Sequence record: PX969468.1
From: a phage
Length of the DNA stretch: 64,000 nucleotides
Direction: 5' to 3' (one strand)
Shown: positions 1 to 64,000 of the stretch, one piece after another
Layout: the number at the start of each line of letters is the position of its first letter
How positions within the stretch are numbered: position 1 is the stretch's first letter
Translations under genes and position numbers: made by a program
The notes under the pieces: model-generated
The model's database searches: none
The model's input: only the letters and a program-made list of their open reading frames with translations
Told to the model about the DNA's origin: nothing

Positions 1-149
1 AGCTGTTGCAAAAGAAACCGTCCCTGGTTTCTTCTCTTTTGCAGATGAGCTTTGAGTTCGTAACACAACCTTATGAACAGGCTTTCCATCGTCCCATACA
101 ACGCAAGCTGTGTGTGTCAACGACTGGTCTATGGATAATAGACGCTCTC

Positions 150-485
150 TCATGCTTCCTCATCCTCCTCTCCTTCATCAGGAGCATAAGCCTTATCTTT
201 GAACAAGACGAGAGAGCAAAGCTTAACATCTGTTTCCACACTGGTGAACATGCATAACCGCTCGCCCTCAATCAGCTCACAATCCTCTTTTAAAACAGCA
301 GACCATACACGGTCATCTGCGTAATCATCCGTGTACAGGATGTATGAAATGGTGTCATCTTCATACAACCGCCACATACCTGTGGCAACAACGAATGTGT
401 TTTTTGTTTTAAGTGTCCCTGTTGTATGATCATCCTCAAAAACAGCTTCCATAATTGCGTTATCTACAGCATTTTTAGTCATCAA
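150..485 (-). CDS. hypothetical protein (acidic C-terminus)
   Basis: 111-codon ORF; its start overlaps the stop of the upstream exonuclease gene (operon-style ATGA overlap); no recognisable motif. Confidence 0.4.
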   Translation of the reverse strand: MMTKNAVDNAIMEAVFEDDHTTGTLKTKNTFVVATGMWRLYEDDTISYILYTDDYADDRVWSAVLKEDCELIEGERLCMFTSVETDVKLCSLVLFKDKAYAPDEGEEDEEA

Positions 486-1621
486 ATTGCTCCAACATTT
501 CTAAGAACATTAACAAGTTTTGTTTGATCATTGAATGTTCGCTTCATATACAAACAGTCAAAAATTATACTCATCCATTGACCTACGGAAATTCTGCGAT
601 CAATACCATTGAAGTCAGTATACTTAACAACACCTTTCGGGAACCACTTCTTGTACTGATCAATAATAGCCACCCACATCTCCTTTGGAGTGCTGCACTG
701 AGACAGTAGGTAGAATGCTGAGGCATCCCCGAACTTACCCTTACCGATAAGTCCTTGATACGGCTTGATATTGTCAGCAGAGTCACCACACAGCATTTGG
801 TATCCGAAGAACAGCATCCCGTAACCACCAACCTCTCCATTAGGCTTCATGAAGATGTTCCCCATACCGTTATCGATCAGCATAGGGGTTTCCCTTACAA
901 AATCTCCCTTATCGTTTCGCATGGGATCGAACACAAGCCCCGGTAGTGTTCTTTGGTCCTTATCAATAGAGATAATAAACTTGTTGAACTTACCTGTTTT
1001 TTGGTAGTGGTTCCAACCTTCAAATTGCTGGATAGCTAACCAGTCGTCAGCCTCGATACCGTTGATCACTTGAGCATTATACTGCTTTTGGAGATACTGT
1101 CTTGCATCTCCAAGCAGCAGTGGTCGAAGAGTATTGTTACGGTTGGCTTTATATCTTTCCGGCATGGGAAGATCTAGTCTGAAATTACCTGTGCCTCCAA
1201 GTACCCCTACGCACCGATCTTCCGGAATACCGAGATAATTAAGGACTGCATTAGCTTTACACTTAATTGTGTGCAAGCAGTTCTCTACAGGATCAGGGGT
1301 TTGGATATCCAAGACATCGAAATCTTCTCGTGTCCACGGAATAAACTCCTTGCCAGCCTTTTTACATGCAGCTTCACGGTTGGTATTCTCAGCTTTTAAC
1401 CAACCACCAACGGTGTTCTTCTGCCGCCCCCAGAACTCTGTTCGTGTTTTAAACATCTTCTTACGTCCGGAGGCTTTGTGTGTTACCTCAATTGTCCTTT
1501 TTTCACAACTTGCTGCAGCTTGATATGCAACCTGATCGAAGTCATAATAAACTATAGCGTCAGGTTCAAGAAGATCAGCCAGACAATCTATGGACTCAAT
1601 AAGTGGATATTCTCTACTCAA
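482..1621 (-). CDS. 5'-3' exonuclease / flap endonuclease-like nuclease
   Basis: 379 codons; G-I-E-A-D-D motif and acidic clusters typical of the 5'-3' exonuclease (FEN/RNase H-like) family. Confidence 0.55.
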   Translation of the reverse strand: MSREYPLIESIDCLADLLEPDAIVYYDFDQVAYQAAASCEKRTIEVTHKASGRKKMFKTRTEFWGRQKNTVGGWLKAENTNREAACKKAGKEFIPWTREDFDVLDIQTPDPVENCLHTIKCKANAVLNYLGIPEDRCVGVLGGTGNFRLDLPMPERYKANRNNTLRPLLLGDARQYLQKQYNAQVINGIEADDWLAIQQFEGWNHYQKTGKFNKFIISIDKDQRTLPGLVFDPMRNDKGDFVRETPMLIDNGMGNIFMKPNGEVGGYGMLFFGYQMLCGDSADNIKPYQGLIGKGKFGDASAFYLLSQCSTPKEMWVAIIDQYKKWFPKGVVKYTDFNGIDRRISVGQWMSIIFDCLYMKRTFNDQTKLVNVLRNVGAI

Positions 1622-1922
1622 AGACCCTCCTGTTAGTTATTCTGCAAGATGGTTGGATGCTGTAATGGAATGCATCATCACTCTCTGCAATAAGTGACTC
1701 AACATCCCAATACTTTTCAAAAAGGAACGGATTAGACCCCCAGTGGTGGGTTATTTTCATCAAGGAGTCTGGTATCATATAACCACAGATCTTAATTACA
1801 TCGCCAGGTTGAATTGTGTTTTCATGAAGGTTGCTTGCCTTCTTCAGAATCATACCTTTATGATTCTCGTTTGCATACAACTGGACAATATCTTTATCTT
1901 CAACAATAAAAATTTTAAGCAT
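1614..1922 (-). CDS. hypothetical protein
   Basis: 102-codon ORF co-oriented and tightly packed in the leftward operon; no motif recognised. Confidence 0.4.
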   Translation of the reverse strand: MLKIFIVEDKDIVQLYANENHKGMILKKASNLHENTIQPGDVIKICGYMIPDSLMKITHHWGSNPFLFEKYWDVESLIAESDDAFHYSIQPSCRITNRRVFE

Positions 1923-1981
1923 ATCTAGTTCTCCTAGTTTATAGATATCTGACCGATAATATCAGATTAATAACACTTTTG

Positions 1982-2275
1982 TCAAGACTTTTTAGTCTTT
2001 CTTGGAGAGCTTTTTGTTGATCTTTTCCTTTTGTGGTAGATTCCAAGTGCAGCGTTTTCTTGGGCGCACGTTTTAACAGTTCTCAGACAAGAACTTTCAG
2101 CTTTAGGCAGGTTTAACTCCCACCAACCAAGCCAGTAAAGTTCTGATTCAGACAACTGCTCAGATTCAGCCTTCCGATACAAGGCTTGCATACCTCTGAT
2201 GATATCGTCCAGAGGTGTATCGAATACAAAAGCTGTCTTATCGAATTTCTCTTTTACAGGTCTCTTAGCCATCAA
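1982..2275 (-). CDS. hypothetical protein with basic C-terminal tail
   Basis: 97 codons; C-terminus KRKRSTKSSPRKTKKS; overlaps next gene by 11 nt. Confidence 0.4.
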   Translation of the reverse strand: MMAKRPVKEKFDKTAFVFDTPLDDIIRGMQALYRKAESEQLSESELYWLGWWELNLPKAESSCLRTVKTCAQENAALGIYHKRKRSTKSSPRKTKKS

Positions 2276-2729
2276 GGTAACCCTCTATCCACGAAAAGTC
2301 AGTCTTCCATTCTGGAACTTTACTAAGCTCACGCCACTCTGCAAAGCAGTCTCTGTAATACGCCTCTGCCATACCTTTGGTGATCTTATTCACCTTAGCC
2401 AACTGATTAACTGCCTGAGCATACTTTCCACGGATATTTGCTAACCCAGGATGCACCGATGTGTGACAATCTGGGCACAACGCTATCAGTCCGACAAGCC
2501 GGATCACTCCATCTTCGAAAGTGTAAAGTTCATGACACTCCACTGGGTGTTTGCTGCCTTTACCGCCGCACACCTCACAGGTGTAGTTGGCTTCTCTATA
2601 GCACTTCTTGCGGATCTTATCCCACTCACTCTTCTTTACAGCGTTTCGGAGGTTATTATACCAAGCTGTTTCTGGGATCAGTTGCACAATAAGCCTGCGT
2701 TCAGACTTCATTAAACGTCCGTCTTCCAC
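2265..2729 (-). CDS. HNH-type zinc-finger nuclease-like protein
   Basis: 154 codons; CEVCGG...HPVECHE...CPDCH arrangement of Cys/His resembling HNH/Zn-ribbon nucleases. Confidence 0.45.
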   Translation of the reverse strand: MEDGRLMKSERRLIVQLIPETAWYNNLRNAVKKSEWDKIRKKCYREANYTCEVCGGKGSKHPVECHELYTFEDGVIRLVGLIALCPDCHTSVHPGLANIRGKYAQAVNQLAKVNKITKGMAEAYYRDCFAEWRELSKVPEWKTDFSWIEGYLDG

Positions 2730-2738
2730 GTATTCTCC

Positions 2739-2945
2739 TCATTCAAAGAAATGGGTGCGAGGACAAGATCCAGCCTCGCCTTGTTTCACAAGCTCGTAGA
2801 GCTCACCTTGACTTGTCTCATAAAGGCAAATACGTTTACCATTGTCCCGGTATACATCGACAAGATACGCTGTTTCACCTGCAAACACGACACCACAGGC
2901 CAGACATGCTGCCATGAACAAAATTGCCAACAGAAAATCTTTCAT
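2739..2945 (-). CDS. small exported protein, possible lipoprotein
   Basis: 68 codons; N-terminal hydrophobic signal-like segment LLAILFMAACLACG with Cys in lipobox-like context, short hydrophilic body with two further Cys. Confidence 0.4.
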   Translation of the reverse strand: MKDFLLAILFMAACLACGVVFAGETAYLVDVYRDNGKRICLYETSQGELYELVKQGEAGSCPRTHFFE

Positions 2946-3008
2946 GGTTAAACCCTCCTAAACATTTTATGAGGTAACAATACCACGTCCGTGTGGTTAT
3001 GTCAATGA

Positions 3009-3770
3009 TCAATCCTTAACACAAGGTCTTGGATAGCCTCTGGATAACTTCCACTCAGTTAGTGACATCTCTCCGTAGAGACAGTTTACTTCCCAAGACT
3101 TTCTTGCACAAACTGCCTCCCACCACGGATTTAGCCACTTCCTGTCGTTGAAGCACCTTAAGTTTCTTCCTTTGTTATCTCGTGCCCTCCAACAGGTATC
3201 TTTCTTAGACCAATCAATACCGGGCAGGATATTATTCTTGTGCGGGTTTGGAACTATCTTTAAAGCCTCTTCCGGGTTGGCTATCGACCATTCAATCCTA
3301 GATTTAGCCTCTTCGAAAGTGTCAAAATCTCCCAACCTAACATTTACCCTATTTATCCTTCTACTTGCCCTCCACTTACCCTCTCTTTTCAGCCATACCA
3401 CACCAGTCACTGTAGAGGTATTATTGCTTTGTACATTTTCCAAGGCTCTCTTACAGTAGTTATCCCATGGCTTCAACATTTGAAGGTTTTCTATCTTGTC
3501 TACAGGCACTCCGTTAGTAGAATTTTTCTTAGATACGATATGATCGATATGCCAAGTATCTGTGACACATCCGTAAAACATGTCAAAAATTTCCCTATGT
3601 CTGCCACGTTTAACATTTGTCAGCTTATTGTACACTTGGAAATATCCAGTCTTTTTGTTGTAGTGTCCAGCCCTATTTCCATTCCTACTGTAGCCAGGTT
3701 TCCAAAAGATTAGATCACCATCCTTGTACCAATAAGGGTAATGATCATTAAAAAAGAAATGTATCTTCAT
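3009..3770 (-). CDS. HNH homing endonuclease with AP2-like DNA-binding domain
   Basis: 253 codons; H-I-D-H...N HNH core followed by segment GVVWLKREGKWRASRRINRVNVRLGDFDTFEEA typical of AP2 domains fused to phage HNH endonucleases. Confidence 0.6.
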   Translation of the reverse strand: MKIHFFFNDHYPYWYKDGDLIFWKPGYSRNGNRAGHYNKKTGYFQVYNKLTNVKRGRHREIFDMFYGCVTDTWHIDHIVSKKNSTNGVPVDKIENLQMLKPWDNYCKRALENVQSNNTSTVTGVVWLKREGKWRASRRINRVNVRLGDFDTFEEAKSRIEWSIANPEEALKIVPNPHKNNILPGIDWSKKDTCWRARDNKGRNLRCFNDRKWLNPWWEAVCARKSWEVNCLYGEMSLTEWKLSRGYPRPCVKD

Positions 3771-3796
3771 ATCTCAACACACCTCTGGTGTAGAAA

Positions 3797-3820
3797 GGTA
3801 GGCGAGTGGCCTACCTTTTG
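3797..3820. terminator. hairpin GGTAGGC-loop-GCCTACC with flanking T/A runs downstream of endolysin gene
   Basis: 7-bp perfect stem read directly; T-run on one side. Confidence 0.35.
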
Positions 3821-3824
3821 ATCA

Positions 3825-4322
3825 TTAATCCAGAACAACACCTCCAAACTCTACAAATTTCTTAAGCAACTTGTCAATGGTTTTTGGATTTTGGTCGTAC
3901 TGGTTGTATGGGAACGAAGCCCAAATATTTGAGGTCTTACGTATAGCAGATTTAATATGACCGTTATCTATGTCTTCAAGTGCTTTACGTTCCCTGATCA
4001 ACTGGATTGCCCACTTATCCTGGCTATCTGGTCCAAAATCCGGCAACTTAAGCTGTTTTTTGTAGTGTTCCCAGTATTTGACAAGAAATTGATATTTACC
4101 GCAGGCTGTAGTTCTTTGCCCTTTTGAGTTAAACACTTTACCAGGGCGACCGTTTGCAAAAGGGTGTGTAGAAAAATCTGTAAAGATTTCAGGTTTTCCG
4201 TCCATCCCGTATGCTACAACATCGTATCCTCCACATTTGGTGGCAGGGTGGGTTGTTGTTCCCTCTGCCCAGCCAATAAGATCCAAGAAAGCTTTTCGTT
4301 GAATATTTTTATCAAGTTTCAT
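3825..4322 (-). CDS. endolysin, lambda R-type lytic transglycosylase
   Basis: 165 codons; N-terminal QRKAFLDLIGWAEGT and overall pattern recalled as resembling phage lambda R; no signal peptide. Confidence 0.6.
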   Translation of the reverse strand: MKLDKNIQRKAFLDLIGWAEGTTTHPATKCGGYDVVAYGMDGKPEIFTDFSTHPFANGRPGKVFNSKGQRTTACGKYQFLVKYWEHYKKQLKLPDFGPDSQDKWAIQLIRERKALEDIDNGHIKSAIRKTSNIWASFPYNQYDQNPKTIDKLLKKFVEFGGVVLD

Positions 4323-4464
4323 TTTTCATACTCTCCAGTTCACTCATAACGAGCCCCGATCAGCACCACTGTGTGGTGTGGCTAGGTTGCCCAGTTCATA
4401 CATCAGGGCATATGTAGGTGCAAATTGAAAACACTTATTCAATTGGCTACTAAACATACCTAAA

Positions 4465-5748
4465 TTATTCCAGCACCTCCCAAGTGTCTGGGTTAACATT
4501 TCGGACGCAGATACCGACAGGGAATTGGTAGTTATTGTCTTCTGTCCTTGCTTGATATTTGAAGGTGACAAACTTGCCGATCATTTCCTGCATTCTGTCA
4601 TAGCTACGCTCCTCGTGCGTACCTTTCATCTTCATTTTAACAACAATACCTTCCTTGTCAACACAGATAAGAACACCTTCATCATTCTTATCTTTCTCAA
4701 CGTCAATAACTTTCACCTCTGCGTCGTTGAACTTTTTCCATTTCAATGCTTCAGATGTTCGCTGACCGTACTCGTATTTACCGCAGAAATTACGCATGAT
4801 AGTACCTTCATATCCTTCGGACATGAATATACCAACAGATTCTTCGCAATGATCAACTGTGTACGCAAGCTCTGCGTCAACAACCTTGATATGGTCAAGC
4901 ATCAGAGTGGTAACGGTATCCTCTGCATCCATAAGATCCTTGCAGCGTCCAGACTCTGTTTCTGGATCCCACCACACCTTGTCGCTAGGAATATCAAAAA
5001 TGTGATACTCCAGATCGTAGCTACAGTACCCACCGTAACGCAAATCATCACGAACAGGCTCAACATCGACAGGAATATCTACCTTGTTGAAGTTTTTGTA
5101 TGTTGATAAGCCTGCCTTAATTGCGGCATGACGGCGTTTTTTATCTGCCTCATAGTCTTTATCGATCTCGGCCTGAATCTCTTCCTGTGTGCGCCACCGT
5201 TTAGCAAGAGACACTATTTTCTGCAAAGGAAGACCATGAATGTATAGTTCCCCATCAAGTTGTTTAATCCCAGTGGTAGAATGGAAAGAACGAAGTTGCT
5301 CTAAAAGCTTTCCTTGAATAGGGTAGGACTTATTACCACGGGAAATAAATTTAGGCTCACCGTTTTGGAAAACAACTAGTAGACGAAGGCCATCTAACTT
5401 ACGCAAGATCCAGCAAGGTAATTTAAGTGCCTTTCCACGCTTCAGGTAGTCATGCACCAGCATGGGTAAAAGGTCAACACCCTGCTCGCAATCTTCCATA
5501 TTTTCAACATACCCCAGACGGACTTGTTTTTCCCACTTACTGATCGCTTCCAGCTCAGCCTGTTGCTCAGCTGTAGTTTCATTGGCACGACCCACGTTCT
5601 TAGGTGTGCAGATCGTCTCTTTGTATTGCAGTTTACCATCAAGCTTGCCAAACTCTACGATAACCTTATCACCATCCGTGAATACTTTCCACTGTTGGTA
5701 GCTGCCATCTTTATTCAGTGCGTACAGTGTTGTTTTGATTTGATGCAT
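4465..5748 (-). CDS. ATP-dependent DNA ligase
   Basis: 427 codons; adenylation motif K-L-D-G (KxDG) in RKLDGLRLLVV plus downstream ligase-like motifs. Confidence 0.65.
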   Translation of the reverse strand: MHQIKTTLYALNKDGSYQQWKVFTDGDKVIVEFGKLDGKLQYKETICTPKNVGRANETTAEQQAELEAISKWEKQVRLGYVENMEDCEQGVDLLPMLVHDYLKRGKALKLPCWILRKLDGLRLLVVFQNGEPKFISRGNKSYPIQGKLLEQLRSFHSTTGIKQLDGELYIHGLPLQKIVSLAKRWRTQEEIQAEIDKDYEADKKRRHAAIKAGLSTYKNFNKVDIPVDVEPVRDDLRYGGYCSYDLEYHIFDIPSDKVWWDPETESGRCKDLMDAEDTVTTLMLDHIKVVDAELAYTVDHCEESVGIFMSEGYEGTIMRNFCGKYEYGQRTSEALKWKKFNDAEVKVIDVEKDKNDEGVLICVDKEGIVVKMKMKGTHEERSYDRMQEMIGKFVTFKYQARTEDNNYQFPVGICVRNVNPDTWEVLE

Positions 5749-6017
5749 TACTCGGCCTCTTCCTTAAAAATTTTAAACATCTCTTCTTTACTCATTACCA
5801 ACCAGTCTCCCATAAAGTCAACTAACCAATCTCCCTGGTACAAGACTAGGTTACCAAACGGCTCTACAAGCTCACACATGCGACGAAGATCTCTGGTCCG
5901 AACAGGTGACGATGTAAACACACCTGTATCAATCCACCGTTGCAGATCAGATACTGATGAAGAGCTTCCGTCAAACTGGTGTGCTTCTACAGGTTTAGCA
6001 AGATTAAATAACGGCAT
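5748..6017 (-). CDS. hypothetical protein
   Basis: 89-codon ORF tightly packed between neighbours. Confidence 0.35.
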   Translation of the reverse strand: MPLFNLAKPVEAHQFDGSSSSVSDLQRWIDTGVFTSSPVRTRDLRRMCELVEPFGNLVLYQGDWLVDFMGDWLVMSKEEMFKIFKEEAE

Positions 6018-6312
6018 TACAGTCCTCCTTATCTAATAGGTCTTTTATCGGGTAAACAAGCAGGTGTGGATCGTAATAATTTATAGTTTTATTCTGCCAC
6101 ACTATGAACTTAATTACAACTAAATTTACCACATCTTTATCTCCATGTAGTCCAACACACAGATTTGTCCATATTTTGTGGTTGAATACTTTGCTGTCGA
6201 TGTAGATCTTAGTGTCAAACTTATCCTCTATCCTGCCTATGAGTTTAACCAACTCTTTCATCTGATCCCCAAACACAGCATCGTTTTCAAGATCTCTAGA
6301 GTGCTTGTACAT
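6004..6312 (-). CDS. hypothetical protein
   Basis: 102-codon ORF; AGGTAG-type RBS upstream of start on minus strand. Confidence 0.4.
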   Translation of the reverse strand: MYKHSRDLENDAVFGDQMKELVKLIGRIEDKFDTKIYIDSKVFNHKIWTNLCVGLHGDKDVVNLVVIKFIVWQNKTINYYDPHLLVYPIKDLLDKEDCNAVI

Positions 6313-6339
6313 AACTTTCTACCTCACTTGCATACTTTC

Positions 6340-6370
6340 CTAAACAAGTAAAGCCGGGATCGCCCCGGCT
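6340..6370 (-). terminator. rho-independent terminator-like hairpin after the MazG-like gene
   Basis: stem GCCGGG/CCCGGC with 5-nt loop followed on the minus strand by T-rich tract. Confidence 0.4.
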
Positions 6371-6376
6371 ATGTTA

Positions 6377-7090
6377 TTAAATATATTCTGTTACATCCTT
6401 GAAGCTTGAAGGCTTCATAATCTTACCTTTACTGTCGAGGAATATGATAACTTTATTTCCGTTGTAGAATTCTTCTTTAGCAACAAAACCTTCATAGCGA
6501 CCATCAAAGCGTCGCTCAAGATCTTTAATCTCCAACTCGATGAGTTGTTCAACAGGCATATCTGCACTGGCACCGTGTGAATACCGCAGATGGTTGACGC
6601 GTGCAAACTTGCTGTCATTAGATTTTAGAACCTTCCGCATCATCCCGCACACATCACCGCGAAGCTGGAACAGCAAAGCTGTTGACAACTCTGCTAAGCG
6701 GTAAGCAGACGCTCTTTGCTTAGAGGTATTTTTCGCAGCGATCAGTGTATCATAAAATTCACCGATCTTAAACTTAAGACCTCGCGGATTATCAAACAGG
6801 TTTGACCACTTTTCATGGTTATCGTTAACAAGATAAGCGGCATAACTTGTGACAACATGAAGATCGCAGGCCTCTTTTAGGAGATGATCCCCACCATCAC
6901 CTTTCTCCAACTCTTCCAAAACCTCATTGAACTCTTCCTCAATGAAACTCAGCTGAAGTTCGAATGGTGTGTATGATTTTTTCACTTTAGCTGCTACACG
7001 GTTCCAGTTTTCCACCCAGTTGGCAGACCAAAGGTAGTTTTCAGGCTGGGACAGTTTTTCCAGGTTGTCGATCAGTTTAGTATTCAGCAT
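6377..7090 (-). CDS. MazG-like nucleotide pyrophosphohydrolase domain protein (tentative)
   Basis: 237 codons; segment EEEFNEVLEELEKGDGGDHLLKEACDLHVV matches the E-x2-E...E-x-x-D acidic helix pattern of MazG-type enzymes. Confidence 0.4.
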   Translation of the reverse strand: MLNTKLIDNLEKLSQPENYLWSANWVENWNRVAAKVKKSYTPFELQLSFIEEEFNEVLEELEKGDGGDHLLKEACDLHVVTSYAAYLVNDNHEKWSNLFDNPRGLKFKIGEFYDTLIAAKNTSKQRASAYRLAELSTALLFQLRGDVCGMMRKVLKSNDSKFARVNHLRYSHGASADMPVEQLIELEIKDLERRFDGRYEGFVAKEEFYNGNKVIIFLDSKGKIMKPSSFKDVTEYI

Positions 7091-7104
7091 TAAAAGGCCT
7101 CCGC

Positions 7105-7866
7105 TTACAGTTCCATAAAGTTTTCTACGATGTCAATAAATGTTTTATCAGAGAAAGCGTCAACCGCCCCGTTAAACCAAACTGGGATGCCGCGATCCTC
7201 ATATTGATAAAGGTCGCTACGTGAAATGCCGCTTCCATCTGCACTCTGCGAATCATACTTGTTTACAATCAGTAGTTTTGTGCCTTTACAAGTAGCAGGA
7301 AACAATTCCCAGTTAAAATTAATAACTGTGTTAGAACAACCCACCAGAATCACCATATCATTGCTGGTAAGAGATGTCAATAGGTCATACATGTCTGTAT
7401 ACTTAGGAGCAACCTCACCGAAGAACACCACATTGGGCTTAACCCAAGTATACTTGCCTGTATCTACCTCCGTGTATCCGATATTTTTAATTACATCATT
7501 ACCTTCAGCATCTTCGTAGGTGATTTCAGGCAAATACCCGTGGACATGTAAGATATCTTCATGTTTAACACCAGCACGCTCCAGCAAATCATCTATATTG
7601 GTTGTCAGGTTGATCACACGACCAGACCAACGTGAATACCACTCAGCGATCCGGAGATGTGCAAGGTTAGGATCAACACTGCCCAGAGCTACACGCCGTG
7701 CATTGTAAAAGTCATGCACCTTATAGTAGTTCTTGGCAAAGGTGTGGATGTTACACACCTCATCGATGCTGAAATTCTCCCACATTGCAGTTTGACCAGA
7801 ACGAAAAGTTGGGATCCCAGATTCTGCGCTCAAGCCAGCACCAGAAATAACAATAAGTCGTCGCAT
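7105..7866 (-). CDS. Sir2-family (sirtuin-like) NAD-dependent enzyme
   Basis: 253 codons; GAGLSAESGIPTFR, TTNIDDL, HVHG and VKPNVVFFGE motifs in canonical order; no Cys4 zinc ribbon evident. Confidence 0.65.
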   Translation of the reverse strand: MRRLIVISGAGLSAESGIPTFRSGQTAMWENFSIDEVCNIHTFAKNYYKVHDFYNARRVALGSVDPNLAHLRIAEWYSRWSGRVINLTTNIDDLLERAGVKHEDILHVHGYLPEITYEDAEGNDVIKNIGYTEVDTGKYTWVKPNVVFFGEVAPKYTDMYDLLTSLTSNDMVILVGCSNTVINFNWELFPATCKGTKLLIVNKYDSQSADGSGISRSDLYQYEDRGIPVWFNGAVDAFSDKTFIDIVENFMEL

Positions 7867-7874
7867 AAATGTCC

Positions 7875-8225
7875 TTAGTAGATGTTTTGGTTGATCTCTA
7901 TTCCAAACTTCTTGAATGAGTCAGCAGCAAGCATAAATTTACGAGCCGCTGATGGGTTAGAAGTATGCACGAAAATCTTCACGTTGTCAACTACAGGAGG
8001 CTTACCAAATACAAATTTTTCCTCCAACATAGATAGGCAATCGTACCCTTCAAATACCTCTCCAAGATCGTTGTCCATGTGCCACTCAGAAACGCGCCTG
8101 TAGAGCTTTCCCTTATCGTTAATAAAATCCATAAACTCAGAGGAATTCTTTAGCCAAATAGCATCGGGGATCCCATAATTTGACGGATCTCTCAAGTCAT
8201 CCAGCCACACGATCAACTTCTTCAT
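7875..8225 (-). CDS. hypothetical protein, possible receiver-like (flavodoxin-fold) domain
   Basis: 116 codons; alternating hydrophobic strand/acidic loop pattern (LIVWLDD...SEWHMDND...KIFVHTSNP); assignment is pattern-based only. Confidence 0.3.
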   Translation of the reverse strand: MKKLIVWLDDLRDPSNYGIPDAIWLKNSSEFMDFINDKGKLYRRVSEWHMDNDLGEVFEGYDCLSMLEEKFVFGKPPVVDNVKIFVHTSNPSAARKFMLAADSFKKFGIEINQNIY

Positions 8226-9157
8226 TGCATATAGTCCTCGTTGTGGAAATAGCAGTCAAGTATCTCACGGCGTTCCTGCTCTAGGAGGCAGTTCCACACA
8301 TCTTCTGTGTAATTGTTACGAATGAAGTTTACCATGCCGTAAAACTCTTCGTCAATACGTTTAAAGATATCATCATCCCAAATCTTCCAAGCTTTACCCC
8401 TCATTACGGCCTTCCGTGCCAAATAGTATGGAGACTTGATCTTCAGCTGCAGATCATAAGGGTAGTAAGGCTTACGAATCATATACCCTTCACCTCTTGT
8501 TTCTGCAGCTAATTCTTTTGCATAGCTGAACGGAATTTCACGCACAGTGTGAGGACGTTTTGCACCAAGGTATTTGGCAATCCCATCTAAAGCTGCTTCT
8601 GGTAGCATTATTCCAGAATCATTATATCTGCAACCTATCAAATATGCGCCATGATCTTCCTGAACAATATGCGGATCTGAAGGGTGACAAATTTCAAACA
8701 TGAATGTCATGTTTTCATGGCCCATAACCTTCTTGATAAGATCTAAATTACCACATTGCTCCTGGATGGTTTCCTTTGCAAGGTTACAATATGGAGAATC
8801 AAGAGACCCGGTTGTTGAAAACAATAGTTCACCTTTATGAGATGATACCACACCAAGGAATCCGTTCTTTTTCTCTACCGCCGTCACAAGTTTATTGTCA
8901 GGCAGGTTGGTGGAGTTTTCTCCCAAATTAAACACTTTTGTGAAGGGCCATGCCACAACATTTCCTTCATTACCGACAACAATGCCTCGGCACTCTAGTA
9001 AACGCGGAGACAAATGCCATAAATTGTTGTAGAATACTTTTCTGGCATATTTGTAGATCTTTAATCCAAGATCTGGGTAATATCTGCTGGTTACAAGACC
9101 TTTGTCAACCAGGTCGTCTGCATTAAAATACTTCATCATACATTCCTCATTTGTCAT
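8222..9157 (-). CDS. RNA ligase-type covalent nucleotidyltransferase
   Basis: 311 codons; motif I K-x-N-G (EKKNGF), motif IV-like GEGYMIRKP, motif V-like LKIKSPYY; distinct from the DNA ligase at 4465..5748. Confidence 0.55.
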   Translation of the reverse strand: MTNEECMMKYFNADDLVDKGLVTSRYYPDLGLKIYKYARKVFYNNLWHLSPRLLECRGIVVGNEGNVVAWPFTKVFNLGENSTNLPDNKLVTAVEKKNGFLGVVSSHKGELLFSTTGSLDSPYCNLAKETIQEQCGNLDLIKKVMGHENMTFMFEICHPSDPHIVQEDHGAYLIGCRYNDSGIMLPEAALDGIAKYLGAKRPHTVREIPFSYAKELAAETRGEGYMIRKPYYPYDLQLKIKSPYYLARKAVMRGKAWKIWDDDIFKRIDEEFYGMVNFIRNNYTEDVWNCLLEQERREILDCYFHNEDYMQ

Positions 9158-9200
9158 TTTGTCCCTTTATTCTGCCACACAAATAACCTGGTGTCAACAC

Positions 9201-9229
9201 TTGAAATTAACAAAACAGTTAGGTATACT
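9201..9229 (+). promoter_or_regulatory. sigma70-like promoter (TTGAAA-17-TATACT) for the kinase operon
   Basis: hexamers and 17-nt spacer read directly in the divergent intergenic region. Confidence 0.45.
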
Positions 9230-9257
9230 CTCATTAAAATTAAAACGGAGAGTTACT

Positions 9258-9668
9258 ATGTCTAAAATGCTATATATCGTGCGTGGTCTACCAGGGTCTG
9301 GCAAATCAACACTGGCAAATGCGCTATCTTTAGAAGGTCTGTATCCACATTTTGAGAACGATATGTTCTGGTACGACGATGACGGCAATTACAATTGGGA
9401 TGCAAGTAAAGTAACACTTGCAGCAAAATGGTGCAAAGATAACGTAGAAGATATGATGCGTATGGGCTACGACCGTATCGTGGTAAGTAATACGTTTACA
9501 AAAGAAAAATATGTGCAAGAATATATTGACATGGCGATCAGTCATGGATATAGTTATACCGTGATCGTGGTTGAAAACCGCCATGGTAATAAAAGCATTC
9601 ATGATGTTCCAGACAGGGTTGTGGATCGTATGGAACGCCAGCTTAAAAACTGCATTAAACTTAAATGA
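9258..9668 (+). CDS. P-loop kinase, polynucleotide kinase-like
   Basis: 136 codons; Walker A GLPGSGKST near N-terminus; GGAG RBS 7 nt upstream; the track ORF starts upstream but the Met at 9258 has the RBS. Confidence 0.55.
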   Translation: MSKMLYIVRGLPGSGKSTLANALSLEGLYPHFENDMFWYDDDGNYNWDASKVTLAAKWCKDNVEDMMRMGYDRIVVSNTFTKEKYVQEYIDMAISHGYSYTVIVVENRHGNKSIHDVPDRVVDRMERQLKNCIKLK

Positions 9669-9675
9669 GGAATGT

Positions 9676-10230
9676 ATGAAATACTTTGTAACAAGCGACA
9701 CACACTTTCTCCACCAGCGGGTAATGGAGTTCGACTCATGTCAAAAACACAGATCTCAGTATGATCACAATCTTGACAGTATGAATGCGGGAATCATCAC
9801 CAAGTGGAACTCTGTTGTGTCACCTGCAGACACTGTGTTTCACTTGGGGGATATTGCGTGCACTAATGATAAGAATATCAACAAATTGCTTCCAGATGTT
9901 CTAAATATGTTGAACGGACATATTATTCTTGTTCGTGGTAACCATGACACAAGGACGACTGTCAGAATTATGAAAGAGTTCGGTCATGAGGTTGTAGATT
10001 ATTACGAGCTTCGCCACAACAAGAATTTGATCTGTATGAGCCATTACCAGTTTGCAAAGTGGAACAGAAAGCCTCACGGATCAGTCCAACTGTTCGGTCA
10101 TGCTCACGGAACCACACAGCAGTTGTTTGGCAGGCAGTTTGATGTCGGTTGGGATGTGTGGGGGAGACTCTTACCATTAGAAGAGGCATACCGTATTGCA
10201 ATGAGTCTTGCTATTGACAGCGGGGAGTAA
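9676..10230 (+). CDS. calcineurin-like metallophosphoesterase
   Basis: 184 codons; SDTHF, GDI, GNHD and GHAH motifs in canonical order. Confidence 0.6.
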   Translation: MKYFVTSDTHFLHQRVMEFDSCQKHRSQYDHNLDSMNAGIITKWNSVVSPADTVFHLGDIACTNDKNINKLLPDVLNMLNGHIILVRGNHDTRTTVRIMKEFGHEVVDYYELRHNKNLICMSHYQFAKWNRKPHGSVQLFGHAHGTTQQLFGRQFDVGWDVWGRLLPLEEAYRIAMSLAIDSGE

Positions 10231-10277
10231 TCCCTGCTATTTTAAAGAAAATTGCCACACAAGGAGAATCAGGAGAT

Positions 10278-10628
10278 ATGAAAGATGAGGATAAGCTGCT
10301 ATATCTTAAAGTCCCCCTTGAAATACTGTCTATGTCAAAAGTTTTGAATGGCACAACTGGGGAGGTTGTTGTTCTTGACTTATATGACAAGATCGTATAC
10401 TGCTACCTGCACAACTGGTATAAGCTTGGAGAAAATTCACGCTTCACACCCAGCACCAGGAAAATTGCAGCAGATGTTGGGATAAAGAAAACAAAAGCAG
10501 CAGCGTGCGTTAAAACTTTAGAATGTGCAGGAGTGGTTGAAATATCCACACAAGGGAGAGGTAAAAGATGCACATTTTCCAAAGTTTTGCCACCAGAAGA
10601 AGTTATTCGAATGTCAACAACTGGTTAG
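10278..10628 (+). CDS. putative DNA-binding protein (winged-helix/HTH-like)
   Basis: 116 codons; segment TRKIAADVGIKKTKAAACVKTLECAGVVEI has helix-turn-helix character; GGAG RBS. Confidence 0.35.
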   Translation: MKDEDKLLYLKVPLEILSMSKVLNGTTGEVVVLDLYDKIVYCYLHNWYKLGENSRFTPSTRKIAADVGIKKTKAAACVKTLECAGVVEISTQGRGKRCTFSKVLPPEEVIRMSTTG

Positions 10629-10702
10629 ACCAGTAAAAACTTAAACATCTGTACTATAAGGATTTGTATGTTTTATGTTCACTCTGGAGCAGAAGTTAGT
10701 AA

Positions 10703-10783
10703 CTGTCCGTGATACGGACACTACTGTCCGTCACGCGGACACATCTGCCCGTAATACGGACACTAACTGTCCGTGATACGGAC
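10703..10783. repeat. four tandem 17-bp palindromic sites TGTCCGT-N3-ACGGACA spaced 21-22 bp apart
   Basis: copies at 10703, 10724, 10745, 10767; first and fourth are perfect palindromes, second and third have 1-2 substitutions. Confidence 0.85.
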
Positions 10784-10826
10784 ACATAAAGAATATAACT
10801 AAAATAACTAAATAATAAAAAATAAA

Positions 10827-10886
10827 AGATCTAGTACTTATGGTACTAAAGTACATATACTTAACTTATGTAGAATATACTAGATC
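10827..10886. repeat. AT-rich region with inverted repeat GATCTAGTA...TACTAGATC containing two GATC sites
   Basis: 9-bp arms about 40 bp apart read directly; internal GTAC-rich palindromic segments. Confidence 0.7.
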
Positions 10887-10919
10887 CTAAGTACCATGTT
10901 TTAAATTTATTACTTATTA

Positions 10920-11285
10920 TGGGTAGTGTCGGCCCTTCATTGGCACTCGCCTACGAGGGGCGAGATGCCGGGCCTCCATAGTGCACACAATAACAGAAGT
11001 GCATACATGCAGGACTGTTAACATGTGTGGGAACGAAGCGATAGCGCAGGCCAAAGGCCGAGCACTAATGTGGACCACCGACGAAAGCTTGCCAGCGCCG
11101 GAAGGAGTCGGTTGAGAGCCTCCCGCGCGAGTTCGGATAAAGTTTATGTGTGGAAACTGACAAGAAGGACCCTAAATCGCTCCACAGCTATATAAACTAT
11201 ACCAAGTAAGGCAATCGCACCAGTTTGATAGAAAAGCTCGTTACAAAGCGATACAGTGAGTTTTTCTATAACTTGAAGAGGAGGC
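10920..11285 (+). other. GC-rich structured noncoding segment (candidate ncRNA)
   Basis: no ORF of 60 codons or more on either strand across 10629..11289; nested complementary stems such as GGCCC...GGGCC, CGCC...GGCG, GGCC-AAA-GGCC, GGAG...CTCC. Confidence 0.3.
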
Positions 11286-11289
11286 TGCT

Positions 11290-11868
11290 ATGAGTTCACG
11301 CAAAGATGCCAGTGAAAAGATTGCAAAACGTTATCAGAATGAAGAACAGATGGAGAAAACTTTCAAGTGGAAGCCAGGTTTCCAGCGTAATCATTCTAAC
11401 GCTCGTGATCGTAAGCATCCTGATAAGTGGCTAACACCGCCAAATGATGGCATGCAGGTTGGTGATGAGAAGGAGCTATCACCTGGAAAAGATGGCAACT
11501 ACATTCGCACTAAGGACGCTAGTCCAAAGGATGACAGCTATCTTGTAGATAAGGTTCTTAATGGTATTGATGTAGATGTTGACACTACACGGAACTTTTT
11601 TCTTGGGTGGTATCGCACAGGTTTTTTCGACATCAAGGCCATTCGTCGTGTTTGTGATATTAAAAAGTCTGCATATGATGACGACTCGTTACATCGCACA
11701 CTGAGACAATATTCAGAAAGATATGGTCATCCGGTTATCACTCTTGACGATGTTAACGAAGTGATGTATCATGCAGAGGTTGTTGCAGGCAGATTTGGTG
11801 ATGCATATCTTGATATCCTTTCTGCAAACGATGAGGTAATGTTGAATAAGATTTACTACGAACGTTGA
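11290..11868 (+). CDS. hypothetical protein
   Basis: 192 codons; strong RBS GAGGAGG; N-terminal half charged/low complexity. Confidence 0.5.
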   Translation: MSSRKDASEKIAKRYQNEEQMEKTFKWKPGFQRNHSNARDRKHPDKWLTPPNDGMQVGDEKELSPGKDGNYIRTKDASPKDDSYLVDKVLNGIDVDVDTTRNFFLGWYRTGFFDIKAIRRVCDIKKSAYDDDSLHRTLRQYSERYGHPVITLDDVNEVMYHAEVVAGRFGDAYLDILSANDEVMLNKIYYER

Positions 11869-11878
11869 GGAGAGCTTA

Positions 11879-12067
11879 ATGAACAATCCGGTAGCAAAGA
11901 ATTGTAATAAGTTCAACAAGTCTGCAATTCACACTGACAGGAAAAAGAGCTGGTCACCGGACATTGACGAGGAGCTGGAGAATTACTTTGAAGATCTGGT
12001 TACCAATGCAGGCGAGGTTGCGATTAAAGAATACGCAGACAGGAGGGATAAGGCCGGAATCTGTTGA
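11879..12067 (+). CDS. hypothetical small protein
   Basis: 62 codons; RBS GAGGAG upstream. Confidence 0.4.
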   Translation: MNNPVAKNCNKFNKSAIHTDRKKSWSPDIDEELENYFEDLVTNAGEVAIKEYADRRDKAGIC

Positions 12068-12092
12068 CAAAAATAATGTTACCTGATAAGAT
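12064..12092 (+). promoter_or_regulatory. sigma70-like promoter TTGACA-17-TAAGAT with TG extension
   Basis: read directly; precedes 12144 gene. Confidence 0.5.
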
Positions 12093-12143
12093 CTGCAATA
12101 TGATGTGATACAATTTTAACTTACGAGGTCTACAGGTAATGCT

Positions 12144-12386
12144 ATGTTTAAGGTTAAGCTCGTTTTCCGTTCCATGAATGAGGATTATTTAGAAGATGAA
12201 GGTGAATTTCGTGCACTAGATGATGCAATAGATTTTGCCAACGACTTAGCTTGTATGAATACGGGTTATGGTTTATGTTGTTGGGATGGTGGTGTTCAGA
12301 TTGGTGATAGCAAGATCTTCTACTTCTACCCTGAGCCCGATAACAAACAAATTAAGTATGTTTTATTTATTTGTGCTTTACAATGA
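12144..12386 (+). CDS. hypothetical small protein
   Basis: 80 codons; weak RBS. Confidence 0.35.
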   Translation: MFKVKLVFRSMNEDYLEDEGEFRALDDAIDFANDLACMNTGYGLCCWDGGVQIGDSKIFYFYPEPDNKQIKYVLFICALQ

Positions 12387-12674
12387 GGTTGTTTTCGTGT
12401 ATCATGATGAATATCCAATTTAAAGATGAGTTTGATGGCTTTATCTCCGGATGCTTTGAAACAGGGTTCGGAGAAGGCTGAGTTACCCTTAGAGGGCTTG
12501 ATAGTGCACCACACTTAAAATGGTAGGGGCAGCCAGCACATGACGATGTGACCCCAGCCAACCTGTAATAAGGTCGAGCCAGAGCGCGGTAATGGGTATC
12601 TGGTAACCCACTCGTTGGGTCTTGTTGGTCCAGGACGCTGGGCAAGTCGCAGGGAACACCACCCTGCGGCGAAC
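12387..12674 (+). other. GC-rich noncoding segment with a 26-codon mini-ORF and stable stems (candidate leader or sRNA)
   Basis: overlapping ORFs on both strands indicate absence of stops rather than coding; lies between a gene end and a consensus promoter. Confidence 0.25.
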
Positions 12675-12703
12675 TTGACAATCAGTATTTGCCGTGATAA
12701 AAT
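12675..12703 (+). promoter_or_regulatory. sigma70-like promoter TTGACA-17-TAAAAT with TG extension
   Basis: perfect -35, 17-nt spacer, near-consensus -10; 29 nt upstream of GGAGG RBS and ATG at 12732. Confidence 0.6.
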
Positions 12704-12731
12704 CCACCTATCACGTGATAATGGAGGAAAC

Positions 12732-13070
12732 ATGGCGGATACAACTAAAAAGCGTCGCCGTAGAGGCAGACCTCTGAAAGAGGAGTCCAACGCCATTCAG
12801 CTAGAGAAGAACATTCTTGATATGAAGGAATCTTTTATAGCGATGGTTCCAGAAGCTCACAAAGTTTTAAGAGAGCTGATGTTGGATCCGAAAACCAAGC
12901 AAAATATTCGTCAAAGCATTGCAGAGTATGTCCTTGATAAGGCAGACCGAATGCAGGAAGAATATGATGAGATGTTTGGTGAAGAGGAAGAGGTGGTAGT
13001 AGAAGAGGCTGAAAAACCAGCACCTTTTATGCCATTTACCACAGAGATACAGCCTGTTGGCAATAGTTAA
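12732..13070 (+). CDS. small AT-hook-like DNA-binding protein with acidic C-terminal tail
   Basis: 112 codons from the Met with GGAGG RBS; KKRRRRGRPLKEE (RGRP core) near N-terminus; C-terminus EEYDEMFGEEEEVVVEEAEK. Confidence 0.5.
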   Translation: MADTTKKRRRRGRPLKEESNAIQLEKNILDMKESFIAMVPEAHKVLRELMLDPKTKQNIRQSIAEYVLDKADRMQEEYDEMFGEEEEVVVEEAEKPAPFMPFTTEIQPVGNS

Positions 13071-13079
13071 AATATTTTC

Positions 13080-13108
13080 TTGACAAACTTTGCTTAACAG
13101 TGTAATAT
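13080..13108 (+). promoter_or_regulatory. sigma70-like promoter TTGACA-17-TAATAT upstream of tRNA cluster
   Basis: read directly; first tRNA begins about 60 nt downstream. Confidence 0.55.
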
Positions 13109-13166
13109 TATAAACATGGTCTCCCACCTTTTCTGGCGGCTCAGGTGTAAAAGAAAGCCACCCAGT

Positions 13167-13241
13167 GCCCTGTTAGCTTAGTGGATAAAGCAGCGGCCTT
13201 CTAAGCCGTTGACACTGGTTCGAGTCCAGTACGGGGTGCCA
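13167..13241 (+). tRNA. tRNA-Arg (anticodon TCT)
   Basis: hand-folded cloverleaf: acceptor GCCCTGT/ACGGGGT (two G-U), D-arm GCTT/AAGC, anticodon loop CTTCTAA, T-arm ACTGG-TTCGAGT-CCAGT, encoded CCA. Confidence 0.6.
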
Positions 13242-13245
13242 AATT

Positions 13246-13332
13246 GGGGAGTTATCCCGTAGAGGTAGCGGTGTAGACTGTAAATCTATTGTCATTGCGA
13301 CTCGGGTGGTTCGACTCCACCACTCCCCACCA
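13246..13332 (+). tRNA. tRNA-Tyr (anticodon GTA), long variable arm
   Basis: acceptor GGGGAGT/ACTCCCC, anticodon stem GTAGA/TCTAT with loop CTGTAAA, T-arm GGTGG-TTCGACT-CCACC, encoded CCA. Confidence 0.6.
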
Positions 13333-13446
13333 AATTTATATTTTTAAATGCATAAATCATACAGATAATGACATTGATATTTATCGTCGTTTATACTAGT
13401 CACTAACTGCTCGAAAATCAGTGTCATTATCAGTGTAATTTATAAA

Positions 13447-13537
13447 GGAGGGTAGGGAGCAATGGTGCTCAAGCGGTCTTGAAAACCGTCCCGTTGAGGA
13501 TGACTCGATGATGGTTCGATTCCATTACTCTCCGCCA
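13447..13537 (+). tRNA. tRNA-Ser (anticodon TGA), long variable arm
   Basis: acceptor GGAGGGT/ACTCTCC, anticodon stem-loop GCGGT-CTTGAAA-ACCGT, T-loop TTCGATT, encoded CCA. Confidence 0.55.
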
Positions 13538-13635
13538 CATTGTTGACCTTGTAATTAAGCGAAAGCCGGAAGCAGAACCGGATTATCAAATGTTACAGTC
13601 GTCATCGCCGACTAGCCACATGGTCAACATATTGC

Positions 13636-13735
13636 GCTAGGTAAGCCCTTTGGCAAGGGCGAGGATTTTTAATCCTGAAAATAGACGAGGTAGTCGTTGA
13701 ATACATAGGTGGTTCGATTCCATCACCTAGCACCT
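13636..13735 (+). pseudogene. atypical tRNA-like element (Lys-TTT-like 5' half, ~30-nt insert, no encoded CCA)
   Basis: perfect 7-bp acceptor GCTAGGT/ACCTAGC, D-arm GCCC/GGGC, anticodon-like loop TTTTTAA, T-arm GGTGG-TTCGATT-CCATC, but about 30 nt between anticodon arm and T-arm and CCT instead of CCA. Confidence 0.3.
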
Positions 13736-13738
13736 TTT

Positions 13739-13814
13739 GCTGATGTAGCACAATTGGCAGTGCAATTGATTTGTAATCAATAGGTTGCAGGTTCAAGTCC
13801 TGCCATCAGCACCA
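13739..13814 (+). tRNA. tRNA-Thr (anticodon TGT)
   Basis: perfect acceptor GCTGATG/CATCAGC, D-arm GCAC/GTGC, anticodon stem ATTGA/TCAAT loop TTTGTAA, T-arm GCAGG-TTCAAGT-CCTGC, encoded CCA. Confidence 0.7.
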
Positions 13815-13815
13815 T

Positions 13816-13890
13816 GGCCCTGTAGCTGGAAGGTTCAAGCAAGCGACTCATAATCGCCAGACGGTGGTTCAATTCCACCCAGGGCCACCA
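13816..13890 (+). tRNA. tRNA-Met or Ile2 (anticodon CAT)
   Basis: perfect acceptor GGCCCTG/CAGGGCC, anticodon loop CTCATAA, T-arm GGTGG-TTCAATT-CCACC, encoded CCA. Confidence 0.6.
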
Positions 13891-13901
13891 AATAATAAAT
13901 A

Positions 13902-13978
13902 CTCCGCGTAGCTCAGCTTGGTAGAGCGCCTGATTTGGGATCAGGAGGTCGAGTGTTCGAATCACTCCGTGGAGACCA
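13902..13978 (+). tRNA. tRNA-Pro (anticodon TGG)
   Basis: acceptor CTCCGCG/CGTGGAG, canonical D-arm GCTC-AGCTTGGTA-GAGC, anticodon stem CCTGA/TCAGG loop TTTGGGA, T-arm GAGTG-TTCGAAT-CACTC, encoded CCA. Confidence 0.7.
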
Positions 13979-14024
13979 CCTTTAGTTATACTTTAAATAT
14001 ATACACACAAAAGGAACCTTTAAA

Positions 14025-14294
14025 ATGTATACACTTAAAATTGTAGAACGTGTAAATCCAACCCATACTTTAGATCTTCGTGACGATTTCAACCCTCTTG
14101 CTGTAAATCTTCGAGAGTCGTATCATGAACTAAGCTGCGATGCAGTTGTGGTCTTCTTTGAAGACAACTCTGAAGGGGCAGTAGCTTGTGTTGTTGATAG
14201 CGAGCAGAAGTTTTATATTTACAGAGATGTGGATGCTTACTTGATGAATGAGAATGCGGTTACTGTCAGAATCATCCACCGAGTGCCTCGATAA
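14025..14294 (+). CDS. hypothetical protein
   Basis: 89 codons; followed by terminator. Confidence 0.45.
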   Translation: MYTLKIVERVNPTHTLDLRDDFNPLAVNLRESYHELSCDAVVVFFEDNSEGAVACVVDSEQKFYIYRDVDAYLMNENAVTVRIIHRVPR

Positions 14295-14347
14295 GTATTA
14301 GTCTCCTTTTAGTTAGTTTCGATCTATTTAGGTTACTCAATTTTAAC

Positions 14348-14383
14348 CCGCCCCGTTAGCTGTATAGCTGCGGGGTTTTTTCG
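14348..14383 (+). terminator. rho-independent terminator
   Basis: stem CCCCG/CGGGG enclosing a palindromic loop, followed by TTTTTT. Confidence 0.55.
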
Positions 14384-14399
14384 TTTCTGGAGCCTTAAA

Positions 14400-14798
14400 A
14401 TGATTTCAGTCTTAACATTGATGAGTAAATACAGAGGGATCATAAAAGGTTTAGTTTTTGCAGCGGCTATAGGCATGGCTTATCTTGGGGCCGTGTATTG
14501 GTTTAACTCTAAGCTCAATGATGCTTATCAGGAAGGTGTGTCAGCAACAGAGTTAAAGTGGGAACGGATCCTTGACCAACAACAAAAGCAGGCCGACAAA
14601 ATTAAAATGGGCCACGCAGAGGAGGTTAAAAACCTTGAAAAATCTCTTTCTGATCTACAGGATAAATTAAATATGGCTGAGAAGGCAGGTAAAGAAAAGC
14701 AGATTATCTACCTCCAATCTCCTGAAGGTAAGAAGTCAACACTTCCTGATCAGCTAATAGATATTTATAATGAGAGTATCAATCAGGAGGTTCGATGA
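14400..14798 (+). CDS. i-spanin (Rz-like inner-membrane spanin)
   Basis: 132 codons; N-terminal TM segment GLVFAAAIGMAYLGAVYWF then coiled-coil-like periplasmic domain; stop overlaps start of next gene. Confidence 0.6.
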   Translation: MISVLTLMSKYRGIIKGLVFAAAIGMAYLGAVYWFNSKLNDAYQEGVSATELKWERILDQQQKQADKIKMGHAEEVKNLEKSLSDLQDKLNMAEKAGKEKQIIYLQSPEGKKSTLPDQLIDIYNESINQEVR

Positions 14799-15082
14799 GA
14801 GTTACTGCACTGGTTGTTTTGTGCTTGTTATTGTGTGGGTGTGCAACCAGCGTTGAGAGAGAATACAAGATTGACCCTCCGGATGTAGGAAGGTTGATTG
14901 TTAAACCTCCCGAGGGTGCTATGAAACCACCTGCTAAAGCTATCCCTTTGAAGAAAGGTGCGCCAGATGCGGTGAATTCTGGCATTATGAGGGATAATAA
15001 CCTGTCTTGTAGTAATGATAGAGCTAAATTGATCATTTTGCAAGACTATATAAGAACACTGTTTCCAAAGGAGAGAGGTTAA
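14795..15082 (+). CDS. o-spanin (Rz1-like outer-membrane lipoprotein)
   Basis: 95 codons; signal peptide with lipobox L-C-G-C, proline-rich mature part. Confidence 0.6.
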   Translation: MRVTALVVLCLLLCGCATSVEREYKIDPPDVGRLIVKPPEGAMKPPAKAIPLKKGAPDAVNSGIMRDNNLSCSNDRAKLIILQDYIRTLFPKERG

Positions 15083-15507
15083 TGTCTAAGATTTACGGAC
15101 CGTGTTCTGAAAAGCAGAAGATGATCCTAGAGAACGATGCAGATATTTTGGTGATCGGAGGTGCAGCTGGGTCTGGAAAGTCGTTCCTCTTGCAGCTAAT
15201 GCCACTTAAAATTATTGATGACCCACACAGCTCTGTGGTTATGTTCCGAAGAACAACTCCACAGTTGGAAGGTGAGGGTGGGCTATGGCCTAAAGCAGTA
15301 GCTATTTACAGTGATCTGCCTGAAAACATTAAACCAAAGTTCAGAGAGAAGGATCATAAGTTTATTTTTCCACGGTTTGATCCGAGCACTGGCAAGTGGG
15401 ACAGGAGCAAAAAAGGGGCCGTTGTAAAATACTGCCACATGGAGTATGTCCAAGATAAGCTTAACCATCAAGGCCTTGAGTACACCATGGTTTGCTTCGA
15501 TGAGGGT
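15082..15507 (+). CDS. terminase large subunit, exon 1 (ATPase domain)
   Basis: Walker A GGAAGSGKS and Walker B VCFDEG; reading frame stops at TAA immediately after DEG. Confidence 0.65.
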
Positions 15508-16390
15508 TAATTTGTAGCTCTCGTAAAACCTCCCTAATTGCGGGGAAATCTTTATTATTGACACCACCAACCTGTTATGGTAACATGATAGAGGCTTCGA
15601 AGAGAGATCGAAGGTATGGTAACAGTGTGTTGATTTAGATAATCCGCAGCGAAGCATCCGAGAGGATGAACGTTCAACGACTAGTCGAAAGACGTAGAAT
15701 CAAGCGATTCGAAACGGGAGGGTGAATGTGTAATACTAAAAAATGTATGGATTGCCAAAGAGTTCTACCTCTTGATGATTTCTTTTTATCATCTAAGAGC
15801 CAGGATGGATACTCAGGTACATGCAAGGAATGCTATATGTACTACAGGAAGAATGGATCTCGTAGAAACAAAAATATGGTTAAGAGAGATGATGCAGCAT
15901 CTTTTATTCAAGACTTACTGAAGAAAGGTGAGCTTTTTGAATGTAAATCTTGTCATGAAAGTATGCTTGCTGATAGTTTTTACACAAAACGCGACTATGG
16001 TAAAGTGTATCTAGTCACGAACAGGTGTAAGATGTGTGAAAAGTTTTATCAGATTGAGAAGAAATTTCACATAACAAAAGATGAATACTATCGTCTACTC
16101 TCAGATCAAGATCATAAGTGTGCAATCTGTAGAATATCTCTTGATGAGTATAAGACTCAAGGATATAGAGATTTCTTTTGTGTTGATCATGACCATAAAA
16201 CTGGTGCTGTAAGAGGGTTGCTTTGTGATAAATGCAACAGGGCTTTAGGTTTCTTCCAAGAGGATGAGGAAACCATTCTTAGAGCGGCAGAGTATTTACA
16301 CATTCATAAGATATAGTCTGGTCTGCATGGAGACATGCAGCTGCCTGAAAATGGCGGGGCAAGACTAGCGACCTTGCCCGAACATAAACG
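15508..16390 (+). mobile_element. group I-like intron carrying an HNH endonuclease gene, inserted in the terminase large-subunit gene
   Basis: P/Q/R-like core elements AATTGCGGGGA (15536..15546), AATCCGCAGC (15641..15650), GTTCAACGACTAG (15672..15684); possible guide GCTCTC (15517..15522) pairing with exon end GAGGGT; ends in G; 3' boundary could be 16387 or 16390. Confidence 0.55.
15726..16316 (+). CDS. HNH homing endonuclease (intron-encoded)
   Basis: 196 codons; GGGAGGG RBS; several CxxC pairs and HNH core CVDHDHKTGAVRGLLCDKCNRALG. Confidence 0.7.
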   Translation: MCNTKKCMDCQRVLPLDDFFLSSKSQDGYSGTCKECYMYYRKNGSRRNKNMVKRDDAASFIQDLLKKGELFECKSCHESMLADSFYTKRDYGKVYLVTNRCKMCEKFYQIEKKFHITKDEYYRLLSDQDHKCAICRISLDEYKTQGYRDFFCVDHDHKTGAVRGLLCDKCNRALGFFQEDEETILRAAEYLHIHKI

Positions 16391-17512
16391 ACGCAATTCG
16401 AATGGGAGCAGATAGACTATTTGATGTCTCGTCTGCGATCTCAGTCAAAGTATCCATCAAGAATGGTTATCAGCTGTAACCCCGACTCAGAACACATGCT
16501 TGCCAAACTGGTTAGGTGGTGGTTGGACGATGAAGGGTATCCAGATCCGGAGAAATGCGGTAAGAAAAGATATTTTATCCGACGCGACGGGGAATTTATC
16601 TGGGGAGATTCTAAAGAAGAGTTGATAGAGAAATACACCACGGTTAACGGACTTGGCGTAGAGATCAAGCCAAGACCGTTGTCATTCTCGTTCATAGGCG
16701 CAACAATATTCGATAATCCTGTCTGTTTGAGAGACAACCCAGAATACCTTGCTTTCCTCGAAGGTCTACCAGAGCTGGAAAAAGCTCAGCTTCTCCATGG
16801 TAACTGGTTTGCAAAGCCTGAGGGTGCAAACTATTTTCAAAGATCTTTCCTTCGTGATGCCGATAGAGTACCTCTTGGGTCAGTATCTTGCAGGGCATGG
16901 GATAAGGCAGGAACCGAGAGAACTTCCGGTAATAAATTTCCTGACTTTACTGCCAGTATTAAGGTAAGTAAAGATAGCGACGGATTTTATTACCTGTCCG
17001 GTGATTATTGTCCTGAGAACGTGGATGACGGGAGGTATTCCACAGGTCTGGAAGGCAAGTTCTGTAAAAAGGCTGGTGAACGAGATGTGATCATCAGGAA
17101 ACAGGCGCAGTTCGATGGTGATGATTGCATAATCGTCTTCTCTGTGGACCCAGGGCAGGCAGGTAAGAGTGAGTTCTTAACCTCCTCCAGATCCTTGCTT
17201 GCCGAAGGGTTCAGGGTTGAAGAAGACCCAATGCCTTCCAACAAGTCTAAACTGACAAGGTTCTCACCTTTTGCCAATCTTGCCCAACAAGGAATGGTGA
17301 GGATTGTAAAATCCAGTTTCCATCCTGATACTCTGGAAGCATTTCTGACTGAACTTGAAAAATTCAACGGGGAAAGATCAACATTTAACAGAAAAGACGA
17401 CTGGGCCGACTGCGTAGCTTCTGCGATTAATTTCCTGGAGAAAGAGGAGGTAGCACTTCCTTGTGTGATTCCATCAATCTCATCACCTTCTATGTTCAAG
17501 CGTTTTATCTAA
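16391..17512 (+). CDS. terminase large subunit, exon 2 (nuclease domain)
   Basis: in-frame continuation TQFEWEQIDYLMSRLRS without convincing start/RBS; joins exon 1 as ...VCFDEG|TQFEW... Confidence 0.55.
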   Translation, partial: TQFEWEQIDYLMSRLRSQSKYPSRMVISCNPDSEHMLAKLVRWWLDDEGYPDPEKCGKKRYFIRRDGEFIWGDSKEELIEKYTTVNGLGVEIKPRPLSFSFIGATIFDNPVCLRDNPEYLAFLEGLPELEKAQLLHGNWFAKPEGANYFQRSFLRDADRVPLGSVSCRAWDKAGTERTSGNKFPDFTASIKVSKDSDGFYYLSGDYCPENVDDGRYSTGLEGKFCKKAGERDVIIRKQAQFDGDDCIIVFSVDPGQAGKSEFLTSSRSLLAEGFRVEEDPMPSNKSKLTRFSPFANLAQQGMVRIVKSSFHPDTLEAFLTELEKFNGERSTFNRKDDWADCVASAINFLEKEEVALPCVIPSISSPSMFKRFI

Positions 17513-17523
17513 GTGTTGCCAAT

Positions 17524-17552
17524 CTTAATTAGATGTGGTACAATAAAGTAAT
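17524..17552 (+). promoter_or_regulatory. sigma70-like promoter TTGCCA-17-TACAAT with TG extension
   Basis: read directly upstream of portal gene. Confidence 0.45.
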
Positions 17553-17570
17553 TGGAGATACTAGCCCTCT

Positions 17571-17596
17571 GACGAGGGCTATTTTGTTATACTGTT
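17571..17596 (+). terminator. terminator-like hairpin AGCCCTC-TGAC-GAGGGCT + ATTTTGTT in portal leader
   Basis: perfect 7-bp stem and T-rich tail, located between the promoter-like site and the portal start. Confidence 0.45.
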
Positions 17597-17612
17597 TTGA
17601 GGGGTAAAGCTT

Positions 17613-19169
17613 GTGTCCAAAAAGAACCGCAGGAAACACAACGCCACAGCCAAAACTGTGAATAAATCTGGGAACGCAGGCGCACCAACTCATAATGTTC
17701 GTATGAGTGAGATCGGTTCTGGCGCACTTTCCCAAATTATGGCAGAATCGCAATCTATGATGGTTGAGGAATTGCGTTGGCCTCAGCTGATTGCCACAGT
17801 GGAGACTATGAAATGTGATTCCACAGTTGCTACTGCCTTAGATACAAAATATGTTTTCATCACGAAAGCATTCAATGATTTTAAGATCCTTTATAATGTT
17901 AAAAGTGAAGACTCTAAGAAAGCTGCCGAGCTTATAGAGTATTCTTTGCGTAATTTGGCAAACCAACAAACTCTTCGAGATATTGCAAGAAGCGCAGCTA
18001 CCTTTAACGAGTATGGTTTTTCACTGTTTGAGAAAGTATACCGCAGAGAGAAAGAAGGTAAATACGCCGGGATGCTTCTTATTGATAAAATTGCATTCCG
18101 ACCTCAGGCCAGTTTGTCCAGATCAGAGCCGTTTGTCTTTGACAAGAATAGTAGAACACTGACAGGTATTTATCAATCACCTAATGCATTTCTAAACACG
18201 CAGAATGCACGCTGGGCTGGTCCTCTTGCTGCAATGCCTTCAAAAGGCTTTAATGAGCCTGAAATTTTCATCCCTGCTAAAAAGCTTATGCTCATGACTC
18301 TGTCAGGAACAGAATCTAACCCTGCAGGTGTGTCACCAATGATAGGTTGCTACAGATCTTTCCGTGAGAAAGTCTTGATTGAAAACCTTGAGGTAGTTGG
18401 CTGCTCCAAAGACCTTGGTGGTGTGCTTGAGCTGAAAATTCCTTCCAATATTCTGAACAAGGCCAGCATTGACCCGAATTCAATGGAAGGGAGAATGGTT
18501 GCAGATCTTATGCTTGACGCAGCAAATGCCCATAGTGGGGAGCAAAGTTTCTTTATACTTCCGTCTGATAGAGATAAGTCTGGTAAAGAGCTTTACTCCA
18601 TGACCCTGAAGGGGGTTGATGGTATGGGCAAGCAGTATTCGACTAAAGATTTGATTGATGCCCGTAAGAAGGCGATTCTTGACCGTTTCGGTGCTGGCTT
18701 TATTAACCTCGGTAACGATAACGTTGGATCCTTCTCTCTGTCTGAGTCAAAACAGTCTATCCATGGTCATTTTGTTCAGCGTGATATAGATATTATCACT
18801 GAAGCCTTCAATAAGGATCTTATTCCACAGCTTCTGGCATTGAATGGTATCATCCTTGAAGATGATGATATGCCTAAACTGAAACCTGGTCTGATTGAAG
18901 AGGTGGACATGGAGAGCTTCTCCAAATTTGTCCAGAGGATCGGTGCTGTAGGTTACTTGCCAAAAACTCCTGCAGTAATTAATAAGATTCTTGAAGTAGG
19001 CGGGTTTGATGAAAGATTTGACGAGGACATGGATCAGGAAGAGCTGATGAAGCTCTTGGGCCAGGATATCAGTAGGGCTGGTGATGGAATGGCTGCAGGA
19101 TCCACTGGTAACGGCACTTCTAAGATGTCATCAACCAGAGATAATTCCATATCCAACATGGAAAATTAA
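17613..19169 (+). CDS. portal protein (probable)
   Basis: 518 codons, GTG start with GAGGGG RBS; position directly after terminase; size in portal range. Confidence 0.55.
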   Translation: MSKKNRRKHNATAKTVNKSGNAGAPTHNVRMSEIGSGALSQIMAESQSMMVEELRWPQLIATVETMKCDSTVATALDTKYVFITKAFNDFKILYNVKSEDSKKAAELIEYSLRNLANQQTLRDIARSAATFNEYGFSLFEKVYRREKEGKYAGMLLIDKIAFRPQASLSRSEPFVFDKNSRTLTGIYQSPNAFLNTQNARWAGPLAAMPSKGFNEPEIFIPAKKLMLMTLSGTESNPAGVSPMIGCYRSFREKVLIENLEVVGCSKDLGGVLELKIPSNILNKASIDPNSMEGRMVADLMLDAANAHSGEQSFFILPSDRDKSGKELYSMTLKGVDGMGKQYSTKDLIDARKKAILDRFGAGFINLGNDNVGSFSLSESKQSIHGHFVQRDIDIITEAFNKDLIPQLLALNGIILEDDDMPKLKPGLIEEVDMESFSKFVQRIGAVGYLPKTPAVINKILEVGGFDERFDEDMDQEELMKLLGQDISRAGDGMAAGSTGNGTSKMSSTRDNSISNMEN

Positions 19170-19188
19170 AAATTATCAACACAGGGGG

Positions 19189-19217
19189 TTGCAAAACCTC
19201 CTTTGGCGTGATAAAAT
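19189..19217 (+). promoter_or_regulatory. sigma70-like promoter TTGCAA-17-TAAAAT with TG extension
   Basis: read directly. Confidence 0.5.
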
Positions 19218-19236
19218 AATCCACATGGGGAATAAG

Positions 19237-19656
19237 ATGCCACAGGAAGAAATGATTTCCTACGAAATCATCTACGAGCCTGACACTAAAGATGCTCACG
19301 GTGAGTGGATGAGTAAAGACACCATCAAAAAGGCTAAAGATAACTGGGACGCAGCATACGCCGCAGGCCTAGTTTCTGAAAACCTTTTTCACTTGACCTC
19401 TACAGATGCTTTCACTATTGAAAAGACGTGGATTCAAGAAGAGTTTGATGTTGTAGTAATTGGCACTGAGCAGGTCATCAAGGCTGGCTCTTGGGTTGCT
19501 AAAGTTAAATACAATAATCCTGAACTATGGGAAGCTAAGAAGGCTGGCATTGTTGGTGGCCTAAGCATTCAGGCAACAGGTAATGTTGATGAAGAAACTG
19601 GTGAAATTACCAACGTAAACTTCGGGATCAGTGTTGTAGAAGAGGGCAATGAATAA
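19237..19656 (+). CDS. head morphogenesis protein, possible prohead protease-like
   Basis: 139 codons from Met with GGGGA RBS (track ORF begins inside portal); position between portal and scaffold; weak GLSIQ motif. Confidence 0.3.
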   Translation: MPQEEMISYEIIYEPDTKDAHGEWMSKDTIKKAKDNWDAAYAAGLVSENLFHLTSTDAFTIEKTWIQEEFDVVVIGTEQVIKAGSWVAKVKYNNPELWEAKKAGIVGGLSIQATGNVDEETGEITNVNFGISVVEEGNE

Positions 19657-20633
19657 TGTCTGAAAAAACGATTACTATTAAAGAGAAGGGGATTGCCCTG
19701 TGCCATAAGGCGCAAGGCTATAGCGCTAACAACAGACCTGTATCTCTTTTGATGAAGAGTGATCTTAAGCCTGAGCAGTTAACAGACGACATTGTTAAGG
19801 CACTTCGCCAAGTTACTGTGGAGCTTAGTTTTGAAGAATACCTGCGTCGTTTCTTCGATATGTGGTATGATGATGCTAAAGCACTTGCACACATGCTTGG
19901 TTTTGAGATTGAAGAGGAGGCTTGGGCTAAAGAGCATCCTGATTGGGAATGGGCGCAAGCTGACGCAGAGTCTTGTATTGCATGGCTGGAAGAGCGTTGT
20001 GATAACGTGACCATTCATAAAGCTGCAAAAGAAGGCAAACAGCTTAGTGTGGTAGATCAATACAGCCTGTTAAAAACACAACAGATTTTTGAACAAGTAA
20101 CCGCTGATCTCTTCGATAAAGAAGGGAACCTGATCAAGGCGGTACAGGAACCTGCTGAGGTGGATAAAACTACCGAGGTGGATGATGTTGCAAAATCCGC
20201 AAATACCGAGGAGAATCCGGTGGACGTAACCAAAACTAAAGAGTATCTGGATCTGCTGAAGCAAGTAGAAGAGCTGAAAGCAACCCAGAGTAAAGCTGAA
20301 GAAATCATCAAGGCCCAGGTTGAAGTTGAAAAAGCTAAAATGCTGACTAAGGCTCAAGCTTTAAGCTTTGTTGGTGAAGAAGATCACGCAACCCTGGTTG
20401 ACTTCATGCTGGAAAAAGCTAACGAACCTATCGTAGCTATGCTGGAGAAAGCTCAAGCAAAAATTGAAGAGCTGGAAGCAGAGGTGCATAAAACTAAAGA
20501 AGAGTTTGCCACCACTGAACATGGTAATGATGGCGAACCTGTTGTGGATGATATTGCAAAATCCGCAGAAGAAATTCTTGCTGAAAACGTTGCAAAAGCA
20601 CTTGCTCGTGCACGTGCAGAATCTGCCAAATAA
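19656..20633 (+). CDS. scaffolding protein (probable)
   Basis: 325 codons; highly charged, alanine/glutamate/lysine-rich, coiled-coil-like; immediately upstream of decoration and capsid genes. Confidence 0.5.
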   Translation: MSEKTITIKEKGIALCHKAQGYSANNRPVSLLMKSDLKPEQLTDDIVKALRQVTVELSFEEYLRRFFDMWYDDAKALAHMLGFEIEEEAWAKEHPDWEWAQADAESCIAWLEERCDNVTIHKAAKEGKQLSVVDQYSLLKTQQIFEQVTADLFDKEGNLIKAVQEPAEVDKTTEVDDVAKSANTEENPVDVTKTKEYLDLLKQVEELKATQSKAEEIIKAQVEVEKAKMLTKAQALSFVGEEDHATLVDFMLEKANEPIVAMLEKAQAKIEELEAEVHKTKEEFATTEHGNDGEPVVDDIAKSAEEILAENVAKALARARAESAK

Positions 20634-20653
20634 GACATTAACGGGGGAAATAA

Positions 20654-21043
20654 ATGATTACCGCTCAATATTCTGATATCGTGCTCGGCAAAGTTGATTC
20701 TAGCGATGCTGGCTACAATTTTAAAGAGATGGAAATTACACTGACAGAGCACCATCATGCTGGTACTGTTGTAACAAAAACTGGCACTATCGCTAACGAT
20801 GATGGCTCAGACGTTTATGGTGTTCTCGTAGACCGAGCTCTGGTAAAAGATGCAGGAAAAGTTCATCTCGCTGAGCCTCTGCAAACAGGTCAGAAATATA
20901 AACTGGTTGTTGCAGTTCACGGTGTTACCTTTGCAAAAGATAAGCTGCTGGGGTCTAACGGTGAAGCAGCTAAGCAGGCTGTTCTTGAAAAGCTGGAAGC
21001 TCTGGGTAACAAAGTTCACGTCCAGACTCTTGGTGAAGAGTAA
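20654..21043 (+). CDS. head decoration-like protein
   Basis: 129 codons; position immediately before the major capsid gene as in lambda D-E arrangement. Confidence 0.4.
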   Translation: MITAQYSDIVLGKVDSSDAGYNFKEMEITLTEHHHAGTVVTKTGTIANDDGSDVYGVLVDRALVKDAGKVHLAEPLQTGQKYKLVVAVHGVTFAKDKLLGSNGEAAKQAVLEKLEALGNKVHVQTLGEE

Positions 21044-21091
21044 GCCCTAAATTGTTCGGGAAAATATTTAAGTTTTACTTTGGAGAAATAA

Positions 21092-22102
21092 ATGATTACT
21101 CGTAAAGATGAATTTGGCATTGTCGATTTAGGTGCTACTCTGGACCTTGTTCCGCGTCAATTTCGCCTGATTACCGGTATGGATCTGTTCGAAACTCGTC
21201 TCGGCACCTCAACAATTGCTCAGATTGAACGTGTTGATGAAGTTGTAACCGACATTCCGGCACGCCGTCGTGGTGGTGAGCGTAACTACGTGGGTAGTGA
21301 ACGTGCTCAGGTTAAAAACCTGAACATCCCGTTCTTCCCTCTGGACAAAGGCATCACCGCAGCAGATGTTCAGAACTTCCGTCGTTACTTCACCCCTGAT
21401 GCTCCGAAAACTGTTCAGGACGTAGTAACCCGCGTTGTTCGCCGTATCCGTGTTTCTCATGAAGCACTGCGTGAGAAAGCACTGTTCCAGGCTATTCTGG
21501 GTAAATCCTATGCGCCTGGTGACACAACCTGTCAGTATGACTACTACACTCTGTGGGGTGTGTCTCAGAAGTCTGTTGAGATTGACCCTGCAAAAGCAGA
21601 TCAGGATCCGATGGAGGTTCTGGAAGAAGCTCGTCTGCACATCGCGCTGCAAGCTGGCGATAACGCAGCTGGCTATCGTATTGTAGCCCTGTGCTCACCA
21701 GAGTTCTTCAGTGCTATTACCCATCACCCTCTGGTAGAACTGGCATACACCTATTACGGCTCTGCTCAGGAACCTCTGCGTCGCCGTCTGGGTGCTGGCG
21801 GTCAAGACAGCGTATACCGTGTGTTTGAGCATAAAGGTATCACCTTTATCGAAGATATCTCTGGCAATATTCCTAAGAAAGAAGCTCGCATTCTGCCGAT
21901 GGGTATTGATCAGATGTTCCAGCTGCACTTTGCTCCGGCAGACGATGTTAACGAAGCAAACACCCCAGCACAGGAACTGTACATGTGGTATAAACACTCT
22001 GCATACCTGCGTGAAGAGAAGATTGAATCTGAAACTTCTATGCTGGCAGTTAACACCCGTCCAGAGCTGGTTGTTAAAGTAACTCTGAAAAACGGTGACT
22101 AA
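21092..22102 (+). CDS. major capsid protein (probable)
   Basis: 336 codons; follows scaffold and decoration genes; strong terminator follows. Confidence 0.6.
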   Translation: MITRKDEFGIVDLGATLDLVPRQFRLITGMDLFETRLGTSTIAQIERVDEVVTDIPARRRGGERNYVGSERAQVKNLNIPFFPLDKGITAADVQNFRRYFTPDAPKTVQDVVTRVVRRIRVSHEALREKALFQAILGKSYAPGDTTCQYDYYTLWGVSQKSVEIDPAKADQDPMEVLEEARLHIALQAGDNAAGYRIVALCSPEFFSAITHHPLVELAYTYYGSAQEPLRRRLGAGGQDSVYRVFEHKGITFIEDISGNIPKKEARILPMGIDQMFQLHFAPADDVNEANTPAQELYMWYKHSAYLREEKIESETSMLAVNTRPELVVKVTLKNGD

Positions 22103-22126
22103 TCACTAAGGTGATTCATCCCATAC

Positions 22127-22155
22127 GGGGAGGGGGTTCTCCCCTCCCCTTTTTA
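22127..22155 (+). terminator. strong rho-independent terminator after capsid gene
   Basis: stem GGGGAGGGGG/CCCCTCCCC with 4-nt loop then TTTTT. Confidence 0.7.
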
Positions 22156-22182
22156 TTTATTAGGGTTTAACAGGAGTGTCCC

Positions 22183-23010
22183 GTGAAGAGAGCCGTATAT
22201 CCAGTTGAGTATGATCCTCTATTAAGAGTTTTCAACAATCAGTTAAGTTTTTATCAATTTTTAGCACAATATAACCCAGAAATCAATGTTGGTTTATCAG
22301 CCCTGCTGCCACCAACAGAATTCGTTATTGGCAGTGTTCACTATCCATGCAGAACGATTGTAGACTTCTTCGAGAAGATTGCAAAACATACAGGCCTGCC
22401 AATTGATACTGGTATTTCAACTATCCGTATGGGTGTTATTCTTCTGTTCTTCACAGAAAACCTTGATGAAAGCACTTTAACACTGCAAAGCGGGGATGTC
22501 AATATCACACTCACTCCGTCAGTGTTTAAAGAGGTAGATGCTGCTTTCCAAGTTTCCGTGGCAGAGGGCCATTTATGGGACCCTGTAGGGATGCCTAAAA
22601 AAGTGACCATAAACGATGAGCAATGCAACATTGTTTATGAAGAAGATACCCAAACTTTCACCATTGAGTGGCCTAAGAAACGTTCTCAGGTTGTAAATCT
22701 TGGACTGGTCTCTACGATAGCTCCACCTCCTGAACCAGAGCCGGAGCCGCCTGTAGGTCCTACTGAACCTAGTGGTGACGGTGAAGTTACTGTAGCAGAT
22801 CCGCAAGATGTGACTGTATCATCTTCCTCATTTGTAGCCATTGAGAATAAGGATGAAATCCTTAAACAGGCCGCAGCTCTTAACAACGAAGATGACAAAA
22901 GTGGTTCAAAAGATGCACTCCAAACCTTCGCTAAAGAGTACGGTGTTACCTTAAGTAAGGCAAAAACTTTCCAAAATATGATGAAAGATTTTGAGGCTGC
23001 ACTGGCATAA
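22183..23010 (+). CDS. structural protein with Pro/Glu-rich linker
   Basis: 275 codons; GTG start with AGGAG RBS; PPPEPEPEPPVGPTEP linker. Confidence 0.45.
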   Translation: MKRAVYPVEYDPLLRVFNNQLSFYQFLAQYNPEINVGLSALLPPTEFVIGSVHYPCRTIVDFFEKIAKHTGLPIDTGISTIRMGVILLFFTENLDESTLTLQSGDVNITLTPSVFKEVDAAFQVSVAEGHLWDPVGMPKKVTINDEQCNIVYEEDTQTFTIEWPKKRSQVVNLGLVSTIAPPPEPEPEPPVGPTEPSGDGEVTVADPQDVTVSSSSFVAIENKDEILKQAAALNNEDDKSGSKDALQTFAKEYGVTLSKAKTFQNMMKDFEAALA

Positions 23011-23019
23011 TTTTGTTAA

Positions 23020-23056
23020 GGCCCCTTCCAAATCAGGAATGGGGCTTTATTTTTAC
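23020..23056 (+). terminator. terminator-like hairpin
   Basis: stem GCCCC/GGGGC with long loop followed by TTTATTTTT. Confidence 0.4.
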
Positions 23057-23069
23057 GAGGTATTTTCAA

Positions 23070-23690
23070 ATGGCATGGTATGAAGATGAAGAGATTATCC
23101 CGTCACCGCCTAACCATGATGGTGTAGTCGATACCCCAGAAGAGCCACCAAAAGAAGATCCTGTACCTCCAGAACCTGATCCAGACCAACCTCTTATTAA
23201 TATTATGAGGTTGTTGCTCGGCAATGTTGATGAGGAAACTCTCCCTGATGAGGTAATTAAAACATTCCTTGACATGGAGAAGTTGAAACTAAATTATCCG
23301 GCAGATCCTGATAAGCTACCTCTACTTAAATACAATGTGCTTGTGCAACTTGTGCGGTGGCTGATGATGCAGGAAGTGTCCAGCGGTAATGCAAGTATAA
23401 CTTCCCGTCTGGAAAAAATAGGTGATGAGACTATAGAGATTCGTGGTGGGTCTTCCTACGCTCAATGGAAAGATTTCCTTGATTGGCTGCTGGCACACCC
23501 CGACTATGTAGATTCTGAGCTAGATGCTTACAGCAGAATGATTATCATTGGTGGTGTTCGTGTAGATGAAGGAATTCGGGTTAAATTTAATGAAAACAGC
23601 AACGGGCCGTTCGATGTCCAGGGTATTACACCTATCAGTGGTCTAAATAACCAACCTCCTCGCCACCCAAGACGCAAACGCAGTTTTTAA
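23070..23690 (+). CDS. hypothetical structural protein
   Basis: 206 codons from Met after the terminator (track ORF extends upstream through it). Confidence 0.45.
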   Translation: MAWYEDEEIIPSPPNHDGVVDTPEEPPKEDPVPPEPDPDQPLINIMRLLLGNVDEETLPDEVIKTFLDMEKLKLNYPADPDKLPLLKYNVLVQLVRWLMMQEVSSGNASITSRLEKIGDETIEIRGGSSYAQWKDFLDWLLAHPDYVDSELDAYSRMIIIGGVRVDEGIRVKFNENSNGPFDVQGITPISGLNNQPPRHPRRKRSF

Positions 23691-23696
23691 AAATTG

Positions 23697-23725
23697 TTGC
23701 TTTTGATGTATCTTTGTGGTAAAAT
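23697..23725 (+). promoter_or_regulatory. sigma70-like promoter TTGCTT-17-TAAAAT with TGG extension
   Basis: read directly. Confidence 0.45.
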
Positions 23726-23743
23726 ACATTAGTGAGGGATATA

Positions 23744-24202
23744 ATGCTAAAGGTTAAATGTCAAACAAGGTTCAACCTAAAGCGTTTAGATCGCTTCTAC
23801 AAAGAACTTGTGAGACTTGAAAGTAAAACAATAACCTACGGCTTTTATGACGAACCTCACCCGTCAGGCTTAAATATGGCAACATTGGCAGCCATTCACA
23901 ACTTCGGTTGGAACGGGCTGCCTGTTCGCAATTTCATGGAGACAGCCTTTGCATTTCACAGCACTCAACTACAGACCTTGACAGAAAAATTGTTGAGAGC
24001 TATGGCTAGAGGATCAAGTGCAGAGGCTATTCTTAAGCAGATGGGGGACACAGGGGCCAAAGCTATCCAGTTTGTTATTGAGGCTGGTCAGTTTAGTAAC
24101 CCTACTGTTAGTGAGCAGTGGGCACAAGAAAAGGGCTTCAACGAGGCTATGCGGCATTACGATGTGCTGCTTGAATCTGCAACCTTTAAAATTGGACAGT
24201 AA
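23744..24202 (+). CDS. head-tail joining / neck protein (tentative)
   Basis: 152 codons from Met with GAGGG RBS; position between head and tail genes. Confidence 0.35.
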   Translation: MLKVKCQTRFNLKRLDRFYKELVRLESKTITYGFYDEPHPSGLNMATLAAIHNFGWNGLPVRNFMETAFAFHSTQLQTLTEKLLRAMARGSSAEAILKQMGDTGAKAIQFVIEAGQFSNPTVSEQWAQEKGFNEAMRHYDVLLESATFKIGQ

Positions 24203-24217
24203 AAATAAGGGGGTTGA

Positions 24218-24643
24218 GTGGCAGCAGGTTATAAGCTGATAGGAAAGAACAGGCTAATACCTCGTAAAACATTCAAAGGTCGCCACAGAGTGTATAACAA
24301 AACAGTTGGTGGTCCTTTTGCTAACGAGGGGTTAGAACTTAAGTATGAAGAGTTTGATGTCTTAGAGTGTGTTGTGCAGCCGTTGACAGGAAGGGCAGCC
24401 AAAGATTACTCCTCTCAAATAAACCCTGAAGGTGACAGACAGTACGAGGCTTTTACAGTTTACTCCTCAACCAAGTTGTATAGTCCGGATGAAGGAACAT
24501 ATGCAATGGCTGACCAAATTCAGCTGCCCGACATCCGTGGTGACTTGAAATGGTTTACTGTTTTAAAATGCGATGCATATGTTACCTCTGGTGGTGGGAG
24601 ATATAGATTTTTTGTGGTAGAAGAGCCTGAAGGAGAAAACTGA
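24218..24643 (+). CDS. hypothetical structural protein
   Basis: 141 codons; GTG start. Confidence 0.4.
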   Translation: MAAGYKLIGKNRLIPRKTFKGRHRVYNKTVGGPFANEGLELKYEEFDVLECVVQPLTGRAAKDYSSQINPEGDRQYEAFTVYSSTKLYSPDEGTYAMADQIQLPDIRGDLKWFTVLKCDAYVTSGGGRYRFFVVEEPEGEN

Positions 24644-25194
24644 TGGAAGCTTTCGAAAAAGTTTTTTCTGATCTTGAAACAACCATTGCTAAGCTCGTCA
24701 AGGTTGCCACAGGAAGAACTGTAGTTCTGGCAGAAAGCTCTACCATACCTAAGCCGGAAGGTGAGTTTGTACTTTTACAAACCTTGGCGATCAATCCAAC
24801 CACTTGGGAAGATAATGAGTTTCAAGACGCGGAGGGTAATGCCTACGTCACCCACAGTTACACTGTTACTTATCTGTTAACAGCTTATCGTGGCAGGGCA
24901 TATGCTGCACTTAGCAGAGTATTGCAAGCAATAAACCTTCCGATGTTTTATGACAAGTATTTCCCTCTGGGATCGTGCTTTGCCTACTCTAACAATTCAA
25001 CAATCTCACCTCAAAGAGTGCCGTTGAATAAGCAGACGTATGAAAATAGAGCCACTGTGATGCTGACATTTAACGTAAGGTTTGTTGAAACAGACATTGG
25101 GGCTTTTGAGGATCTTGAGGGAATTAAGGCTGAAATAACCACACACTTCCCTTCACCCAATTCTGGTAAAGCGGTTACAGACAGTGGTCAGTAA
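24643..25194 (+). CDS. hypothetical structural protein
   Basis: 183 codons; start overlaps upstream stop. Confidence 0.4.
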   Translation: MEAFEKVFSDLETTIAKLVKVATGRTVVLAESSTIPKPEGEFVLLQTLAINPTTWEDNEFQDAEGNAYVTHSYTVTYLLTAYRGRAYAALSRVLQAINLPMFYDKYFPLGSCFAYSNNSTISPQRVPLNKQTYENRATVMLTFNVRFVETDIGAFEDLEGIKAEITTHFPSPNSGKAVTDSGQ

Positions 25195-25266
25195 TCGTTA
25201 TAATTGTGTAGTGTAATGATTACACTGCGTGTTTGATATCCGTGCACAGATATTAAGAGGAAACAA

Positions 25267-26643
25267 ATGCCATATTTAGATAAAGTGGTAGATGTTACAG
25301 TTAACCTCGGAACCCAGCCTATTGACACTGTAGGTTTCGAAACTCCCCTGTTCATCGCTATCCACAACAACTTTACTGAGCGAGCTCGCGTATATGCAGA
25401 GCTGGATCAGATGGTGGAAGATGGTTTCGCACAAGGCTCTGCAGCGTATGAGTTTGCAGCAAAAGCTTTTGGTGGTGTATTCCCTCCACAATACGTTATG
25501 ATCGGTAGACAGGCCAAAGAAAAGACCACTGTAGATTTTAAAGGTATTGCTGCCGCAGCTGATACCGATGTCGTAATGACTATTGCAAAAGGTAGCTACA
25601 ATACCTCTTTGATAGTCCCTATCTCTGGTGGAACAGCTGCAACTCAGATTGCAGAATCAATGAAGACTAAAATCGAAGCAGATGATAACTTGGACGATAT
25701 CACTGTAGAGGCTGCTGATGGTGTTATCACCATCACTGGTGACTGTACTGTTGGTTACCATACTGGTAACTATACAATCAAAAATATCGCCAATGCTGAA
25801 AAACCTTCTACAGTAGTTGATAAGATCAATGCTGAGCGTGACAATTGGTACTTCCTGTGCCATGAAGACCACACCGACATTGAAGCATGTGCTAAGTGGG
25901 CTCAGGCTAACTACAAGCTGCATGTCTACTCTACGGCAGAAGATGTGACTGGTAAAGATAATAACATCGCCACCAAACTGAAAGCTGCACAATATGACAG
26001 TGTCGGCATGTACGATCCTCGCGCAGATAAGGACTTCCCAGAGGGTGGTATCGTAGGCGCTATGGCATCCAACGATCCGTCTTACGGTGACAGCTTGCAT
26101 TTAAAACAGATGCCGGGTGTGATTGCACCATCTATGACTTTAACTCAGCGTATGGCGATTTGGGAAAACCACGTTAACTTCTACAGAATGATTAACGGTG
26201 TTGGTGCTTTCTGGGAAGGCAAGTGTGCTTCAGGTCAGTATGCAGACGCTATTCGTTTTGCACACTGGATCAAGTTCAGATCTGAAGAATCTATGTTTGG
26301 GTACATGCATCGTCGCTCCAACATGGGTTTAAGCATGAAGATGTCTGATGATGATCTTCCGGTTATCAAGTCTGTCCTGATGAACAACCCAATCAACACT
26401 GGCATTAAGAATGGTGCGATCCTGACAGGTTTTGACGAAGACAACAATGTGTTCTACGACCCGATCATCACAGTTCCTAAACGTGCAGAGATTCCAACCA
26501 ATCAGTTGGCTGCTCGTGTTCTGGAAGGTGTGAAAGTAGAACTGGTGTATAACAACGCCCTGCACTTCGTTCGTATCCGGATCAACGTCCTTCTGGACAA
26601 AGTTGGTTCTAAATCCACCAATGCTGTTGCAATGACTGAATAA
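25267..26643 (+). CDS. major tail protein, sheath-like (tentative)
   Basis: 458 codons; first gene of the tail block, followed by a 157-codon tube-sized gene, chaperone pair and tape measure. Confidence 0.4.
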   Translation: MPYLDKVVDVTVNLGTQPIDTVGFETPLFIAIHNNFTERARVYAELDQMVEDGFAQGSAAYEFAAKAFGGVFPPQYVMIGRQAKEKTTVDFKGIAAAADTDVVMTIAKGSYNTSLIVPISGGTAATQIAESMKTKIEADDNLDDITVEAADGVITITGDCTVGYHTGNYTIKNIANAEKPSTVVDKINAERDNWYFLCHEDHTDIEACAKWAQANYKLHVYSTAEDVTGKDNNIATKLKAAQYDSVGMYDPRADKDFPEGGIVGAMASNDPSYGDSLHLKQMPGVIAPSMTLTQRMAIWENHVNFYRMINGVGAFWEGKCASGQYADAIRFAHWIKFRSEESMFGYMHRRSNMGLSMKMSDDDLPVIKSVLMNNPINTGIKNGAILTGFDEDNNVFYDPIITVPKRAEIPTNQLAARVLEGVKVELVYNNALHFVRIRINVLLDKVGSKSTNAVAMTE

Positions 26644-26653
26644 GGAAGACTAG

Positions 26654-27127
26654 ATGGAAACTCAAATTTTAACTCCTTATGCTTATGATCCTAAAAAGGT
26701 CAAACTGTATCTGATGCAGCAGCGTGTCACTGGCTTCGCTGCTGACACCAAGATCGTTGTTTCAAGAAACGAAGACAACATCTACCCTCACGTTGGTGTG
26801 GATGGCGAAATGTCTGCTGCCCTGTCTCGTAACCAATCTGGTGTTATGACTGTATCTTTGCAGAACACTTCTGTATGGAACGCTTACCTTTCTGACTGGC
26901 AGAAACAGGCATCGATTACTGGCCTGGTATTCTTCCCGGTTCTGCTGGAAGGTAGCCAGGGCCCTGGTATTTCCACAATTGGTTGGATCCAGAAACAGCC
27001 TGACCTGACTTACGGAACCGAAGTAGGTCAGCTGGACTGGGATATCGGTATTCTGGATGCATGGCTCAACCGTGATAACATCACTGGTGCTCTTACTGGC
27101 CTCGCAGGTCTTGCAGGTATTATCTAA
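26654..27127 (+). CDS. tail tube-like protein (tentative)
   Basis: 157 codons; position between putative sheath and chaperone genes. Confidence 0.4.
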   Translation: METQILTPYAYDPKKVKLYLMQQRVTGFAADTKIVVSRNEDNIYPHVGVDGEMSAALSRNQSGVMTVSLQNTSVWNAYLSDWQKQASITGLVFFPVLLEGSQGPGISTIGWIQKQPDLTYGTEVGQLDWDIGILDAWLNRDNITGALTGLAGLAGII

Positions 27128-27145
27128 GGGCACACTTTAGCATAA

Positions 27146-27175
27146 GCCTCACCTTCGGGTGGGGCTTTTTGCTTT
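27146..27175 (+). terminator. rho-independent terminator
   Basis: stem GCCTCACC/GGTGGGGC with TTCG loop and TTTTT. Confidence 0.6.
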
Positions 27176-27217
27176 TATGGTTTTGACACACGTTCTTGAA
27201 TTGCTTGAAAGGTTAAA

Positions 27218-27246
27218 TTGACAATGCACCATAATCATGGTAAAAT
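27218..27246 (+). promoter_or_regulatory. sigma70-like promoter TTGACA-17-TAAAAT with TGG extension
   Basis: read directly. Confidence 0.6.
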
Positions 27247-27289
27247 ACACAAATATGGTGCACAACATGACTAATAAGGATGCTATAAA

Positions 27290-27763
27290 ATGGCTATAAA
27301 CTTTAGACCTACAACAGAGATTGATTTAGCAGGGCACAACTTTGTGATCACCCACTGGGGACCGATGAAAGCAATGAAAAACATGCCTAAAATCGGTAAG
27401 ATTGTGGCTGTCCCGCTAGGTGCTATCGGTGGATCTATTATCTCAGGCGGTCAGAACATGGCAGAGGTCCTTCCTACAGCTCTGGCTTACCTGTTCCAAG
27501 AACTTGATGATAACTCTATTGAAGAGCTATTTAAAATCTTGTTCGAAGATATTACCGTAGATGGTGTGGATAAGCTTAACCCGGATGTTGTGTTTGCAGG
27601 GCATCTGCTGGAGATGATTAAGCTGGCAGGTAAGGTTCTGGAGGTTAACTACGGCTGTTTTTTCACACAAGACGGTTTAGGAAGCCTTCTGGAGATGTTA
27701 CAGCAGATGGGTATGATTCAGCAGGTGAACAACCTGGATCAGACTCCGGAAGAGCAGGAATAA
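27290..27763 (+). CDS. tail assembly chaperone (G-like)
   Basis: 157 codons directly upstream of tape measure gene. Confidence 0.5.
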   Translation: MAINFRPTTEIDLAGHNFVITHWGPMKAMKNMPKIGKIVAVPLGAIGGSIISGGQNMAEVLPTALAYLFQELDDNSIEELFKILFEDITVDGVDKLNPDVVFAGHLLEMIKLAGKVLEVNYGCFFTQDGLGSLLEMLQQMGMIQQVNNLDQTPEEQE

Positions 27764-27774
27764 GCAAGGTTGTT

Positions 27775-28023
27775 GTGAGGGCCAGTGAGTGGGCAGCCAA
27801 GAACAGTTCACTCAACTGGTTCGACTTTCTTTGGTGCAGGGTGCTCAAGAATTTCAAAGGGGAAAATTTTGAATCGCTAAATCTTGCAGATATGGCGTAT
27901 TTCCTGAAGCTCTGTGAGTATCTTGATATCGAAGAATTCCTAGATACCGTCCAAAACAGGGAAATGGAGCGGGAGCAGAAGGCTGCCGCAGCTGCTGCGA
28001 AAGCTAAGCGCAGGAGAGGATAA
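27775..28023 (+). CDS. possible chaperone frameshift extension (T-like) or small independent gene
   Basis: ORF in the -1 frame relative to 27290..27763 and open across that gene's stop; no slippery heptamer identified. Confidence 0.3.
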   Translation: MRASEWAAKNSSLNWFDFLWCRVLKNFKGENFESLNLADMAYFLKLCEYLDIEEFLDTVQNREMEREQKAAAAAAKAKRRRG

Positions 28024-28028
28024 TCTAA

Positions 28029-28064
28029 GGGCCGGATTCCTTTTCTGGGATCTGGCCCTTTTTA
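28029..28064 (+). terminator. terminator-like hairpin
   Basis: stem GGGCCGG/CTGGCCC followed by TTTTTATT. Confidence 0.45.
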
Positions 28065-28077
28065 TTATGAGGAAACC

Positions 28078-30411
28078 ATGGCTACAAACAAAATAGTTGC
28101 CACAACAGTCAACAAGATTGGCTTTGAGATAGAGAACTCCTCCTACAAAAAAGCTGTAGAGAAAATTCGCAGTATTGGGAGGGAGTTCAGGAAACTGGGC
28201 GAGGATTTTAACTCAGCCAACCCCATGAGTAGATGGCAGGCGGTAGCTGTTAAAACCCAGCAGACAATGCAGAGGGTTGCCAGACAGCAATCTCAGGCAA
28301 ATGCTAAACTGCACAGAGAGAGCGTAGCACAGGCCAAGAAAGAGGCTGCAGTAAGGGCTGCAATAGAACGTAGGGAGAATGCGAGACGTAAACAAGCTGT
28401 AGGTAATCTTACCGCTAAAAATCCAGAAATGGCTAGGATGCGTAAGTTCTACCAGCAGCAAGCTAAAGAGGCCAAAAAGGCTGCCAAATCTGCACCAGTG
28501 TCTTACGGCGGTTATAAGCCACCTAAGGCAAGAGTTCTGGCTAATGCTAAAGCTTTCAAATATATCCCCGGTAACCCTAATATGGGTGGTGTGGCTTCCG
28601 ACCCTAATCTTGTGAAAGCTCAGACAGCTGCTATGAATCGTTATCATAGACAGCTAAGAAGGGACGGTAAAGCTGGTATGGATAATAGGCTTATGTCGGA
28701 TCGTGAGGCAAGAAGAACCCACCTCTACAACTCCGCGATAAGACTTTCTGCCAAGTATGGTGCCGGATTCCGTGGAAGCTTGCCAGGATACTCAGAGTTA
28801 GAGTCCAGGTTTGCTCGCGGGGAGATGAAAAAGTCAACCTTTAACGCCCACCTGTCAGCGCTGCAGTCTGGATTTAAAAGTGCCACCAGCCAAACGCTTA
28901 CACTAGGCGATGCCATGAGAGACTTACGTAGATCTGTTATTAATGCAACAGCTGCGTATACAGCTTTTTCTGGATTTGCTGCGGTTAACAGATCCGGTCA
29001 CATGATGGAGGGGGCAAGTGCTGCTCTTACTGCTGTTACTGGAGATCCAAACAAAGCCAACAGTGAGGTTGCGTTTGTCCAGCAAGAGGCTATGCGTCTT
29101 GGTTTTGATCTCAAATCTGGTCTTCAAGGTTACGCCCAAATGTCGGTAAACGCCAAAAACCAGATGACAAACCAGGAAGTGCATGAGCTGTTTTCTGCAT
29201 ATTCCCAGTATGCTGCTGCTTATGGTGCTGATGAGGTAAAATACCAGCGCGGTATTATGGCAATCCAACAGATGCTCGGTAAGGGACAAGTAATGTCCGA
29301 AGAGCTGAAGCAACAACTCGCTGAAGCATTGCCTGGTGCATATGAACCTTTTATCAAGGCCACCAAAGAGGCTTTTGGTCTTTCTGAACTCTCCATGGAT
29401 CAGTTCATGGACATGATGAAGAAAGGTGAGGTTAAAACAGCCAAGATCATGAAGTATGTAGCTAAGTACATGAACGAGGCATCTGCAGCTGGTTATGAAA
29501 GAATGCAGAAGTCTAACGTGCTGGCAGAAAACAGACTGAAAACCTTCATCGAACTGACTCGTCAGAAACTGTTCACCCGTTGGTCTGACGAACTAACAGA
29601 GTTCTATTATACACTAATCCGCACTGGTGAGACTCTGCAATTTGTGTGGGATGCCTCTGGTGATTTTGTTAGCGGGTTTGTGAGAGGCCTTAACTGGGTA
29701 GTTGGTGAACTAAACAATACTATAGTTAAGATCCGCATGTTTTTCCTTGAATGGGGTATTAAATGGGGATTCATAACAGCTAAGACGAAGGAATATTCTG
29801 AAGAGCTTCATGACACCTTTAGCTATGCTAAATGGGCAGGGTTTGCTGCTGCCATCATGCTGGTCGTCAACGCCCTAACAAAAGGTTTTGTCATGGCATC
29901 TATGCTTGTAAAAACCTTTAAATTCCTTAATTCTCTAAGAGGTGCAGCTGGAGCAGCAGGTGCAGCTACTGCAGAAGGATCTGGTGGTGGCGCGGCAGGA
30001 AAAGGTGGAGGTGGCCTCAAGACACCTGGTGGTAAAGTTGGTCTGCTTGGCAAGCTGGGCATTATCGGTACAATATTAAGCGCCGGGGAATTATTTAATG
30101 ACCGTTTCAACCCGCTGAGTGAAAGAAATCAGCAACTGGATACTATCAGCGATATGATTCGCAAAGATATCATATCGGGAGGTAACGGGTTTGTTAATCC
30201 TTTGGACACCTTGCCGGGTGGGACTCTTCCGTTGCCAGGTGGTCCTGGTTTTGCTTCTCAATTAAGAACTATGGAAATGCTACCTTTAGAGATCAGTGAT
30301 GGGAAAATCACGCTTTCCATAGATGAGGGCGAGTTTAGCAAAATACTTGATGCAAAACTTGAGTGGGAGAACAGTAAAGATATCAACTTCATGTCTACCG
30401 ACCTTTGGTAG
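28078..30411 (+). CDS. tail tape measure protein
   Basis: 777 codons; long helical, A/K/Q-rich sequence with Gly-rich segment and hydrophobic stretch; position after chaperone pair. Confidence 0.7.
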   Translation: MATNKIVATTVNKIGFEIENSSYKKAVEKIRSIGREFRKLGEDFNSANPMSRWQAVAVKTQQTMQRVARQQSQANAKLHRESVAQAKKEAAVRAAIERRENARRKQAVGNLTAKNPEMARMRKFYQQQAKEAKKAAKSAPVSYGGYKPPKARVLANAKAFKYIPGNPNMGGVASDPNLVKAQTAAMNRYHRQLRRDGKAGMDNRLMSDREARRTHLYNSAIRLSAKYGAGFRGSLPGYSELESRFARGEMKKSTFNAHLSALQSGFKSATSQTLTLGDAMRDLRRSVINATAAYTAFSGFAAVNRSGHMMEGASAALTAVTGDPNKANSEVAFVQQEAMRLGFDLKSGLQGYAQMSVNAKNQMTNQEVHELFSAYSQYAAAYGADEVKYQRGIMAIQQMLGKGQVMSEELKQQLAEALPGAYEPFIKATKEAFGLSELSMDQFMDMMKKGEVKTAKIMKYVAKYMNEASAAGYERMQKSNVLAENRLKTFIELTRQKLFTRWSDELTEFYYTLIRTGETLQFVWDASGDFVSGFVRGLNWVVGELNNTIVKIRMFFLEWGIKWGFITAKTKEYSEELHDTFSYAKWAGFAAAIMLVVNALTKGFVMASMLVKTFKFLNSLRGAAGAAGAATAEGSGGGAAGKGGGGLKTPGGKVGLLGKLGIIGTILSAGELFNDRFNPLSERNQQLDTISDMIRKDIISGGNGFVNPLDTLPGGTLPLPGGPGFASQLRTMEMLPLEISDGKITLSIDEGEFSKILDAKLEWENSKDINFMSTDLW

Positions 30412-30422
30412 TAAACTGTGTA

Positions 30423-30446
30423 GGGGGCTCTGGCCCCCTTTATTTT
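30423..30446 (+). terminator. rho-independent terminator
   Basis: stem GGGGGC/GCCCCC, 4-nt loop, TTTATTTT. Confidence 0.6.
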
Positions 30447-30453
30447 ATCAGTG

Positions 30454-30482
30454 TTGTAAAAACGGCTATTTTATGATACAAT
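30454..30482 (+). promoter_or_regulatory. sigma70-like promoter TTGTAA-17-TACAAT with TG extension
   Basis: read directly. Confidence 0.45.
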
Positions 30483-30515
30483 ATTTAGATGGTATCGGAG
30501 TGTCCTGGAGAGGTT

Positions 30516-31400
30516 ATGCAAAGTAATATAGTTGATGAAAAAGACCTGTACAAGCCTCAAGAGGTTAAATCTCCAAAGGCTGAAAAGGCAGAGCAGCAAA
30601 CCGAAAGCGATGTAAAGTACACTATGTTTGTCAGCGGTCTTAACTATGGCGGTCGCAACATAGAAATGAAGGGTAAAAACTTTACTAACGATCTTGCCAT
30701 TATCTTCGATCAGGTTGAGAATTACTCTTTCAAACATTCTGTTGATAAGACGGGGTTTGCGGTGGAAGATAAATCTACCCTGTCAGACCACGCTGTAATT
30801 AAAGATGGTGTATTTTCTTTTACCGGTAGGGTAAATACATCTCCACATATAATCTATGAGCAAAACTACATCGATAGGAATACTGACTCTAAAAACCCTG
30901 CAGCATCTATGCGACCAAGTGCTGCACTGGAGGCTTTGACTGAGATCATTAACAAGCGACAGTTGGTTTCTTTGGTTACCGAGGAGAGACTTCTTGAGAA
31001 CTACATCATAACCAGCCTTTCTGCCAGCAAGTCTGTTGGTGAAGGTGCTGCAATGGTTTTTGATGTAGAACTTACAGAGTTCCGCACATTCTACTTGAAC
31101 AAAGTTGTTAATGCAACTGTATACAGCAATCCTAAGAAAGTAGGCAAGACCCAACAAAAAGGTGCTGTCAACGACTGTAAGAATGGTAGTAACGTAGGTA
31201 ACAAGAGGGACACAGGAGCATTCGCAGACACCGCATCCACAAATGCTGCAGAGGAGTGGCAGCCATATAAATCTATGATGTGGACAGATGAAAACGGTGT
31301 TACCCAATCGGCTGCGGATTGGTATTACCAGGAATATGGAAGACCTTCTACCATAGTCCCATCTGAGCAGGGAAACTACGACAAAGTTAACGGGAAATAA
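30516..31400 (+). CDS. hypothetical tail/baseplate protein
   Basis: 294 codons from Met with GGAGAGG RBS; track ORF starts within the promoter. Confidence 0.4.
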   Translation: MQSNIVDEKDLYKPQEVKSPKAEKAEQQTESDVKYTMFVSGLNYGGRNIEMKGKNFTNDLAIIFDQVENYSFKHSVDKTGFAVEDKSTLSDHAVIKDGVFSFTGRVNTSPHIIYEQNYIDRNTDSKNPAASMRPSAALEALTEIINKRQLVSLVTEERLLENYIITSLSASKSVGEGAAMVFDVELTEFRTFYLNKVVNATVYSNPKKVGKTQQKGAVNDCKNGSNVGNKRDTGAFADTASTNAAEEWQPYKSMMWTDENGVTQSAADWYYQEYGRPSTIVPSEQGNYDKVNGK

Positions 31401-31412
31401 GGGGAGCGTATA

Positions 31413-31793
31413 ATGGAGCTTAAAGATTGGTGCATAATCACCTTTGTGTGGGACATTGACGGCTTTCCTGATCAAACCATGCGTGTTGTTTTAGACAATG
31501 AAACGTATGAAATGCGTATGCAATGGAATGAGAGGGATGAGTCCTGGTGGTTATCTCTTGGTCCAGTAGGTGACAGCCCTTTAGTAACCAGAAAAGTAAC
31601 AGCTTGTCAAGATATTTTAGACGGACTGCATTACAGAGATGATTTACCAAAAGGTAGACTGATGGCGCTGTCGTTTAAAGACGATCAATATTGGGGTAGG
31701 GTTGGAAGATATAACCTTGGGGCGAGATCTGAGCTACAGCTTGTATACGGCACCCCGGTTGATCTTTACAAGGAACAGCAAGGGTTAGAATAA
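31413..31793 (+). CDS. hypothetical baseplate protein
   Basis: 126 codons. Confidence 0.4.
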   Translation: MELKDWCIITFVWDIDGFPDQTMRVVLDNETYEMRMQWNERDESWWLSLGPVGDSPLVTRKVTACQDILDGLHYRDDLPKGRLMALSFKDDQYWGRVGRYNLGARSELQLVYGTPVDLYKEQQGLE

Positions 31794-32797
31794 TGGCAGA
31801 GTACAGACGTAGAACATGGCGATTATTGTTTGGTCGTCCGGTAGAGCATGGGGGTAAATCAAAAACCAATATCCCAAAATCTGTTGAAAAGAAAGGGGAT
31901 AGTGATTCCGGAGTTTATGAAGTTAGCTCAGACACTGGTGCTGCCAATATAGAGTTTGACATACAAAAGGACAATACCAAAGAGCCGAACAAAGGTTATG
32001 TGACAGTTTACAACCTGTCTGACGATACAGTTAACTATCTGGATATGCATCAGGCTGATGCCCTTGCAGTTATGTTTGAAGCTGGCTATGATAATGAGAA
32101 CCAGTTGATATTCTCCGGAACTGTGGAGTTTGTTGAAGACAGGTGGGAAGGTCCGACCAGAAAAACTAAGTTCATCTTTGGGGATGGTACTGAGAACATC
32201 ATTAAGTGCCAAAGCACAAGATCTTATCAGAAAGGCACACCTCTGAACTCTGTGCTTAATGACCTACTGAAGGATATGAACTTGCCAAAAGGTAGGGTTG
32301 TGGGTTTTGGAAACCAGACCCTGCAATACTCTATGGCTTTCTCTGGAAACACTGCAGAGAACCTCCGCAGGTTTGCAAGACTGACCAATTCAACATTTAG
32401 CGTTCAGGATGGAGCTTTGTATTGGACCAAGGTTGGAAAAAGGTTCAAAGACTCTGTGTTTGAAATAAGTGCAGAGTCTGGGATGCACGGATCGCCTACC
32501 CCTAAAAACCCAGAACCTGCTAAAAAACGAAAAGCTAAAGCTGCTGCCAAAGGTGGTTCGACATCTAAAAAGAAAAAGAAAAACCCGAGAGAGGATGTTG
32601 GTCTTACTGTAACCACATGCCTTAACGGAGCTATCCTCCCAGAGTCCACTATTTATCTTAAAAGCAAGCAATATACAGGCTTCTATAAGGTGATCACGGT
32701 GCATCATAAGGGCACCATAGAAGGCGGTGATTACACTACAGAGCTTGGCCTTGGGGAAACAGTGGGTGGAGTTGTTGACAAAACTGAGGAGGTATAA
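31793..32797 (+). CDS. baseplate hub-like protein (tentative)
   Basis: 334 codons; located immediately upstream of spike-like and gp25-like genes; Lys-rich internal segment. Confidence 0.3.
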   Translation: MAEYRRRTWRLLFGRPVEHGGKSKTNIPKSVEKKGDSDSGVYEVSSDTGAANIEFDIQKDNTKEPNKGYVTVYNLSDDTVNYLDMHQADALAVMFEAGYDNENQLIFSGTVEFVEDRWEGPTRKTKFIFGDGTENIIKCQSTRSYQKGTPLNSVLNDLLKDMNLPKGRVVGFGNQTLQYSMAFSGNTAENLRRFARLTNSTFSVQDGALYWTKVGKRFKDSVFEISAESGMHGSPTPKNPEPAKKRKAKAAAKGGSTSKKKKKNPREDVGLTVTTCLNGAILPESTIYLKSKQYTGFYKVITVHHKGTIEGGDYTTELGLGETVGGVVDKTEEV

Positions 32798-33474
32798 TGG
32801 CAATAAATAGGAAAGATGCTGCTGTAAGATCCTTTATAGAAAAAATAATGAGGGACTACCACACCAGCATCAGGGCCAGAGTTGTCAGTGTTGACTACAG
32901 TATTCCTTCTGCAGCCGTGCAGCCAATAGCTGAAACCACGTTTGATGACGGAGATGTGGAGAGATACCCTCTTATCTATGACGTTCCAATTCAGGTGATG
33001 TCTGCAAACAGCGGAAAGGCAAGGTTAACACTTCCTATTAAGGCTGGAGATGTTGTAGGATTGCAGTTTTCAGAGAGAAATGAAAACAATAACGACGATC
33101 AACAAACTCACGGCCTGTTTCCAGGGTGGGCAATCACCTCTGTTCATTCAGACTCAAACGCCTTACAGATCGATCCTGATAATGTAGAGTTATGGAATGA
33201 TAGGGTTTATTTTAAACTGACACCTTCTGGCGATTTTGAGCTTCAAACACCTGGTGGGACATTACGGTGCGACAGCAGCGGGGAGTTTTCTTTCACTAAC
33301 GGGGCTGCCAATTTGCGAGCTGCTGTGGATGGGAATATCAGAATGAATGGTGCTACAATAGACCCATCTGGTAGAATTATAACTGCTGCTGGCGTGGATT
33401 TGGATTCATTCTATGCAGAATATAAAGGTCATACCCACTCTTGCCCTGATGGCGAGACAAGTGGACCGCACTAA
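32797..33474 (+). CDS. baseplate central spike protein (gpV/gp45-like)
   Basis: 225 codons; C-terminal tip YKGHTHSCPDGETSGPH (His-x-His ... Pro-x-Gly) reminiscent of metal-binding spike apex of P2 V-type proteins. Confidence 0.45.
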   Translation: MAINRKDAAVRSFIEKIMRDYHTSIRARVVSVDYSIPSAAVQPIAETTFDDGDVERYPLIYDVPIQVMSANSGKARLTLPIKAGDVVGLQFSERNENNNDDQQTHGLFPGWAITSVHSDSNALQIDPDNVELWNDRVYFKLTPSGDFELQTPGGTLRCDSSGEFSFTNGAANLRAAVDGNIRMNGATIDPSGRIITAAGVDLDSFYAEYKGHTHSCPDGETSGPH

Positions 33475-33486
33475 TAGAGGGCTTTC

Positions 33487-34203
33487 ATGGCTACGCTTTA
33501 TAGTGATATATTGATGGACCCACAGACAGGCGATTTGGCGATAGACAAAGGTCTTGAGTTGATAGATTCAAACCAGGTAAGTCTGCGCCAGCGCTTGTGG
33601 ATGAGGTTTAATACGTGGAAGGGGAGCTGGTACTTTGACGAACTGTTTGGCTTCCCTTATATGGACTTTCTCAGTAAGAAGGTCATGAAGACTGTTCTTG
33701 ATAACAAGATTATGGAAGTGGCAAGACAAGAGCCGGATGTGCTAAACATCATAAACTTCCAGTCTACCATGGACCGAAGATCGAGAACATACCAAGCGTT
33801 CTTTGAGGTTGTTACCAAAGAGAACGAGATTGTAAGGCTGGCTTTCGTAGGTCTTGATCAGTTCACCTACCCACAACCTGATTCTGGGACAACCTCTCTC
33901 TGTGATGATGAGGGTTGGATTAAGTGGGCTAATAAACTGTACTACCTGATCAACTTCAGATTACCTAGAACCGGAGATGCTACATGGTGGAACCAGTATG
34001 CTGGTCCTGAGATGGAAAACCCGATCCCTGTAGGCTCTCTGTTGACTCAGGATAAAGATCTGCTGATGACTGAGGCAGAACAAACCATTAACCGCAATAC
34101 CTGGACACTTGCTCCAGATGAGCGCGAATACTCTGGTGTTATTGCTACCTCCAATGATGAGGCTATTGCCAACCAGTCTGGTCGTGCTATTGATGTTAAC
34201 TAA
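33487..34203 (+). CDS. baseplate wedge protein with gp25/GpW-like N-terminal domain
   Basis: 238 codons; N-terminal LYSDILMDPQTGDL...LRQRLWMRFNTWKGSWYFDELFGFPY resembles the gp25/W family pattern. Confidence 0.45.
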   Translation: MATLYSDILMDPQTGDLAIDKGLELIDSNQVSLRQRLWMRFNTWKGSWYFDELFGFPYMDFLSKKVMKTVLDNKIMEVARQEPDVLNIINFQSTMDRRSRTYQAFFEVVTKENEIVRLAFVGLDQFTYPQPDSGTTSLCDDEGWIKWANKLYYLINFRLPRTGDATWWNQYAGPEMENPIPVGSLLTQDKDLLMTEAEQTINRNTWTLAPDEREYSGVIATSNDEAIANQSGRAIDVN

Positions 34204-34212
34204 GGAGAAATC

Positions 34213-34881
34213 ATGGCTGTAGCTTATCCTACAATACCAATTCCAGATCTTGAAGATGCAGAAACAGTCCTGAGTGATGACTTCTTGGTTGTCAACCAGA
34301 CTGATGGGACAAGAAAGGCTAAGATTGACGATGTTGTCAACGATCTTAGCATTACTAAGATAGTCTATTTCACAGATGGTGGCTATCTTAAGAGCAAGAA
34401 GGACTTTGCTTATGACCCAGAGACTAAGCGCTACTACACGTGGAACGGGGATTATCCTAAAATAATCCTCCCAGACTCCACTGTAGAGGGTGCTGGGGGT
34501 GTGTCTGCAAATGCATGGTCTGTTTTTGGTGAGCTTGCTGCAACTTCTTATGGCAGAATAGTTGATTACGGATCTATCGGCGGTCAGCTTGATATGGATC
34601 TTGAAGTTGCGGATACCTTTAAGGTTCGACTAACTTCAAATACCACAATCTCTTTTGAAAATCAAACAGAAGGTCTTGAAGGTGTGGCGAGAACTATAAC
34701 CGTATGCATTACTCAGACCTCTGGCGGCAACAAAGTCTACTGGCCTGATAATGTTAAATGGGCCTACGGAAGAGATCCTATCCTAACATTTACAGCTGGT
34801 GCAACAGATATTTTCAAGTTGGAAACCTACGACAACGGGTTAACTTGGTACGGGGCACTGATCATCGCAGGAGCTATCTAA
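34213..34881 (+). CDS. tail fibre/spike-like protein with conserved N-terminal anchor domain
   Basis: 222 codons; N-terminal ~100 residues align with the N-terminus of the 37516..41316 protein. Confidence 0.45.
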   Translation: MAVAYPTIPIPDLEDAETVLSDDFLVVNQTDGTRKAKIDDVVNDLSITKIVYFTDGGYLKSKKDFAYDPETKRYYTWNGDYPKIILPDSTVEGAGGVSANAWSVFGELAATSYGRIVDYGSIGGQLDMDLEVADTFKVRLTSNTTISFENQTEGLEGVARTITVCITQTSGGNKVYWPDNVKWAYGRDPILTFTAGATDIFKLETYDNGLTWYGALIIAGAI

Positions 34882-34882
34882 G

Positions 34883-37480
34883 ATGCGTATTCAACACAAC
34901 ATTGATAACGTATTTCAGATGATTGAGGGGCACAGGAAGTGCCTCGATAACAACACAGGTATTACCAACACCTCTACACAAAATAGGCTAGTAAACCCTG
35001 ATGGTCTTATAGCTGCAGGGTGGGCAGGTAATAAGATAAATAATGATTGGGCAATGCATGAGTCCCAAGCTGTGTTGATTCTGGGATACATTGAAGCATA
35101 CAGGGCATCGAAAAGCGATTTCTATCTGGATAGGGCAAAAGATGCTTGGGAAGCTTACAATAGTCATCTTCTGGGTGCATATGCTGTAGAAAGTAAAATG
35201 CAAAGATTGTCCCACTACCCTCTATCCACAGACGGGGTTCCATCACATGGTGGGTTTAAAGATGTGGTGGTGTCTTTTACCAATGGTAGAGGAAAAATCC
35301 CAACTGGATCTCCGACATGGGGGGAATACCTGGACAAGGCATTCCAAGCGTATAACGGTGTGTTAGGAAGAAACACTGTAGACTCTGATGTTTACGGTGG
35401 CACAGATGCTAACCCAGATTGGACAACATCCGGATTAAGTTGGTGGGTTGAGTGGTACATAGCATGGGATGGTAACCGCTATTGGGCTAACGGTAGCATA
35501 GCCGACAGTGGTCATACGTCTGTAGAGTTCGGCACAATCCAATTACAAGATAAGGGTGTTACAGGCAGCCACAAGGTGACCTATTGTGTAAGATTACCTC
35601 AAGAGCAGGGTGGATCGGTGATACCTGCAGGATCCCCTGTAATTGTAAATCCTATAAACGTGGTTGCAGATAATCAGGCCCCAGAGCTGGACGGGGAAGA
35701 AATGTGGTGTGACGCTTGTTATCAACTCTACACCTTGACAGGTGAGGAAAAGTATTACACCGCGTTTAAACAGTCTTACAACAAGTTGCTTAATTTCAGT
35801 GATATAAACGCCTACGACAAGCTGTTTAGAAAGACCACGTTGATTAAGGCACCGTTCACGGATGGTACTTGTCTTGTTGCAGGAACAGTTCCTGTCATGA
35901 GCAGGGACAGTGACGGGTATATCAATTTTAGAATGAACGCACGCCAGCCTTGCGAAATAATTCAAAAAGGGACTACATACAAAATAGGCAGAGATGCTGA
36001 AATTGTTATGAATTTCGGAGGAGAAGGGGTTCTGTTCCAGCCGCATTTCATCCTTAACGATGGCAACAATAACAAAAAACAGTACAGGATAGGGGTTCCT
36101 TTTGGAGGGGCAGAGGTAACAGAAGTAGTTGCCAAGGTCACTGATTTCGTAGAGGTAGTTGGTAAAGACGGTAATCCGTATCTCTTACCTAAAGAGGAAA
36201 ACATTGCCGTAAGCGGTGGTGCTAGTGTCAGTATGCAGTATGATACCGACATTTACAACCACTCTGACAACTTCACCCGTTGTAATATAGCAAGAGGCAA
36301 AGTAACTTTCAATTTTGGAAGAGAGATTTCTTTAAACTCAGTAACTTATCGATCAGATGATGAGATGGTAAGGGTCAAATTTCTTGACAAAGACAGGTGG
36401 TTATGGTATGCTGATCTATATGCCACTAATGGACAATGGATAACAGAAACTCTTACTCTAGGAGATTTCAAACTAGATCCGACACAACCTCATCACACCG
36501 AAGAAGAGATTAAACCTTTCTTTGCTAATCCTAAGGGGCTCACCTCTGTAGATTTCAGCCTAAGCGACAGACAGATAGGTAATGGCTTGTTTGATCTGTA
36601 TTGCGTCAACACACTGCCGCAATTTTATATTGCAGATAGAGATGCTTATCTAATCTGGTTTAGCGTATGGATGGCAAGCAAGACAGAATCAACCGCTAAG
36701 GTTGGCGATTGCTATGTCAGAAACTACAAGCAAGGTGCATACAGGCACACACCGGGTGTGTTCCCTGCCGGAAAGGTGATAGATAAGGAAAACTATCTCT
36801 TAGAGGAAAGGCCAAATTGGCCCTACCCTGGCATGCAATACCCAGCAGTCTACTGCATGGGTGCAGAAAACATAGATCGCCATAGATTGTCAAATACAAT
36901 AGGCTTTCTGTATGACGCTCAAGTCTGGTATAATAATACATTTAAGACAGAGGGTCCAGTTGCCTCACGTTATGTATGGCAAAGAGGTAATGAAGGGTTG
37001 ACTGGTTGGTGGGAGATGGTAGATAACTCTAAGCTCCAGTCAAGATCTTTTGTTGCTGCGTGCCGCACAATATATGAGCTCAAGAAACATAAAGAACCTG
37101 TTGATGAAAGACTATTCCTGTTCTGCCAGAAATGGGCATGGTTCCTCAACAGATTCCAGTCATCTCATTCAGGAAATCTGCCTACAGACTTTAACACCTC
37201 TGGGGGATATTCTTATCAGGACAGAGGAGACAGGATGTGGGTGGTAGGTGAATGGCTTGCAGGTTGCTGCTGGCTAGGTCTGTGCGGGTATTCAGAGACA
37301 ATACCTCAAATAGATATTGTTGTGGAAGCCTGTGTGAAGCTACTGCAAAAGCACCACTTCATTAATGGGGATAATATTTTAAACGGCTGCTGGGCAGTTT
37401 CTGACCCGGTTGGCTATCACTCTGGCGAAATCCTTCGCGGTCTAGGTCTTTATGCTCAATACCGTGGATTGTACCTTTAA
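34883..37480 (+). CDS. large tail-associated protein, possible glycan-degrading enzyme
   Basis: 865 codons; co-located with fibre genes; Trp/Tyr/Asp/Asn-rich composition typical of carbohydrate-active structural proteins; no catalytic motif confirmed. Confidence 0.3.
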   Translation: MRIQHNIDNVFQMIEGHRKCLDNNTGITNTSTQNRLVNPDGLIAAGWAGNKINNDWAMHESQAVLILGYIEAYRASKSDFYLDRAKDAWEAYNSHLLGAYAVESKMQRLSHYPLSTDGVPSHGGFKDVVVSFTNGRGKIPTGSPTWGEYLDKAFQAYNGVLGRNTVDSDVYGGTDANPDWTTSGLSWWVEWYIAWDGNRYWANGSIADSGHTSVEFGTIQLQDKGVTGSHKVTYCVRLPQEQGGSVIPAGSPVIVNPINVVADNQAPELDGEEMWCDACYQLYTLTGEEKYYTAFKQSYNKLLNFSDINAYDKLFRKTTLIKAPFTDGTCLVAGTVPVMSRDSDGYINFRMNARQPCEIIQKGTTYKIGRDAEIVMNFGGEGVLFQPHFILNDGNNNKKQYRIGVPFGGAEVTEVVAKVTDFVEVVGKDGNPYLLPKEENIAVSGGASVSMQYDTDIYNHSDNFTRCNIARGKVTFNFGREISLNSVTYRSDDEMVRVKFLDKDRWLWYADLYATNGQWITETLTLGDFKLDPTQPHHTEEEIKPFFANPKGLTSVDFSLSDRQIGNGLFDLYCVNTLPQFYIADRDAYLIWFSVWMASKTESTAKVGDCYVRNYKQGAYRHTPGVFPAGKVIDKENYLLEERPNWPYPGMQYPAVYCMGAENIDRHRLSNTIGFLYDAQVWYNNTFKTEGPVASRYVWQRGNEGLTGWWEMVDNSKLQSRSFVAACRTIYELKKHKEPVDERLFLFCQKWAWFLNRFQSSHSGNLPTDFNTSGGYSYQDRGDRMWVVGEWLAGCCWLGLCGYSETIPQIDIVVEACVKLLQKHHFINGDNILNGCWAVSDPVGYHSGEILRGLGLYAQYRGLYL

Positions 37481-37515
37481 CATAGGGGGCTGTTTGCCCC
37501 CTTTCAGGAGAAAGA

Positions 37516-40500
37516 ATGGCTGATATTAAAGTTGTCAGAATTGAATCTCTTCCTGCCACTACCGCAGTGACAGAGGATGATTACCTGGTTGTTCAACAAC
37601 CAGACCTGACTCGTCGTGTAAAAATTGGCGATGTTGTCCATGTTGATGGGACTGTTTCTCATGTAATCTCCTTTAAGGAAGGTGGTAAGTTAAACGGCCC
37701 AATGGATTTTGCCTACTTCGAAGAGGAAGACCTCTACCTGCGTTGGAAAGGCGAATTTCCACACACTGTTCCTGCACTGTCTTCACCGTACTCCGATGGT
37801 GGGATTACTGACGCTGCATGGATGGTATATACAGATCCGTCCTTAAGGGAGGAGCTGGAATCTACCATTGGCGCATCTATGATCATGACAGCCGAAGGGC
37901 AGTCTGTCCAGGATGTAATGGATGTTACTGTTCAGACAGCTAACGATGCTAAAGCCCTTGCACAGCGTGTAGATTTTGGTACAGTGCACACTGTAGGCGA
38001 TGTTATTCACCTTGATAACTTTGTTGGCCCTGCAGTTATTGAAGAGGGAAGAACTACCAACTACCCTTCTGTAGCAGCTGGTGAAAAATTTCTGAATGGT
38101 GTGGTATCTCGTCGTGATACTACAACTGTTGATGGTATTTTCCGTGGCGCTACTTCAGGAGCCATGTATACCATTGCAGTAACCAACGGTGTGGCAACAA
38201 CAAAAAGAATAGCACTTCGTGATGAATTTAAACGCCTAGAGGCAAATACCCCAACAAGAACAGTTATCCGTGCTGGAGATGACTTAAACACGGCAGGGTA
38301 CTTGCAGCTTGACGCAACAGGCCGTTGGGGCATGTGGAACCAACAAACAGCCTCGTGGCAACCTCTTGCTATAGAGCAAGGCGGTACAGGTGCCAGGGAT
38401 GCCGCAGGTGCACGCATTAACTTGGGGGCTTTCTATAAGCAACGTGCAGCCCTTGAGCCAAATTTCAATATCAATAACTTGACTGGTAATCAGGATGGTG
38501 TATACTACCAACCGATGACTGCTTATGCAACCGAGGCAAATGGTTACCCTGCAGGTTCTGGTGCTGGTCACTTGATTGTTTGGCAGAACAATGCTAACGG
38601 CGGTACAGGTTGTCGTCAGGAATACTATCCATTCTCTAACGTAGATGTTTGGTATTTGAGAACCTATCAGGCCAACACAAACCAGTGGACTGCATGGCAG
38701 CCGATGGTCAGACCTCGTAACGATGATACCTTTAGATCGCACATCGGTCTTGGGCCTAGAAATACCCCTACCTTCGGGCACCTTTACCTGTCTCAAAGTT
38801 CTGCTGATGTTAAGTCGGCATCAGGTATTGTTAACGGGGACAAATACAGTGCTGACGGTGTCCTTGAGCACGGGTATAGGATCTACTCTGAAGTAAGAAA
38901 CGACAATAAGGCTTGGTTGACAATCCACCTACACAAAGGTGCAAAAGGATCTGAAACTCATAGATATTTGGGTTTCCGCGAAGACGGTGTATTAGACTGC
39001 CCTAAATACATGCAGGTTGGGGATCTTACTGGTCAGCTGACAAACTGGGGACTTGGAGAGTGGATCCGTAGTTCAGGGGCAGAAAGAGGCTTCTGGGGGT
39101 CTAAGAAAGCCGCCAAGATGGTTGTCTGGGATGGTGGGATGGACGAATCCGGTAACGGCACTCTGGAATGGGGTGTTTATAACAACCGGAAGGCCAAGTG
39201 GGAACCTTTACCTCAAGCCGCAGGCGGCACTGGGGCTACAACTTTAGCAGATGCTCAGAATCTGTTCAAAGTTCCTATAGCAGCAGGTGTAAAAGACTTC
39301 TTGACACTGCCAAGAACCGCAGGGATGGAAGATGGGAAATACTACCCAATTATCGTTAGAACAGATCCGTATTACGCCCCTTCGACAGGTACAGATATTA
39401 CCATAGTCACCAGGTCTTCATCTGGAAATGACCCTATGAACTGTGCCACCCTGCAGTGTCACTATAGAACTGGTGGCTGGACGGACAGGGGAGACTCTTT
39501 CTACGGGGTAGTAAATTTCTACCAGAATGAAAAAGCACTTCTTGGGATGGTTGCTCCAACAAGGGGTAAACAAGAGTATGTTGCTTTCTATGTAGAGGCT
39601 CGTGCTTTCCCTGTCAGCATATACGCAAGTAGAAATGTTGTCGAAGTGTTTACCAGAGAGCAAGATTACCAGGTCGGGGCTGTAACAGACAATCAGGATG
39701 GGGTTAAGTTCGTTGCACCTCTTCAGTCAGCAGATTTGAATCTTGCTATTCTTGGAGATAACAACACCAATACCAGACCTATTGTTGACTTCAAAGGTAC
39801 TTCAGGGTTCTACACTGGTGGCGGCACACAGTGGCACTATATAGGCACTGCTGAGCGCTATGCTGTGATGAGCAAAATGAATATGCCAAAAGTCGAGCTA
39901 TGGGCAGACGGCCTTGACTATTTGTGCTACGGCAGTCCTAGAAAGGCGTTATTCTCTAATGCAGGATTCCAGTGTGCATCCGATGGGACAGAGGATCTGA
40001 CTAACGGTACGTTTACCTCTAAATGCGGTAATGGTGCTGGTCTCAAAGGTCAGGCAGAGTTCAGATCTACTCCAGAGGCTGGTCAAGTTATTGTTCGTGA
40101 TGTTGTAGGTTCTGCTCACAGATTCTACAACTTCAACAAAGATGGCACTTTCTCAGCTCCTGGTGGTTTTGTATGCCACACAGGTGCAGACTGGAACAAC
40201 CAGTTCGGGAATAACAACCCTTCTAAAATAATGGCTGGTAACGTCAACGGACCTGAAGGTTCCATGGTTGTAGCAGGGTTGTCGGTTGGTTTTTCTGGAA
40301 ACTACGCTTTCCAGATGGCAGGTCGTTTAGACCAGCTGTACACTCGTTCCATAGAGCAGGGAAACCACAGAGCGTGGAACAAAGTTATTCAGCACCGTGG
40401 TCAAGGGTTGGGAACTAATGACCTTAACGACTACAAAGGAGATAGAGAGGGTTTTTATCATCAGGAGGCCAATGCTCAAGCCGCACTTGATAGAAACTAC

Positions 40501-41316
40501 CCATGCTCTCAGGCAGGTACTCTCCTTGTCTATAGAAACTATGTCAACGTTCCAGAGAGTTGCGTACAGGAATATACAACATATCTTGGAGAAAAATTCC
40601 TGCGTTATGGAACAACGATAGGTGGTGTTTTCACATGGGGCCATTGGCAGCAGCTTGGCGGTAAGGGTATCACTTTAAAAACTCAAGGGTCCAATCTTGA
40701 ACCTGAGTTCACAATACACACAGGTGGTGGTACTGATGTTACCAACACTTCGAACATGCCTTCTAATACAGGCAGGTTGTACTATTGGGGTGATGGCGCT
40801 GATAGGAAGAATGTGTTTGAGTTTCAGATAAGTGATAACTCAACAGCCGCCAGCTGGGTATTCCACTGCGGAGCTAAGGCAGATGAGGCTAAATCAAGAT
40901 ATTTTGCTGTCAACGGCACGGTAGAATGTACCACTGTTAGCCAAAGTTCCGATAGAGACCTGAAGGATAATATAGAGGTCATACCTAACGCTCTGGAAGC
41001 AATTAGAAAGATGAAAGGCTATACCTACACCTTGAAAGAGAATGGTATGCCTTATGCAGGCGTGATTGCTCAAGAGGTTATGGAAGCATTGCCAGAGGCA
41101 GTAGGATCTTTCGTGAAAAGGAAGGAAATAGAAGGTCCTACTCAAGACGGTATTCCTCTGATGACCGAGGAAAGGTTCTATAACGTTGACTACGCAGCTG
41201 TAACAGGCTTGCTTGTCCAGGTTTGCAGGGAACAGGACGATAAAATAACCGCCCTTGAGGAGCAGGTTAAAAAATTGACAGAGGTTGTTACTGGATTGCA
41301 AGAGAAACTGAAGTAA
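37516..41316 (+). CDS. long tail fibre with C-terminal intramolecular chaperone (peptidase S74-like) domain
   Basis: 1266 codons; C-terminal ...SQSSDRDLKDNIEVIPNALEAIRKMKGYTYTLKENG... followed by coiled coil, matching self-cleaving chaperone domains of phage fibres. Confidence 0.6.
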   Translation: MADIKVVRIESLPATTAVTEDDYLVVQQPDLTRRVKIGDVVHVDGTVSHVISFKEGGKLNGPMDFAYFEEEDLYLRWKGEFPHTVPALSSPYSDGGITDAAWMVYTDPSLREELESTIGASMIMTAEGQSVQDVMDVTVQTANDAKALAQRVDFGTVHTVGDVIHLDNFVGPAVIEEGRTTNYPSVAAGEKFLNGVVSRRDTTTVDGIFRGATSGAMYTIAVTNGVATTKRIALRDEFKRLEANTPTRTVIRAGDDLNTAGYLQLDATGRWGMWNQQTASWQPLAIEQGGTGARDAAGARINLGAFYKQRAALEPNFNINNLTGNQDGVYYQPMTAYATEANGYPAGSGAGHLIVWQNNANGGTGCRQEYYPFSNVDVWYLRTYQANTNQWTAWQPMVRPRNDDTFRSHIGLGPRNTPTFGHLYLSQSSADVKSASGIVNGDKYSADGVLEHGYRIYSEVRNDNKAWLTIHLHKGAKGSETHRYLGFREDGVLDCPKYMQVGDLTGQLTNWGLGEWIRSSGAERGFWGSKKAAKMVVWDGGMDESGNGTLEWGVYNNRKAKWEPLPQAAGGTGATTLADAQNLFKVPIAAGVKDFLTLPRTAGMEDGKYYPIIVRTDPYYAPSTGTDITIVTRSSSGNDPMNCATLQCHYRTGGWTDRGDSFYGVVNFYQNEKALLGMVAPTRGKQEYVAFYVEARAFPVSIYASRNVVEVFTREQDYQVGAVTDNQDGVKFVAPLQSADLNLAILGDNNTNTRPIVDFKGTSGFYTGGGTQWHYIGTAERYAVMSKMNMPKVELWADGLDYLCYGSPRKALFSNAGFQCASDGTEDLTNGTFTSKCGNGAGLKGQAEFRSTPEAGQVIVRDVVGSAHRFYNFNKDGTFSAPGGFVCHTGADWNNQFGNNNPSKIMAGNVNGPEGSMVVAGLSVGFSGNYAFQMAGRLDQLYTRSIEQGNHRAWNKVIQHRGQGLGTNDLNDYKGDREGFYHQEANAQAALDRNYPCSQAGTLLVYRNYVNVPESCVQEYTTYLGEKFLRYGTTIGGVFTWGHWQQLGGKGITLKTQGSNLEPEFTIHTGGGTDVTNTSNMPSNTGRLYYWGDGADRKNVFEFQISDNSTAASWVFHCGAKADEAKSRYFAVNGTVECTTVSQSSDRDLKDNIEVIPNALEAIRKMKGYTYTLKENGMPYAGVIAQEVMEALPEAVGSFVKRKEIEGPTQDGIPLMTEERFYNVDYAAVTGLLVQVCREQDDKITALEEQVKKLTEVVTGLQEKLK

Positions 41317-41323
41317 CTGTTCT

Positions 41324-41350
41324 GCCCTCGCTTCGGCGGGGGCTTTTTGT
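41324..41350 (+). terminator. rho-independent terminator
   Basis: stem GCCCTCGC/GCGGGGGC with TTCG loop and TTTTT. Confidence 0.6.
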
Positions 41351-41355
41351 TTGTA

Positions 41356-41384
41356 TTGCGTATTAACTCAAAATCTGGTAAAAT
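41356..41384 (+). promoter_or_regulatory. sigma70-like promoter TTGCGT-17-TAAAAT with TGG extension
   Basis: read directly. Confidence 0.5.
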
Positions 41385-41415
41385 AGCTATCATGATTGTT
41401 TAACCTGGAGGCACA

Positions 41416-42006
41416 ATGTTTTTATGGGAAAGGCCTAGATACCTTCCAGATATTAGATTGGAGCTGCTGGCAGATATTGTTACGTTTAAAAGTCCGTTTA
41501 CAGGTAAAACGCAAAAAGTGACCTATGCCACACCTAACTGGAAAGGCACTTTGACGGTTTCCAATATCAGCGAGTCACAGCTGCTAGAGCTTAAGAGCTT
41601 TGTTGATCAGGTGTATAAAGATGGGAACATTTTTCTTATTAAAACGTACGGTCACTCAGTAACAGCTAATGAGCCAATCGCCCTTGGGCCTACTGGTAAC
41701 GACGATTTTTTGAAGACGGTCGGATGGGAGCCAAACAGAGACATAGCCAGAGCTGGGGATAAAATATCTGTCAATGATGAATTGAAAGTGGTAACAGCTC
41801 CAGTGCGCAGCGATGGTGTTGGGTCTGCTGTCATAAGCATATCCCCAAGACTTAGAAAACCTATTGCCGCAGGGGACACTATGAAGATAATAACTCAATC
41901 CCCAAAGGGTAGGTTTCATATCAGAGATATTTATAAAATTAAGCAAAAAGTCGATGCTATGCAAAAAGGTGATAATATAGTTATCAACTTCTTTGAGGAT
42001 TTCTAA
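41416..42006 (+). CDS. tail tip/baseplate assembly protein (tentative)
   Basis: 196 codons; GGAGG RBS; first of three small genes preceding the J-like gene. Confidence 0.35.
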   Translation: MFLWERPRYLPDIRLELLADIVTFKSPFTGKTQKVTYATPNWKGTLTVSNISESQLLELKSFVDQVYKDGNIFLIKTYGHSVTANEPIALGPTGNDDFLKTVGWEPNRDIARAGDKISVNDELKVVTAPVRSDGVGSAVISISPRLRKPIAAGDTMKIITQSPKGRFHIRDIYKIKQKVDAMQKGDNIVINFFEDF

Positions 42007-42007
42007 G

Positions 42008-42559
42008 ATGATTAGAGCGCCATTAGATAATTTATTTCTTGAAAAGCTGGAGCTTGATAGTGTTGAGATCTTAATTGCTGCAAAGCTAGAGCTACCAACA
42101 GGTACTGTCAGGGTGTGCTCAGGAACTGGTGTTGTGGTGATTGAGGGGCAACATTTTATAGGGATAGGTGGATCAGCAACATTGACCGCTGTGTCTGAGA
42201 AAGATGCCACCAACTTCGGGTCTGTGGTAGCAACATTGAACGGGTTTGATCCAAAGTATGTAGGTGATCTGCTGAAGACGGAGTATTCGGGTTGTCGTGC
42301 CACGTTGTATATCACAGCTATGGAGAATGGTTTACCTGTTACAACCAATGGCTTGTTTGACGGCCTTATAACAGACATGGCTATTCAGACAGGGGAGAAT
42401 AGTGCTTTGTCCATATCCATATCTTCCATCTTCAACAGCTGGTTAAGAGGTTTTCCTTATCGGTACACAGAGGAGAGCCATAGCTCAAGAAACGATAATG
42501 ACAGATTTTTTAAATATGTGGATCAGGTGGCAAGCCGCCCGATCATTTGGGAGGTTTAA
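42008..42559 (+). CDS. tail tip/baseplate assembly protein (tentative)
   Basis: 183 codons from ATG just after upstream stop. Confidence 0.35.
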   Translation: MIRAPLDNLFLEKLELDSVEILIAAKLELPTGTVRVCSGTGVVVIEGQHFIGIGGSATLTAVSEKDATNFGSVVATLNGFDPKYVGDLLKTEYSGCRATLYITAMENGLPVTTNGLFDGLITDMAIQTGENSALSISISSIFNSWLRGFPYRYTEESHSSRNDNDRFFKYVDQVASRPIIWEV

Positions 42560-42984
42560 TGAGCACACACCCTCGTTTAGTGGACTGGCAAGAAAGATTG
42601 TGGAAAGTGTTTGACGAAGAAGCCACCGTCCCGTTTGAATGGGGATTCCACGATTGCTGCACTTTTGCGGCTAAGTGTGTTGATGCCCAATACGGAACAG
42701 ATTTTCTTTCTAACTTTGAAGGAACGTATAAAACAGAGTTGGAAAGCAAGAGATGGTGCATGCTTCGTTTCAAAACCACACATCTGCCTACTATTTTTGA
42801 TCTCTTTTTGACTCGATTGGATACTCCTAAACAGGTTCAGCGTGGTGATATTGTTATTTTCGAAGGTCTGAACGGGCTCACCGCTGGTGTGTTCTGGAAC
42901 AACCAGATTTGGGCGAAAGGTGATAAAGGGATCTTTATGTTCGACATGAAAGATTCTATCGTTGTTGATGTCTGGAGGTATTAA
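42559..42984 (+). CDS. tail assembly protein with Cys-containing FHDCCTF motif (tentative)
   Basis: 141 codons from Met with GGAGG RBS; motif WGFHDCCTFAAKC; position immediately before J-like gene. Confidence 0.35.
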   Translation: MSTHPRLVDWQERLWKVFDEEATVPFEWGFHDCCTFAAKCVDAQYGTDFLSNFEGTYKTELESKRWCMLRFKTTHLPTIFDLFLTRLDTPKQVQRGDIVIFEGLNGLTAGVFWNNQIWAKGDKGIFMFDMKDSIVVDVWRY

Positions 42985-45900
42985 TGCCAATTGCAATGAT
43001 TGATAACATCGTTGCTTCTGCAAGATCTTCGAGCTATGACTGGAACGCATCCAAGGCAGCTCTGGCTGACAGCCTGAACACTGTTACCACCAGAACCCTT
43101 GATAAGATTTTCGAAGGCAACAAATCTTACAGAAGTCAACAAGATAGACAAAAACTTCTCAGATCTTCTGCTGCACCTTGCTCTGTAGTATATGGGAAGA
43201 CACGTACATCTGGATTGCTTGCGTTTTTAGAGCAGGACAGGGACAGAACCCTTCATTGTGCTATTGTTCTTGCCAATCATCCCTTGGAAGGTATAGAAGA
43301 TATACTTATCGACGGTAATCCTATTTCCTCGTATGGGGATTTGGTATCGTGGGAGTTGCATAACGACAGGAAAACCTCTGATCCTTTCATGGGCACACAC
43401 TGCCCTTCGTGGTCACCAGACATGATAGGTAGAGGGATCAGTTGGCTACGTGCCAGCTTTAAGTTTGACCCTAACAAGTTTCCTTTTGGGTTGCCAAACG
43501 TTACACTTGTCAAGGTTGGTAAAAAATGTTATGATCCTCGTATCAGTAAAGAGGTGTATACCAACAACGCTGCCTTGGTGATTCTGGACTATCTAAGAAC
43601 GTACCTTAAATGTCCTGACGAAACCATCAACTGGGAGTCCTTCAAGGAAGCTGCCAACATATGCGACGAGGCTGTAAAAAACGCGGACGGAACCAGTGAG
43701 CGCCGTTACACCATTAATGGTGAGTTCGACATGGACGAAGCACCAGCAAGTATTATGGCAGAAATGCTGAAGGCTTGTGGTGCAGATCTTAGCTATGTAG
43801 CTGGCAAATACGGTCTGCTGGTAGGTGCATACTATGGCCCGGCAACAATGACACTGAGTGAGGACTGTGTTTGCGGTGAGGTTAAGATCTATCCTGAAGC
43901 CTCCTTCGACAAAAGATCAAACACAATAACTGGGAGATTCACCAGTCCAACCAAAGGGTATTCTGAAACAGACTTCCCATCGGTGTTCGTACCTGAATGG
44001 GTAGAGAAGGACGGAGAAAGAAAGATAATTGATATAGATTATCGTTTTGTTACCAGTCCTTATCAGGCTCAGCGTGTTTCCGCAATATTCTTAAGACGTG
44101 CCAGAGCTGGCAGGATTATTGAAGTAACCTGCAATATGCGGGGTTTTAAATTTAAGCCTGGGCGTTACGTTACGATGGACCTCCCAAGTATTGGTATAGT
44201 GGGCCAAGAAATGAGGGTTCTTGAATGGGAGTTCACCAAAAAGGGCGGTGTCAAGGTAAAACTCCGTCAAGATGCTAAAGAGTGGAATGATGCCACAGGG
44301 CAACTTCCGGATTCTGGAGATGTGGATATTCCGATATCCCCGTCCGGTGTAGCTCAACCGCAAAACTTCAGATACTCTGTTCTTCAAGCTGGGGAAGTAA
44401 CTCATGGTGTTTTGGCTTGGGACAACGTTGGAACTTATGCTCAAAATATTGTGCAGGTAAGAAAGAACGGAGAGATTATTTGGACAGCGCAAACAGTCGA
44501 GCAGTTTGTCCGCGTAGAAGGATTGACCAAAGGGTCATATACAGCAACCGTGGTTGCAACATCTTATAAGGGTGGTGTATCTCCAGAAGCCTACTGCGAG
44601 TTCAACATTCAAGCACCTGAAGCTCCTGTTTCTGTAGAAGTTAAGCAGGGATACTTTGCTATCACCTTGATTCCGCACAGCAGGGACTTAGCAAGTGTAA
44701 GCACCCAGTATGATTTTTGGACATCTGGTATGACAAGGTTGCCTGACACAAGTGATGCAACCGTTACTTCAAAAGCCACCCGTATGGGTGTTGGTTCAAC
44801 TTGGACATCTGAAGGTCTGCAGAACGATAAGATTTATTATTGGTATATTCGAACCACAAACGCTTTTGGTAGTTCTCAGTTTGTAGAATGCGCTGCACGC
44901 TGCTACACCTCTATTGAAGATTTGATGCCTCAGATAGATGCTGAATTTAAAAAGACAGAAACTTATAAAGAGTTGATGAGCACTTTAGATTCCTCTATCG
45001 AGGAGGTTGAAAATCGTGTCATAGAGCTTAACAAGTACATGGACGGAAGGGTAGATGAGGCATTCCAACAACTTGGAGATAGGATAGGTGCGGTAGTTAC
45101 AGAGACAACTCAGAAGTTTGAGGATGTCAATGGAAATATCACAGCTCTGGATAGGAAACTTGTTGCTGCACAGAACAAGTTCACCAACGATCTGAACACT
45201 GAAAGTGGAAGACTGGCATCCCTGATCGAGACAACCAATAAAGCAACCACTGATCTTCTGAACAAAAAGACAGAGGCTTTAGACGAGAAATTGGTTGCAG
45301 CCAAAGGGGAGTTGGTAGAACAAATAAGTGGTGTGGAGAGCGGATACCTTGCCGGAGATAAAACTCTAGATGGCAAGATCAATACCCAGAGAACGGAACT
45401 TGATGCAAGCATCTTAAGCACCAACCAGGCGACAGTGGATCTTCTCAACAGGACATCTGAAACTCTGGATCAAAAGATCAGTCAGACAAACGCGACGGTA
45501 TCTAAGAACTATACCACCCTTGATGGTAAGATAACTACCGCAAAAACTGATCTCAATACCTTGATTGCCAATACCAACAAGGCCACCACAGATTTGTTGA
45601 ATCAGAAAACCTCTGCACTGTCGGAGCAGATAACTTCTGCACGTGGGGAAATTTCTACCAACAAACAGGCGATTAAGGATTTAGATGGGAAGCTGACCTC
45701 CACAAAAACAGCACTGGACGCTACAATCTCCGATACCAACAAAGCAACCGTGGATCTTATTAACGGCACAGCGTCAGCTATTCGTCAAGAACTTGCTGTT
45801 GCTAAGCAGGAGATCATTGATGATGTCGGTGATGTGTCAGAGCTTAGAGCTGCAGTAGCTACAACATCTAAGGCTGTGACAGACTTAGAGGGCAAAGTAA

Positions 45901-46823
45901 ATGCTCAATGGGGCACAAAAATACAGGTAGACTCCGCAGGGAATAAGTATGTGGCAGGTATCCAGTTAGGCATGGAAGGCTCTGGAGGCCAAGTTCAGTC
46001 ATATTTCATGGTTAGCGCAAACAACTTTGCGGTATACAACCCAGGCAATGGAACAGCAACCCTTGCTTTCGCAATCAAGAACAACCAAGCGTTCTTGAAA
46101 GACGCTTTTATAGAGAACGGCACGATCTCTTCTGCCAAGATCGCGCAAGAAATTTCGTCAAACAACTACGATGGCAATGGGTACCACAAATACGGTTGGT
46201 ATATTAACAAGAACGGGCACGCCCAGTTTATGGATGTGTGGGTGAAAGGTAACATCAACGCTAGTGCAGGTAACTTCACAGGGGCAGTTAACGCTACCAG
46301 TGGCACCTTCCGTGGAGATGTTTATGCCAACAATGGTAGCTTTAGAGGAACCATAGATGCAACAGGAGGTACATTCCGTGGACGTGTAGAAGCTTCCGTT
46401 ATCCGTGCTAACCAGTTCGAAGGTGCGATTGTTGCACACAGGACTTACGGAGATTGTGCTCCAGTATACAACTCCCAGCAAAGGGTTTGCCGTTGGAGGT
46501 GGAGATATGTAGATAACGTTTCAGGTCAGGGTAAGAACGTAACATTCTTCTTTAAACTGAATGGTACTCTTGCCAGCTCCCAGCTTAACGTTTGGATAGC
46601 CGGACATCAAATCCTTGCAGGCAAGAAGTACGGAAACGACAACAACGGCATGTGTGCGGTAGGGATAACAGGTCTTGGTGAACAAACTATAGACATTATC
46701 GTCGAGATTTACACACCATGGTCAACGTCAAGTGTGACAGGGGTTACAATATCTTGTCCAACCGTAATAGTTAGTCGTTCAAACTCTAGCCTCCAGGGAC
46801 CTTGGAACGAGTCTCATGACTAA
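42984..46823 (+). CDS. lambda J-like tail tip / host-specificity protein with internal tandem repeat region
   Basis: 1279 codons; segments QAPEAPVSVEVKQGYFAITLIPH and YVAGIQLGMEGSGGQVQSYFMVSANNFAVYNPGNG resemble conserved blocks of lambda J as recalled; central ~240-residue region of imperfect repeats (TNKATTDLLN...). Confidence 0.6.
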   Translation: MPIAMIDNIVASARSSSYDWNASKAALADSLNTVTTRTLDKIFEGNKSYRSQQDRQKLLRSSAAPCSVVYGKTRTSGLLAFLEQDRDRTLHCAIVLANHPLEGIEDILIDGNPISSYGDLVSWELHNDRKTSDPFMGTHCPSWSPDMIGRGISWLRASFKFDPNKFPFGLPNVTLVKVGKKCYDPRISKEVYTNNAALVILDYLRTYLKCPDETINWESFKEAANICDEAVKNADGTSERRYTINGEFDMDEAPASIMAEMLKACGADLSYVAGKYGLLVGAYYGPATMTLSEDCVCGEVKIYPEASFDKRSNTITGRFTSPTKGYSETDFPSVFVPEWVEKDGERKIIDIDYRFVTSPYQAQRVSAIFLRRARAGRIIEVTCNMRGFKFKPGRYVTMDLPSIGIVGQEMRVLEWEFTKKGGVKVKLRQDAKEWNDATGQLPDSGDVDIPISPSGVAQPQNFRYSVLQAGEVTHGVLAWDNVGTYAQNIVQVRKNGEIIWTAQTVEQFVRVEGLTKGSYTATVVATSYKGGVSPEAYCEFNIQAPEAPVSVEVKQGYFAITLIPHSRDLASVSTQYDFWTSGMTRLPDTSDATVTSKATRMGVGSTWTSEGLQNDKIYYWYIRTTNAFGSSQFVECAARCYTSIEDLMPQIDAEFKKTETYKELMSTLDSSIEEVENRVIELNKYMDGRVDEAFQQLGDRIGAVVTETTQKFEDVNGNITALDRKLVAAQNKFTNDLNTESGRLASLIETTNKATTDLLNKKTEALDEKLVAAKGELVEQISGVESGYLAGDKTLDGKINTQRTELDASILSTNQATVDLLNRTSETLDQKISQTNATVSKNYTTLDGKITTAKTDLNTLIANTNKATTDLLNQKTSALSEQITSARGEISTNKQAIKDLDGKLTSTKTALDATISDTNKATVDLINGTASAIRQELAVAKQEIIDDVGDVSELRAAVATTSKAVTDLEGKVNAQWGTKIQVDSAGNKYVAGIQLGMEGSGGQVQSYFMVSANNFAVYNPGNGTATLAFAIKNNQAFLKDAFIENGTISSAKIAQEISSNNYDGNGYHKYGWYINKNGHAQFMDVWVKGNINASAGNFTGAVNATSGTFRGDVYANNGSFRGTIDATGGTFRGRVEASVIRANQFEGAIVAHRTYGDCAPVYNSQQRVCRWRWRYVDNVSGQGKNVTFFFKLNGTLASSQLNVWIAGHQILAGKKYGNDNNGMCAVGITGLGEQTIDIIVEIYTPWSTSSVTGVTISCPTVIVSRSNSSLQGPWNESHD

Positions 46824-46830
46824 CAGTAAA

Positions 46831-46858
46831 GCCCCGCTTCGGCGGGGTTTATTTTTAT
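46831..46858 (+). terminator. rho-independent terminator
   Basis: stem CCCCGC/GCGGGG with TTCG loop then TTTATTTTTAT. Confidence 0.65.
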
Positions 46859-46865
46859 GCTCGGA

Positions 46866-46894
46866 TTGACTATTGTTACAAAATTTGGTAAAAT
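46866..46894 (+). promoter_or_regulatory. sigma70-like promoter TTGACT-17-TAAAAT with TGG extension
   Basis: read directly. Confidence 0.55.
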
Positions 46895-46927
46895 ACCTTG
46901 TAGAGATTTTCATACCGGAGGAGTGAC

Positions 46928-48418
46928 GTGGCTAAGTATGGATTGACAGAGGCTGGTTTCGTTATACCAACCCTAAATGACCTAATCGTTGAAACTAAGC
47001 AAAGCCTGATCCGTGCTTTTGGCGAAAACTTCAACGTACAGAGTAACTCCGTTGCAGATAAGCTGACCACTATCTTCAACGAGCGAGAGTATCAACTTAT
47101 TCTTATGGCAGCATCTGTATACGCATCGCAGACGCTGTATGGGGCAGAAGGTATTTACCTGGATGAGCTTCTTGGAAGACAGGGTATTTACCGAAGAGGC
47201 CGTTCTAAATCATCAGGTACCTGCCAGTTGACAATCAACACAACTGTGCCGTACAATATGATTTATGATTCCAAAACTTATACGCTGGACAGTGGCAACT
47301 TTGTTCTTAGCAACGATGTGCAGGTGGCGGGAAATCTTATTGCTCACAGAATAAACGCTCCAGACCTAAGAATTGGGAAATACAACTTTCAAATTACCAA
47401 CCAGACAGACGGAAGTATCAAAACAAAAAGTTTGGTTTTAACAGATAAGGCTCTGGACTCTTCTGATTTGCCAAGCTTTTACGGCGAGATTAAGCAATTC
47501 ATTGTCGATAATACAACCCTGCTGAATGATGATTTAATTCAGATAGATATGTTGACAGGGACGTTGTGGATAGGGTACAATTCGAATCTTGATCAGGTTG
47601 GACTTAATAGCAGGGTAGATTTCAGAGTATCCCCGATTGTAGGGGAAAGAACTATCACCCTAGATGTTATCGCTAACGAGGCTGGTGAGCTGTCAAGAGA
47701 GGCAGAAACCGTGACAACAATGTCACCTACTCCCAGCGGATTTATCAAGCTTACCAACCGAGAAAGATTCAATGAGGGTAGGGATGTTGAGAAAGACTCT
47801 GAGTATCGCTTAAGAGCTTCCAGCACTAAACAGCTGACATCTAAAGCTACCCGTCCTGCAATCCTTAGCGCTGTAAGCGAGGTGAAAGGTGTTGAAAAAG
47901 TAAGAGTGTTCTCTAACAACACCGATAAAACGGATGTGAAAGGTATACCACCTTATAAGTTTCAAGTGGTGGTGTTTGGTGGTGCAACAGAGGATATCTG
48001 TCAGGCGCTGTATCAAACCATAGCTTGCACAAACAGAACTTATGGGAATATCTTCTACGATATTACCACATCAGACGGTCAGACTGAAAGGATTTATTAC
48101 TCCAAGGCAAATACCTACCGCCTAGATGTAAGAATTACCTACTCAGGTGCTGCGCTTTCCACAACCGAAAAAGATGCCATTGTAGAGGCTCTTTTGCAGG
48201 TTGTTAACGGACTGGATGTTGCAGATACGTTGTACAATATCCAATTGGTTGGTGCTGCATCGGCTGCTGTGTCAATAGGCAGATTTAACAGACTTGTAAT
48301 TCAAGTCAAACCTGTGGGGGCCTCTGATGAAGCTTACACTACAAACGATATTGTTGCAAACATGACTGAGGTGTTTGACCTAGACGAAAGTAATATAACT
48401 TTCCAACAAACTATTTAA
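46928..48418 (+). CDS. baseplate/tail structural protein
   Basis: 496 codons; GTG start with GGAGG RBS. Confidence 0.4.
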   Translation: MAKYGLTEAGFVIPTLNDLIVETKQSLIRAFGENFNVQSNSVADKLTTIFNEREYQLILMAASVYASQTLYGAEGIYLDELLGRQGIYRRGRSKSSGTCQLTINTTVPYNMIYDSKTYTLDSGNFVLSNDVQVAGNLIAHRINAPDLRIGKYNFQITNQTDGSIKTKSLVLTDKALDSSDLPSFYGEIKQFIVDNTTLLNDDLIQIDMLTGTLWIGYNSNLDQVGLNSRVDFRVSPIVGERTITLDVIANEAGELSREAETVTTMSPTPSGFIKLTNRERFNEGRDVEKDSEYRLRASSTKQLTSKATRPAILSAVSEVKGVEKVRVFSNNTDKTDVKGIPPYKFQVVVFGGATEDICQALYQTIACTNRTYGNIFYDITTSDGQTERIYYSKANTYRLDVRITYSGAALSTTEKDAIVEALLQVVNGLDVADTLYNIQLVGAASAAVSIGRFNRLVIQVKPVGASDEAYTTNDIVANMTEVFDLDESNITFQQTI

Positions 48419-48429
48419 GGCGGTGAGAT

Positions 48430-49116
48430 ATGGCAGAGATTAAGTCGGATGTCAACCACATCCACACTCTGCCAGATTTTGTTCAGGGAGGTCTTGATTA
48501 CCTGCCTGGGGATTTTCTGGCTGAGAAGGTTAATTTAGTCACATTCTTAACCGTGTACCTTAAAAGGTTGGAGAATGTTGATAAAATACTGGTAGGCTTG
48601 GCTGAAGGAAGATTGCTTAACAATGCCAGCGGGAGATACCTTGACGAAGTTGGTAATCAACTTGGTATCCTTAGGAATGGTCTTTCAGACGCGGATTTTC
48701 GTGCTACGCTGATTATTCAGCAGGCAGCATCATCAAGAGGTGGTACTCGCGAAGATGTCATCTCCACCTTACGACAGTTGTTCGGAAGAGATAATTTCGA
48801 TACGTGGAAAGGTGACAATTTCAGGTTTGACATAAACATTAGAAAAACTTGCTTTGACATATTGCAGTCTATCGACCAGATCTTAGATATGCTGCCATTG
48901 CCTTGTCATTTGCGTCTTACGGAATCGCAAGGGCAAGCTTTTGGTTTTGAAGGGGACTCTGCAGCTCTCGGCTTCGGATCAGTGTGGGAAGAAAACCAGT
49001 TCGGGGTTGGTGGGTTGGCTACTTTGTTATATGTTCCTGACGTAAGACCTGATTGGGACACCACAACTATTTATTGTGAAAGTATTACAGTAAACGCAAC
49101 TAGACAGGAGGGTTAA
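48430..49116 (+). CDS. baseplate/tail structural protein
   Basis: 228 codons. Confidence 0.4.
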   Translation: MAEIKSDVNHIHTLPDFVQGGLDYLPGDFLAEKVNLVTFLTVYLKRLENVDKILVGLAEGRLLNNASGRYLDEVGNQLGILRNGLSDADFRATLIIQQAASSRGGTREDVISTLRQLFGRDNFDTWKGDNFRFDINIRKTCFDILQSIDQILDMLPLPCHLRLTESQGQAFGFEGDSAALGFGSVWEENQFGVGGLATLLYVPDVRPDWDTTTIYCESITVNATRQEG

Positions 49117-51188
49117 TGGCAATAGCTGTTTTTAAACCTTACCGTGATTACTCTACAATGGCTGCACGGTTTCATTACCGCACAGTTCAAGATACTGCAG
49201 TTCCAGGTAGGGATTATGATCATGTTGAGGGTGATATAACTATTCCGGTTGGGGCAACCAGTATTGAGATTCCTGTAGAAATTGTTGACAAATTGCCAAA
49301 CAGGTTGCCAAGAAGCTTCTTTATGGAGTTTTCATCAAACTCCCAAGGGGTTATGATTGGAACACAAAGAGCGAAATGTACAATAGTTTCAGATGAGAAT
49401 CTTGACAGAATATCTTGGGATACCGTTGAGGAGAGAATGTTTCACCCAAGATACTGGGTTACAACCACACAGCAGACTGAAAGCACCTGTATTGTTGCGG
49501 ATAATAACTGCTGTATTAACCGTTTAGTGTCAAGAACATATGGAGGCATGGCTGGGTGCATTTGGGAAACAGTTGACAAGTATGACCATTTCGGTATTGG
49601 ATTTGATGATCACTACGAGATGAGAAACACCAAGCTTTGGTTCAGAATGTCAATAACCAATGCCAGCAACTTTTCCACCCCTGAAAAGATGATTATGACT
49701 GTAGACCTTGTTGATGGTACAATCATCTATGTTCCTTTAGCTCAATATGCTGTCAGCATCTCAGAGGATAAGAATGTTGCAGAAATTCATATTGATTTCG
49801 AGGACTGCGTCGGGATGGACCAGAACAACAACATGATGGGTGTTGATCCTCGGCAGGTGAGAAGGATTCTAATACCACTTATGCCTAAAGATTGGGTAGG
49901 TAATAGCACAGACCCGAGAACGGAAAATGTAGAGTGTGAGCTGCGTCTAGATCTGCTTCAGCCGGACACAGGCTGGAAAATGATGCAACTTAACAATATC
50001 CAGGTGAAAGAGCACGACGTCGGGATCTGCACAGCATATGACGATATGTGGAACGTATCCCCTTTAAGGGTGTTGAGCAATATCAAGCGCCTTGGCTATA
50101 CCGGAACCATAAATCATTATGTTGGTATGAGTCATTATTATGACTACACATGGTCAGGAACCCAATGGTCTATAAACAAAACAGGGGCTCTAAACGCTGC
50201 AGCTTATAAATGGCATGATGATTTTATGTACAATGCCAAACGACATGACTTCGACGTTATGCAGTCTGTAAGCTTTGAGCTTTATAGCGATGCCTGCCCG
50301 TTGGAATGGACCCAGAGAGACTGGAACGATAACTATGCTAAAACAGGCTATACGCCTTGTAGTTACCTCCTGTCTCCAACCATTGAAGAGGGTATGAATT
50401 TCCTTACTGCGGTATTTAAGAATTTTGCATCAGCCGCTATGAGAAACAACCTGCCAGTGATTATGCAGATTGGTGAACCGTGGTGGTGGTTCAATACCGA
50501 TACTCGTAAGCCTTGTATTTATGACTACCCTACAAAGCAGGCGTTTTATGATGAGACTGGTGAATATGCACTAGACATTGGGACTATTGACGATCCTAAA
50601 ACTGGCGGTGTTTATGACAAGTATGTAGCATTTTGTCGTGGTAAGCTTGGCGCTCGTATTGCAGCCATTTCAAAGGCAATAAAAGCACACGCTGCATCGG
50701 CTCAGATGACAGCTTTACTGTTTTTCCCCACTATTATGGAAACCGAGCTTACGCAAAAACTGAACCTTGCTGACCAATATAAAAAGGAAGCAGGTGCTCT
50801 TGATTTCTTCTGCACTGAGTGCTACGATTGGGTGATGCAGGGAGGTATTGAAAAGGCAAAAGAGTCTGTAAACATACCTATCGTTAAGTTAGGTTGGAAA
50901 CCGTCTGAAATACAATACCTTGCAGGGTTCGTTCCTAGCAAAGAGCTTGCTCCGGTATATGGCTACGACCCAACCAGGAATTACCAAGAATTTTTATGGA
51001 GATGTATTTGCGGAAACATGGCAACCATAGAGTATAGATACCCTGAGGTAAAACAGTATGTGTGGGCATACCCGCAAGTAATGTCTGACAGCATCACTGT
51101 TACCGCTAGAGATTCTACCGTGCTTCATATGGGGCAGGTTGCTCTGAAAGGGTATGTAGAAGATGTTGTCCCGCCAGACTTCTCATAA
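49116..51188 (+). CDS. tail-associated protein, N-terminal Calx-beta-like segment (tentative)
   Basis: 690 codons; N-terminal DYDHVEGDITIPVGATSIEIPVEIVD pattern; Trp-rich C-terminal region. Confidence 0.3.
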   Translation: MAIAVFKPYRDYSTMAARFHYRTVQDTAVPGRDYDHVEGDITIPVGATSIEIPVEIVDKLPNRLPRSFFMEFSSNSQGVMIGTQRAKCTIVSDENLDRISWDTVEERMFHPRYWVTTTQQTESTCIVADNNCCINRLVSRTYGGMAGCIWETVDKYDHFGIGFDDHYEMRNTKLWFRMSITNASNFSTPEKMIMTVDLVDGTIIYVPLAQYAVSISEDKNVAEIHIDFEDCVGMDQNNNMMGVDPRQVRRILIPLMPKDWVGNSTDPRTENVECELRLDLLQPDTGWKMMQLNNIQVKEHDVGICTAYDDMWNVSPLRVLSNIKRLGYTGTINHYVGMSHYYDYTWSGTQWSINKTGALNAAAYKWHDDFMYNAKRHDFDVMQSVSFELYSDACPLEWTQRDWNDNYAKTGYTPCSYLLSPTIEEGMNFLTAVFKNFASAAMRNNLPVIMQIGEPWWWFNTDTRKPCIYDYPTKQAFYDETGEYALDIGTIDDPKTGGVYDKYVAFCRGKLGARIAAISKAIKAHAASAQMTALLFFPTIMETELTQKLNLADQYKKEAGALDFFCTECYDWVMQGGIEKAKESVNIPIVKLGWKPSEIQYLAGFVPSKELAPVYGYDPTRNYQEFLWRCICGNMATIEYRYPEVKQYVWAYPQVMSDSITVTARDSTVLHMGQVALKGYVEDVVPPDFS

Positions 51189-51200
51189 TCAGGAGATAAA

Positions 51201-52241
51201 ATGTCAAAACCTAGTTTTCCATTAGAGATTTGGGCAGAGGAGGATCAGGTTCTGCCTAACACCCACAGACAGAACAGGCTACGCCCGATTGATGATTTGT
51301 GGAGAAAAGGTTGGGATCTTGGTCAAAAGCCCTCATGTGAAGAACTTAACTATATTTTCAATATGCTCGGAACTTGGGCAAAATACATTGCTGACGAGCA
51401 GATCCCCGCTCAAGAAGGCCGTTATCTGGTACGCGATAATAACTTGAGTGATCTTTTGAACATCCCTGTTGCCCGTAGAAACCTTGGGATTATTACTAAG
51501 GAAGAGGCAGACGCCAGGTATGTAAAAGTTACAGGTGATACAATGACAGGCCCATTGGGTTTGCAACGTATCAACTTTAAAGCTGCCGAGACAGACAGGG
51601 CTTGGATAGAGACAACTATTGGCCCAGATAAGACAACTCTCGACTTTGGGTTAAGTGATAATATTGGGTCGTTTGATGATGGTGGTACATCTACAGTAGA
51701 TGCGTTTCGTTGGAGATTTCAGCCAACTCAGCCGGATATCAATCCGGAGTTCACTTTGATGTACCTTAACGCGATCACGGCTAACCGTGCGCTGTTGAAA
51801 GTGGTAGGCAATGTTGAAGTTGTCGATAACATGAGGTGCAATAACCTTACTATTAGCAATACAGCAACATTCACCAACTGTAATGTGGCTAGTCAGTTGA
51901 CGGCTGGGTCAGTGTATGTTAATGGTGGTACAAGTTGTGACAGTATGGTTGTAAGAAGTCAGCACTGTGTTGTCGGTAACAGAAATGTGGTGCGCTCTGT
52001 AAATGGAGTGACGGCTAACGGTAACGGTGATGTAACAATCACTATCCCGCAGACAGGTGTGCAAGACATCAGAATCGGTGCAAGACTTGTTGACGGCGTT
52101 TCCGAATCTCCAATTCGCAACGGCTACGTTGTCACAGGCTGGCATTTCGGTGACAAAAAAGAGATGCGTGGTTCAACCTACTGGGCAGGACCTTTACAAA
52201 AACTTGTAAATGGTCAATGGATCACTGTTAATTATGCATAG
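51201..52241 (+). CDS. tail fibre protein (paralogue A)
   Basis: 346 codons; paralogous to 53256..54299 (shared PL-IWA N-terminus, FRWRFQP core, C-terminal VNGQWITVNYA). Confidence 0.55.
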   Translation: MSKPSFPLEIWAEEDQVLPNTHRQNRLRPIDDLWRKGWDLGQKPSCEELNYIFNMLGTWAKYIADEQIPAQEGRYLVRDNNLSDLLNIPVARRNLGIITKEEADARYVKVTGDTMTGPLGLQRINFKAAETDRAWIETTIGPDKTTLDFGLSDNIGSFDDGGTSTVDAFRWRFQPTQPDINPEFTLMYLNAITANRALLKVVGNVEVVDNMRCNNLTISNTATFTNCNVASQLTAGSVYVNGGTSCDSMVVRSQHCVVGNRNVVRSVNGVTANGNGDVTITIPQTGVQDIRIGARLVDGVSESPIRNGYVVTGWHFGDKKEMRGSTYWAGPLQKLVNGQWITVNYA

Positions 52242-52255
52242 ATCGGAGGACTAGC

Positions 52256-52840
52256 ATGAAAATACTTCAAGAGTTTAAACTTTACCAACCGGGATCTGGC
52301 GAATACCACGCCAACAAGGAAACCAAAGAGCTGACCCCTCAAGAGGTTGAGGATTACACCGCATACACTGGGTATTTTTTACGTAATGATGATGGCGATT
52401 GGTATGTGCAGTCACGAACATTACGACAAGAAAATCCGGGTTGTATCTTCCTACTTGTTGACGAGAAGGGAATTCTTAAGACATCTACAGAAGAGCCTGA
52501 TGCCTTATGGCCTGCTCCAGGTCTTCGTGTGGTTATCGCCAAAAAAGAAGAGGTACCAGAAAACATTATGCTTCACCACGACGCTTTGCGTTTAGTTGGT
52601 GATGAATTTGTCACAGATAATGAATTCTTTGTTCAACAGGCAGAGGGTGTCATAGAGACAGAACTTGCTTGGGCTACTGCTAGAATTGGTGCCTATCAAG
52701 ACATGATTGACCTTGAATATGATCTTACTGATGACCAGAAACGTAACATCAGAGATTTGAAAATGTACAGGGTAAAACTTCTTGAAATAGATACATCTAA
52801 AGCCCCTGACATTTTCTTCCCGGAGCGACCTACCCTCTAA
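52256..52840 (+). CDS. tail fibre assembly chaperone (Tfa-like)
   Basis: 194 codons immediately downstream of fibre gene; C-terminal LTDDQKRNIRDLKMYRVKLLEID pattern. Confidence 0.45.
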   Translation: MKILQEFKLYQPGSGEYHANKETKELTPQEVEDYTAYTGYFLRNDDGDWYVQSRTLRQENPGCIFLLVDEKGILKTSTEEPDALWPAPGLRVVIAKKEEVPENIMLHHDALRLVGDEFVTDNEFFVQQAEGVIETELAWATARIGAYQDMIDLEYDLTDDQKRNIRDLKMYRVKLLEIDTSKAPDIFFPERPTL

Positions 52841-52851
52841 GAGGAGGTGTT

Positions 52852-53166
52852 GTGGAGTTGGATTTGGCGGCATTGTACGGTATCTGCATGGGTACCGTTG
52901 TCCCGATCTGTGTATGGGCTTTCAACCAGTGGCACACCAAATGGAAAGGCATTTCCAAGAGGTTGGATGAACTGGAGAAAGACCTCATCTTAGTGAAAAA
53001 CAGTATGGTTACAAAAGATAAACTTGATTCCGTTATCGAGACCCGGTTAAGCAAGCTAGAGGCCGATATTAACGACCTTAAGCAGGATGTCAGGACAGAT
53101 GTCTCCGGCATCCGAGCTGATGTACAAAAGATTTTGCACATGCTTGTAGAGCATAGTAAAAGGTAA
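52852..53166 (+). CDS. small membrane protein, TM helix + coiled coil (holin-like candidate)
   Basis: 104 codons; GTG start 4 nt after GAGGAGG; N-terminal hydrophobic helix LAALYGICMGTVVPICVWAF then charged helical tail. Confidence 0.35.
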   Translation: MELDLAALYGICMGTVVPICVWAFNQWHTKWKGISKRLDELEKDLILVKNSMVTKDKLDSVIETRLSKLEADINDLKQDVRTDVSGIRADVQKILHMLVEHSKR

Positions 53167-53196
53167 ACAAAGGTCAGGACGGAAAGGACTCCGTTC

Positions 53197-53225
53197 TTGC
53201 ATTTTGTTTCCTAAAGTGTTAAAAT
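53197..53225 (+). promoter_or_regulatory. sigma70-like promoter TTGCAT-17-TAAAAT with TG extension
   Basis: read directly; preceded by a short hairpin. Confidence 0.45.
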
Positions 53226-53255
53226 AGTCCTAAGGAATTTTCTCAGGAGAACGTG

Positions 53256-54299
53256 ATGACTAAACCAGTTATCCCTCTTGATATTTGGGCCAATCAGGAT
53301 GTTGTGCTTGAAAATACGGGAGAATTGAATAAGTCTCAACCAAAAAAAGAAGAGAGATTGAAAGGTTGGGATATGACACAAAGAGTGGCATGTGAAGTTG
53401 TTAACTTTGAACTTCACATGCTTTCTGCGTGGTTAAAGCATTTAACAGAAGATGTTGTCCCAGGATGGGATAATAGATTCTTAAGGGTCACTAATAATCT
53501 AGCAGACGTTCCAGACAAAGCTGCTGCACGTCAAGTTCTCAATGTATACTCGCCTGAAGAAATGGACGATCTGTATGTTGACAAGTCTGGAGACATAATG
53601 ACTCAGACTCAAACTTTAGGCCTTCAAAGAATCGAGTTTGCATCTGCGTCAACAGACAATGCGGCAATATATACCACCATAACCTCAGACAAGACGATGA
53701 TGGATTTCTGGATTATGGACAACATCGGTGGTGCTGACGGCACAGATCTTGATGATCCTTCTCACCAAATAGACGGGTTCCGTTGGAGATTTCAGCCTTC
53801 TGGTGGGCAGCCTGTGTTTTCGGCTATGAAGCTCAATGCTATAACTGCCAACCGTGCAAGACTGGCTATTCAAGGAAATCTTGAATGCAACGATGCAAAA
53901 AGTTCCTCTGCAAATGCCAATGCAGTTACTATACCAAGAGCCACTGTTAATGGTCAACAATCCTGTGGAAGCGCTCAAATAGGTGGAAGAGTTGATTGTA
54001 ACGATGAAACCGTCAGGGGCCAATATGCAACAGTTGGTGGAAGAAACGTGGTCCGTAGGGTAAATGGTAACAGCGCAGACGGTAGTGGTAACCTTACTAT
54101 TCCTATGCCTAGTAGGGGTGTTGAAGATGTAAGGATAGCAAACCGTTTCAGAACCACCTACAGAGAATCAAGAGTATACCCTGGGCATGTAATGTGCTCC
54201 GGCAATTACGCCTATAAACACCCGTATCAGGGCGACTATTGGACTGGAGCCATTCAAAAATTTGTAAATGGTCAATGGATCACTATATCTTATGCTTAA
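53256..54299 (+). CDS. tail fibre protein (paralogue B)
   Basis: 347 codons from ATG with CAGGAGA RBS; paralogous to 51201..52241. Confidence 0.55.
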   Translation: MTKPVIPLDIWANQDVVLENTGELNKSQPKKEERLKGWDMTQRVACEVVNFELHMLSAWLKHLTEDVVPGWDNRFLRVTNNLADVPDKAAARQVLNVYSPEEMDDLYVDKSGDIMTQTQTLGLQRIEFASASTDNAAIYTTITSDKTMMDFWIMDNIGGADGTDLDDPSHQIDGFRWRFQPSGGQPVFSAMKLNAITANRARLAIQGNLECNDAKSSSANANAVTIPRATVNGQQSCGSAQIGGRVDCNDETVRGQYATVGGRNVVRRVNGNSADGSGNLTIPMPSRGVEDVRIANRFRTTYRESRVYPGHVMCSGNYAYKHPYQGDYWTGAIQKFVNGQWITISYA

Positions 54300-54310
54300 A
54301 AAGAGGGTAA

Positions 54311-54577
54311 ATGAAATTAACTCAGTTTTTATGGGGGTTGGTTGCAGCATCTGATGACCCTACGAAAGTGTCCCAATCTAAGCTATGGTCAAACATAGGC
54401 ATGGCAGTGATGACTGGGGTGTTTATTCATATGGGGTACAATGATACGCTTCCTGAATGGTATGCGTGGATATATGCACCTTCAGTAGCCTGCCCCCAGC
54501 TTATTAGCAAATTCATCTCGCTCCGGTGGGGTTGCCAGCACCCTGACCACGTTAAAAACGAAGAGCAAAAAGCTTAA
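54311..54577 (+). CDS. small hydrophobic protein (membrane protein or fibre accessory)
   Basis: 88 codons; hydrophobic segments FLWGLVAA and IGMAVMTGVFIHMGY. Confidence 0.35.
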   Translation: MKLTQFLWGLVAASDDPTKVSQSKLWSNIGMAVMTGVFIHMGYNDTLPEWYAWIYAPSVACPQLISKFISLRWGCQHPDHVKNEEQKA

Positions 54578-54586
54578 GGAGAAATC

Positions 54587-56332
54587 ATGGCGCAAGACAT
54601 GACAAGCTTCGAGCAGGCGGTAGATCAAGTAATTGTTGATTCTGAACGTTTGCACTTGATTGTCAACGGTAACGCTGTGGATGAAGTTGTCGTAGAGGAT
54701 GGGACCACCATCCCTACGGTACGAAAAGCCATGCTTGACACCCTTTATTTTAAAACGCCACCAATCCCTTGGGCGTATGGTGCATCCACAACAGTTTTTA
54801 ACCAGTTGTATGAGTTTAAAGGGGATACAGGCACTCAGTGGTGGTATGCCCCAGCAGCATCAAAATCTAACCCGGTTAGGATGCCAGCAGATCCTTCACA
54901 ATCTCCGAACTGGAGATTATATACCGATTCTGCAGTAATGGCAAAATACTACGCAAAACTTAACAGTCCAAGGTTCGAAGGTGACCCGAGAGCACCTACA
55001 CCTCCAATGGACGATAAGTCCGAGTCTATAGCAAACACAGAGTTTGTTGTTGACTATGTGGATAGTATATTCAAAGCCATGGAGGGGATGAAAGTAACTG
55101 TAGGGTCTTTGGTAGTAAAAGGTCTTACAGAACTGGCTAACACCATAGTTGGTGGCACCCTTACCATACACGGGCCTGTTAATGGAGCGGATTCTACTGC
55201 ACGCTTCAGGAACCTAATCCTTACTGCAAATACTTCTACACTAACTTTTGCGTGGAGCGATCCTAAGCATGCCGACTGGAGAAGCACAGAGCTGCAACCT
55301 CATGAAGTATCCACCCACAGAGTTATAGCCGACACTATAACCTCTGGGAAACCAGTGGCTAATAACAACGATGTGCATTTTGACGGTCTAGGTAATAACT
55401 TTTTTGACTACGTGTACATTCGTGGTAATGCCATGAAGGCAGCAACCGAACCGACATTGCAGGTCGATGGGACCACTAGGGTTAAGAACCTTGAGGTGAC
55501 AGGTACCGTTACAGGGATAACCTACTCTGTCGATGGCACCATGATCTACCCTAGCTATATTGAAAGCACGGGTGACGCATTAATAAATGGTGATTTGGAG
55601 GTTGGCGGGTCTGTAGTTATTCGAGGTACGGCCTCTATCCAAAACATAGCTCTGAATACTCTCAGAGTCAATGAGCGTGCAACTTTTGAAGGAGAAGGGC
55701 TTACAGCCAACAAAGGTGTAATTACCGAGCTGACAACCACCACTTTAACTGCAACAACTGCAAACTCTGAAAACTGCAACGTTACCAGAAACTTGCAGGT
55801 AAATGGGGATGTTAGTTTAAACGCAGCAGGTACGGGCACCACCTACCTTCACAACCTTGAAATATCCGGCACAGTGACTGGTTGGCTGCCAGACTTCTCT
55901 AATGTCAACTTTGTCTGTAATGGTATTAACTCTAGTGGTAAGATAACCACCTCTCAAGAAATTGAGGCTGGTAAAACCATCACTGCCCCTACTTTCCACG
56001 CAGGGAAGGTAGATTTCGATTTAGAGGAGGTTGACGCGTCCAGTGGGACATGGACACCTAACGGGCAGGCCAGTATGTATGTTGTCCACGCTAAAGGGGA
56101 TTTTACAATAGGCCAATGGCCTGGAACATCGGCTGAAGATAAACCTTACCCGTTTACTGCAATCATCTATGTCATTCAAGATGCCGTAGGCCACAACGTG
56201 ACTTTGCACGATAAATATGCCATACTGTCGGCTACCCCTGTTATTAACAACAAAGCCAACAGCGTCACCTTGCTACAATTGACATATTGTGGTGTTGGTG
56301 ATATCGTAGATGTGGTTATTGCACAACGTTAA
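54587..56332 (+). CDS. tail fibre protein
   Basis: 581 codons; motif KLNSPRFEGDPRAPTPP resembling the conserved tail-fibre motif; Gly/Thr/Asn-rich repeats. Confidence 0.55.
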   Translation: MAQDMTSFEQAVDQVIVDSERLHLIVNGNAVDEVVVEDGTTIPTVRKAMLDTLYFKTPPIPWAYGASTTVFNQLYEFKGDTGTQWWYAPAASKSNPVRMPADPSQSPNWRLYTDSAVMAKYYAKLNSPRFEGDPRAPTPPMDDKSESIANTEFVVDYVDSIFKAMEGMKVTVGSLVVKGLTELANTIVGGTLTIHGPVNGADSTARFRNLILTANTSTLTFAWSDPKHADWRSTELQPHEVSTHRVIADTITSGKPVANNNDVHFDGLGNNFFDYVYIRGNAMKAATEPTLQVDGTTRVKNLEVTGTVTGITYSVDGTMIYPSYIESTGDALINGDLEVGGSVVIRGTASIQNIALNTLRVNERATFEGEGLTANKGVITELTTTTLTATTANSENCNVTRNLQVNGDVSLNAAGTGTTYLHNLEISGTVTGWLPDFSNVNFVCNGINSSGKITTSQEIEAGKTITAPTFHAGKVDFDLEEVDASSGTWTPNGQASMYVVHAKGDFTIGQWPGTSAEDKPYPFTAIIYVIQDAVGHNVTLHDKYAILSATPVINNKANSVTLLQLTYCGVGDIVDVVIAQR

Positions 56333-56340
56333 TATATCTG

Positions 56341-56367
56341 ACCGCTCCTGACGGGGCGGTTTTCTTA
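56341..56367 (+). terminator. terminator-like hairpin
   Basis: stem CCGCTCC/GGGGCGG, loop TGAC, then TTTTCTT. Confidence 0.45.
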
Positions 56368-56380
56368 TCTGGAGAACACA

Positions 56381-59300
56381 ATGCTTCCAATCCCTTTGCT
56401 AAAACTTGGTCGTCATTTCCTCGATAAGAGGGGTGGAGTTAAGGAACTTGCTGTTCTGTCATACCCAATAGACAACAGTGACGGTACAAGCACTACAGTG
56501 CCATATGTAAATAGCTTAGCCATACTTTTTGACGACGGTCAACTCAATATTACAGGTTACAACAGGTTCGGGGAGTGCAGGACTGGAGATCTTGACACGA
56601 TAAACTACCCAAATGAGGCTGCCTGGAACGTTGATCATGTGTGGAGAGCAGACCGTGCGTTTGTGATCCGAACTTTTGATAATCAGTTTTTCTACATCGG
56701 CTGCACTGCAGGGCTTATTGGATCTGATGCTGCAGGTGGTAATGATGTTTGTGTAAGGGAGTGGACACCTCTTCCTGAACAGATTGTTAAAGGGTTGCAC
56801 CTTGACACCCACCCGGAGCGCCTTGTTGAGGTGATGGGTGGTATTAACAACACTGTCTGGGTTATTGCAGAGGCAGAAGGCACAGGCATACTGAATCTGT
56901 ATGGGTCTGGTAACAACACCTACGGATCTTTGCATGTAGATAAAAATCAGCATGCAACCCCTGTAAAGATCGGTGAGACATCGGAAAATCCTGAAACAGG
57001 CCCTTGGAAAAACCCAAGCATTAACTGCGAGGTGCATGACAACTCTGTTATTTTCGGTGGTCCTAGAGGTTTCTGGATTGCTGGATACGACTTTCTGAGA
57101 AATAACAGTAGAAACGACCTTGTTTGGCCTCCTGTGCAGATTACTCGTAACGATTTGAGAGGCATTCCTGCAGATGAGGAGTGGAAAGGGTTTATGTGTG
57201 GTCCTAACGGGGCAATAATTGCCACACAGAGGATGCACAAACCTAATGACCAGCAGCTTGTTAACGTATTCTACGGGCAAGACGTCTGGGGAGATGACAC
57301 ATGGCGTTCCTTAAATATCACCTACACCCATGAGGTGATAATGGCTCGTGGATACGGCACAAGTGGCATTTTCTTCAATAATGGCACTAAGCAGTATCGT
57401 GGGTTCTCTCGCAACTTGTGTAATGATATTGGTGCACAATCTGCAAACAATAGCCCTAGGGCCAATTTTATCCACTATCAAGCTCTTGCTACAGCTAAAT
57501 ATGTTGAGCAACGCCTGCCAGTTAGCTGGACAGAGAGTGTTTATTTCCAAGGCATCCACAGAGAAGGTTTCTTAGGGACCTTTACTGTTGTTAATGGTAA
57601 ACTTTGGTGGTCAGGCATCCCGAGGGGAAGTTTTGCAGGATCTAACAACCTGTTTGGCGGCAGACTTAATAGTCAGGGGTTCACAGAGGTTCCTGAGAAT
57701 TGGTATAAAAATGTCCCAGTAGACAGTTGGGGTGTTGATGATATTTTCGATGTTAACGGTGTTAGCAGCGTTAGCAATATCTACATTGGTGACACGGTCA
57801 AGATGAAACTGAAGCCTCAGCCAGAGGGGGCTACGTTCATTATTGACAAAATTGAACTGGTAAATGCTGCAGGCACGGTTGTTACAGATGCAAATTACCA
57901 ATTCTCCACCAACTGGAACCACGGTGGGGCCAACGAAGTTGTTGTTACCCAATATAACAGAAATGTTAACAGACGTGGACTGTACTCTGTAAAAATAACC
58001 TATCATGACAAACATGGCACAGGCAGAACCCACACAACAAGGACTTTGAACTGGAACACTATCGTCCCAGCGTACCCGTCTGATGGTAAATGGCATACTG
58101 TCGGTAGAAACAAACAGTTCCATGTCAACGATACTGTATACTTTGGGTTGAATGCCGCCCAGCCTGCAGTAGAAGGGGATACATCGTATATGGTCAGACT
58201 CCATAGAATGGATGCTGGATCAGTAACTTATGATGTTACTCAAGAGATTTATAATCAGCGACGAAATACCTATGATAACTTGGTGCAGACACAGGCCTTA
58301 TGGGAGTTCAACCCAAACGGCAGAGGTGGTAAAATGTTGCAGGTCAATGAACAAAACTGGACATCGTTGACTGTTCACGAACACCAAAACCCTTGGCCTG
58401 ATCCTGGAAAACCTAACTCTGGTGCTCGTACACTGAAAATTGTCAGCCATGATGTAGGGTATTTCGGAATACGCTGGGAAGCTACAGTAAGATATGCTGA
58501 TGGGACAACAAACAACATAGGGATCACTCTTGGTGGCACTAGTGAGGATAACTCACTGAAAATTGCCTACACCCCTAGAGGCATCTCTATTGACAATATG
58601 GATGTTGTTCGCAACGGTTACGGCGATGTGAATGTCAAAGTTACTCTTGGCGAACATCTTGGTGGGGAAAGGATCATCATGTATGCCTTTGATCATGACC
58701 CTCGCACCAATGGAACCTATGCAGACCAAGCATGGAGTTACCTGATAAGCGCACCTGAGCCAAATACTAAAGAATTCTACTATGGTATGAAGCGAGATGT
58801 GTGCAAGAAAACAGGAACACATGACTGGATTGCTATCTGCGTTAAAGATGAGCGCACAGCTTGGGATGAGCCTGTTAACAGATGGTTCATAGGTATTCCT
58901 ACCAGAAGTGATAAGTATGTCGCAGAGTATATTGTATGCATGGGCGGTACCAACCTGAACATGTGTTGGAACGAAGATGTAAACAAATACTCTGATTATG
59001 ACTATATGAGGGATTACTCTTGCAATCTGTGGTTTAACCAAACTACAGGTTACCCTCCGCGTCAGGCAAGGGTAAATCCTGCAATCTTTACAGATACTCA
59101 GGTTTTCTTGACAAAACAGGCCAACGAGGTTCAGACCTTCAAGAATAAATACGATCCTAACAAGTGGTTCTACAACTGTTACGGCGCATTTTTCTGGGGC
59201 CCTGGTGAGTTACCTGGTGGAGGATCTTGCTTGAATGAGGCAACTTACGCCAGTGACTACATCATGGGGCAGGTCAAGAAGTATAAGATAATTCCCGGTC

Positions 59301-62008
59301 CTGAAACTCTGGGTAATGCCGTTGACCCTTATATCATCATGACTGCACTGAGATCCAACATGGACGGGACATCCATGTCTATGCAAATTCCGGTAACAAA
59401 CGGGTACAAACGTGTTGTGATGATCATTAAGTGCGACTTAATAGGTAAACAAGTTCTTGCAGAAAACGGGACATCCACACATCCTTTTGAGGTTGCTCTG
59501 CACTATCAGTTTGCTGACTCACCTTTTGCAGGCGATAAGAGAATATCTGATACAGATGCACAGCGTTGTAAGAAAGTATTGTTGGGTGCAGGTTGGTGGT
59601 GGTATGAGTTTGATTTAACAGACAAATTCACCGACACGTCTAAAGTTGTAACAGGACTTCGTCTAGACCTTGGTGAGAACATGCACAAAGCTGTTTGTGA
59701 TGGCACCTATGGTGACCCTACAATATACCTAAAATATATTTCTTTTGAGCATCCGGAAGATGTTGTCTACGGTCCAAAACTGAGATTGTTTGGCAGTTGG
59801 ATTGCAAAAGATAGGGTAGGGATGGGTAAGAAGGTGAGAGGGTTCTTGGTTGATGCAGGAACAGAAGACATGCTGGTTAATGCAGTATGGCCTGAATTAC
59901 CCGGGACTCAGTGGAACAACTCAGCCAAATCTATAAACTGGTTTAACATTCATAGAGCCATGTGGACCACCAACTGCTACTTGTGGAGAGAGCTTAACGA
60001 TCAGGCCTTTGGCTTCAGCGATGGTAGAAGGATGGCGATCATTTGCTGGACAACACTGCAAAGATGTTATGACCATGACTACGAGATTGGGGGCAGGGCA
60101 TGGAAAAATATCAGGGACAGAATCATAACCAATTTTGCAGACGACAACGGTGGTGGAGCACATAACTTTGGCACAAGCCGACTCATCCATTTGAACGGAT
60201 CCTCAGCCTACAAGAAAGAAGGTTACTCTGGGTCTATGATCGAGTGGGGTCTGGTGAAAGATGCTCGCGTATTGATGGGCCAGCAACTTGCTGCCGCAAT
60301 AGGTCCCAGCGCAGTGCAGTCGGTTAAACCAGCGTGGTTCGATATTCCAATATGGTCATCTGGAACACCAGGAACTGCTGCAATCAATCCTACTACCGGG
60401 GATCTGGAAATCTCTTGGGAGGACTTGAAGCAGGTTGGGGGCTGGGATAAGACAGGGTACCAGGTGCAATGGTGGAGGTCTGACGGATCGTTAGCTGCTG
60501 ATGAGTTTGTTAAGGACAACTTCTACACCATGCCCTCTGCAAAAGCACAACAACTGTTCGGTCAGTCTACCCCGTCAACGATCACCATGTCCATGTGCTG
60601 TAAAGACAACAGGACTGGAGCTTTGGGCCCAAGGGTTGCTAAAGTTTTCTCAGGTATCAAATGGAATCTTCCTGTTCAAAGTGTTGCATGGAAGCAAATA
60701 GGCGATAACAAGCTGCTAGTTACCCCAGCTTGTCAGTTCAACGCAACTCTTAACGTTGATCCTGCTGTTGCGGCAAACTCAGCTAAAGCTTCTGACTTCT
60801 CTGTGTCTAACACTGCCATGGCAGATGTGAGGAAGATTGACACGCTGAACGCCAGAATTACCTGTAAAAACACTTATGGCACATTTCAGATCATCAACAA
60901 CTTCACAGACGCGGATTCTAAGGTAGTGAGGACAGCAAGCCAGACTCTGAGTTTAGGAACTCTGGCCTATGCGGCCCTGATCACTGAACAGTCAGCAACA
61001 CTCCAAGGGGGTGGTGTAGGCAAGTCCATTACAACACCTGTGTGGAAGCCAAATGAGTGGGTTGTGTTTGATTTGACCGTGGACTTCTCCAGCGATAATA
61101 ACTGGACATGGGTAAGGAATTGCTTGTCACAACTGATGGGTGGTCCAAGCTCCGTTAGTGATAGCCACTACTCCACTGACCCGAGTGTGTTTCAGGTGGG
61201 TAAAACTCACCCGGAGACTGGAGCAACGTTGCCTGACAGGAAGTATGCTTTGGTTTGCATCTCTTACGGGAAGGCAGATGTCACCTTCTCAGGGACACAC
61301 ACTTATAACGGAACCTACAACTTCTCAAGGAAGTATAGTCTCAAAGCAGGGAACATTATAGACGAGGTTGGTGTGCTGTATAATCCTGGCAACGGCATAG
61401 GGATTGTGGGCGGTAAACTGCAGATGCAGGAACCTTCTATTACCCCTTCCAACGTATCCGGGATTAGAAAGACTTGGGAAAGTAGTAATACCAACATTGC
61501 AACAGTGGATGCCACCACAGGGCTGGTAACATTTAAAGCTACTGGGAATGTCACCATAAAGTTTGTAGTTACAGATGATGCAGGCCGCAAAACGTCTTCA
61601 ACATCGTTTACTGTCAGACAGATGGCACCTCAGTGGTTTATTTGGGAAGGAAATCCTCTTGACGGGGCTTACCCTAGACCTGCAGGAACGTCCAATATGA
61701 GGGTCTTTACCGGTCCGGTCATGAACAATCCGACCACAACCACCAACCCTACATTTTTTGGTGCTTACATACCTGAAATTATTGGCCTACCAAGGAACCA
61801 GATACAACTGCTTTTCGGAGCAGGTGTTGATGGTCTAGCCACTTTTGGGTACAGTGACAACATTGATGCAGCCAGAAGCTCGGGTTGGATTGGATTTAAG
61901 TTTCAGTGGAACCCTGGTGGTAGAACATTAGGTGTTGCAAGCATAGGTGTTATGCTACCTGGTGACCAGCAATACCATCTCGAAGCTTATACAAACTTCC
62001 CTAGTTAA
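56381..62008 (+). CDS. very large virion-associated protein (putative receptor-binding/tail protein) with Ig-like domain
   Basis: 1875 codons, uninterrupted; N-terminal repeats with YGSGNNTYGSLHVD-type motifs (propeller-like, tentative); C-terminal segment SITPSNVSGIRKTWESSNTNIATVDATTGLVTFKATGNVTIKFVVTDDAGRKTSSTSFTV typical of bacterial Ig-like domains. Confidence 0.5.
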   Translation: MLPIPLLKLGRHFLDKRGGVKELAVLSYPIDNSDGTSTTVPYVNSLAILFDDGQLNITGYNRFGECRTGDLDTINYPNEAAWNVDHVWRADRAFVIRTFDNQFFYIGCTAGLIGSDAAGGNDVCVREWTPLPEQIVKGLHLDTHPERLVEVMGGINNTVWVIAEAEGTGILNLYGSGNNTYGSLHVDKNQHATPVKIGETSENPETGPWKNPSINCEVHDNSVIFGGPRGFWIAGYDFLRNNSRNDLVWPPVQITRNDLRGIPADEEWKGFMCGPNGAIIATQRMHKPNDQQLVNVFYGQDVWGDDTWRSLNITYTHEVIMARGYGTSGIFFNNGTKQYRGFSRNLCNDIGAQSANNSPRANFIHYQALATAKYVEQRLPVSWTESVYFQGIHREGFLGTFTVVNGKLWWSGIPRGSFAGSNNLFGGRLNSQGFTEVPENWYKNVPVDSWGVDDIFDVNGVSSVSNIYIGDTVKMKLKPQPEGATFIIDKIELVNAAGTVVTDANYQFSTNWNHGGANEVVVTQYNRNVNRRGLYSVKITYHDKHGTGRTHTTRTLNWNTIVPAYPSDGKWHTVGRNKQFHVNDTVYFGLNAAQPAVEGDTSYMVRLHRMDAGSVTYDVTQEIYNQRRNTYDNLVQTQALWEFNPNGRGGKMLQVNEQNWTSLTVHEHQNPWPDPGKPNSGARTLKIVSHDVGYFGIRWEATVRYADGTTNNIGITLGGTSEDNSLKIAYTPRGISIDNMDVVRNGYGDVNVKVTLGEHLGGERIIMYAFDHDPRTNGTYADQAWSYLISAPEPNTKEFYYGMKRDVCKKTGTHDWIAICVKDERTAWDEPVNRWFIGIPTRSDKYVAEYIVCMGGTNLNMCWNEDVNKYSDYDYMRDYSCNLWFNQTTGYPPRQARVNPAIFTDTQVFLTKQANEVQTFKNKYDPNKWFYNCYGAFFWGPGELPGGGSCLNEATYASDYIMGQVKKYKIIPGPETLGNAVDPYIIMTALRSNMDGTSMSMQIPVTNGYKRVVMIIKCDLIGKQVLAENGTSTHPFEVALHYQFADSPFAGDKRISDTDAQRCKKVLLGAGWWWYEFDLTDKFTDTSKVVTGLRLDLGENMHKAVCDGTYGDPTIYLKYISFEHPEDVVYGPKLRLFGSWIAKDRVGMGKKVRGFLVDAGTEDMLVNAVWPELPGTQWNNSAKSINWFNIHRAMWTTNCYLWRELNDQAFGFSDGRRMAIICWTTLQRCYDHDYEIGGRAWKNIRDRIITNFADDNGGGAHNFGTSRLIHLNGSSAYKKEGYSGSMIEWGLVKDARVLMGQQLAAAIGPSAVQSVKPAWFDIPIWSSGTPGTAAINPTTGDLEISWEDLKQVGGWDKTGYQVQWWRSDGSLAADEFVKDNFYTMPSAKAQQLFGQSTPSTITMSMCCKDNRTGALGPRVAKVFSGIKWNLPVQSVAWKQIGDNKLLVTPACQFNATLNVDPAVAANSAKASDFSVSNTAMADVRKIDTLNARITCKNTYGTFQIINNFTDADSKVVRTASQTLSLGTLAYAALITEQSATLQGGGVGKSITTPVWKPNEWVVFDLTVDFSSDNNWTWVRNCLSQLMGGPSSVSDSHYSTDPSVFQVGKTHPETGATLPDRKYALVCISYGKADVTFSGTHTYNGTYNFSRKYSLKAGNIIDEVGVLYNPGNGIGIVGGKLQMQEPSITPSNVSGIRKTWESSNTNIATVDATTGLVTFKATGNVTIKFVVTDDAGRKTSSTSFTVRQMAPQWFIWEGNPLDGAYPRPAGTSNMRVFTGPVMNNPTTTTNPTFFGAYIPEIIGLPRNQIQLLFGAGVDGLATFGYSDNIDAARSSGWIGFKFQWNPGGRTLGVASIGVMLPGDQQYHLEAYTNFPS

Positions 62009-62018
62009 CAGGAGGCAA

Positions 62019-62050
62019 ATAAAAAGGGGGCCAGACGGCCCCTTTCTTTT
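62019..62050. terminator. bidirectional rho-independent terminator between convergent genes
   Basis: stem GGGGCC/GGCCCC, loop AGAC, A-run upstream and T-run downstream. Confidence 0.65.
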
Positions 62051-62055
62051 TATAA

Positions 62056-62256
62056 TTAGTAATATTCCCAACACGACCCATCTTCAGACGGCTGGACACG
62101 CTTACCTTCATGATCGACATAGGTGTAACCACAGCCTTCACAGATAACAGGGGCCGCATAACCTTCCTTCCACTGGTCCTCTGTGATCAGTCCTTTCAGA
62201 TCTCCGCAGTCACGACCAAACAACTCTTCAGAACAATCTTTGCAAAAATCAGCCAT
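62056..62256 (-). CDS. small Cys-rich zinc-ribbon-like protein
   Basis: 66 codons; CKDC...CEGCG pairs. Confidence 0.4.
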   Translation of the reverse strand: MADFCKDCSEELFGRDCGDLKGLITEDQWKEGYAAPVICEGCGYTYVDHEGKRVQPSEDGSCWEYY

Positions 62257-62259
62257 TTC

Positions 62260-62706
62260 TCAGTCCTCGCATTTAACAAATTTTTCTACAGATCCACCAA
62301 GCACAGCTTGTTGTTTAATGGCACTTTCTTCATCATAGTGGGTAGATTTATGTTCCGTACCTCCAAACTTACCTGTGTGGAAGGTGTGCACCCAAATCTC
62401 TTTAGGAAGGGATTTATTCTCTTCCTCCACCAACTCCCACATACCCCACAAGTGATCTGTGATATCTCTGATGAAATATCCCTCACCGAGGTTTGTATTC
62501 ACACTATAAGCTGATTCGTGATCTCCGCAAATATAACGGAAGGCAGTGTACTCTTTACCTGGTGTGAAGTGAGTGTCCATTAGTATAGCTGTTAAAGAAT
62601 AAGGGTCTCGAAAGCCTAAGAACTTTAGTTTAACAATTTCGACATTTACATCCGCAAGATTATCCATGACGATCTCCTCTGTTCGGTTGGTGAGATAATC
62701 ATACAT
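62260..62706 (-). CDS. hypothetical protein
   Basis: 148 codons; His-rich motifs GDHES and HTFHTG; function not assignable. Confidence 0.4.
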   Translation of the reverse strand: MYDYLTNRTEEIVMDNLADVNVEIVKLKFLGFRDPYSLTAILMDTHFTPGKEYTAFRYICGDHESAYSVNTNLGEGYFIRDITDHLWGMWELVEEENKSLPKEIWVHTFHTGKFGGTEHKSTHYDEESAIKQQAVLGGSVEKFVKCED

Positions 62707-62831
62707 AGATCTGGTGTTGGTGTCAAGTTTAATTTTAAGCGATTCTGGGGAGGTATTTTGTTCAGGAGGGTAATCACACAGGGTAGGGCAATTTATGAAG
62801 GCACAGGCCTCGTTTGAGGCCTTAAAATAGG

Positions 62832-63212
62832 TTATGACGCTTTGACGTAGCGCTCTGACAAAGCTGGGAAGCCAAAAGCAGTACCTATACTACCGTATGC
62901 TACCCACCAGTGAAGTTCATCGTGACACCATTTTCCGATCAGGAAGGTGCTGGGGTAGCGGGTCAGTATTTTGGCATAAGCTTTAGGGTCTGCATCCTCT
63001 GGGATAATGATACTTGGAACATCTTTGTTATGACCACAGCAGCAGTTTAGAGTTTTCAATCCTGCCGCCCATAGACTCATGATAGGCTTAGCCATGCACT
63101 TATCAAGGCACACACGTTTTTTGCCGTCACGGAGCTTTTTAGGCACATCAACGATAACATTTTGATGCTTGGCACCTTTCACTTTCCAATTATAGGATTT
63201 ACACTTGCACAT
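62832..63212 (-). CDS. hypothetical Cys-rich protein
   Basis: 126 codons; CKCK, CLDKC and NCCCGHN clusters suggest metal binding. Confidence 0.4.
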   Translation of the reverse strand: MCKCKSYNWKVKGAKHQNVIVDVPKKLRDGKKRVCLDKCMAKPIMSLWAAGLKTLNCCCGHNKDVPSIIIPEDADPKAYAKILTRYPSTFLIGKWCHDELHWWVAYGSIGTAFGFPALSERYVKAS

Positions 63213-63409
63213 TTAATCAGTCTCCATCTAGAAAGCAATACTTTACTTAAAATCTTTGTCACCTATTACGATTGCACGAATCCACTCATTGTGATGTTCA
63301 ATGGCGGTAAGATGTAACATAATGCAGTGATTGTCATTACCAAACACGGTGCGGTAAGCTTTAGCAGCACCATGATATAACTTCCACATCAGGTAATGAT
63401 ATCTTCGCC

Positions 63410-63889
63410 TCATGGCTCTTTCTCCGGTTCAGGATCTGGGTAATCTTCAATAATAAAGGGCCATCCGTTCCGCTTAGCCTCAGACTTGTACTCAATCTCC
63501 TTCATTGCAAACTCTAACTGATTTTTAGCCGGAATACATGCCGGAGAATCATCCACCCAGATGTCAGGGTAGATATCGAACTGCGCCAGGTAGGCTGCCT
63601 TCTGCACACCGCCTGTATAGAACACACCTACGTCCAACTCTTTGCGCCAATACTCAATGTCCACGTTGTCTTGAGTGATGAATCGGAAAGTCACAAGGTA
63701 TACTGTCCACCCTTCCTTTTTCAAGTCCCTAATCAGACGGGAGAAGATGAAAGGACTCGCATTAAATGTTCCATCAAAGTCAATGGCAATGATGTGTGTG
63801 CCGTGGCGAGTCTCGTATGGATTGCTTGTGGTAAGATTACTGTAGTTAAAAGGAACTTCTTCCCCGCAGTAGCTGTAGTCCATATTCAC
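63410..63889 (-). CDS. HAD-superfamily phosphatase-like protein (possible nucleotidase)
   Basis: 159 codons; motif I IAIDFDGTF (DxDGT). Confidence 0.45.
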   Translation of the reverse strand: MNMDYSYCGEEVPFNYSNLTTSNPYETRHGTHIIAIDFDGTFNASPFIFSRLIRDLKKEGWTVYLVTFRFITQDNVDIEYWRKELDVGVFYTGGVQKAAYLAQFDIYPDIWVDDSPACIPAKNQLEFAMKEIEYKSEAKRNGWPFIIEDYPDPEPEKEP

Positions 63890-64000
63890 ACCTTCTCGTT
63901 GATAAATTTACGGGCGGTTTGGTGAGTTGTTTCTGCTGTCTTCAGAATGATATTAATTTTATTGTCAAGATCATTCATCTCTGCAGTTAATTCAGGAATC

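Follow-up and report, generated by a model that had tools for sequence, protein, structure and literature searches.

A GC-rich gap before promoter P74 of a Vequintavirus holds a very probable member of an apparently unnamed family of pseudoknotted phage RNAs

Described RNAs and the element in the window

The species 1 and 2 RNAs of phage T4 (rnaC/rnaD) are stable small RNAs whose function is not known and which lie beside the phage tRNA genes. GOLLD and ROOL are large orphan phage RNAs that are also associated with tRNA genes, and the put RNAs of phage HK022 are cis-acting polymerase-modifying antiterminators that consist of two simple stem-loops just after a promoter. Riboswitch aptamers and self-cleaving ribozymes classically combine invariant junction nucleotides with a pseudoknot and, now and then, tandem copies, and orphan riboswitch candidates resemble aptamers with a three-way junction and a pseudoknot. 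Theta ribozymes adjoin phage tRNAs, and the catalytic cytosine of HDV-like/theta ribozymes, at the first position of J4/2, is intolerant to change (PMC10879173).

The window, by which we mean the whole 64,000-nt stretch of Vequintavirus DNA that was analysed (PX969468.1), holds an RNA element in the gap at 12387-12674 between rV5 ORF75 and promoter P74. Like rnaC/rnaD, the element is phage-encoded and non-coding, is linked to tRNA or stable-RNA regions in virulent coliphages and has no known function. Unlike them, it has a pseudoknotted three-way-junction fold and crosses phage families, and in T4 itself it is located near 64.9 kb, at roughly 64,840-64,940, in the gap from denV to vs.8 and outside the tRNA cluster, with the annotated vs.8 start inside it. 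It is not a paralogue of rnaC/rnaD, because BLAST found it at one place only in each T4-like genome. A complex fold, a position near tRNA genes and a function that is not known are shared with GOLLD and ROOL, but those RNAs are 5-8 times larger and belong to other hosts and phage groups, and the Rfam scans listed no GOLLD or ROOL match to the element. The absence of a dedicated neighbouring gene, the sense orientation in early transcription units and the terminators downstream recall put, whereas the element is a pseudoknotted junction that is often followed by a fresh promoter.

With riboswitch aptamers of the three-way-junction and pseudoknot type the element shares invariant joining strands, a closing pseudoknot, tandem copies and the sense orientation 5' of genes. 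It differs from them in having no consistent downstream gene family and in having copies between tRNA genes and directly before promoters; its downstream neighbours are vs.8, ORF74, tRNA genes, a terminator or a promoter. Inspection of the window, T4 and pf16 revealed no expression platform, either a terminator or a helix sequestering the Shine-Dalgarno sequence. The likeness to HDV-like/theta ribozymes lies in a nested double-pseudoknot strand order that matches formally, the occurrence in phages and the frequent proximity to tRNA genes. In contrast to these ribozymes, the element has no conserved cytosine, its equivalent of P3/L3 is optional and its branched domain is the conserved core.

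Anatomy of the gap and the fold in the window

The gap follows the TGA stop codon of ORF75 (12384-12386) and ends at a promoter that carries the name promoter P74 in the rV5 record annotation. GC content was 0.545 at 12500-12699 and 0.375-0.42 in the flanks. Minus-strand ORFs of 104, 93 and 72 aa overlap in the gap, a plus-strand TTG extension of ORF74 is also open there, and the RNA core is free of stop codons in each of the three minus frames. The initial annotation had described the gap in these terms, as a GC-rich stretch with ORFs overlapping on both strands between the stop at 12386 and a TTGACA-17-TAAAAT promoter at 12675, and this was confirmed. The antisense ORFs had no PHROG match. 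Among relatives the open frames over the core varied in length and frame, with none spanning the core in two of them, and neither this comparison nor PHROG revealed a conserved ORF across it. No conserved, translated gene was thus found among the overlapping ORFs of the GC-rich part, in keeping with the noncoding character that had been ascribed to it. ORF74 corresponds to phrog_3330, and it is followed at 13167-13978 by seven tRNAs according to ARAGORN and six according to Rfam; neither program gave a tRNA or tRNA-like match inside 12387-12674. A scan for intrinsic terminators with a T-run found none in 12387-12732. Promoter P74 lies outside the RNA and marks its boundary. The features are collected in Table 1.

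Table 1. Positions of the RNA element and neighbouring features in the window
Feature	Position	Strand	Basis or remark
Promoter-like site TTTACA-17-TATCAT	12377..12405	+	Consensus scan, 10/12; candidate start near 12412
Mini-ORF MMNIQFKDEFDGFISGCFETGFGEG, 25 aa	12404..12481	+	ORF list; begins ATGATGAAT, TGA ends at 12481
Block AAAGATGAGTTTGATGGCTTT	12423..12443	+	20-21 of 21 positions identical between two rV5-like lineages
Hairpin H0 (GCUU..UCUCCGGAU / GUUCGGAGAAGGC)	12438..12478	+	Predicted -17.9 kcal/mol; specific to the window lineage
Invariant leader: predicted hairpin H1 CCCUUAGAGGG, then CUUGAUAGUGCACCACACUUAAAAUGGUAGG	12486..12529	+	Comparison of lineages
RNA family core	12526..12603	+	Covariance model R1, covariation, BLAST
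P1	12526-12529/12552-12555	+	Helix enclosing P2
Pseudoknot	12533-12536/12600-12603	+	P1 interior to 3' tail
P2 hairpin	12537-12550	+	
P4	12557-12559/12595-12597	+	
P3, loop GUAAUA	12561-12574	+	
J3/5 CGA	12575-12577	+	
P5	12578-12587	+	
J5/4 GGUAAUG	12588-12594	+	
Accessory hairpin A (ACCCA-CUCGU-UGGGU)	12606..12620	+	Predicted fold
Accessory hairpin B (GUCCAG-GACG-CUGGGC)	12628..12643	+	Predicted fold
Accessory hairpin C (GUCGCAGGG-AACACCA-CCCUGCGGC)	12646..12670	+	Predicted -17.1 kcal/mol; window lineage only
Promoter P74, sigma-70, TTGACA-17-TAAAAT	12675..12703	+	Consensus score 11/12; drives ORF74 (12732-13070)

The mini-ORF that had been reported at about 12406..12486 with 26 codons exists, with slightly different coordinates (Table 1). 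In the same frame, an ATG at 12383 overlaps the ORF75 stop as ATGA and gives a longer version of 32 aa. The mini-ORF matches phrog_6828, and some records carry it as a hypothetical protein. At the same site, a sister lineage has only a Shine-Dalgarno sequence and an ORF of 8 aa, MKDEFDGF. The mini-ORF may be translated, but it is a minor feature at best and is distinct from the conserved GC-rich element.

The promoter-like site at the start of the gap is a possible promoter of the RNA's own, judged from its match to the consensus. The window lineage retains it; in the sister lineage it is deleted, and TTGACA-17-TATACT is found about 45 nt further downstream, directly 5' of the conserved RNA leader. 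The conserved 21-nt block within the mini-ORF has its counterpart in the sister lineage immediately 5' of the -35 box, and the adjacent ORF75 coding sequence is far more diverged, with an identity of about 70% by eye. The position of H0 is occupied by the promoter in the sister lineage. The leader was near-identical between lineages V and V2, with a few positions and an indel of 1-2 nt differing, and its flanks were diverged.

In the core, P1 is closed around P2 and is followed directly by a three-way junction of P4, P3 and P5, and a pseudoknot of 3-5 bp completes the fold. The joining strands of the junction (CNA and GGUAA) are near-invariant and the junction loops almost invariant. Of the hairpins 3' of the core, A has a CCC...GGG hairpin at its site in the sister lineage and is deleted at one locus. 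The stem of B covaries, with CCAG/CUGG in the window and CUGG/CCAG in the sister lineage, and C is not present in the sister lineage. Hairpin A was weakly terminator-like in the scan, but a T-run is absent after it.

Single-sequence folding gave z-scores of the minimum free energy of -1.48 for the plus strand and -0.62 for the minus strand. These values are unremarkable, so thermodynamics alone is uninformative here. The consensus nested fold, with the pseudoknot excluded, had a predicted energy of -15.0 kcal/mol compared to -24.7 kcal/mol for the minimum free energy structure. The complementary blocks that the initial annotation had pointed out are nevertheless real helices, and the basis for this is overwhelming comparative evidence and not thermodynamics.

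Covariation and distribution of the family

A covariance model, R1, was built from T4-like copies of the element and contained no rV5 sequence. When run against the 64 kb of the window, it gave a single significant match, at 12521-12612 with 37.1 bits and an E-value of 3e-7; the next best match had an E-value of 0.87. The window copy has every element of the family, namely P1, P2, the P4/P3/P5 junction, GGUAA in J5/4 and the pseudoknot. In a plain MAFFT alignment of 27 T4-like copies, 94.5% of the cells were paired compared to 83.8% in shuffled alignments; none of 500 shuffles reached the observed value, and pairing with slid partners gave 20-46%. All four pairs of the pseudoknot showed double changes in these 27 copies, and one pair occurred as CG, UA, AU and GC. 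RNAalifold recovered P2, P3, P5 and the pseudoknot helix unaided.

Family-wide, compensatory changes occurred in each of the helices; there were 16 distinct helix sequences for P1, 20 for the pseudoknot and 12 for P4, and the marked-up strings were machine-verified in their loci for 26 of the 27 representatives. The alignment derived from the covariance model, which leans towards the model structure, showed double changes at five of five P1 pairs. Since the 3' strands of P4 and the pseudoknot were inconsistent between types in this alignment, the pairs of these two helices were tabulated by hand, and for members other than the T4-like B/C group the register of the pseudoknot 3' strand was judged by eye. 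G-U pairs arose solely when the plus strand was read. The P3 loop has six bases of the form G-U-N-N-N-A across the family, with AUAAUA in one contig. The compensatory substitutions in five helices thus indicate ongoing selection on the RNA fold; selection targets this fold and no protein. We conclude that the segment is almost certainly a member of a structured non-coding RNA family.

An Rfam scan, proposed in the initial annotation, brought no family: Rfam 15 gave no match in 12387-12674 at the gathering thresholds or at E-values up to 10. It gave none at E-values up to 1 at the element in T4, Pylas, pf16, a Kagunavirus, two other T4-likes and the loci L034 and L202. No prior description of the RNA was found in literature searches. 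The family is apparently unnamed and matches no described family. It may already be listed, without a name, in large collections of predicted viral RNA structures (e.g. PMC10690425).

The comparison with related phages, also proposed at the outset, showed the element to be common to T4-likes and further phage groups. In BLAST, about 850 T4-like records had a match of 85-95% identity to positions 12554-12598, located in the gap 5' of vs.8 and in the sense orientation. Other carriers are Pylas (N4-like, Schitoviridae), Kagunavirus-like phages, Pseudomonas phage pf16 and uncultured phage contigs, and the element thus spans at least four unrelated phage lineages and two host genera. Its flanking genes differ between phage groups. 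It precedes vs.8 in the T4-likes, and in other phages it is found between tRNA genes, in stable-RNA arrays, just 5' of a terminator or just 5' of the next promoter. At least 15 of 23 non-T4 loci have same-strand tRNA genes within about 1 kb, and three loci (L202, L184 and L044) have the element between tRNA genes. An intrinsic terminator is found 3' of the element in pf16 and at two further loci (L035 and L213), and three loci have tandem copies. The P-loop protein vs.8 belongs to phrog_1488, and no homologue of it was found in the DNA examined at 14 non-T4 loci and in the window. Pfam and PHROGs gave no informative function for the neighbouring genes. The element is a module that is independent of its neighbouring genes.

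A single DNA search with the window copy against 5,426 complete E. coli genomes, prophages included, gave no match; the absence from bacteria refers to these E. coli genomes, and it points to a function specific to the carrier phages. A scan of bacterial sequence with a 21-mer pattern (GGTCGAGCCNNNRNGCGGTAA) was too loose, with an estimated 140 or so matches expected by chance. The matches that we inspected were all unrelated sequence without the rest of the element, mostly from GC-rich genomes, and 100 of the matches scored with R1 reached at most 19.7 bits. A first GC-rich segment of the window, at 10905-11205, was considered as a second copy and rejected, as it had no R1 match and is confined to Vequintavirus.

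An RNA of complex fold, conserved at riboswitch or ribozyme grade, has apparently been overlooked in the annotation of hundreds of coliphages that are therapeutic candidates and of T4, where an over-extended call of the vs.8 start codon hides it. Spurious hypothetical proteins are annotated over it, and the gene calls of many genomes would be corrected.

Possible roles of the RNA

The best explanation overall, to which we give about even credence, is a structured RNA of an unnamed family that is autonomous and stable and acts in trans. The RNA would be transcribed together with ORF75 from P75, from the promoter-like site at 12377-12405, or from both, and would accumulate as a stable species of the early and tRNA-region transcripts. 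We infer its ends, abundance and stability. P1, P4 and the pseudoknot would hold the invariant junction in shape and present it to a conserved partner, on which the RNA would act in trans. Because of the association with tRNA clusters, the partner would most likely belong to the tRNA/translation or RNA-processing machinery of the host or phage, and the RNA might act as a decoy. The consensus promoter directly before the element in the sister lineage speaks for autonomy, and the notion of a trans-acting binder is held more tentatively. It is possible, if somewhat doubtful, that the element represents a new functional class of RNA, present in the best-studied virulent phages, T4 among them. It could be a new ribozyme that cleaves itself, or a decoy that binds a ligand or protein and counters host defences directed at tRNAs or nucleotide signals; the invariant junction would in both cases be the active or binding site. 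T4 genetics is easy, and the function of the element is therefore directly testable; whichever it proves to be, decoy, ribozyme or effector of the polymerase or ribosome, phage-host biology would gain a new RNA component.

The RNA could instead be a cis-acting leader, either a riboswitch-like aptamer or a put-type polymerase-modifying antiterminator, that controls vs.8 in the T4-likes and ORF74 and the tRNA cluster here. The T4-like copies are always in the sense orientation just 5' of a gene start, the invariant junction strands and the pseudoknot would suit such a role, as would the tandem copies (L038, L041 and L199), and a terminator directly 3' of the element is followed by a gene in pf16 and at L035. 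In the window, the lack of a terminator between the RNA and ORF74 means that read-through transcripts would carry the element as a leader. We still regard a cis-acting leader as unlikely, given that each phage group has different, unrelated genes downstream, that no vs.8 homologue was found in the DNA examined at the non-T4 loci, and that some copies lie between tRNA genes. Moreover, the window and the Kagunavirus-like phages have a separate promoter after the element and before the next gene, and inspection found no alternative pairing of the conserved 3' strand with a terminator or a Shine-Dalgarno sequence. Rather less probable is that the RNA cleaves itself as a ribozyme, or serves as a dedicated module for processing, so that polycistronic transcripts, both early ones and those of the tRNA region, are cut. 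The variable contexts, the occasional tandem copies, the phage tRNA arrays and the invariant junction core are common features of small self-cleaving ribozymes, and the strand order (P1 5', pseudoknot 5', hairpin, P1 3', branched domain, pseudoknot 3') is formally that of an HDV-like nested double pseudoknot. Neither the helix lengths nor the P1.1 element agree with those of HDV-like ribozymes, and the Rfam searches of the window and eight other members gave no ribozyme family. The base that would be equivalent to the catalytic cytosine, the first after the P4 3' strand, varies across the family. It is A in the window, T4, L202, L035, L052 and L208, U in T4-like B/C, pf16, L034 and L182, C in L025 and G in Kagunavirus-like phages, and Pylas and L028 have no spacer at all. 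P2, the equivalent of the P3/L3 hairpin, varies freely in sequence and length and gives way to an unpaired loop in members of the Pylas, L028 and L202 types. Conservation falls on the domain that HDV-like ribozymes can do without, and a conserved candidate cleavage dinucleotide was not identified.

Of the three readings offered in the initial annotation, the candidate sRNA was supported and is now sharpened to a widely shared pseudoknotted RNA family, and the other two were not supported. For a leader peptide, in which translation of 12383/12404-12481 would be functional and the downstream structures would serve as an attenuator, one can cite the start that overlaps the ORF75 stop, the retention of a strong Shine-Dalgarno sequence, an ATG and the heptapeptide KDEFDGF in the sister lineage, and the annotation of the ORF in some genomes, which forms phrog_6828. 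It is nonetheless very improbable: the length is not conserved (25-32 codons compared to 8 in the sister lineage), the common 21 nt are better conserved than the neighbouring coding sequence, and neither a terminator nor an antiterminator alternative follows. The covarying part lies 3' of the mini-ORF, and the same RNA is present in many phages without such an ORF, for instance between tRNA genes or after an unrelated gene. The high local GC content and the many open frames would suit a protein-coding gene, on whichever strand, or a non-functional remnant of GC-rich DNA from horizontal transfer, yet this reading is hardly tenable when five helices are kept by compensatory changes. The open frames change among relatives and the antisense ones are without a PHROG match; no bacterial source was found either, with E. 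coli unmatched and the bacterial pattern matches at chance level.

Some narrower readings of single parts were also considered. Readings of single hairpins as tRNA-like, T-arm-like or anticodon-loop-like were rejected from ARAGORN, Rfam and inspection. A CsrA sponge acting through GGA motifs in the 3' hairpin loops was dropped, as two to three GGA per 150 nt is the chance level. Mimicry of the GTPase centre of 23S rRNA was considered for the GUAAUA hexaloop that this RNA has in common with the element, and was set aside because the hairpins round the two junctions stand in opposite order.

Composition and spread of the gap sequence

The genome is that of a Vequintavirus (rV5/FV3-like), and 119 phage records matched window positions 12100-12760 at 95-99% identity. 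Eighteen records (MG0656xx) labelled 'Campylobacter phage' (host C. jejuni) were 95-98% identical over this interval to E. coli rV5-like phages, which suggests that they are mislabelled or contaminated. The gap between ORF75 and the ORF74 promoter P74 carries no annotation in the window, and some records place small 'hypothetical proteins' there on either strand. The initial annotation described the gap as GC-rich with overlapping ORFs, and both descriptions held: GC was 0.545 at 12500-12699 vs about 0.38-0.42 in both flanks, the minus strand was open in each of its three frames, with ORFs of 72-104 aa, and so was one TTG-extended frame on the plus strand. The mini-ORF that it reported also exists, but at 12404-12481 (25 aa) rather than at 12406-12486, and its frame also opens at an ATG at 12383 that overlaps the ORF75 stop. 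When the gap was folded as a single sequence, the result was not significant (z = -1.48 for the + strand and -0.62 for the - strand).

When 50,697 phage records were searched with the gap by sensitive BLAST, 977 gave a match, including the 119 Vequintavirus relatives. All other matches were confined to 12554-12598 (CCAGCCAACCTGTAATAAGGTCGAGCCAGAGCGCGGTAATGGGTA) at 85-95% identity and came from T4-like phages of Escherichia, Shigella, Klebsiella, Yersinia, Salmonella and Citrobacter. Three more groups emerged when viral and metagenome contigs were scanned with sequence patterns, namely a diverged rV5-like sister lineage (contigs L034, L182 and L187), the N4-like Klebsiella phage Pylas with related 46-70 kb contigs, and contigs assigned by BLAST to Kagunavirus-like siphophages and Pseudomonas putida phage pf16. 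A 96-kb contig carrying the element, L035, had no cultured relative in the collection searched. None of 5,426 complete E. coli genomes matched the window copy, even with E values of up to 1 allowed. The pattern used to scan bacterial genomes was too loose, and its hits were rejected; those inspected lay in unrelated DNA, mostly in GC-rich genomes, without the rest of the element.

A strand-specific RNA fold under purifying selection

Comparison of the variants yielded one architecture, and all lineages fit the same strand order: 5'-P1(5'), 3 nt (usually CAA or CAG), the 5' strand of the pseudoknot, an optional P2 hairpin, P1(3'), P4(5'), A, P3 (ACCU-GUAAUA-AGGU), C-N-A, P5 (GC-loop-GC), GGUAA(N)(N), P4(3'), 0-8 nt and the 3' strand of the pseudoknot. 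The joining strand J5/4 began with GGUAA in all copies, J3/5 was C-N-A except for CGG in one contig, the P3 loop was G-U-N-N-N-A in all representatives but one (AUAAUA in L035), and the P5 frame AGCC...GCGG was constant. The three-way junction is invariant, with P1, P4 and the pseudoknot acting as its clamp.

Features of the gap and its surroundings (window coordinates)
Feature	Position	Strand	Remark
rV5 ORF75	12144-12386		
Promoter-like TTTACA-17-TATCAT	12377-12405		window lineage
Near-invariant 21-mer	12423-12443		
Hairpin H0	12438-12478		window lineage
Near-invariant block	12487-12529		
P1	12526-12529 with 12552-12555	+	
Pseudoknot	12533-12536 with 12600-12603	+	CCAG with CUGG
P2	12537-12550	+	
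P4	12557-12559 with 12595-12597	+	
P3	12561-12574	+	
P5	12578-12587	+	
J5/4	12588-12594	+	
Hairpin A	12606-12620		
Hairpin B	12628-12643		
Hairpin C	12646-12670		
P74	12675-12703		annotated sigma-70 promoter of ORF74
ORF74	12732-13070		
tRNA cluster	from 13167		

To measure covariation, 27 distinct T4-like copies were aligned with plain MAFFT, with no structural input. Standard pairs filled 94.5% of cells vs 83.8% after shuffling (0 of 500 shuffles as high), sliding the partners by 1-3 columns lowered pairing to 20-46%, and the covariation score was 0.268 vs 0.089. Double substitutions were found at all four pseudoknot pairs, one of which was CG (16), UA (7), AU (3) or GC (1), and covariation was also seen at both P4 pairs and at the P3 closing pair. 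The outer pair of P2 covaried (AU 14, CG 12, GC 1), and another pair lost both partners by joint deletion. On the same alignment, RNAalifold independently recovered P2, P3, P5 and the pseudoknot helix. For 27 representatives covering all lineages, marked-up strings were machine-checked against the loci, and 26 of the 27 were verified. Among them were 16 distinct sequences of P1, 12 of P4 and 20 of the pseudoknot, the register of the last being set by eye outside the T4-like B/C group; almost all positions of these helices were Watson-Crick or G-U. P3 alternated between ACCU/AGGU and GCCU/AGGC, and P5 between GC/GC, GCC/GGC and GUC/GAC.

Covariance model R1 had the T4-like alignment as its only source and included neither rV5 sequence nor the pseudoknot. 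Its sole significant hit in the 64-kb window was 12521-12612 (37.1 bits, E 3e-7; next best E 0.87). R1 detected every phage copy, including T4, Pylas and pf16, at 30-145 bits, whereas the 100 bacterial loci scored reached at most 19.7 bits and were dismissed as chance. In a 63-row alignment, which was fitted to R1 and is hence biased towards the model structure, double changes were present at five of five P1 pairs and 95.6% of cells paired vs 80.7% when shuffled. R1 also found tandem second copies in large T4-like contigs (L038 5077-5307, L041 8964-9195 and L199 306-537); the second core was diverged yet compensated (P3 GCCU/AGGC, P5 GUC/GAC, pseudoknot ACCA/UGGU). G-U pairs, present in P4 of the window and T4 and in the pseudoknot of several T4-like phages, are possible only on the + strand, so the folded RNA and the transcript share one polarity. 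Together, these results showed that strong purifying selection acts on a strand-specific fold at the RNA level.

Genomic settings and flanking sequence

The element was always sense to the surrounding genes. In T4-like phages it lay in a short gap downstream of Ip4, ipII or denV and upstream of vs.8 (phrog_1488, with a weak terminase-ATPase-like P-loop match). In T4 (NC_000866, 64840-64940) the GenBank vs.8 CDS, 64253-64912, begins at an ATG inside the element, about 90 nt upstream of the start conserved across T4-like phages, ATGAGAACATTT; about 30 codons at the start of the T4 gene call thus seem to be surplus. The DNA examined around the non-T4 loci yielded no vs.8 homologue. Same-strand tRNA genes lay within about 1 kb in at least 15 of 23 non-T4 loci: the element was between tRNA genes in three contigs (L202, L184 and L044), and in the window the tRNA cluster begins about 560 nt downstream. 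In Pylas it followed a tRNA cluster in a CDS-free stretch, bracketed by GUUGUG/CACAAC stems. In pf16 it filled the space from the gp58 stop to an annotated Rho-independent terminator, followed by a phage promoter, and in L035 and L213 a terminator was shortly 3' of it. In the Kagunavirus-like contig L214 a TTGACA-17-GATACT promoter began 9 nt past the pseudoknot, similar to the placement of P74. The element is independent of any particular neighbour gene and is associated with tRNA or stable-RNA regions and with transcription-unit ends.

The gene-free stretch of Pylas is about 1 kb long (L175 2590-3880, record ~66.5-67.8 kb). Besides the element, its stem-bracketed units include one with a tRNA-like T-arm, and 3516-3651 was weakly matched by tmRNA-type Rfam models (E 0.002-0.01); the stretch resembles an array of stable RNAs that are processed.

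The window lineage was also aligned with the sister lineage over the gap. The 21-mer AAAGATGARTTTGATGGCTTT (= AAAGATGAGTTTGATGGCTTT), which in the mini-ORF encodes KDEFDGF and in the sister lineage sits shortly upstream of the -35 box, and the block CCCTTAGAGGGCTTGATAGTGCACCACAC...AAAATGGTAGG, which continues directly into P1, were nearly invariant; the flanking ORF75 coding sequence was far more diverged (~70% identity by eye). In place of hairpin H0, the sister lineage carries a consensus promoter, TTGACA-17-TATACT, from which transcription would be predicted to start just before the invariant leader. The promoter-like TTTACA-17-TATCAT site of the window lineage is absent from the sister lineage. 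Since each lineage has a promoter or promoter-like site upstream, the RNA is plausibly transcribed from its own promoter in both. Downstream, hairpin B covaried (CCAG/CUGG in the window vs CUGG/CCAG), hairpin A had a sister-lineage counterpart and was deleted in one relative, and hairpin C was lineage-specific. A scan of the gap showed no intrinsic terminator ahead of P74.

Identity and possible mode of action

No Rfam family matched the gap with E values of up to 10, or the element of eight further members with E values of up to 1, and neither ARAGORN nor Rfam found a tRNA or tmRNA in the gap, so these identities were rejected. No description of the RNA was found in Rfam 15 or the searchable literature; bulk catalogues of predicted viral structures (PMC10690425) may include it without a name. 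Phages of Enterobacteriaceae and of Pseudomonas shared a nearly identical core, whereas all supporting helices had drifted; this points to a constraint on the junction surface. Such a constraint would agree with a junction that binds a conserved macromolecule of the host or phage, or that forms a pocket for catalysis or for a ligand. We consider evenly balanced the chances that early or tRNA-region transcripts yield, by release or by termination within them, a stable RNA that would act in trans by offering its junction to a conserved partner; that it serves as a trans-acting binder or decoy is a tentative reading.

A cis-acting leader, either a riboswitch or an antiterminator, would suit the position ahead of vs.8 and is unlikely given the independence from neighbour genes. 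A self-cleaving or processing RNA appears quite unlikely. The strand order is formally like that of HDV-like/theta ribozymes, a nested double pseudoknot, in which the catalytic cytosine is the first base of J4/2 (PMC10879173). That class was rejected: the element has A, U, C, G or no base at this position, its P3/L3 equivalent is optional, and its conservation falls on the domain that HDV-like ribozymes can do without. An attenuator based on the mini-ORF is highly improbable. The mini-ORF may be translated, and in the sister lineage it retains a Shine-Dalgarno sequence and MKDEFDGF*, but at 8 codons there vs 25-32 in the window lineage it is not the conserved feature. Hardly credible is a remnant or coding sequence, despite the open frames, as the antisense ORFs had no PHROG match, and open frames varied in frame and length among relatives, none spanning the core in L029 or pf16. 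Of these readings, a stable, trans-acting RNA is the preferred one.

Elsewhere in the window, four direct repeats of 21-22 nt at 10700-10785, each with a perfect palindrome TGTCCGTGATACGGACA, are operator-like and lie upstream of the first GC-rich segment (10905-11205, GC 0.52). This segment was restricted to the 119 Vequintavirus records, is unrelated to the core RNA, and had no Rfam hit above chance level (rli43, 24.6 bits vs a gathering score of 100). At 13636-13734 ARAGORN called a 99-nt 'tRNA-???' whose anticodon has four bases (atcc). Its Rfam tRNA score is 35.5 bits, and one related record labels it tRNA-Lys; it may contain an intron or be atypical in some other way. In rV5, the terminase large subunit (L001 5483-5660 onward; record 58027-60872), whose counterpart is located farther along in the window, is annotated as three joined pieces, ORF64ABC, and is thus an interrupted gene.

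What the first reader, a model, noticed from the sequence alone, without database searches (positions are those of the whole stretch)
12675..13070. Small AT-hook-like protein with poly-acidic tail behind a near-perfect promoter
Seen in sequence: perfect -35 TTGACA, 17-nt spacer, TG-extended -10 TAAAAT, GGAGG RBS, then a 112-codon protein with KKRRRRGRPLKEE near the N-terminus (RGRP is the AT-hook core) and a C-terminal EEYDEMFGEEEEVVVEEAEK tail. Inference: a nucleoid-targeting or DNA-mimic protein, plausibly an early host-takeover or anti-restriction factor, sitting just upstream of the tRNA promoter.
Basis: partly seen in the sequence, partly recalled or inferred. Interest (0 to 1): 0.45.

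Follow-up and report, generated by a model that had tools for sequence, protein, structure and literature searches.

The report
Probable missing small terminase of rV5-like phages
The small basic-headed, acid-tailed protein is real and conserved, but it is most likely the so-far unannotated small subunit of the DNA-packaging enzyme of rV5-like phages, apparently using an AT-hook-like arm where other small terminases have a helix-turn-helix domain, and not an early host-takeover or anti-restriction factor.

Summary
A 112-codon ORF (12732-13070, +) follows TTGACA-17 nt-TGaTAAAAT and GGAGG, and carries KKRRRRGRP and an acidic stretch. The window is a Vequintavirus (99% identical to rV5-like coliphages). 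The gene is rV5 gene 74, called "hypothetical protein" wherever a database record annotates it, and its promoter was already predicted as P074.

The "early nucleoid/anti-restriction factor" reading is not supported. Five lines of evidence point to a small terminase (TerS):
- Residues 28-71 match the helical-hairpin core of a family that matches the solved PaP3 and NV1 TerS structures.
- AlphaFold predicts a two-helix hairpin flanked by disordered ends.
- In distant relatives (23-30% identity) the gene lies 0-2 kb upstream of the large terminase and portal genes, directly abutting the large terminase twice.
- No other TerS candidate exists in the window or in a complete sister genome.
- PaP3 TerS also has an acidic C-terminal tail.

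Only 27 residues precede the core, too few for a helix-turn-helix. An invariant GRP basic arm sits there instead.

The same promoter architecture also precedes two morphogenesis-region genes, so it does not imply early expression. Fold searches were uninformative, and nothing has been tested experimentally.

Confidence is about 0.7. Novelty: new variant of a known kind. Interest is moderate.

The parts
12675..12703 (+). Sigma-70-type promoter with TTGACA -35 (12675-12680), a 17-nt spacer and TG-extended -10 TGaTAAAAT (12695-12703). It equals rV5 P074.
   Evidence: Listed in rV5 Table S4. Position conserved in KB57, PVP-SE1, GAP31 and CR8. No transcript data.
12723..12727 (+). GGAGG ribosome-binding site, 4 nt before the ATG.
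12732..13070 (+). CDS of 112 aa (rV5 gene 74 / rv5_gp070; phrog_3330). Proposed small terminase subunit.
   Evidence: TerS inference.
12747..12779 (+). Codons 6-16, KKRRRRGRPLK: basic AT-hook-like arm with the invariant GRP. Proposed DNA-contacting element in place of an HTH.
   Evidence: GRP invariant in 35/35 members. 3-8 K/R in the 11 residues ending at GRP in every member, 4 or more in all but one truncated sequence. Sub-threshold Pfam AT_hook hits in relatives. Unstructured in AF2 models. DNA binding is inferred, not shown.
12777..12977 (+). Codons 16-82: predicted helical hairpin (helices 16-51 and 57-82, turn at DPKTK). Proposed oligomerisation core.
   Evidence: AF2 model with pLDDT 81-93 over the ten-residue blocks spanning residues 11-80. 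hhalign of residues 28-71 to the TerS-like family A3: probability 89.6%, E 1.9e-6. Direct weak match to PaP3 TerS residues 75-124.
12957..13013 (+). Codons 76-94: acidic stretch EEYDEMFGEEEEVVVEEAE, which overlaps the end of the second helix and then runs on as a disordered acidic linker.
   Evidence: Acidic composition is conserved but the sequence is not. pLDDT 53-57 in the 81-100 blocks and below 50 at residues 86-92. Comparable to the acidic tail of PaP3 TerS.
13032..13049 (+). Codons 101-106, PFTTEI: conserved C-terminal short motif. Proposed strand or peptide that contacts TerL or neighbouring subunits.
   Evidence: P101, F102, T104 and I106 invariant in 23 Vequintavirinae sequences. Beta-prone equivalents (IPLTTEI, FFTTDI, GIVVNFGG) in distant members. 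Function is inferred only.
15082..15510 (+). First exon of the large terminase gene (intron- and HNH-interrupted). The proposed partner, 2.0 kb downstream on the same strand.
   Evidence: phrog_9526 terminase large subunit, 4.6e-76. Split TerL described for rV5. Between it and the CDS lie PtRNA, seven tRNA calls, an 89-aa ORF and the two spanin genes.

Best explanation
The ORF encodes the small terminase subunit (TerS) of rV5-like phages (Vequintavirinae and relatives), which no record searched here annotates for this group.

Proposed mechanism:
- The two long helices (about residues 16-82) form the helical hairpin that assembles TerS protomers into a ring.
- The flexible N-terminal arm KKRRRRGRP projects from the ring and binds DNA, probably in the minor groove of AT-rich DNA. 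It takes the place of the helix-turn-helix domain of classical small terminases.
- The acidic linker and the terminal PFTTEI motif form the flexible C-terminal moiety that recruits or regulates the large terminase.
- That in turn starts headful packaging of replicated concatemers.

Shown here: the gene, its conservation, its own conserved promoter, the homology of its core to TerS cores, the predicted hairpin, synteny with TerL-portal, and the absence of another candidate. Inferred: ring assembly, DNA binding by the arm, TerL contact, and time of expression.
For: **1. Homology chain.**
- The family profile found, among 1.84 billion representatives, only small proteins of the same architecture plus one 207-aa protein, P0047 (E 3.7e-4).
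- P0047 matches phrog_2538 'terminase small subunit' (5.4e-9) as well as phrog_3330 (1.1e-7).
- A profile of the P0047 family matches the solved small terminases of PaP3 (7joq, 1.6e-10) and NV1 (6w7t, 5.7e-8).
- hhalign of the finding's family against that family: probability 89.6%, E 1.9e-6, aligning residues 28-71 to the TerS core. With the shallower alignment A1 it is 69.9%, 4e-5.
- The family profile hits 7joq directly but weakly (E 0.3), aligning ...MLDPKTKQNIRQSIAEYVLDKA with ...MNDPNEKGGIRLKAAQDILDRAG.
- Five of 35 members hit TerS PHROGs individually, the only recurrent annotated function.

**2. Reverse test.** The TerS-family profile was run against every six-frame segment of 40 aa or more.
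- In the window (660 segments) it hits only this ORF (E 6.7e-4; next best 0.34).
- In the complete genome of a 99.4%-identical phage (1,435 segments) it hits only the orthologue (1.5e-3; next best 0.77).
- None of that record's 214 features is a small terminase.

**3. Structure.** AF2 with 35 sequences gives pLDDT 77.3 overall and 81-93 over residues 11-80. It predicts two long helices with a short turn and disordered ends. This is the hairpin-core layout described for TerS (PMC9611059).

**4. Synteny at 23-30% identity.**
- The gene abuts TerL in L006 (stop 8375, TerL start 8376).
- It abuts TerL in L022 (5354/5355).
- It lies 0.35 kb upstream in L009, 0.9 kb in L021 and about 2 kb in L012/L013.
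- It is always on the same strand and followed by a Mu-type portal.
- In five of the six Vequintavirinae records inspected beyond rV5 it sits between tRNA-Cys and tRNA-Tyr; spanins and TerL follow wherever the fetched stretch reaches that far.

**5. The acidic tail.** It has a direct counterpart in PaP3 TerS, whose residues 122-152 are acidic and disordered.

**6. Precedent.** A roughly 100-aa TerS without an HTH is known: RcGTA gp1 (PMC6854486).

**7. Virion proteomics.** The rV5 gene table marks no mass-spectrometry evidence for gene 74, as expected for a terminase subunit.
Against: - The homology is remote. It covers about 45 residues of amphipathic helix, and helical segments can give inflated profile scores.
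- The window protein itself has no TerS hit in Pfam, NCBIfam or PHROGs.
- The bridging family is itself unannotated, and in the one long contig examined it is not next to a recognisable TerL.
- The protein lacks the HTH that a review calls 'shared by all TerSs', and it is smaller (13 kDa) than the 15-21 kDa range.
- In Vequintavirinae it is separated from TerL by a tRNA array and spanin genes, and it has its own strong sigma-70-type promoter. This is unusual for a late packaging gene.
- There is no experimental or expression data.
Confidence: 0.7

Rival explanations
1. A small DNA-binding regulator, possibly derived from a TerS. It would use the GRP arm and a dimeric or oligomeric helical hairpin to control transcription of the tRNA array and/or the downstream spanin-terminase-morphogenesis operon, rather than taking part in packaging.
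For: - It sits at the head of the tRNA and late region with its own conserved promoter.
- The late-gene switch of rV5 is unexplained: no T4 gp33/45/55 homologues, although a TGGTAAAATA-type late motif exists (PMC3606486; motif enrichment 12 vs 3.9).
- Small basic-arm helical proteins are common regulators.
- Fold searches do not single out TerS.
Against: - The recurrent annotated similarity is to TerS. A transcriptional regulator appears only as a single marginal PHROG hit (E 0.041) in one of 35 members.
- In distant relatives without a tRNA array the gene directly abuts TerL, the canonical TerS position.
- The phage would then have no TerS candidate at all.
Confidence: 0.12
2. One reading: an early-expressed AT-hook protein that targets the host nucleoid, or whose acidic tail mimics DNA, acting in host takeover or anti-restriction.
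For: - RGRP core in a highly basic arm, and a strongly acidic C-terminal half.
- Near-consensus sigma-70 promoter with extended -10 that host RNA polymerase could use immediately.
- Sub-threshold Pfam AT_hook hits in relatives.
Against: - Synteny with TerL-portal across deep divergence.
- TerS-core homology.
- The acidic segment varies in sequence and is predicted disordered, unlike folded DNA mimics.
- No match to any anti-restriction family in Pfam or PHROGs.
- The same promoter type drives genes in the morphogenesis region.
- Vequintavirinae are reported as exceptionally restriction-sensitive.
Confidence: 0.06
3. A packaging or head-assembly accessory factor other than TerS. Examples would be a TerL chaperone or a DNA-end or portal-associated helper that merely shares a helical hairpin with TerS.
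For: - Conserved linkage to TerL-portal.
- Unusual size and lack of an HTH.
Against: - Sequence similarity is specifically to TerS cores.
- No separate TerS exists to which it could be an accessory.
- It was not detected in virions.
Confidence: 0.08

Closest known systems
Small terminases of Pseudomonas phages PaP3 and NV1 (PDB 7JOQ, 6W7T; PMC7672466)
   Same: - A helical-hairpin core with a similar sequence pattern around the turn (…M.DP…K..IR…A…LD+A).
- A disordered acidic stretch C-terminal to the core.
- Homology linked through an intermediate family.
   Different: - PaP3 and NV1 have an N-terminal three-helix HTH domain (residues 18-63) that binds cos DNA. This protein has only a 15-residue basic GRP arm.
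- In PaP3 a beta-strand forming a 9-stranded barrel lies between the hairpin and the acidic tail. Here the acidic linker comes first and a short beta-prone motif comes last.
- PaP3 is a cos packager, whereas relatives of this phage are circularly permuted headful packagers.
- Size is 13 kDa versus about 17 kDa.
RcGTA gp1, the small terminase of the Rhodobacter capsulatus gene transfer agent (PMC6854486)
   Same: - A small, almost all-helical TerS that begins essentially with the oligomerisation helices and lacks an HTH.
- Encoded directly upstream of TerL.
- Associated with low-specificity packaging. A relative of this phage, phiTE, is cited as a generalised transducer.
   Different: - No detectable sequence relationship was tested or found here.
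- RcGTA gp1 has no basic GRP arm, and its DNA binding is weak and non-specific.
- It belongs to a GTA, not a lytic myovirus.
T4-type gp16 (44RR TerS, PDB 3TXS)
   Same: - The core is just a long helical hairpin without a beta-barrel stalk.
- Flexible N- and C-terminal segments.
- Headful packaging in a large lytic myovirus.
   Different: - An HTH is predicted in gp16's N-terminus.
- No sequence or fold-search hit to it was obtained here.
- gp16 is adjacent to gp17 and is a late gene.
AT-hook (Pfam PF02178) and GRPR-type minor-groove arms such as those of Hin recombinase and Tc1/mariner transposases (from general knowledge)
   Same: - An R-G-R-P core in a K/R-rich unstructured segment next to a helical DNA-binding or oligomerising module.
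- GRP is invariant across the family.
   Different: - The residues after GRP are L-K-E-E-S rather than basic.
- Pfam's threshold is not reached.
- No DNA-binding data.

Membership tests
Phage small terminase (TerS) | Encoded next to or upstream of the large terminase gene on the same strand, in the packaging/head module | tested here: met
   The gene directly abuts TerL in L006 and L022. It lies 0.35-2 kb upstream in L009, L021 and L012/13. In the window it is 2.0 kb upstream, with tRNAs, one ORF and the spanins in between.
Phage small terminase (TerS) | Central oligomerisation core made of a helical hairpin, with sequence similarity to known TerS | tested here: met
   AF2 predicts helices 16-51 and 57-82 with pLDDT 81-93 over residues 11-80. 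hhalign to a family that matches 7JOQ/6W7T gives probability 89.6%, E 1.9e-6. The reverse profile search picks only this ORF. The similarity is remote and covers about 45 residues.
Phage small terminase (TerS) | [quoted passage not shown] | tested here: not met
   Only 27 residues precede the aligned core. Residues 1-15 are unstructured and run straight into the long helix. No HTH family hit was found. A basic GRP arm occupies the position. RcGTA gp1 shows that a functional TerS can lack an HTH.
Phage small terminase (TerS) | Flexible C-terminal moiety that binds or regulates TerL | tested here: inconclusive
   A disordered acidic linker plus the conserved PF(T/S)T(D/E)I motif is present, and PaP3 has an acidic tail too. 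Binding to TerL cannot be tested here.
Phage small terminase (TerS) | Fold match of the protomer to solved TerS structures | tested here: inconclusive
Phage small terminase (TerS) | Ring oligomer of 8-12 subunits; recognises packaging-initiation DNA; modulates TerL ATPase and nuclease; essential for packaging in vivo | not testable with these tools
   This needs multimer modelling, biochemistry or genetics.
AT-hook (Pfam PF02178) | R-G-R-P core | tested here: met
   RGRP at residues 11-14. GRP is invariant in 35/35 members.
AT-hook (Pfam PF02178) | Score above Pfam's gathering threshold (17.4 bits), with basic residues on both sides of the core | tested here: not met
   The window protein gives no AT_hook hit at E<=10. 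The best relative scores 16.1 bits. The C-terminal flank is LKEES, not basic.
AT-hook (Pfam PF02178) | Binds the minor groove of AT-rich DNA | not testable with these tools
   Would need EMSA or footprinting with netropsin or distamycin competition.
DNA-mimic anti-restriction proteins (Ocr, ArdA type) | Folded, rigid acidic surface imitating B-DNA; homology to a known mimic family | tested here: not met
   The acidic stretch is short, varies in sequence and is predicted disordered: pLDDT 53-57 in the 81-100 blocks and below 50 at residues 86-92. No Pfam or PHROG hit to such families.
DNA-mimic anti-restriction proteins (Ocr, ArdA type) | Phage is protected from restriction-modification systems | not tested
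   Literature only: the BASEL study reports Vequintavirinae as exceptionally susceptible to RM systems (PMC8594841), which argues against an effective anti-restriction factor.

The most novel reading that the evidence does not exclude
Vequintavirinae and their relatives package DNA with a minimal 13-kDa small terminase that has no helix-turn-helix at all. It would engage DNA through an invariant AT-hook-like GRP arm, presumably reading the minor groove or AT-richness rather than a specific major-groove sequence. That would be a distinct mode of packaging-site recognition. It could explain the circularly permuted genomes reported for Certrevirus relatives and the generalised transduction cited for phiTE. 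It would also contradict the statement that the HTH is shared by all TerSs. In these phages terS has further been uncoupled from terL by a tRNA array and given its own strong promoter, so TerS dosage or timing may be controlled separately.
Probability: 0.45. Interest if true: 0.6.

Novelty: new variant of a known kind. Interest (0 to 1): 0.45.

Why it matters
rV5-like phages are among the most often isolated coliphages, with Salmonella, Klebsiella and Cronobacter relatives, and they are candidates for therapy and biocontrol. No record or paper searched here names their small terminase.

Why identifying it would be useful:
- It would fill a hole in the annotation of more than 200 genomes.
- It gives a handle on packaging specificity and transduction risk, a safety question for therapeutic phages.
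- It would allow rational engineering of packaging, for example of cosmid- or phagemid-like vectors.

Mechanistically, a TerS that replaces the HTH with an AT-hook-like arm would widen the known ways terminases recognise DNA, next to the HTH-less GTA terminase. If the assignment is wrong, the family is still a conserved DNA-binding-looking protein tightly linked to the packaging genes, and worth a knock-out.

Tried and rejected
**Searches that led nowhere**
- Direct family searches with the window protein gave only phrog_3330 (unknown function) and noise: Pfam, PHROGs and NCBIfam.
- Literature searches for a Vequintavirinae small terminase, for AT-hook terminases and for transcriptomes of this group found nothing relevant. 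The phi92 genome paper is not held.

**Ideas considered and dropped**
- The GC-rich stretch upstream (12440-12670) as decayed tRNA genes, since relatives have tRNA-Leu/Arg/Cys there. No similarity to those tRNAs was found, there is no Rfam hit, and the fold z-score is only -1.9.
- The perfect palindrome TATCACGTGATA (12709-12720) between the -10 and the RBS as an operator. It does not recur in the window and occurs at chance frequency.
- Repeats near the gene as a pac site. Only tRNA T-arm repeats and short chance pairs were found.
- Neighbouring small ORFs as TerS candidates: the 89-aa, 80-aa, 62-aa and 192-aa ORFs and the 116-aa winged-helix protein. None has TerS similarity.
- The 151-aa upstream-extended ORF from TTG 12615. 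It is rejected because all homologues start at the RBS-preceded ATG.

**A weakness left standing**
- The context of the bridging TerS-like family (P0053) did not show an adjacent recognisable TerL.

Full report
**What the window is.** The 2-kb stretch around the finding is 99.4% identical to rV5-like coliphages: S127 BCL3, ECP32 and the BASEL phage EduardKellenberger, genus Vequintavirus. The + strand of the window is the coding strand of the region that runs from a polynucleotide kinase/phosphoesterase gene pair through a tRNA cluster into spanins, an intron-split large terminase, portal, and head and tail genes.

**Check of the observation.**
- TTGACA lies at 12675-12680, followed by a 17-nt spacer and TGaTAAAAT at 12695-12703.
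- GGAGG lies at 12723-12727, the ATG at 12732, and the stop ends at 13070.
- The product is 112 aa, 13.1 kDa, pI 4.9. Net charge is +7 over residues 1-16 and strongly negative beyond residue 17.
- The acidic stretch (E76-E94) is followed by 18 more residues.
- The next promoter (13080-13108) and seven tRNA calls follow.
- The gene is rV5 gene 74 (rv5_gp070): "112 aa / 13099 Da / pI 4.9", with no homologue, function or mass-spectrometry evidence listed.
- The rV5 paper had already predicted both promoters, as P074 and PtRNA.
- The gene and promoter are therefore known objects. The function is not: every record that annotates the gene, among the 226 phage records that carry it, calls it hypothetical, and its PHROG (3330) has no function.

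**The family.** A word-index search and a full HMMER scan of 1.84 billion representatives found a narrow family of small proteins, 63-144 aa, the shortest likely fragments. Apart from one 207-aa bridging protein (P0047, below), all share one architecture:
- a K/R-rich N-terminal arm ending in GRP, the only invariant motif (35/35 sequences, down to 23% identity);
- about 65 helical residues with a conserved pattern P.A...L..LM......(I/V)(R/K)...A...(I/L);
- an acidic linker conserved in composition but not in sequence;
- a short beta-prone terminal motif (PFTTEI, IPLTTEI, FFTTDI, GIVVNFGG).

Several relatives score 12-16 bits on Pfam AT_hook, below the 17.4-bit cut-off. The window protein gives no hit. 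The AT-hook resemblance is thus a real, selected feature, but formal membership is not met.

**Lead to the small terminase.** The family profile gave a weak hit (E 0.3) to the solved small terminase of Pseudomonas phage PaP3. The alignment covers the hairpin turn...LMLDPKTKQNIRQSIAEYVLDKA against ...IMNDPNEKGGIRLKAAQDILDRAG.
- The exhaustive profile search recovered one longer protein, P0047 (207 aa, E 3.7e-4 for the whole library). It carries an HTH followed by the same helix pattern.
- P0047 matches both phrog_2538 'terminase small subunit' (5.4e-9) and the finding's phrog_3330 (1.1e-7).
- A profile of P0047's relatives matches the PaP3 (1.6e-10) and NV1 (5.7e-8) small terminases, plus LuxR/GerE-type HTH domains for its N-terminal part.
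- Profile-profile comparison of the finding's family with that family gives 89.6% probability, E 1.9e-6, over residues 28-71. With the shallower alignment it is 69.9%.
- Five of 35 family members individually touch TerS PHROGs, the only recurrent annotated function.
- In reverse, the TerS-like profile was run against every six-frame segment of 40 aa or more. It picks only this ORF in the window (E 6.7e-4, next 0.34). It picks only the orthologue in the complete 131.5-kb genome of EduardKellenberger (1.5e-3, next 0.77). None of that record's 214 features is a small terminase.
- The BASEL authors opened their records at the small terminase gene or at the first gene of the operon containing it. 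This record opens at the spanin-TerL operon, which has no TerS in it.

**Structure.** With 23 sequences AlphaFold gave a mediocre model (pLDDT 69.6). With 35 sequences it gave pLDDT 77.3, with 81-93 over residues 11-80.
- The model has two long helices, 16-51 and 57-82, joined by the DPKTK turn. Residues 1-15 and 83-112 are unstructured.
- It corresponds to PaP3 helices alpha4-alpha5, after which PaP3 also carries an acidic disordered tail.
- Only 27 residues precede the aligned core, so a helix-turn-helix domain cannot be present.
- Fold searches returned only generic coiled coils. They neither support nor contradict the assignment.

**Genomic context.** In the most divergent relatives for which long contigs exist, the gene lies on the same strand as a Terminase_6-type TerL, with a Mu-type portal and head genes further downstream.
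- Its stop is immediately followed by the TerL start in L006 (8375/8376) and in L022 (5354/5355).
- It lies 0.35 kb upstream in L009, 0.9 kb in L021 and about 2 kb in L012/13.
- Contigs where it abuts or nearly abuts TerL have no tRNA genes in between. The others, and all Vequintavirinae genera inspected, have tRNA genes around it.
- The simplest history is an ancestral terS-terL pair into which a tRNA array, and in Vequintavirinae the spanin pair, was inserted.
- No convincing terminator lies between the gene and TerL in the window, so co-transcription is possible but not shown.

**The promoter.** It is conserved in position and type in other genera: TTGACA-17-TGATAAnAT, 46-57 nt before the ATG. 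It is therefore very probably functional. It does not mark the gene as early.
- The window contains the same architecture, TTGAC(A/T)-17-TGGTAAAAT, at 27218 and 46866. These are rV5 P051 and P036, in the rV5 late-gene block (genes 27-66).
- TGNTAAAAT, the rV5 'late' motif, is enriched (12 found against 3.9 expected) and nearly all copies are on the coding strand.
- Kropinski et al. note that sigma-70-like promoters are spread over the whole genome.

- The acidic region is a variable, disordered linker and not a folded DNA mimic.
- There is no similarity to anti-restriction families.
- Vequintavirinae are reported as exceptionally restriction-sensitive.
- The linkage is to the packaging genes.

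**Proposed mechanism.** Shown: a conserved small protein with a TerS-type hairpin core, a basic GRP arm, an acidic linker and a terminal motif, encoded upstream of TerL. Inferred:
- the hairpins build a ring;
- the arms bind DNA, probably in the minor groove of AT-rich DNA as in AT-hooks and GRPR arms (general knowledge);
- the C-terminal moiety contacts TerL, as the C-termini of lambda and P22 TerS do.

Certrevirus relatives are circularly permuted headful packagers, and phiTE is cited as a generalised transducer. This fits a low-specificity initiator, as argued for the HTH-less GTA small terminase.

**Comparison and novelty.**
- It works like, and is remotely homologous to, phage small terminases. 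It fails one textbook feature (the HTH) and is smaller than the usual range.
- I therefore class it as a new variant of a known kind, not a plain member.
- Nothing in the papers searched names a small terminase for this phage group or an AT-hook-type terminase.

**Verdict.**
- Observation: confirmed.
The DNA-binding arm holds; the biological role does not.
- Best explanation: small terminase, confidence about 0.7.
- Main rival: a regulator of the tRNA/late region, 0.12.
- Interest: 0.45. This would be a useful functional assignment for a large, applied phage group and a mechanistically unusual TerS, but it rests on remote homology and synteny without experiments.

Noticed in passing
window 12440-12670, especially 12554-12598: The non-coding gap upstream of the promoter is GC-rich (49-55% against about 40% around it). 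It has no Rfam hit and only a weak folding signal (z = -1.9). A 45-nt piece of it matches more than 700 T4-like phages at 88-93% identity, and in T4 that piece is the first codons of the hypothetical gene vs.8 (T4 64858-64902). In the window the corresponding frame is closed by a stop after about 17 codons. It may be a gene remnant or a shared mobile or recombination element; the meaning is unknown.
   Followed up: partly
window 13636-13734: ARAGORN calls a 99-nt 'tRNA-???' with a four-base anticodon (atcc). Rfam scores it as tRNA at only 35.5 bits. The BASEL record calls the equivalent a tRNA-Lys and the rV5 paper does not list it. It may be an intron-containing, frameshift-suppressor-like or decayed tRNA.
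   Followed up: no
window 15082-16316 and beyond: The large terminase gene is split. The first exon (15082-15510) is followed by an HNH endonuclease ORF (15726-16316), as described for rV5 (three segments, one intron with a homing endonuclease). Distant relatives (L009, L012, L022) also have split TerL genes with HNH ORFs.
   Followed up: partly
window, + strand: 12695, 18083, 19209, 23717, 27238, 41376, 46886, 48579, 53217, 58327: TGNTAAAAT (the putative rV5 late-promoter motif TggTAaAAtA) occurs 12 times against 3.9 expected, 10 of them on the coding strand. Only three copies (12695, 27238, 46886) also have a TTGAC(A/T) -35 at 17 nt. This suggests two promoter classes that share one extended -10.
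   Followed up: partly
window 12709-12720: A perfect 12-bp palindrome, TATCACGTGATA, lies between the -10 and the RBS, with a further GTGATA inside the -10 region. It does not recur in the window and is at chance frequency, so it is probably not an operator.
   Followed up: yes
window 13352-13443: An AT-rich inverted repeat (30-nt arms, 83% complementary, 32 nt apart) lies between tRNA-Tyr and tRNA-Ser. A promoter-like site lies at 13368-13397, inside its left arm and loop.
   Followed up: no
window 10278-10628: This 116-aa winged-helix-like protein has inconsistent annotation. The rV5 table calls it 'structural protein (MS evidence)', the BASEL record 'putative transcriptional regulator', and FV3 and PHROGs 'replication initiation protein'.
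   Followed up: no
loci L016, L017, L019, L020 (KB57, PVP-SE1, GAP31, Hena1), 60-85 nt upstream of the homologue: In these genera a second T(G/T)(A/T)TAAAAT(A/G)(A/G)CCC element lies immediately upstream of the conserved TTGAC(A/G) -35, so there are tandem promoter-like elements. In KB57, PVP-SE1 and GAP31 the spacer of the main promoter contains a short inverted repeat (CAGAnA...TnTCTG).
   Followed up: no
loci L004, L005, L016, L017, L019, L020, L023 compared with L006, L009, L022: The tRNA array of Vequintavirinae appears to have grown at the junction between this gene and the terminase/spanin genes. In five of the six Vequintavirinae records inspected beyond rV5 the gene sits between tRNA-Cys and tRNA-Tyr (in ChuuTotoro two small ORFs separate it from tRNA-Cys), whereas distant relatives without an array there have it abutting TerL.
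   Followed up: partly

Follow-up and report, generated by a model that had tools for sequence, protein, structure and literature searches.

The window, a stretch of 64,000 nucleotides of phage DNA (sequence record PX969468.1), contains a tRNA gene cluster that has been published before, that of an rV5-like E. coli phage (Vequintavirus). The cluster is very probably a polycistronic operon transcribed from the promoter at 13080, with six tRNAs that serve mainly for codon supplementation. Across 1.7 kb the locus is 99.5% identical to Vequintavirus phages. It was already known, because these six tRNAs appear in the 2013 rV5 paper, and the promoter in its Table S4 under the name PtRNA (Kropinski et al., 2013; PMC3606486). 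As described, the cluster changes nothing: it is a published locus and an unusually clean fit of the codon-supply explanation. The reading of its CAT gene as tRNA-Ile2 corrects a recurrent mis-annotation, the anti-defence idea for phage tRNAs receives a negative test, the nuclease determinants in the cluster being host-like, and the re-reading flags two conserved structured RNAs, namely a tRNA-shaped seventh element (X) and the second of two structured spacers.

ARAGORN, run on the whole 64 kb, called the six tRNAs and a seventh, odd element at 13636-13734, and no further tRNA. A sequence-only reading of the same DNA had drawn by hand the genes for Arg-TCT, Tyr-GTA, Ser-TGA, Thr-TGT, a CAT anticodon and Pro-TGG, each with CCA; ARAGORN recovered all six in the same places and with the same anticodons, the hand-drawn boundaries proved exact to the nucleotide, and the 1-nt gap reported between two of the genes is the one between Thr and CAT. 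With the seventh element included, the gaps between the genes are, from 5′ to 3′, 4, 114, 98, 4, 1 and 11 nt. The cluster lies directly upstream of the lysis and morphogenesis block. The features are collected in Table 1.

Table 1. Features of the tRNA locus (positions in the window; tRNA scores are those of Rfam RF00005)
Feature	Position	Strand	Description and evidence
Predicted sigma-70 promoter (PtRNA of rV5)	13080..13108	+	TTGACA (13080-13085), 17-nt spacer, TAATAT (13103-13108); 10/12 consensus positions; A/T-rich stretch AAAATATTTTC upstream
Leader between promoter and tRNA-Arg	13109..13166	+	no significant fold, z = +0.74
tRNA-Arg(UCU)	13167..13241	+	reads AGA and AGG; ARAGORN, 67.8 bits; loop CUUCUAA as in E. 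coli argU
tRNA-Tyr(GUA), class II	13246..13332	+	ARAGORN, 29.9 bits; loop CUGUAAA as in tyrU
Spacer 1, long hairpin	13352..13443	+	core arms ATAATGACATTGAT (13365-13378) and ATCAGTGTCATTAT (13417-13430)
tRNA-Ser(UGA), class II	13447..13537	+	ARAGORN; loop CUUGAAA as in serT; homologs in D6 and T5-like phages
Spacer 2, structured RNA	13541..13629	+	closing helix TGTTGACC/GGTCAACA enclosing two hairpins
Seventh element X, tRNA-shaped RNA	13636..13734	+	ARAGORN, 35.5 bits
tRNA-Thr(UGU)	13739..13814	+	ARAGORN, 77.1 bits; loop UUUGUAA, host CUUGUAA
tRNA-Ile2 (anticodon CAU, presumed lysidine-modified)	13816..13890	+	reads AUA; 60.0 bits; loop CUCAUAA; CCA encoded; 'Met' in GenBank records
tRNA-Pro(UGG)	13902..13978	+	ARAGORN, 66.4 bits; loop UUUGGGA as in proM
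89-aa ORF	14025..14294	+	phrog_8729 (unknown function); conserved in relatives
Intrinsic-terminator-like hairpin	14350..14382	+	GCCCCGU..GCGGGGU, then U run; fold, region z = -2.35

RF00005 was run at its curated threshold, with a cut-off of 29 bits. The tRNA-Ser stays under the Rfam tRNA cut-off, its best match being tRNA-Sec with 41.5 bits (cut-off 47); the gene is supported by the ARAGORN call, by the identity of its anticodon loop with that of serT and by homologs annotated as tRNA-Ser in D6 and T5-like phages. All six tRNAs have 7-nt anticodon loops with U33 and a purine at position 37, and all six end in an encoded CCA. When all Rfam families were searched at a permissive threshold (12500-14800 and the lambda and D6 loci discussed below), only tRNA-type matches were obtained; those to YrlA, Plastid-ycf2, miRNA and permuted tmRNA were rejected as sub-threshold artefacts overlapping tRNAs.

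For the CAT gene the sequence-only reading had left the choice between Met and Ile, of which Ile stands and Met does not: judged by its sequence, the gene is a tRNA-Ile2 of the ileX type. Every best match in E. coli, among the matches listed, is annotated tRNA-Ile, and the gene was matched in 5345 of 5426 E. coli genomes. With ileX of K-12 it has 58 of 76 positions in common, with a hand-entered metT sequence 51 of 81. The anticodon loop and the four adjoining stem pairs (GCGA-CUCAUAA-UCGC) are identical to those of ileX, and the acceptor strands GGCCCUG and CAGGGCC contain C4:G69 and C5:G68, as in ileX. These two pairs reportedly are identity pairs for TilS. In the rV5 paper the gene is a tRNA-Met described as 'seemingly unwarranted' (Kropinski et al., 2013; PMC3606486), a puzzle that is gone once the gene is read as Ile2.

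The sequence TTGACA-17-TAATAT, which the sequence-only reading had put forward as a consensus promoter, is present and is invariant in L011, V18 and typing phage 4. Between 12000 and 15500 there are 10 promoter-like sites where 7.1 ± 2.5 are expected in shuffled sequence, which is no excess, and the promoter therefore stays a prediction; the call rests on its position, the perfect -35 element, the A/T-rich upstream stretch, its invariance and the same computational call of PtRNA in rV5. An internal promoter at 13368-13397 was rejected since its -35 hexamer is not conserved in L011 and the overlapping hairpin covaries. The leader is nearly invariant in relatives, as is the whole region. At the other end, the 89-aa ORF is probably co-transcribed with the tRNAs, because no terminator lies between it and tRNA-Pro. 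A Pfam search with the flanking ORFs (12732-13070 and 14025-14294) gave no match, and their PHROGs are of unknown function only. The hairpin that follows the ORF is, by its predicted fold, the probable end of the transcription unit; a terminator scan missed it, presumably because a bulge interrupts the stem.

Codon usage in the window, with 18.6 k codons, was compared with that in a 50-kb sample of E. coli K-12, with 14.9 k codons; one ORF caller served for both, and the host reference is this sample and not the whole genome. Ranked by phage/host ratio, the first five of the 61 codons are AGA (10.6-fold), AGG (9.5-fold), AUA (5.4-fold), ACA (4.5-fold) and CCU (3.3-fold). All five are read by tRNAs of the cluster; given 14 cognate codons among the 61, the probability of this is C(14,5)/C(61,5), or about 3e-4. 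Further cognate codons follow at rank 8 (UCU), 10 (ACU), 11 (UCA), 14 (UAC) and 19 (UAU). Morphogenesis genes, which lie downstream, contain the cognate rare codons more often than the small upstream ORFs do. The view of the sequence-only reading that the tRNAs serve translation, for which it had suggested comparing the codon usage of late genes with that of the host, agrees with this enrichment over the K-12 sample and with its being stronger in late genes. Because the five most enriched codons are all read by the cluster, codon supply is the best-supported function.

Against the codon-supply reading we count that the enrichment is a correlation. A/T-rich phages enrich codons ending in A or U regardless, and this is counted against it as well. 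As the discussion of one paper remarks, estimates of host and phage tRNA abundance, set against codon frequencies in the mRNAs made during infection, give no direct support for codon optimisation (PMC11464382). Tyr codons are enriched only 1.5- to 1.7-fold and AAA (Lys) is not enriched (1.06-fold), so that codon supply is a poor explanation for Tyr and no explanation for the seventh element.

In the mechanism that we propose, host RNA polymerase would start at the near-consensus sigma-70 promoter at 13080 and synthesize a transcript spanning the six tRNAs, the tRNA-shaped RNA, the two structured spacers and the small ORF, up to the putative terminator near 14380. From this precursor, host enzymes would release the mature tRNAs, all with a CCA that the genes already encode. 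In decoding, AGA and AGG would be read by Arg-UCU, AUA by Ile2, ACA by Thr-UGU, CCU and CCA by Pro-UGG, UCU and UCA by Ser-UGA and UAY by Tyr. The cluster would thus provide for codons that are used far more often by the phage, whose G+C content is 44%, than by E. coli, above all in the large late genes of the phage. What the analysis shows is the genes with their anticodons and homology, the codon statistics and the gene losses in natural isolates; the start of transcription, the processing, the base modifications (lysidine, cmo5U, mnm5U) and the benefit to translation are what we infer.

Three tRNAs, Arg (found in every relative examined), Thr and Ile2, are kept in all isolates, and these are the tRNAs for the four most enriched codons. 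In V18 and typing phage 4 the genes lost or disrupted are Tyr, Ser and X, in VB-EcoM-WM and V18 Pro; the codons concerned are less enriched. Deletion chimeras have inactivated the tRNA-Tyr in both V18 and typing phage 4; its codons are 1.5- to 1.7-fold enriched, and the gene is missing in some isolates. In NHEP1 it has a compensatory change from G3:C70 to U:A. In VB-EcoM-WM an HNH endonuclease ORF interrupts the tRNA-Pro, and in V18 the gene bears a scar; in neither phage does ARAGORN call it any more. A splicing intron was considered for the HNH insert and rejected: the insert replaces C25 to U32, the 5′ strand of the anticodon stem is not restored, and the scar in V18 lies at the same site. 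The pair of Thr and Ile2 shares about 86% identity with its Thr-Ile counterpart in T4-like phages. Compared with the K-12 isoacceptors, the six tRNAs differ in their stems, with an overall identity of about 63-76%.

The seventh element has the loop UUUUUAA, an extra hairpin ACGA-GGUAG-UCGU, the discriminator A and the 3′ end CC-U, not CCA. Its annotations vary between tRNA-Lys, tRNA-OTHER, tRNA-TERM and none. We found 16 distinct homologs in Vequinta-, Avuna-, Henuna-, Seuna- and Mydovirus, thus in at least five genera of the Vequintavirinae. In the alignment 99.1% of the cells are paired versus 31-47% in slid controls, and 10 of 22 pairs have double-sided (compensatory) changes. The acceptor, D and T helices are maintained across the homologs, together with the 19:56 elbow pair (12 sequences with G:C, 4 with U:A). 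The marks of a canonical decoding tRNA, namely a conserved 7-nt anticodon loop with U33, a 5-bp stem, a 19-nt span that takes in N26 and N44, U8/A14 and a stable discriminator, are not kept: the homologs have loops of 5-7 nt (7-8 if the closing pair opens) with variable sequence, a span of 17-18 nt instead of 19 from G26 to G44, invariant A8/U14, and A, C or U as discriminator. Since the arm is short and variable, the role of X across the family is, as far as the sequences tell, probably not ordinary decoding. The features that we propose for the family are an L-shaped core that covaries, an anticodon arm that is truncated and evolves fast, and an extra domain that is conserved.

A literature search found no description of X. 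Its conserved 3′ motif had no exact match in 185,579 bacterial and archaeal genomes, and with this exact-pattern scan empty a bacterial origin of X was set aside. X as a tRNA-Sec or allo-tRNA was rejected by its helix geometry, which is 7/5, backed by covariation, and not 8/4, 9/3 or 8/5; among the Rfam matches listed for X there was no tRNA-Sec at E ≤ 1. A decaying pseudogene was ruled out by the covariation.

The hairpin of spacer 1 has a minimum free energy of -26.7 kcal/mol (z = -4.6), and L011 shows two compensatory base pairs in it, with a G.U intermediate in nomo. Spacer 2 contains the hairpins CCGG-AAGCAGAA-CCGG and AGTCG-TCATCGC-CGACT. Its core is common to lambda (44866-44934) and the P1-like D6 and occurs in at least 120 IMG/VR contigs, and at least five different sequences of the closing helix were found in the same register. 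RNAalifold was set aside for a register-free helix search because MAFFT misregistered the closing helix of the rV5 type. In Rfam no family for spacer 2 was found (12500-14800 and the lambda and D6 loci).

That the cluster is primarily a defence bypass, replacing host tRNAs cut by immune systems either through resistant variants or through sheer supply, we consider unlikely. The nuclease AriB of PARIS cuts Lys-UUU, Thr-UGU and Asn-GUU, PtuAB of retron Eco7 cuts Tyr and PrrC cuts Lys; corresponding anticodons in the cluster are Tyr-GUA (Eco7), Thr-UGU (PARIS) and the UUU loop of X (PARIS and PrrC), the last adjoining Thr-UGU at 4 nt. A precedent is phage T5, with tRNA-Lys, Thr and Asn against PARIS, where tRNA-Lys and tRNA-Thr overexpressed together sufficed for recovery of cell growth, and with tRNA-Tyr against Eco7, where rescue was promoter-dependent. 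The weak justification of Tyr by codon usage, the stems unlike those of the host isoacceptors and the gain and loss of accessory tRNAs among isolates, as fluctuating selection would predict, also speak for a bypass. The sequence-only reading had argued from the overlap of the anticodons with nuclease targets, an argument that does not carry. Colicins cut tRNAs for Arg, His and Asp. Published tRNase targets are Lys, Thr, Asn, Tyr, Pro, Met, Ser, Gln, Val, Gly and Ala; with those of the colicins they cover most tRNAs, so that almost any phage set would overlap and the overlap is uninformative. The comparison at the nuclease sites themselves, which the same reading had suggested, goes mostly against a bypass. 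Five of the six anticodon loops (Arg, Tyr, Ser, Ile2 and Pro) are those of the K-12 isoacceptors and the Thr loop differs by C32U only. Thr-UGU keeps U16, U39, C40 and A41, which are all the AriB determinants mapped so far, and its AriB site (U36-A-A-U-C|A41) is intact; no substitution at U39, A41 or U16 was found in it, and the only one in X is C41. Moreover, the tRNase Ec2ApeA is effective against Vequintavirus phages, retron Eco2, which cuts tRNA, restricts Vequintavirinae, and the core tRNAs Arg-UCU and Ile2 are exactly those that codon demand predicts. A literature search for Vequintavirinae experiments with PARIS, PrrC or Eco7 found none. A defence bypass thus has little support in the sequences. 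For single genes it is plausible: any tRNA-Tyr, if expressed from a strong phage promoter, protects T5-like phages against retron Eco7, by analogy with which the tRNA-Tyr may act by supply, and the Lys-like element, 4 nt from Thr-UGU and with UAAUC followed by C41, may have a part in it, an A41C substitution having been reported to inhibit AriB substantially.

For X itself, a working, if odd, tRNA-Lys that is charged by LysRS via U35, U36 and A73, reads AAA and AAG and, through an anticodon stem of different sequence, escapes Lys-specific nucleases is rather doubtful. The loop of the rV5 type can be drawn as a 7-nt UUUUUAA with U33 and A37, one base off the CUUUUAA of E. coli, A73 is present, the score is above the Rfam tRNA cut-off, the C41 after UAAUC is the AriB-inhibiting change, and the records of BASEL phages and Phage 203 annotate X as tRNA-Lys. 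Set against this are the unrelated loops of the homologs (UUUAUAA, CAUCAAA, AAUCAAG, CAUCCA, CAUCA, CAGCCA and CCUCCA), the varying discriminator, A8/U14 in place of the near-universal U8/A14, the short arm, in which a covarying 31:39 pair (C:G to U:A) would leave only a 5-nt loop, an extra arm with long single-stranded flanks unlike those of class II tRNAs, and the 3′ end; AAA is not enriched, a single gene cluster of K-12 already contains at least five genes for tRNA-Lys, and X is missing in V18 and typing phage 4. Alternatively X could be a non-decoding tRNA mimic, a decoy or competitive inhibitor of a host tRNA-binding factor (a tRNase such as AriB or PrrC, or a modification or processing enzyme); the mimicry in its anticodon arm would then be adapted to the host. 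The L-shape is under strong purifying selection while the anticodon loop and the discriminator drift, the UAAUC motif, like that of tRNA-Lys and tRNA-Thr, occurs only in the two genera infecting E. coli, X is restricted to phages, as the empty scan of bacterial and archaeal genomes indicates, and the authors of the PARIS work raise competition by viral tRNAs as a possibility; the argument is, however, purely inferential, UAAUC in two lineages amounts to one or two evolutionary events, and we regard the mimic as improbable. Conservation of the fold could also reflect the processing of multimeric precursors, because X always abuts another tRNA. Very unlikely, finally, is that X and the spacers are functionless, decaying relics of acquired tRNA cassettes. 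It is true that deletions in natural isolates have removed X, Ser and Tyr, that spacer 2 travels with tRNA-Ser in P1-like phages like an acquired cassette and that annotation tools disagree on X. Relics do not covary, however, and the reading is therefore largely refuted: compensatory changes preserve every helix of X in genera sharing only about 72% identity, and they likewise preserve the hairpin of spacer 1 and, across lambdoid, P1-like and rV5-like phages, the helix that closes spacer 2.

We tentatively propose that X represents an unrecognised RNA family, confined to the Vequintavirinae and directed against tRNA-targeting immunity, which in E. coli phages acts with the adjacent Thr-UGU either as a Lys decoder resistant to AriB and PrrC or as a competitive decoy, and that spacer 2 is a mobile RNA module, its function undescribed, of late or tRNA transcripts in lambda, P1-like and rV5-like phages. 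It is not likely that both parts of this proposal hold together.

The closest known system is the cluster of rV5 and other Vequintavirus phages, which is 96-100% identical in DNA sequence and agrees in the six tRNAs and their order, in PtRNA and in its site upstream of the spanin and terminase genes; the rV5 paper does not report the seventh element and the structured spacers, a difference in reading, not in sequence (Kropinski et al., 2013; PMC3606486). The phage Ile2 shares with ileX and ileY of E. coli (tRNA-Ile2) the CAU loop, the four stem pairs, C4:G69 and C5:G68; its D and T arms have diverged, and lysidine modification by the host TilS is assumed. To ileZ of Stx-phage prophages the match is 74%, and the Ile2 of one T4-like phage is 98.7% identical.

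The T4 cluster and the present one are both compact and both have Arg-UCU, Ser-UGA, Thr-UGU, Ile-CAU and Pro-UGG. Phage T4 encodes tRNAs for Gln, Leu, Gly, Pro, Ser, Thr, Ile and Arg plus the stable RNAs 'species 1 and 2', and its closely spaced tRNAs form multimeric precursors. The two clusters correspond to codons rarely used by E. coli, and both hold stable-RNA-like genes, which are likened here by kind and not by sequence. They differ in order and content, Gln, Leu and Gly being found in T4 and Tyr in the present cluster; some T4 tRNA genes lack an encoded CCA, whereas here all six have it.

With the anti-defence tRNAs of T5 the cluster has Thr-UGU and Tyr-GUA in common, as well as a near-consensus sigma-70 promoter, and it has the UUU-loop element beside Thr. 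The tRNA-Lys of T5 carries U39A, A41C and U16C; the present Thr is host-type at all these determinants and X, which is not a canonical tRNA, has C41 only. From the allo-tRNAs (Mukai et al., 2017; PMC5389517) and tRNA-Sec X differs in its 7/5 acceptor/T-stem geometry, its 4-bp D stem, the single-stranded flanks of 6-9 nt around its extra hairpin and a loop length that is not fixed. What X has in common with them is a long extra arm; its anticodon changes between lineages (UUU, UAU, UCA-like), which a charging blind to the anticodon would allow.

In 2013 Kropinski and coworkers reported six tRNA genes in phage rV5 and listed in their Table S4, under the name PtRNA, exactly the promoter present here, TTGACAAACTTTGCTTAACAGTGTAatAT (Kropinski et al., 2013; PMC3606486). 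The genes and their promoter were thus already described, and the tRNA cluster is an ordinary one. The 1.7 kb around it share 99.5% identity with Vequintavirus phages such as ECP32 and EduardKellenberger and 96-98% with many others. About 18 unannotated GenBank entries named "Campylobacter phage" (MG065635-MG065690), probably mislabelled or contaminant assemblies, are 96-100% identical to rV5-like coliphages at this locus.

ARAGORN made seven calls in the whole 64-kb window, all on the + strand and all within 13167-13978 (see the table). They include all six genes named in the sequence-only reading, with the anticodons given there, and its description was exact to the nucleotide, down to the encoded 3' CCA (six of six named genes), the 1-nt gap between Thr and the CAT gene and the promoter. 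At its curated threshold the Rfam tRNA model matches Thr, Arg, Pro, the CAT gene, Tyr (29.9 bits) and X (35.5 bits), the seventh, tRNA-shaped "Lys-like" element. Ser gives only a sub-threshold tRNA-Sec match; the rV5 authors likewise found it only with ARAGORN (PMC3606486). The sigma-70-type promoter is a prediction, and the region around the cluster holds 10 promoter-like sites versus 7.1 +/- 2.5 in shuffled sequence, which is no excess. A series of near-consensus sigma-70 promoter-like sites lies upstream of the small ORFs preceding the tRNA operon (see the table), two of them with TTGACA-17 and an extended -10 and one matching at 11 of 12 positions. ORFs of 112 aa and 89 aa flank the cluster on its two sides, and a hairpin with a U run probably ends the transcription unit; downstream of it follow the spanin genes and the terminase/morphogenesis block. 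The large terminase subunit is split over two ORFs, and the 196-aa ORF between them, with HNH-like Cys/His motifs, could be an intron-borne or free-standing homing endonuclease.

Features of the tRNA locus in the window and in the comparison loci (L-numbers)
Feature	Sequence	Coordinates	Strand	Source
Promoter-like sites	window	12064-12092, 12377-12405, 12675-12703		
Predicted promoter, TTGACA-17-TAATAT	window	13080-13108		
tRNA-Arg(tct)	window	13167-13241	+	ARAGORN
tRNA-Tyr(gta)	window	13246-13332	+	ARAGORN
Spacer 1 (Tyr-Ser gap), hairpin	window	13352-13443		
tRNA-Ser(tga)	window	13447-13537	+	ARAGORN
Spacer 2 (Ser-proximal gap)	window	13541-13629		
X, odd call with "4-base anticodon"	window	13636-13734	+	ARAGORN
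tRNA-Thr(tgt)	window	13739-13814	+	ARAGORN
CAT gene, called "Met"(cat)	window	13816-13890	+	ARAGORN
tRNA-Pro(tgg)	window	13902-13978	+	ARAGORN
Hairpin and U run, probable end of unit	window	14350-14382		
Large terminase ORFs	window	15082-15510, 16421-17512		
196-aa HNH-like ORF	window	15726-16316		
Spacer-2 core	lambda (L005)	44866-44934 (L005 701-769)		
Spacer-2 module	D6 (L006)	about 1288-1400		
tRNA-Asn(GTT) and tRNA-Thr(TGT)	D6 (L006)	582-735		
Deletion of Tyr, Ser and X	V18 (L008)	about 1452-1546		
Deletion of Tyr, Ser and X	O157 typing phage 4 (L023)	about 1011-1232		
HNH ORF in tRNA-Pro	VB-EcoM-WM (L002)	1738-2079		
Scar in tRNA-Pro	V18 (L008)	about 1700-1790		
126 extra bases	NHEP1 (L003)	1043-1172		

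One simple ORF caller gave 62 ORFs (18.6 k codons) in the window and 44 (14.9 k codons) in 50 kb of E. coli K-12, and codon usage was compared between the two sets; the wobble assignments are those of the known E. coli isoacceptors. The five codons most enriched in the phage over the host are, in order of rank, AGA (10.6x), AGG (9.5x), AUA (5.4x), ACA (4.5x) and CCU (3.3x), and all five are decoded by tRNAs of the cluster, the chance of which is about 3e-4 (hypergeometric, assuming that 14 of 61 codons are cognate). UCU (rank 8, 2.2x), ACU (rank 10, 2.1x), UCA (rank 11, 1.9x), UAC (rank 14, 1.7x) and UAU (rank 19, 1.5x) stand lower. The late genes downstream use the rare cognate codons more often than the small ORFs upstream do. 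The role in translation that the sequence-only reading had allowed for fits the codon demand of the phage, and codon supplementation, the best-supported function of the six tRNAs, is very probably what they serve.

The CAT gene has matches in 5345 of 5426 complete E. coli genomes, all best matches listed being annotated tRNA-Ile (ileX type). It agrees with K-12 ileX at 58 of 76 positions and with elongator tRNA-Met at 51 of 81; it shares with ileX the anticodon loop, the four stem pairs next to it (GCGA-CUCAUAA-UCGC) and the pairs C4:G69 and C5:G68. The adjacent Thr-CAT unit recurs in T4-like phages with about 86% identity; in T4 the CAT gene is the classical tRNA-Ile. Judged by this homology, the gene is a tRNA-Ile2, the decoder of AUA, the codon third in enrichment; of the earlier "Met/Ile" label the Ile part stands and the Met part falls. 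"tRNA-Met" in most GenBank records is a mis-annotation, and so is the Met of the rV5 paper, where the gene is labelled tRNA-Met and "seemingly unwarranted" (PMC3606486).

The pattern in which genes are kept or lost in nature agrees with codon supply. Every isolate examined has Arg, Thr and Ile2, the tRNAs for the four codons with the highest enrichment. Two independent deletions, in V18 and in O157 typing phage 4, remove Tyr, Ser and X and with them spacer 2, fusing the 5' part of tRNA-Tyr to the 3' end of X; the resulting chimeras have mismatched acceptor stems. In V18 Tyr and X are joined within their variable arms, in O157 typing phage 4 within a T-arm sequence that both genes share, TCCATCAC. 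In VB-EcoM-WM a 113-aa HNH endonuclease ORF (PF01844) sits inside tRNA-Pro, replacing C25-U32, and at that position V18 has a short scar; neither phage retains a callable tRNA-Pro. In some isolates, NHEP1 and O157 typing phage 4 among them, tRNA-Arg is followed by 126 extra bases and then by a diverged tRNA-Tyr, which shows a compensatory change of G3:C70 to U:A.

The sequence-only reading had also proposed a defence bypass. As a general idea this is well founded: PARIS is neutralised by T5 tRNA-Lys, Thr and Asn, retron Eco7 is overcome by T5 tRNA-Tyr under a strong promoter, and PrrC by tRNA-Lys. The HEPN tRNase Ec2ApeA is effective against Vequintavirus phages, and the tRNA-cutting retron Eco2 restricts Vequintavirinae; in the literature we found no experiment testing Vequintavirinae against PARIS, PrrC or Eco7. 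The argument from overlap between the anticodon set and nuclease targets does not discriminate, because the list of reported targets now takes in so many tRNA species. A comparison with the host at nuclease recognition positions was mostly negative: in five of the six tRNAs (Arg, Tyr, Ser, Ile2 and Pro) the anticodon loop is that of the K-12 isoacceptor, and in Thr it differs solely by C32U. AriB, the nuclease of PARIS, requires U36-A-A-U-C|A41 and U16, resistance arising from U39A, A41C and U16C, and the phage Thr-UGU keeps all host-type AriB residues; from the sequences we would expect AriB to cut Thr, but X poorly. Of the two proposed roles translation is supported, and a bypass by the cluster is unproven and mostly not favoured by the sequences; bypass by supply is still plausible for Tyr, and X may have a role here. 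In P1-like phage D6 tRNA-Asn(GTT) and tRNA-Thr(TGT), two of the three reported targets of AriB, stand side by side.

X is labelled tRNA-Lys, tRNA-OTHER, tRNA-TERM or "tRNA-???(atcc)" in GenBank or left unannotated. Sixteen distinct homologs of X came from Vequinta-, Avuna-, Henuna-, Seuna- and Mydovirus phages and IMG/VR contigs; when 185,579 bacterial and archaeal genomes were scanned for an exact motif, none matched. When the cloverleaf with the 19:56 elbow pair was scored on the alignment against slid partners and 500 shuffles, 99.1% of the cells were paired (31-47% with slid partners), 10 of 22 pairs showed double-sided changes, and none of the 500 shuffles reached the covariation score; in four sequences the elbow pair G19:C56 is U19:A56. 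Because of this pairing and covariation X is a selected L-shaped RNA, and the same figures rule out a pseudogene. Its neighbour is always another directly abutting tRNA, mostly Thr-UGU.

Its sequence sets X apart from normal decoding tRNAs. The G26-G44 arm is 17-18 nt long where 19 is the rule, A8/U14 replace U8/A14, the discriminator is A, C or U, and the loop reads UUUUUAA in rV5, UUUAUAA in Avunavirus, CAUCAAA or AAUCAAG in Henunavirus-like phages and CAUCCA, CAUCA, CAGCCA or CCUCCA in Seuna- and Mydovirus. An extra hairpin covaries (ACGA/UCGU, ACGG/CCGU, CCCUCC/GGGAGG, UCCCCC/GGGGGA) between conserved single strands, GAAAAUA and AAUACAU, which class II tRNAs lack. Codon supply fails to explain X, because AAA is not enriched (1.06x host). 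A canonical-looking 7-nt loop with a UAAUC motif occurs only in the two E. coli-infecting genera, where C41, a change reported to inhibit AriB substantially, follows the motif; that X is a working nuclease-resistant tRNA-Lys we consider unlikely, and that it is a non-decoding mimic or decoy slightly less likely still. The remaining probability goes to a processing role or something else. X, part of the residual interest of the cluster, is real and conserved.

The same holds for spacer 2 beside it. Spacer 1 forms a long hairpin (-26.7 kcal/mol, z = -4.6); in a divergent relative, L011, two of its pairs have changed in a compensatory way, and phage nomo shows a G.U intermediate. The promoter-like hexamers within the hairpin are not conserved, and it may be an RNA processing site, RNase III type being a guess. 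At least 120 IMG/VR contigs contain the core of spacer 2, CCGGAAGCAGAACCGGAT, and an Rfam search gave no matching family for the spacer. At least five unrelated yet complementary sequences form its closing helix, all in the same register; the D6 type of helix includes U.G pairs that on the opposite strand would be A.C mismatches. Comparative evidence of this kind makes spacer 2 a conserved, structured RNA module common to rV5-like, lambdoid and P1-like phages. The core is 85-88% identical to a stretch of lambda that lies in the late transcript between orf-64 and S, upstream of S. In D6, as in the phage studied here, it is found immediately 3' of tRNA-Ser(UGA).
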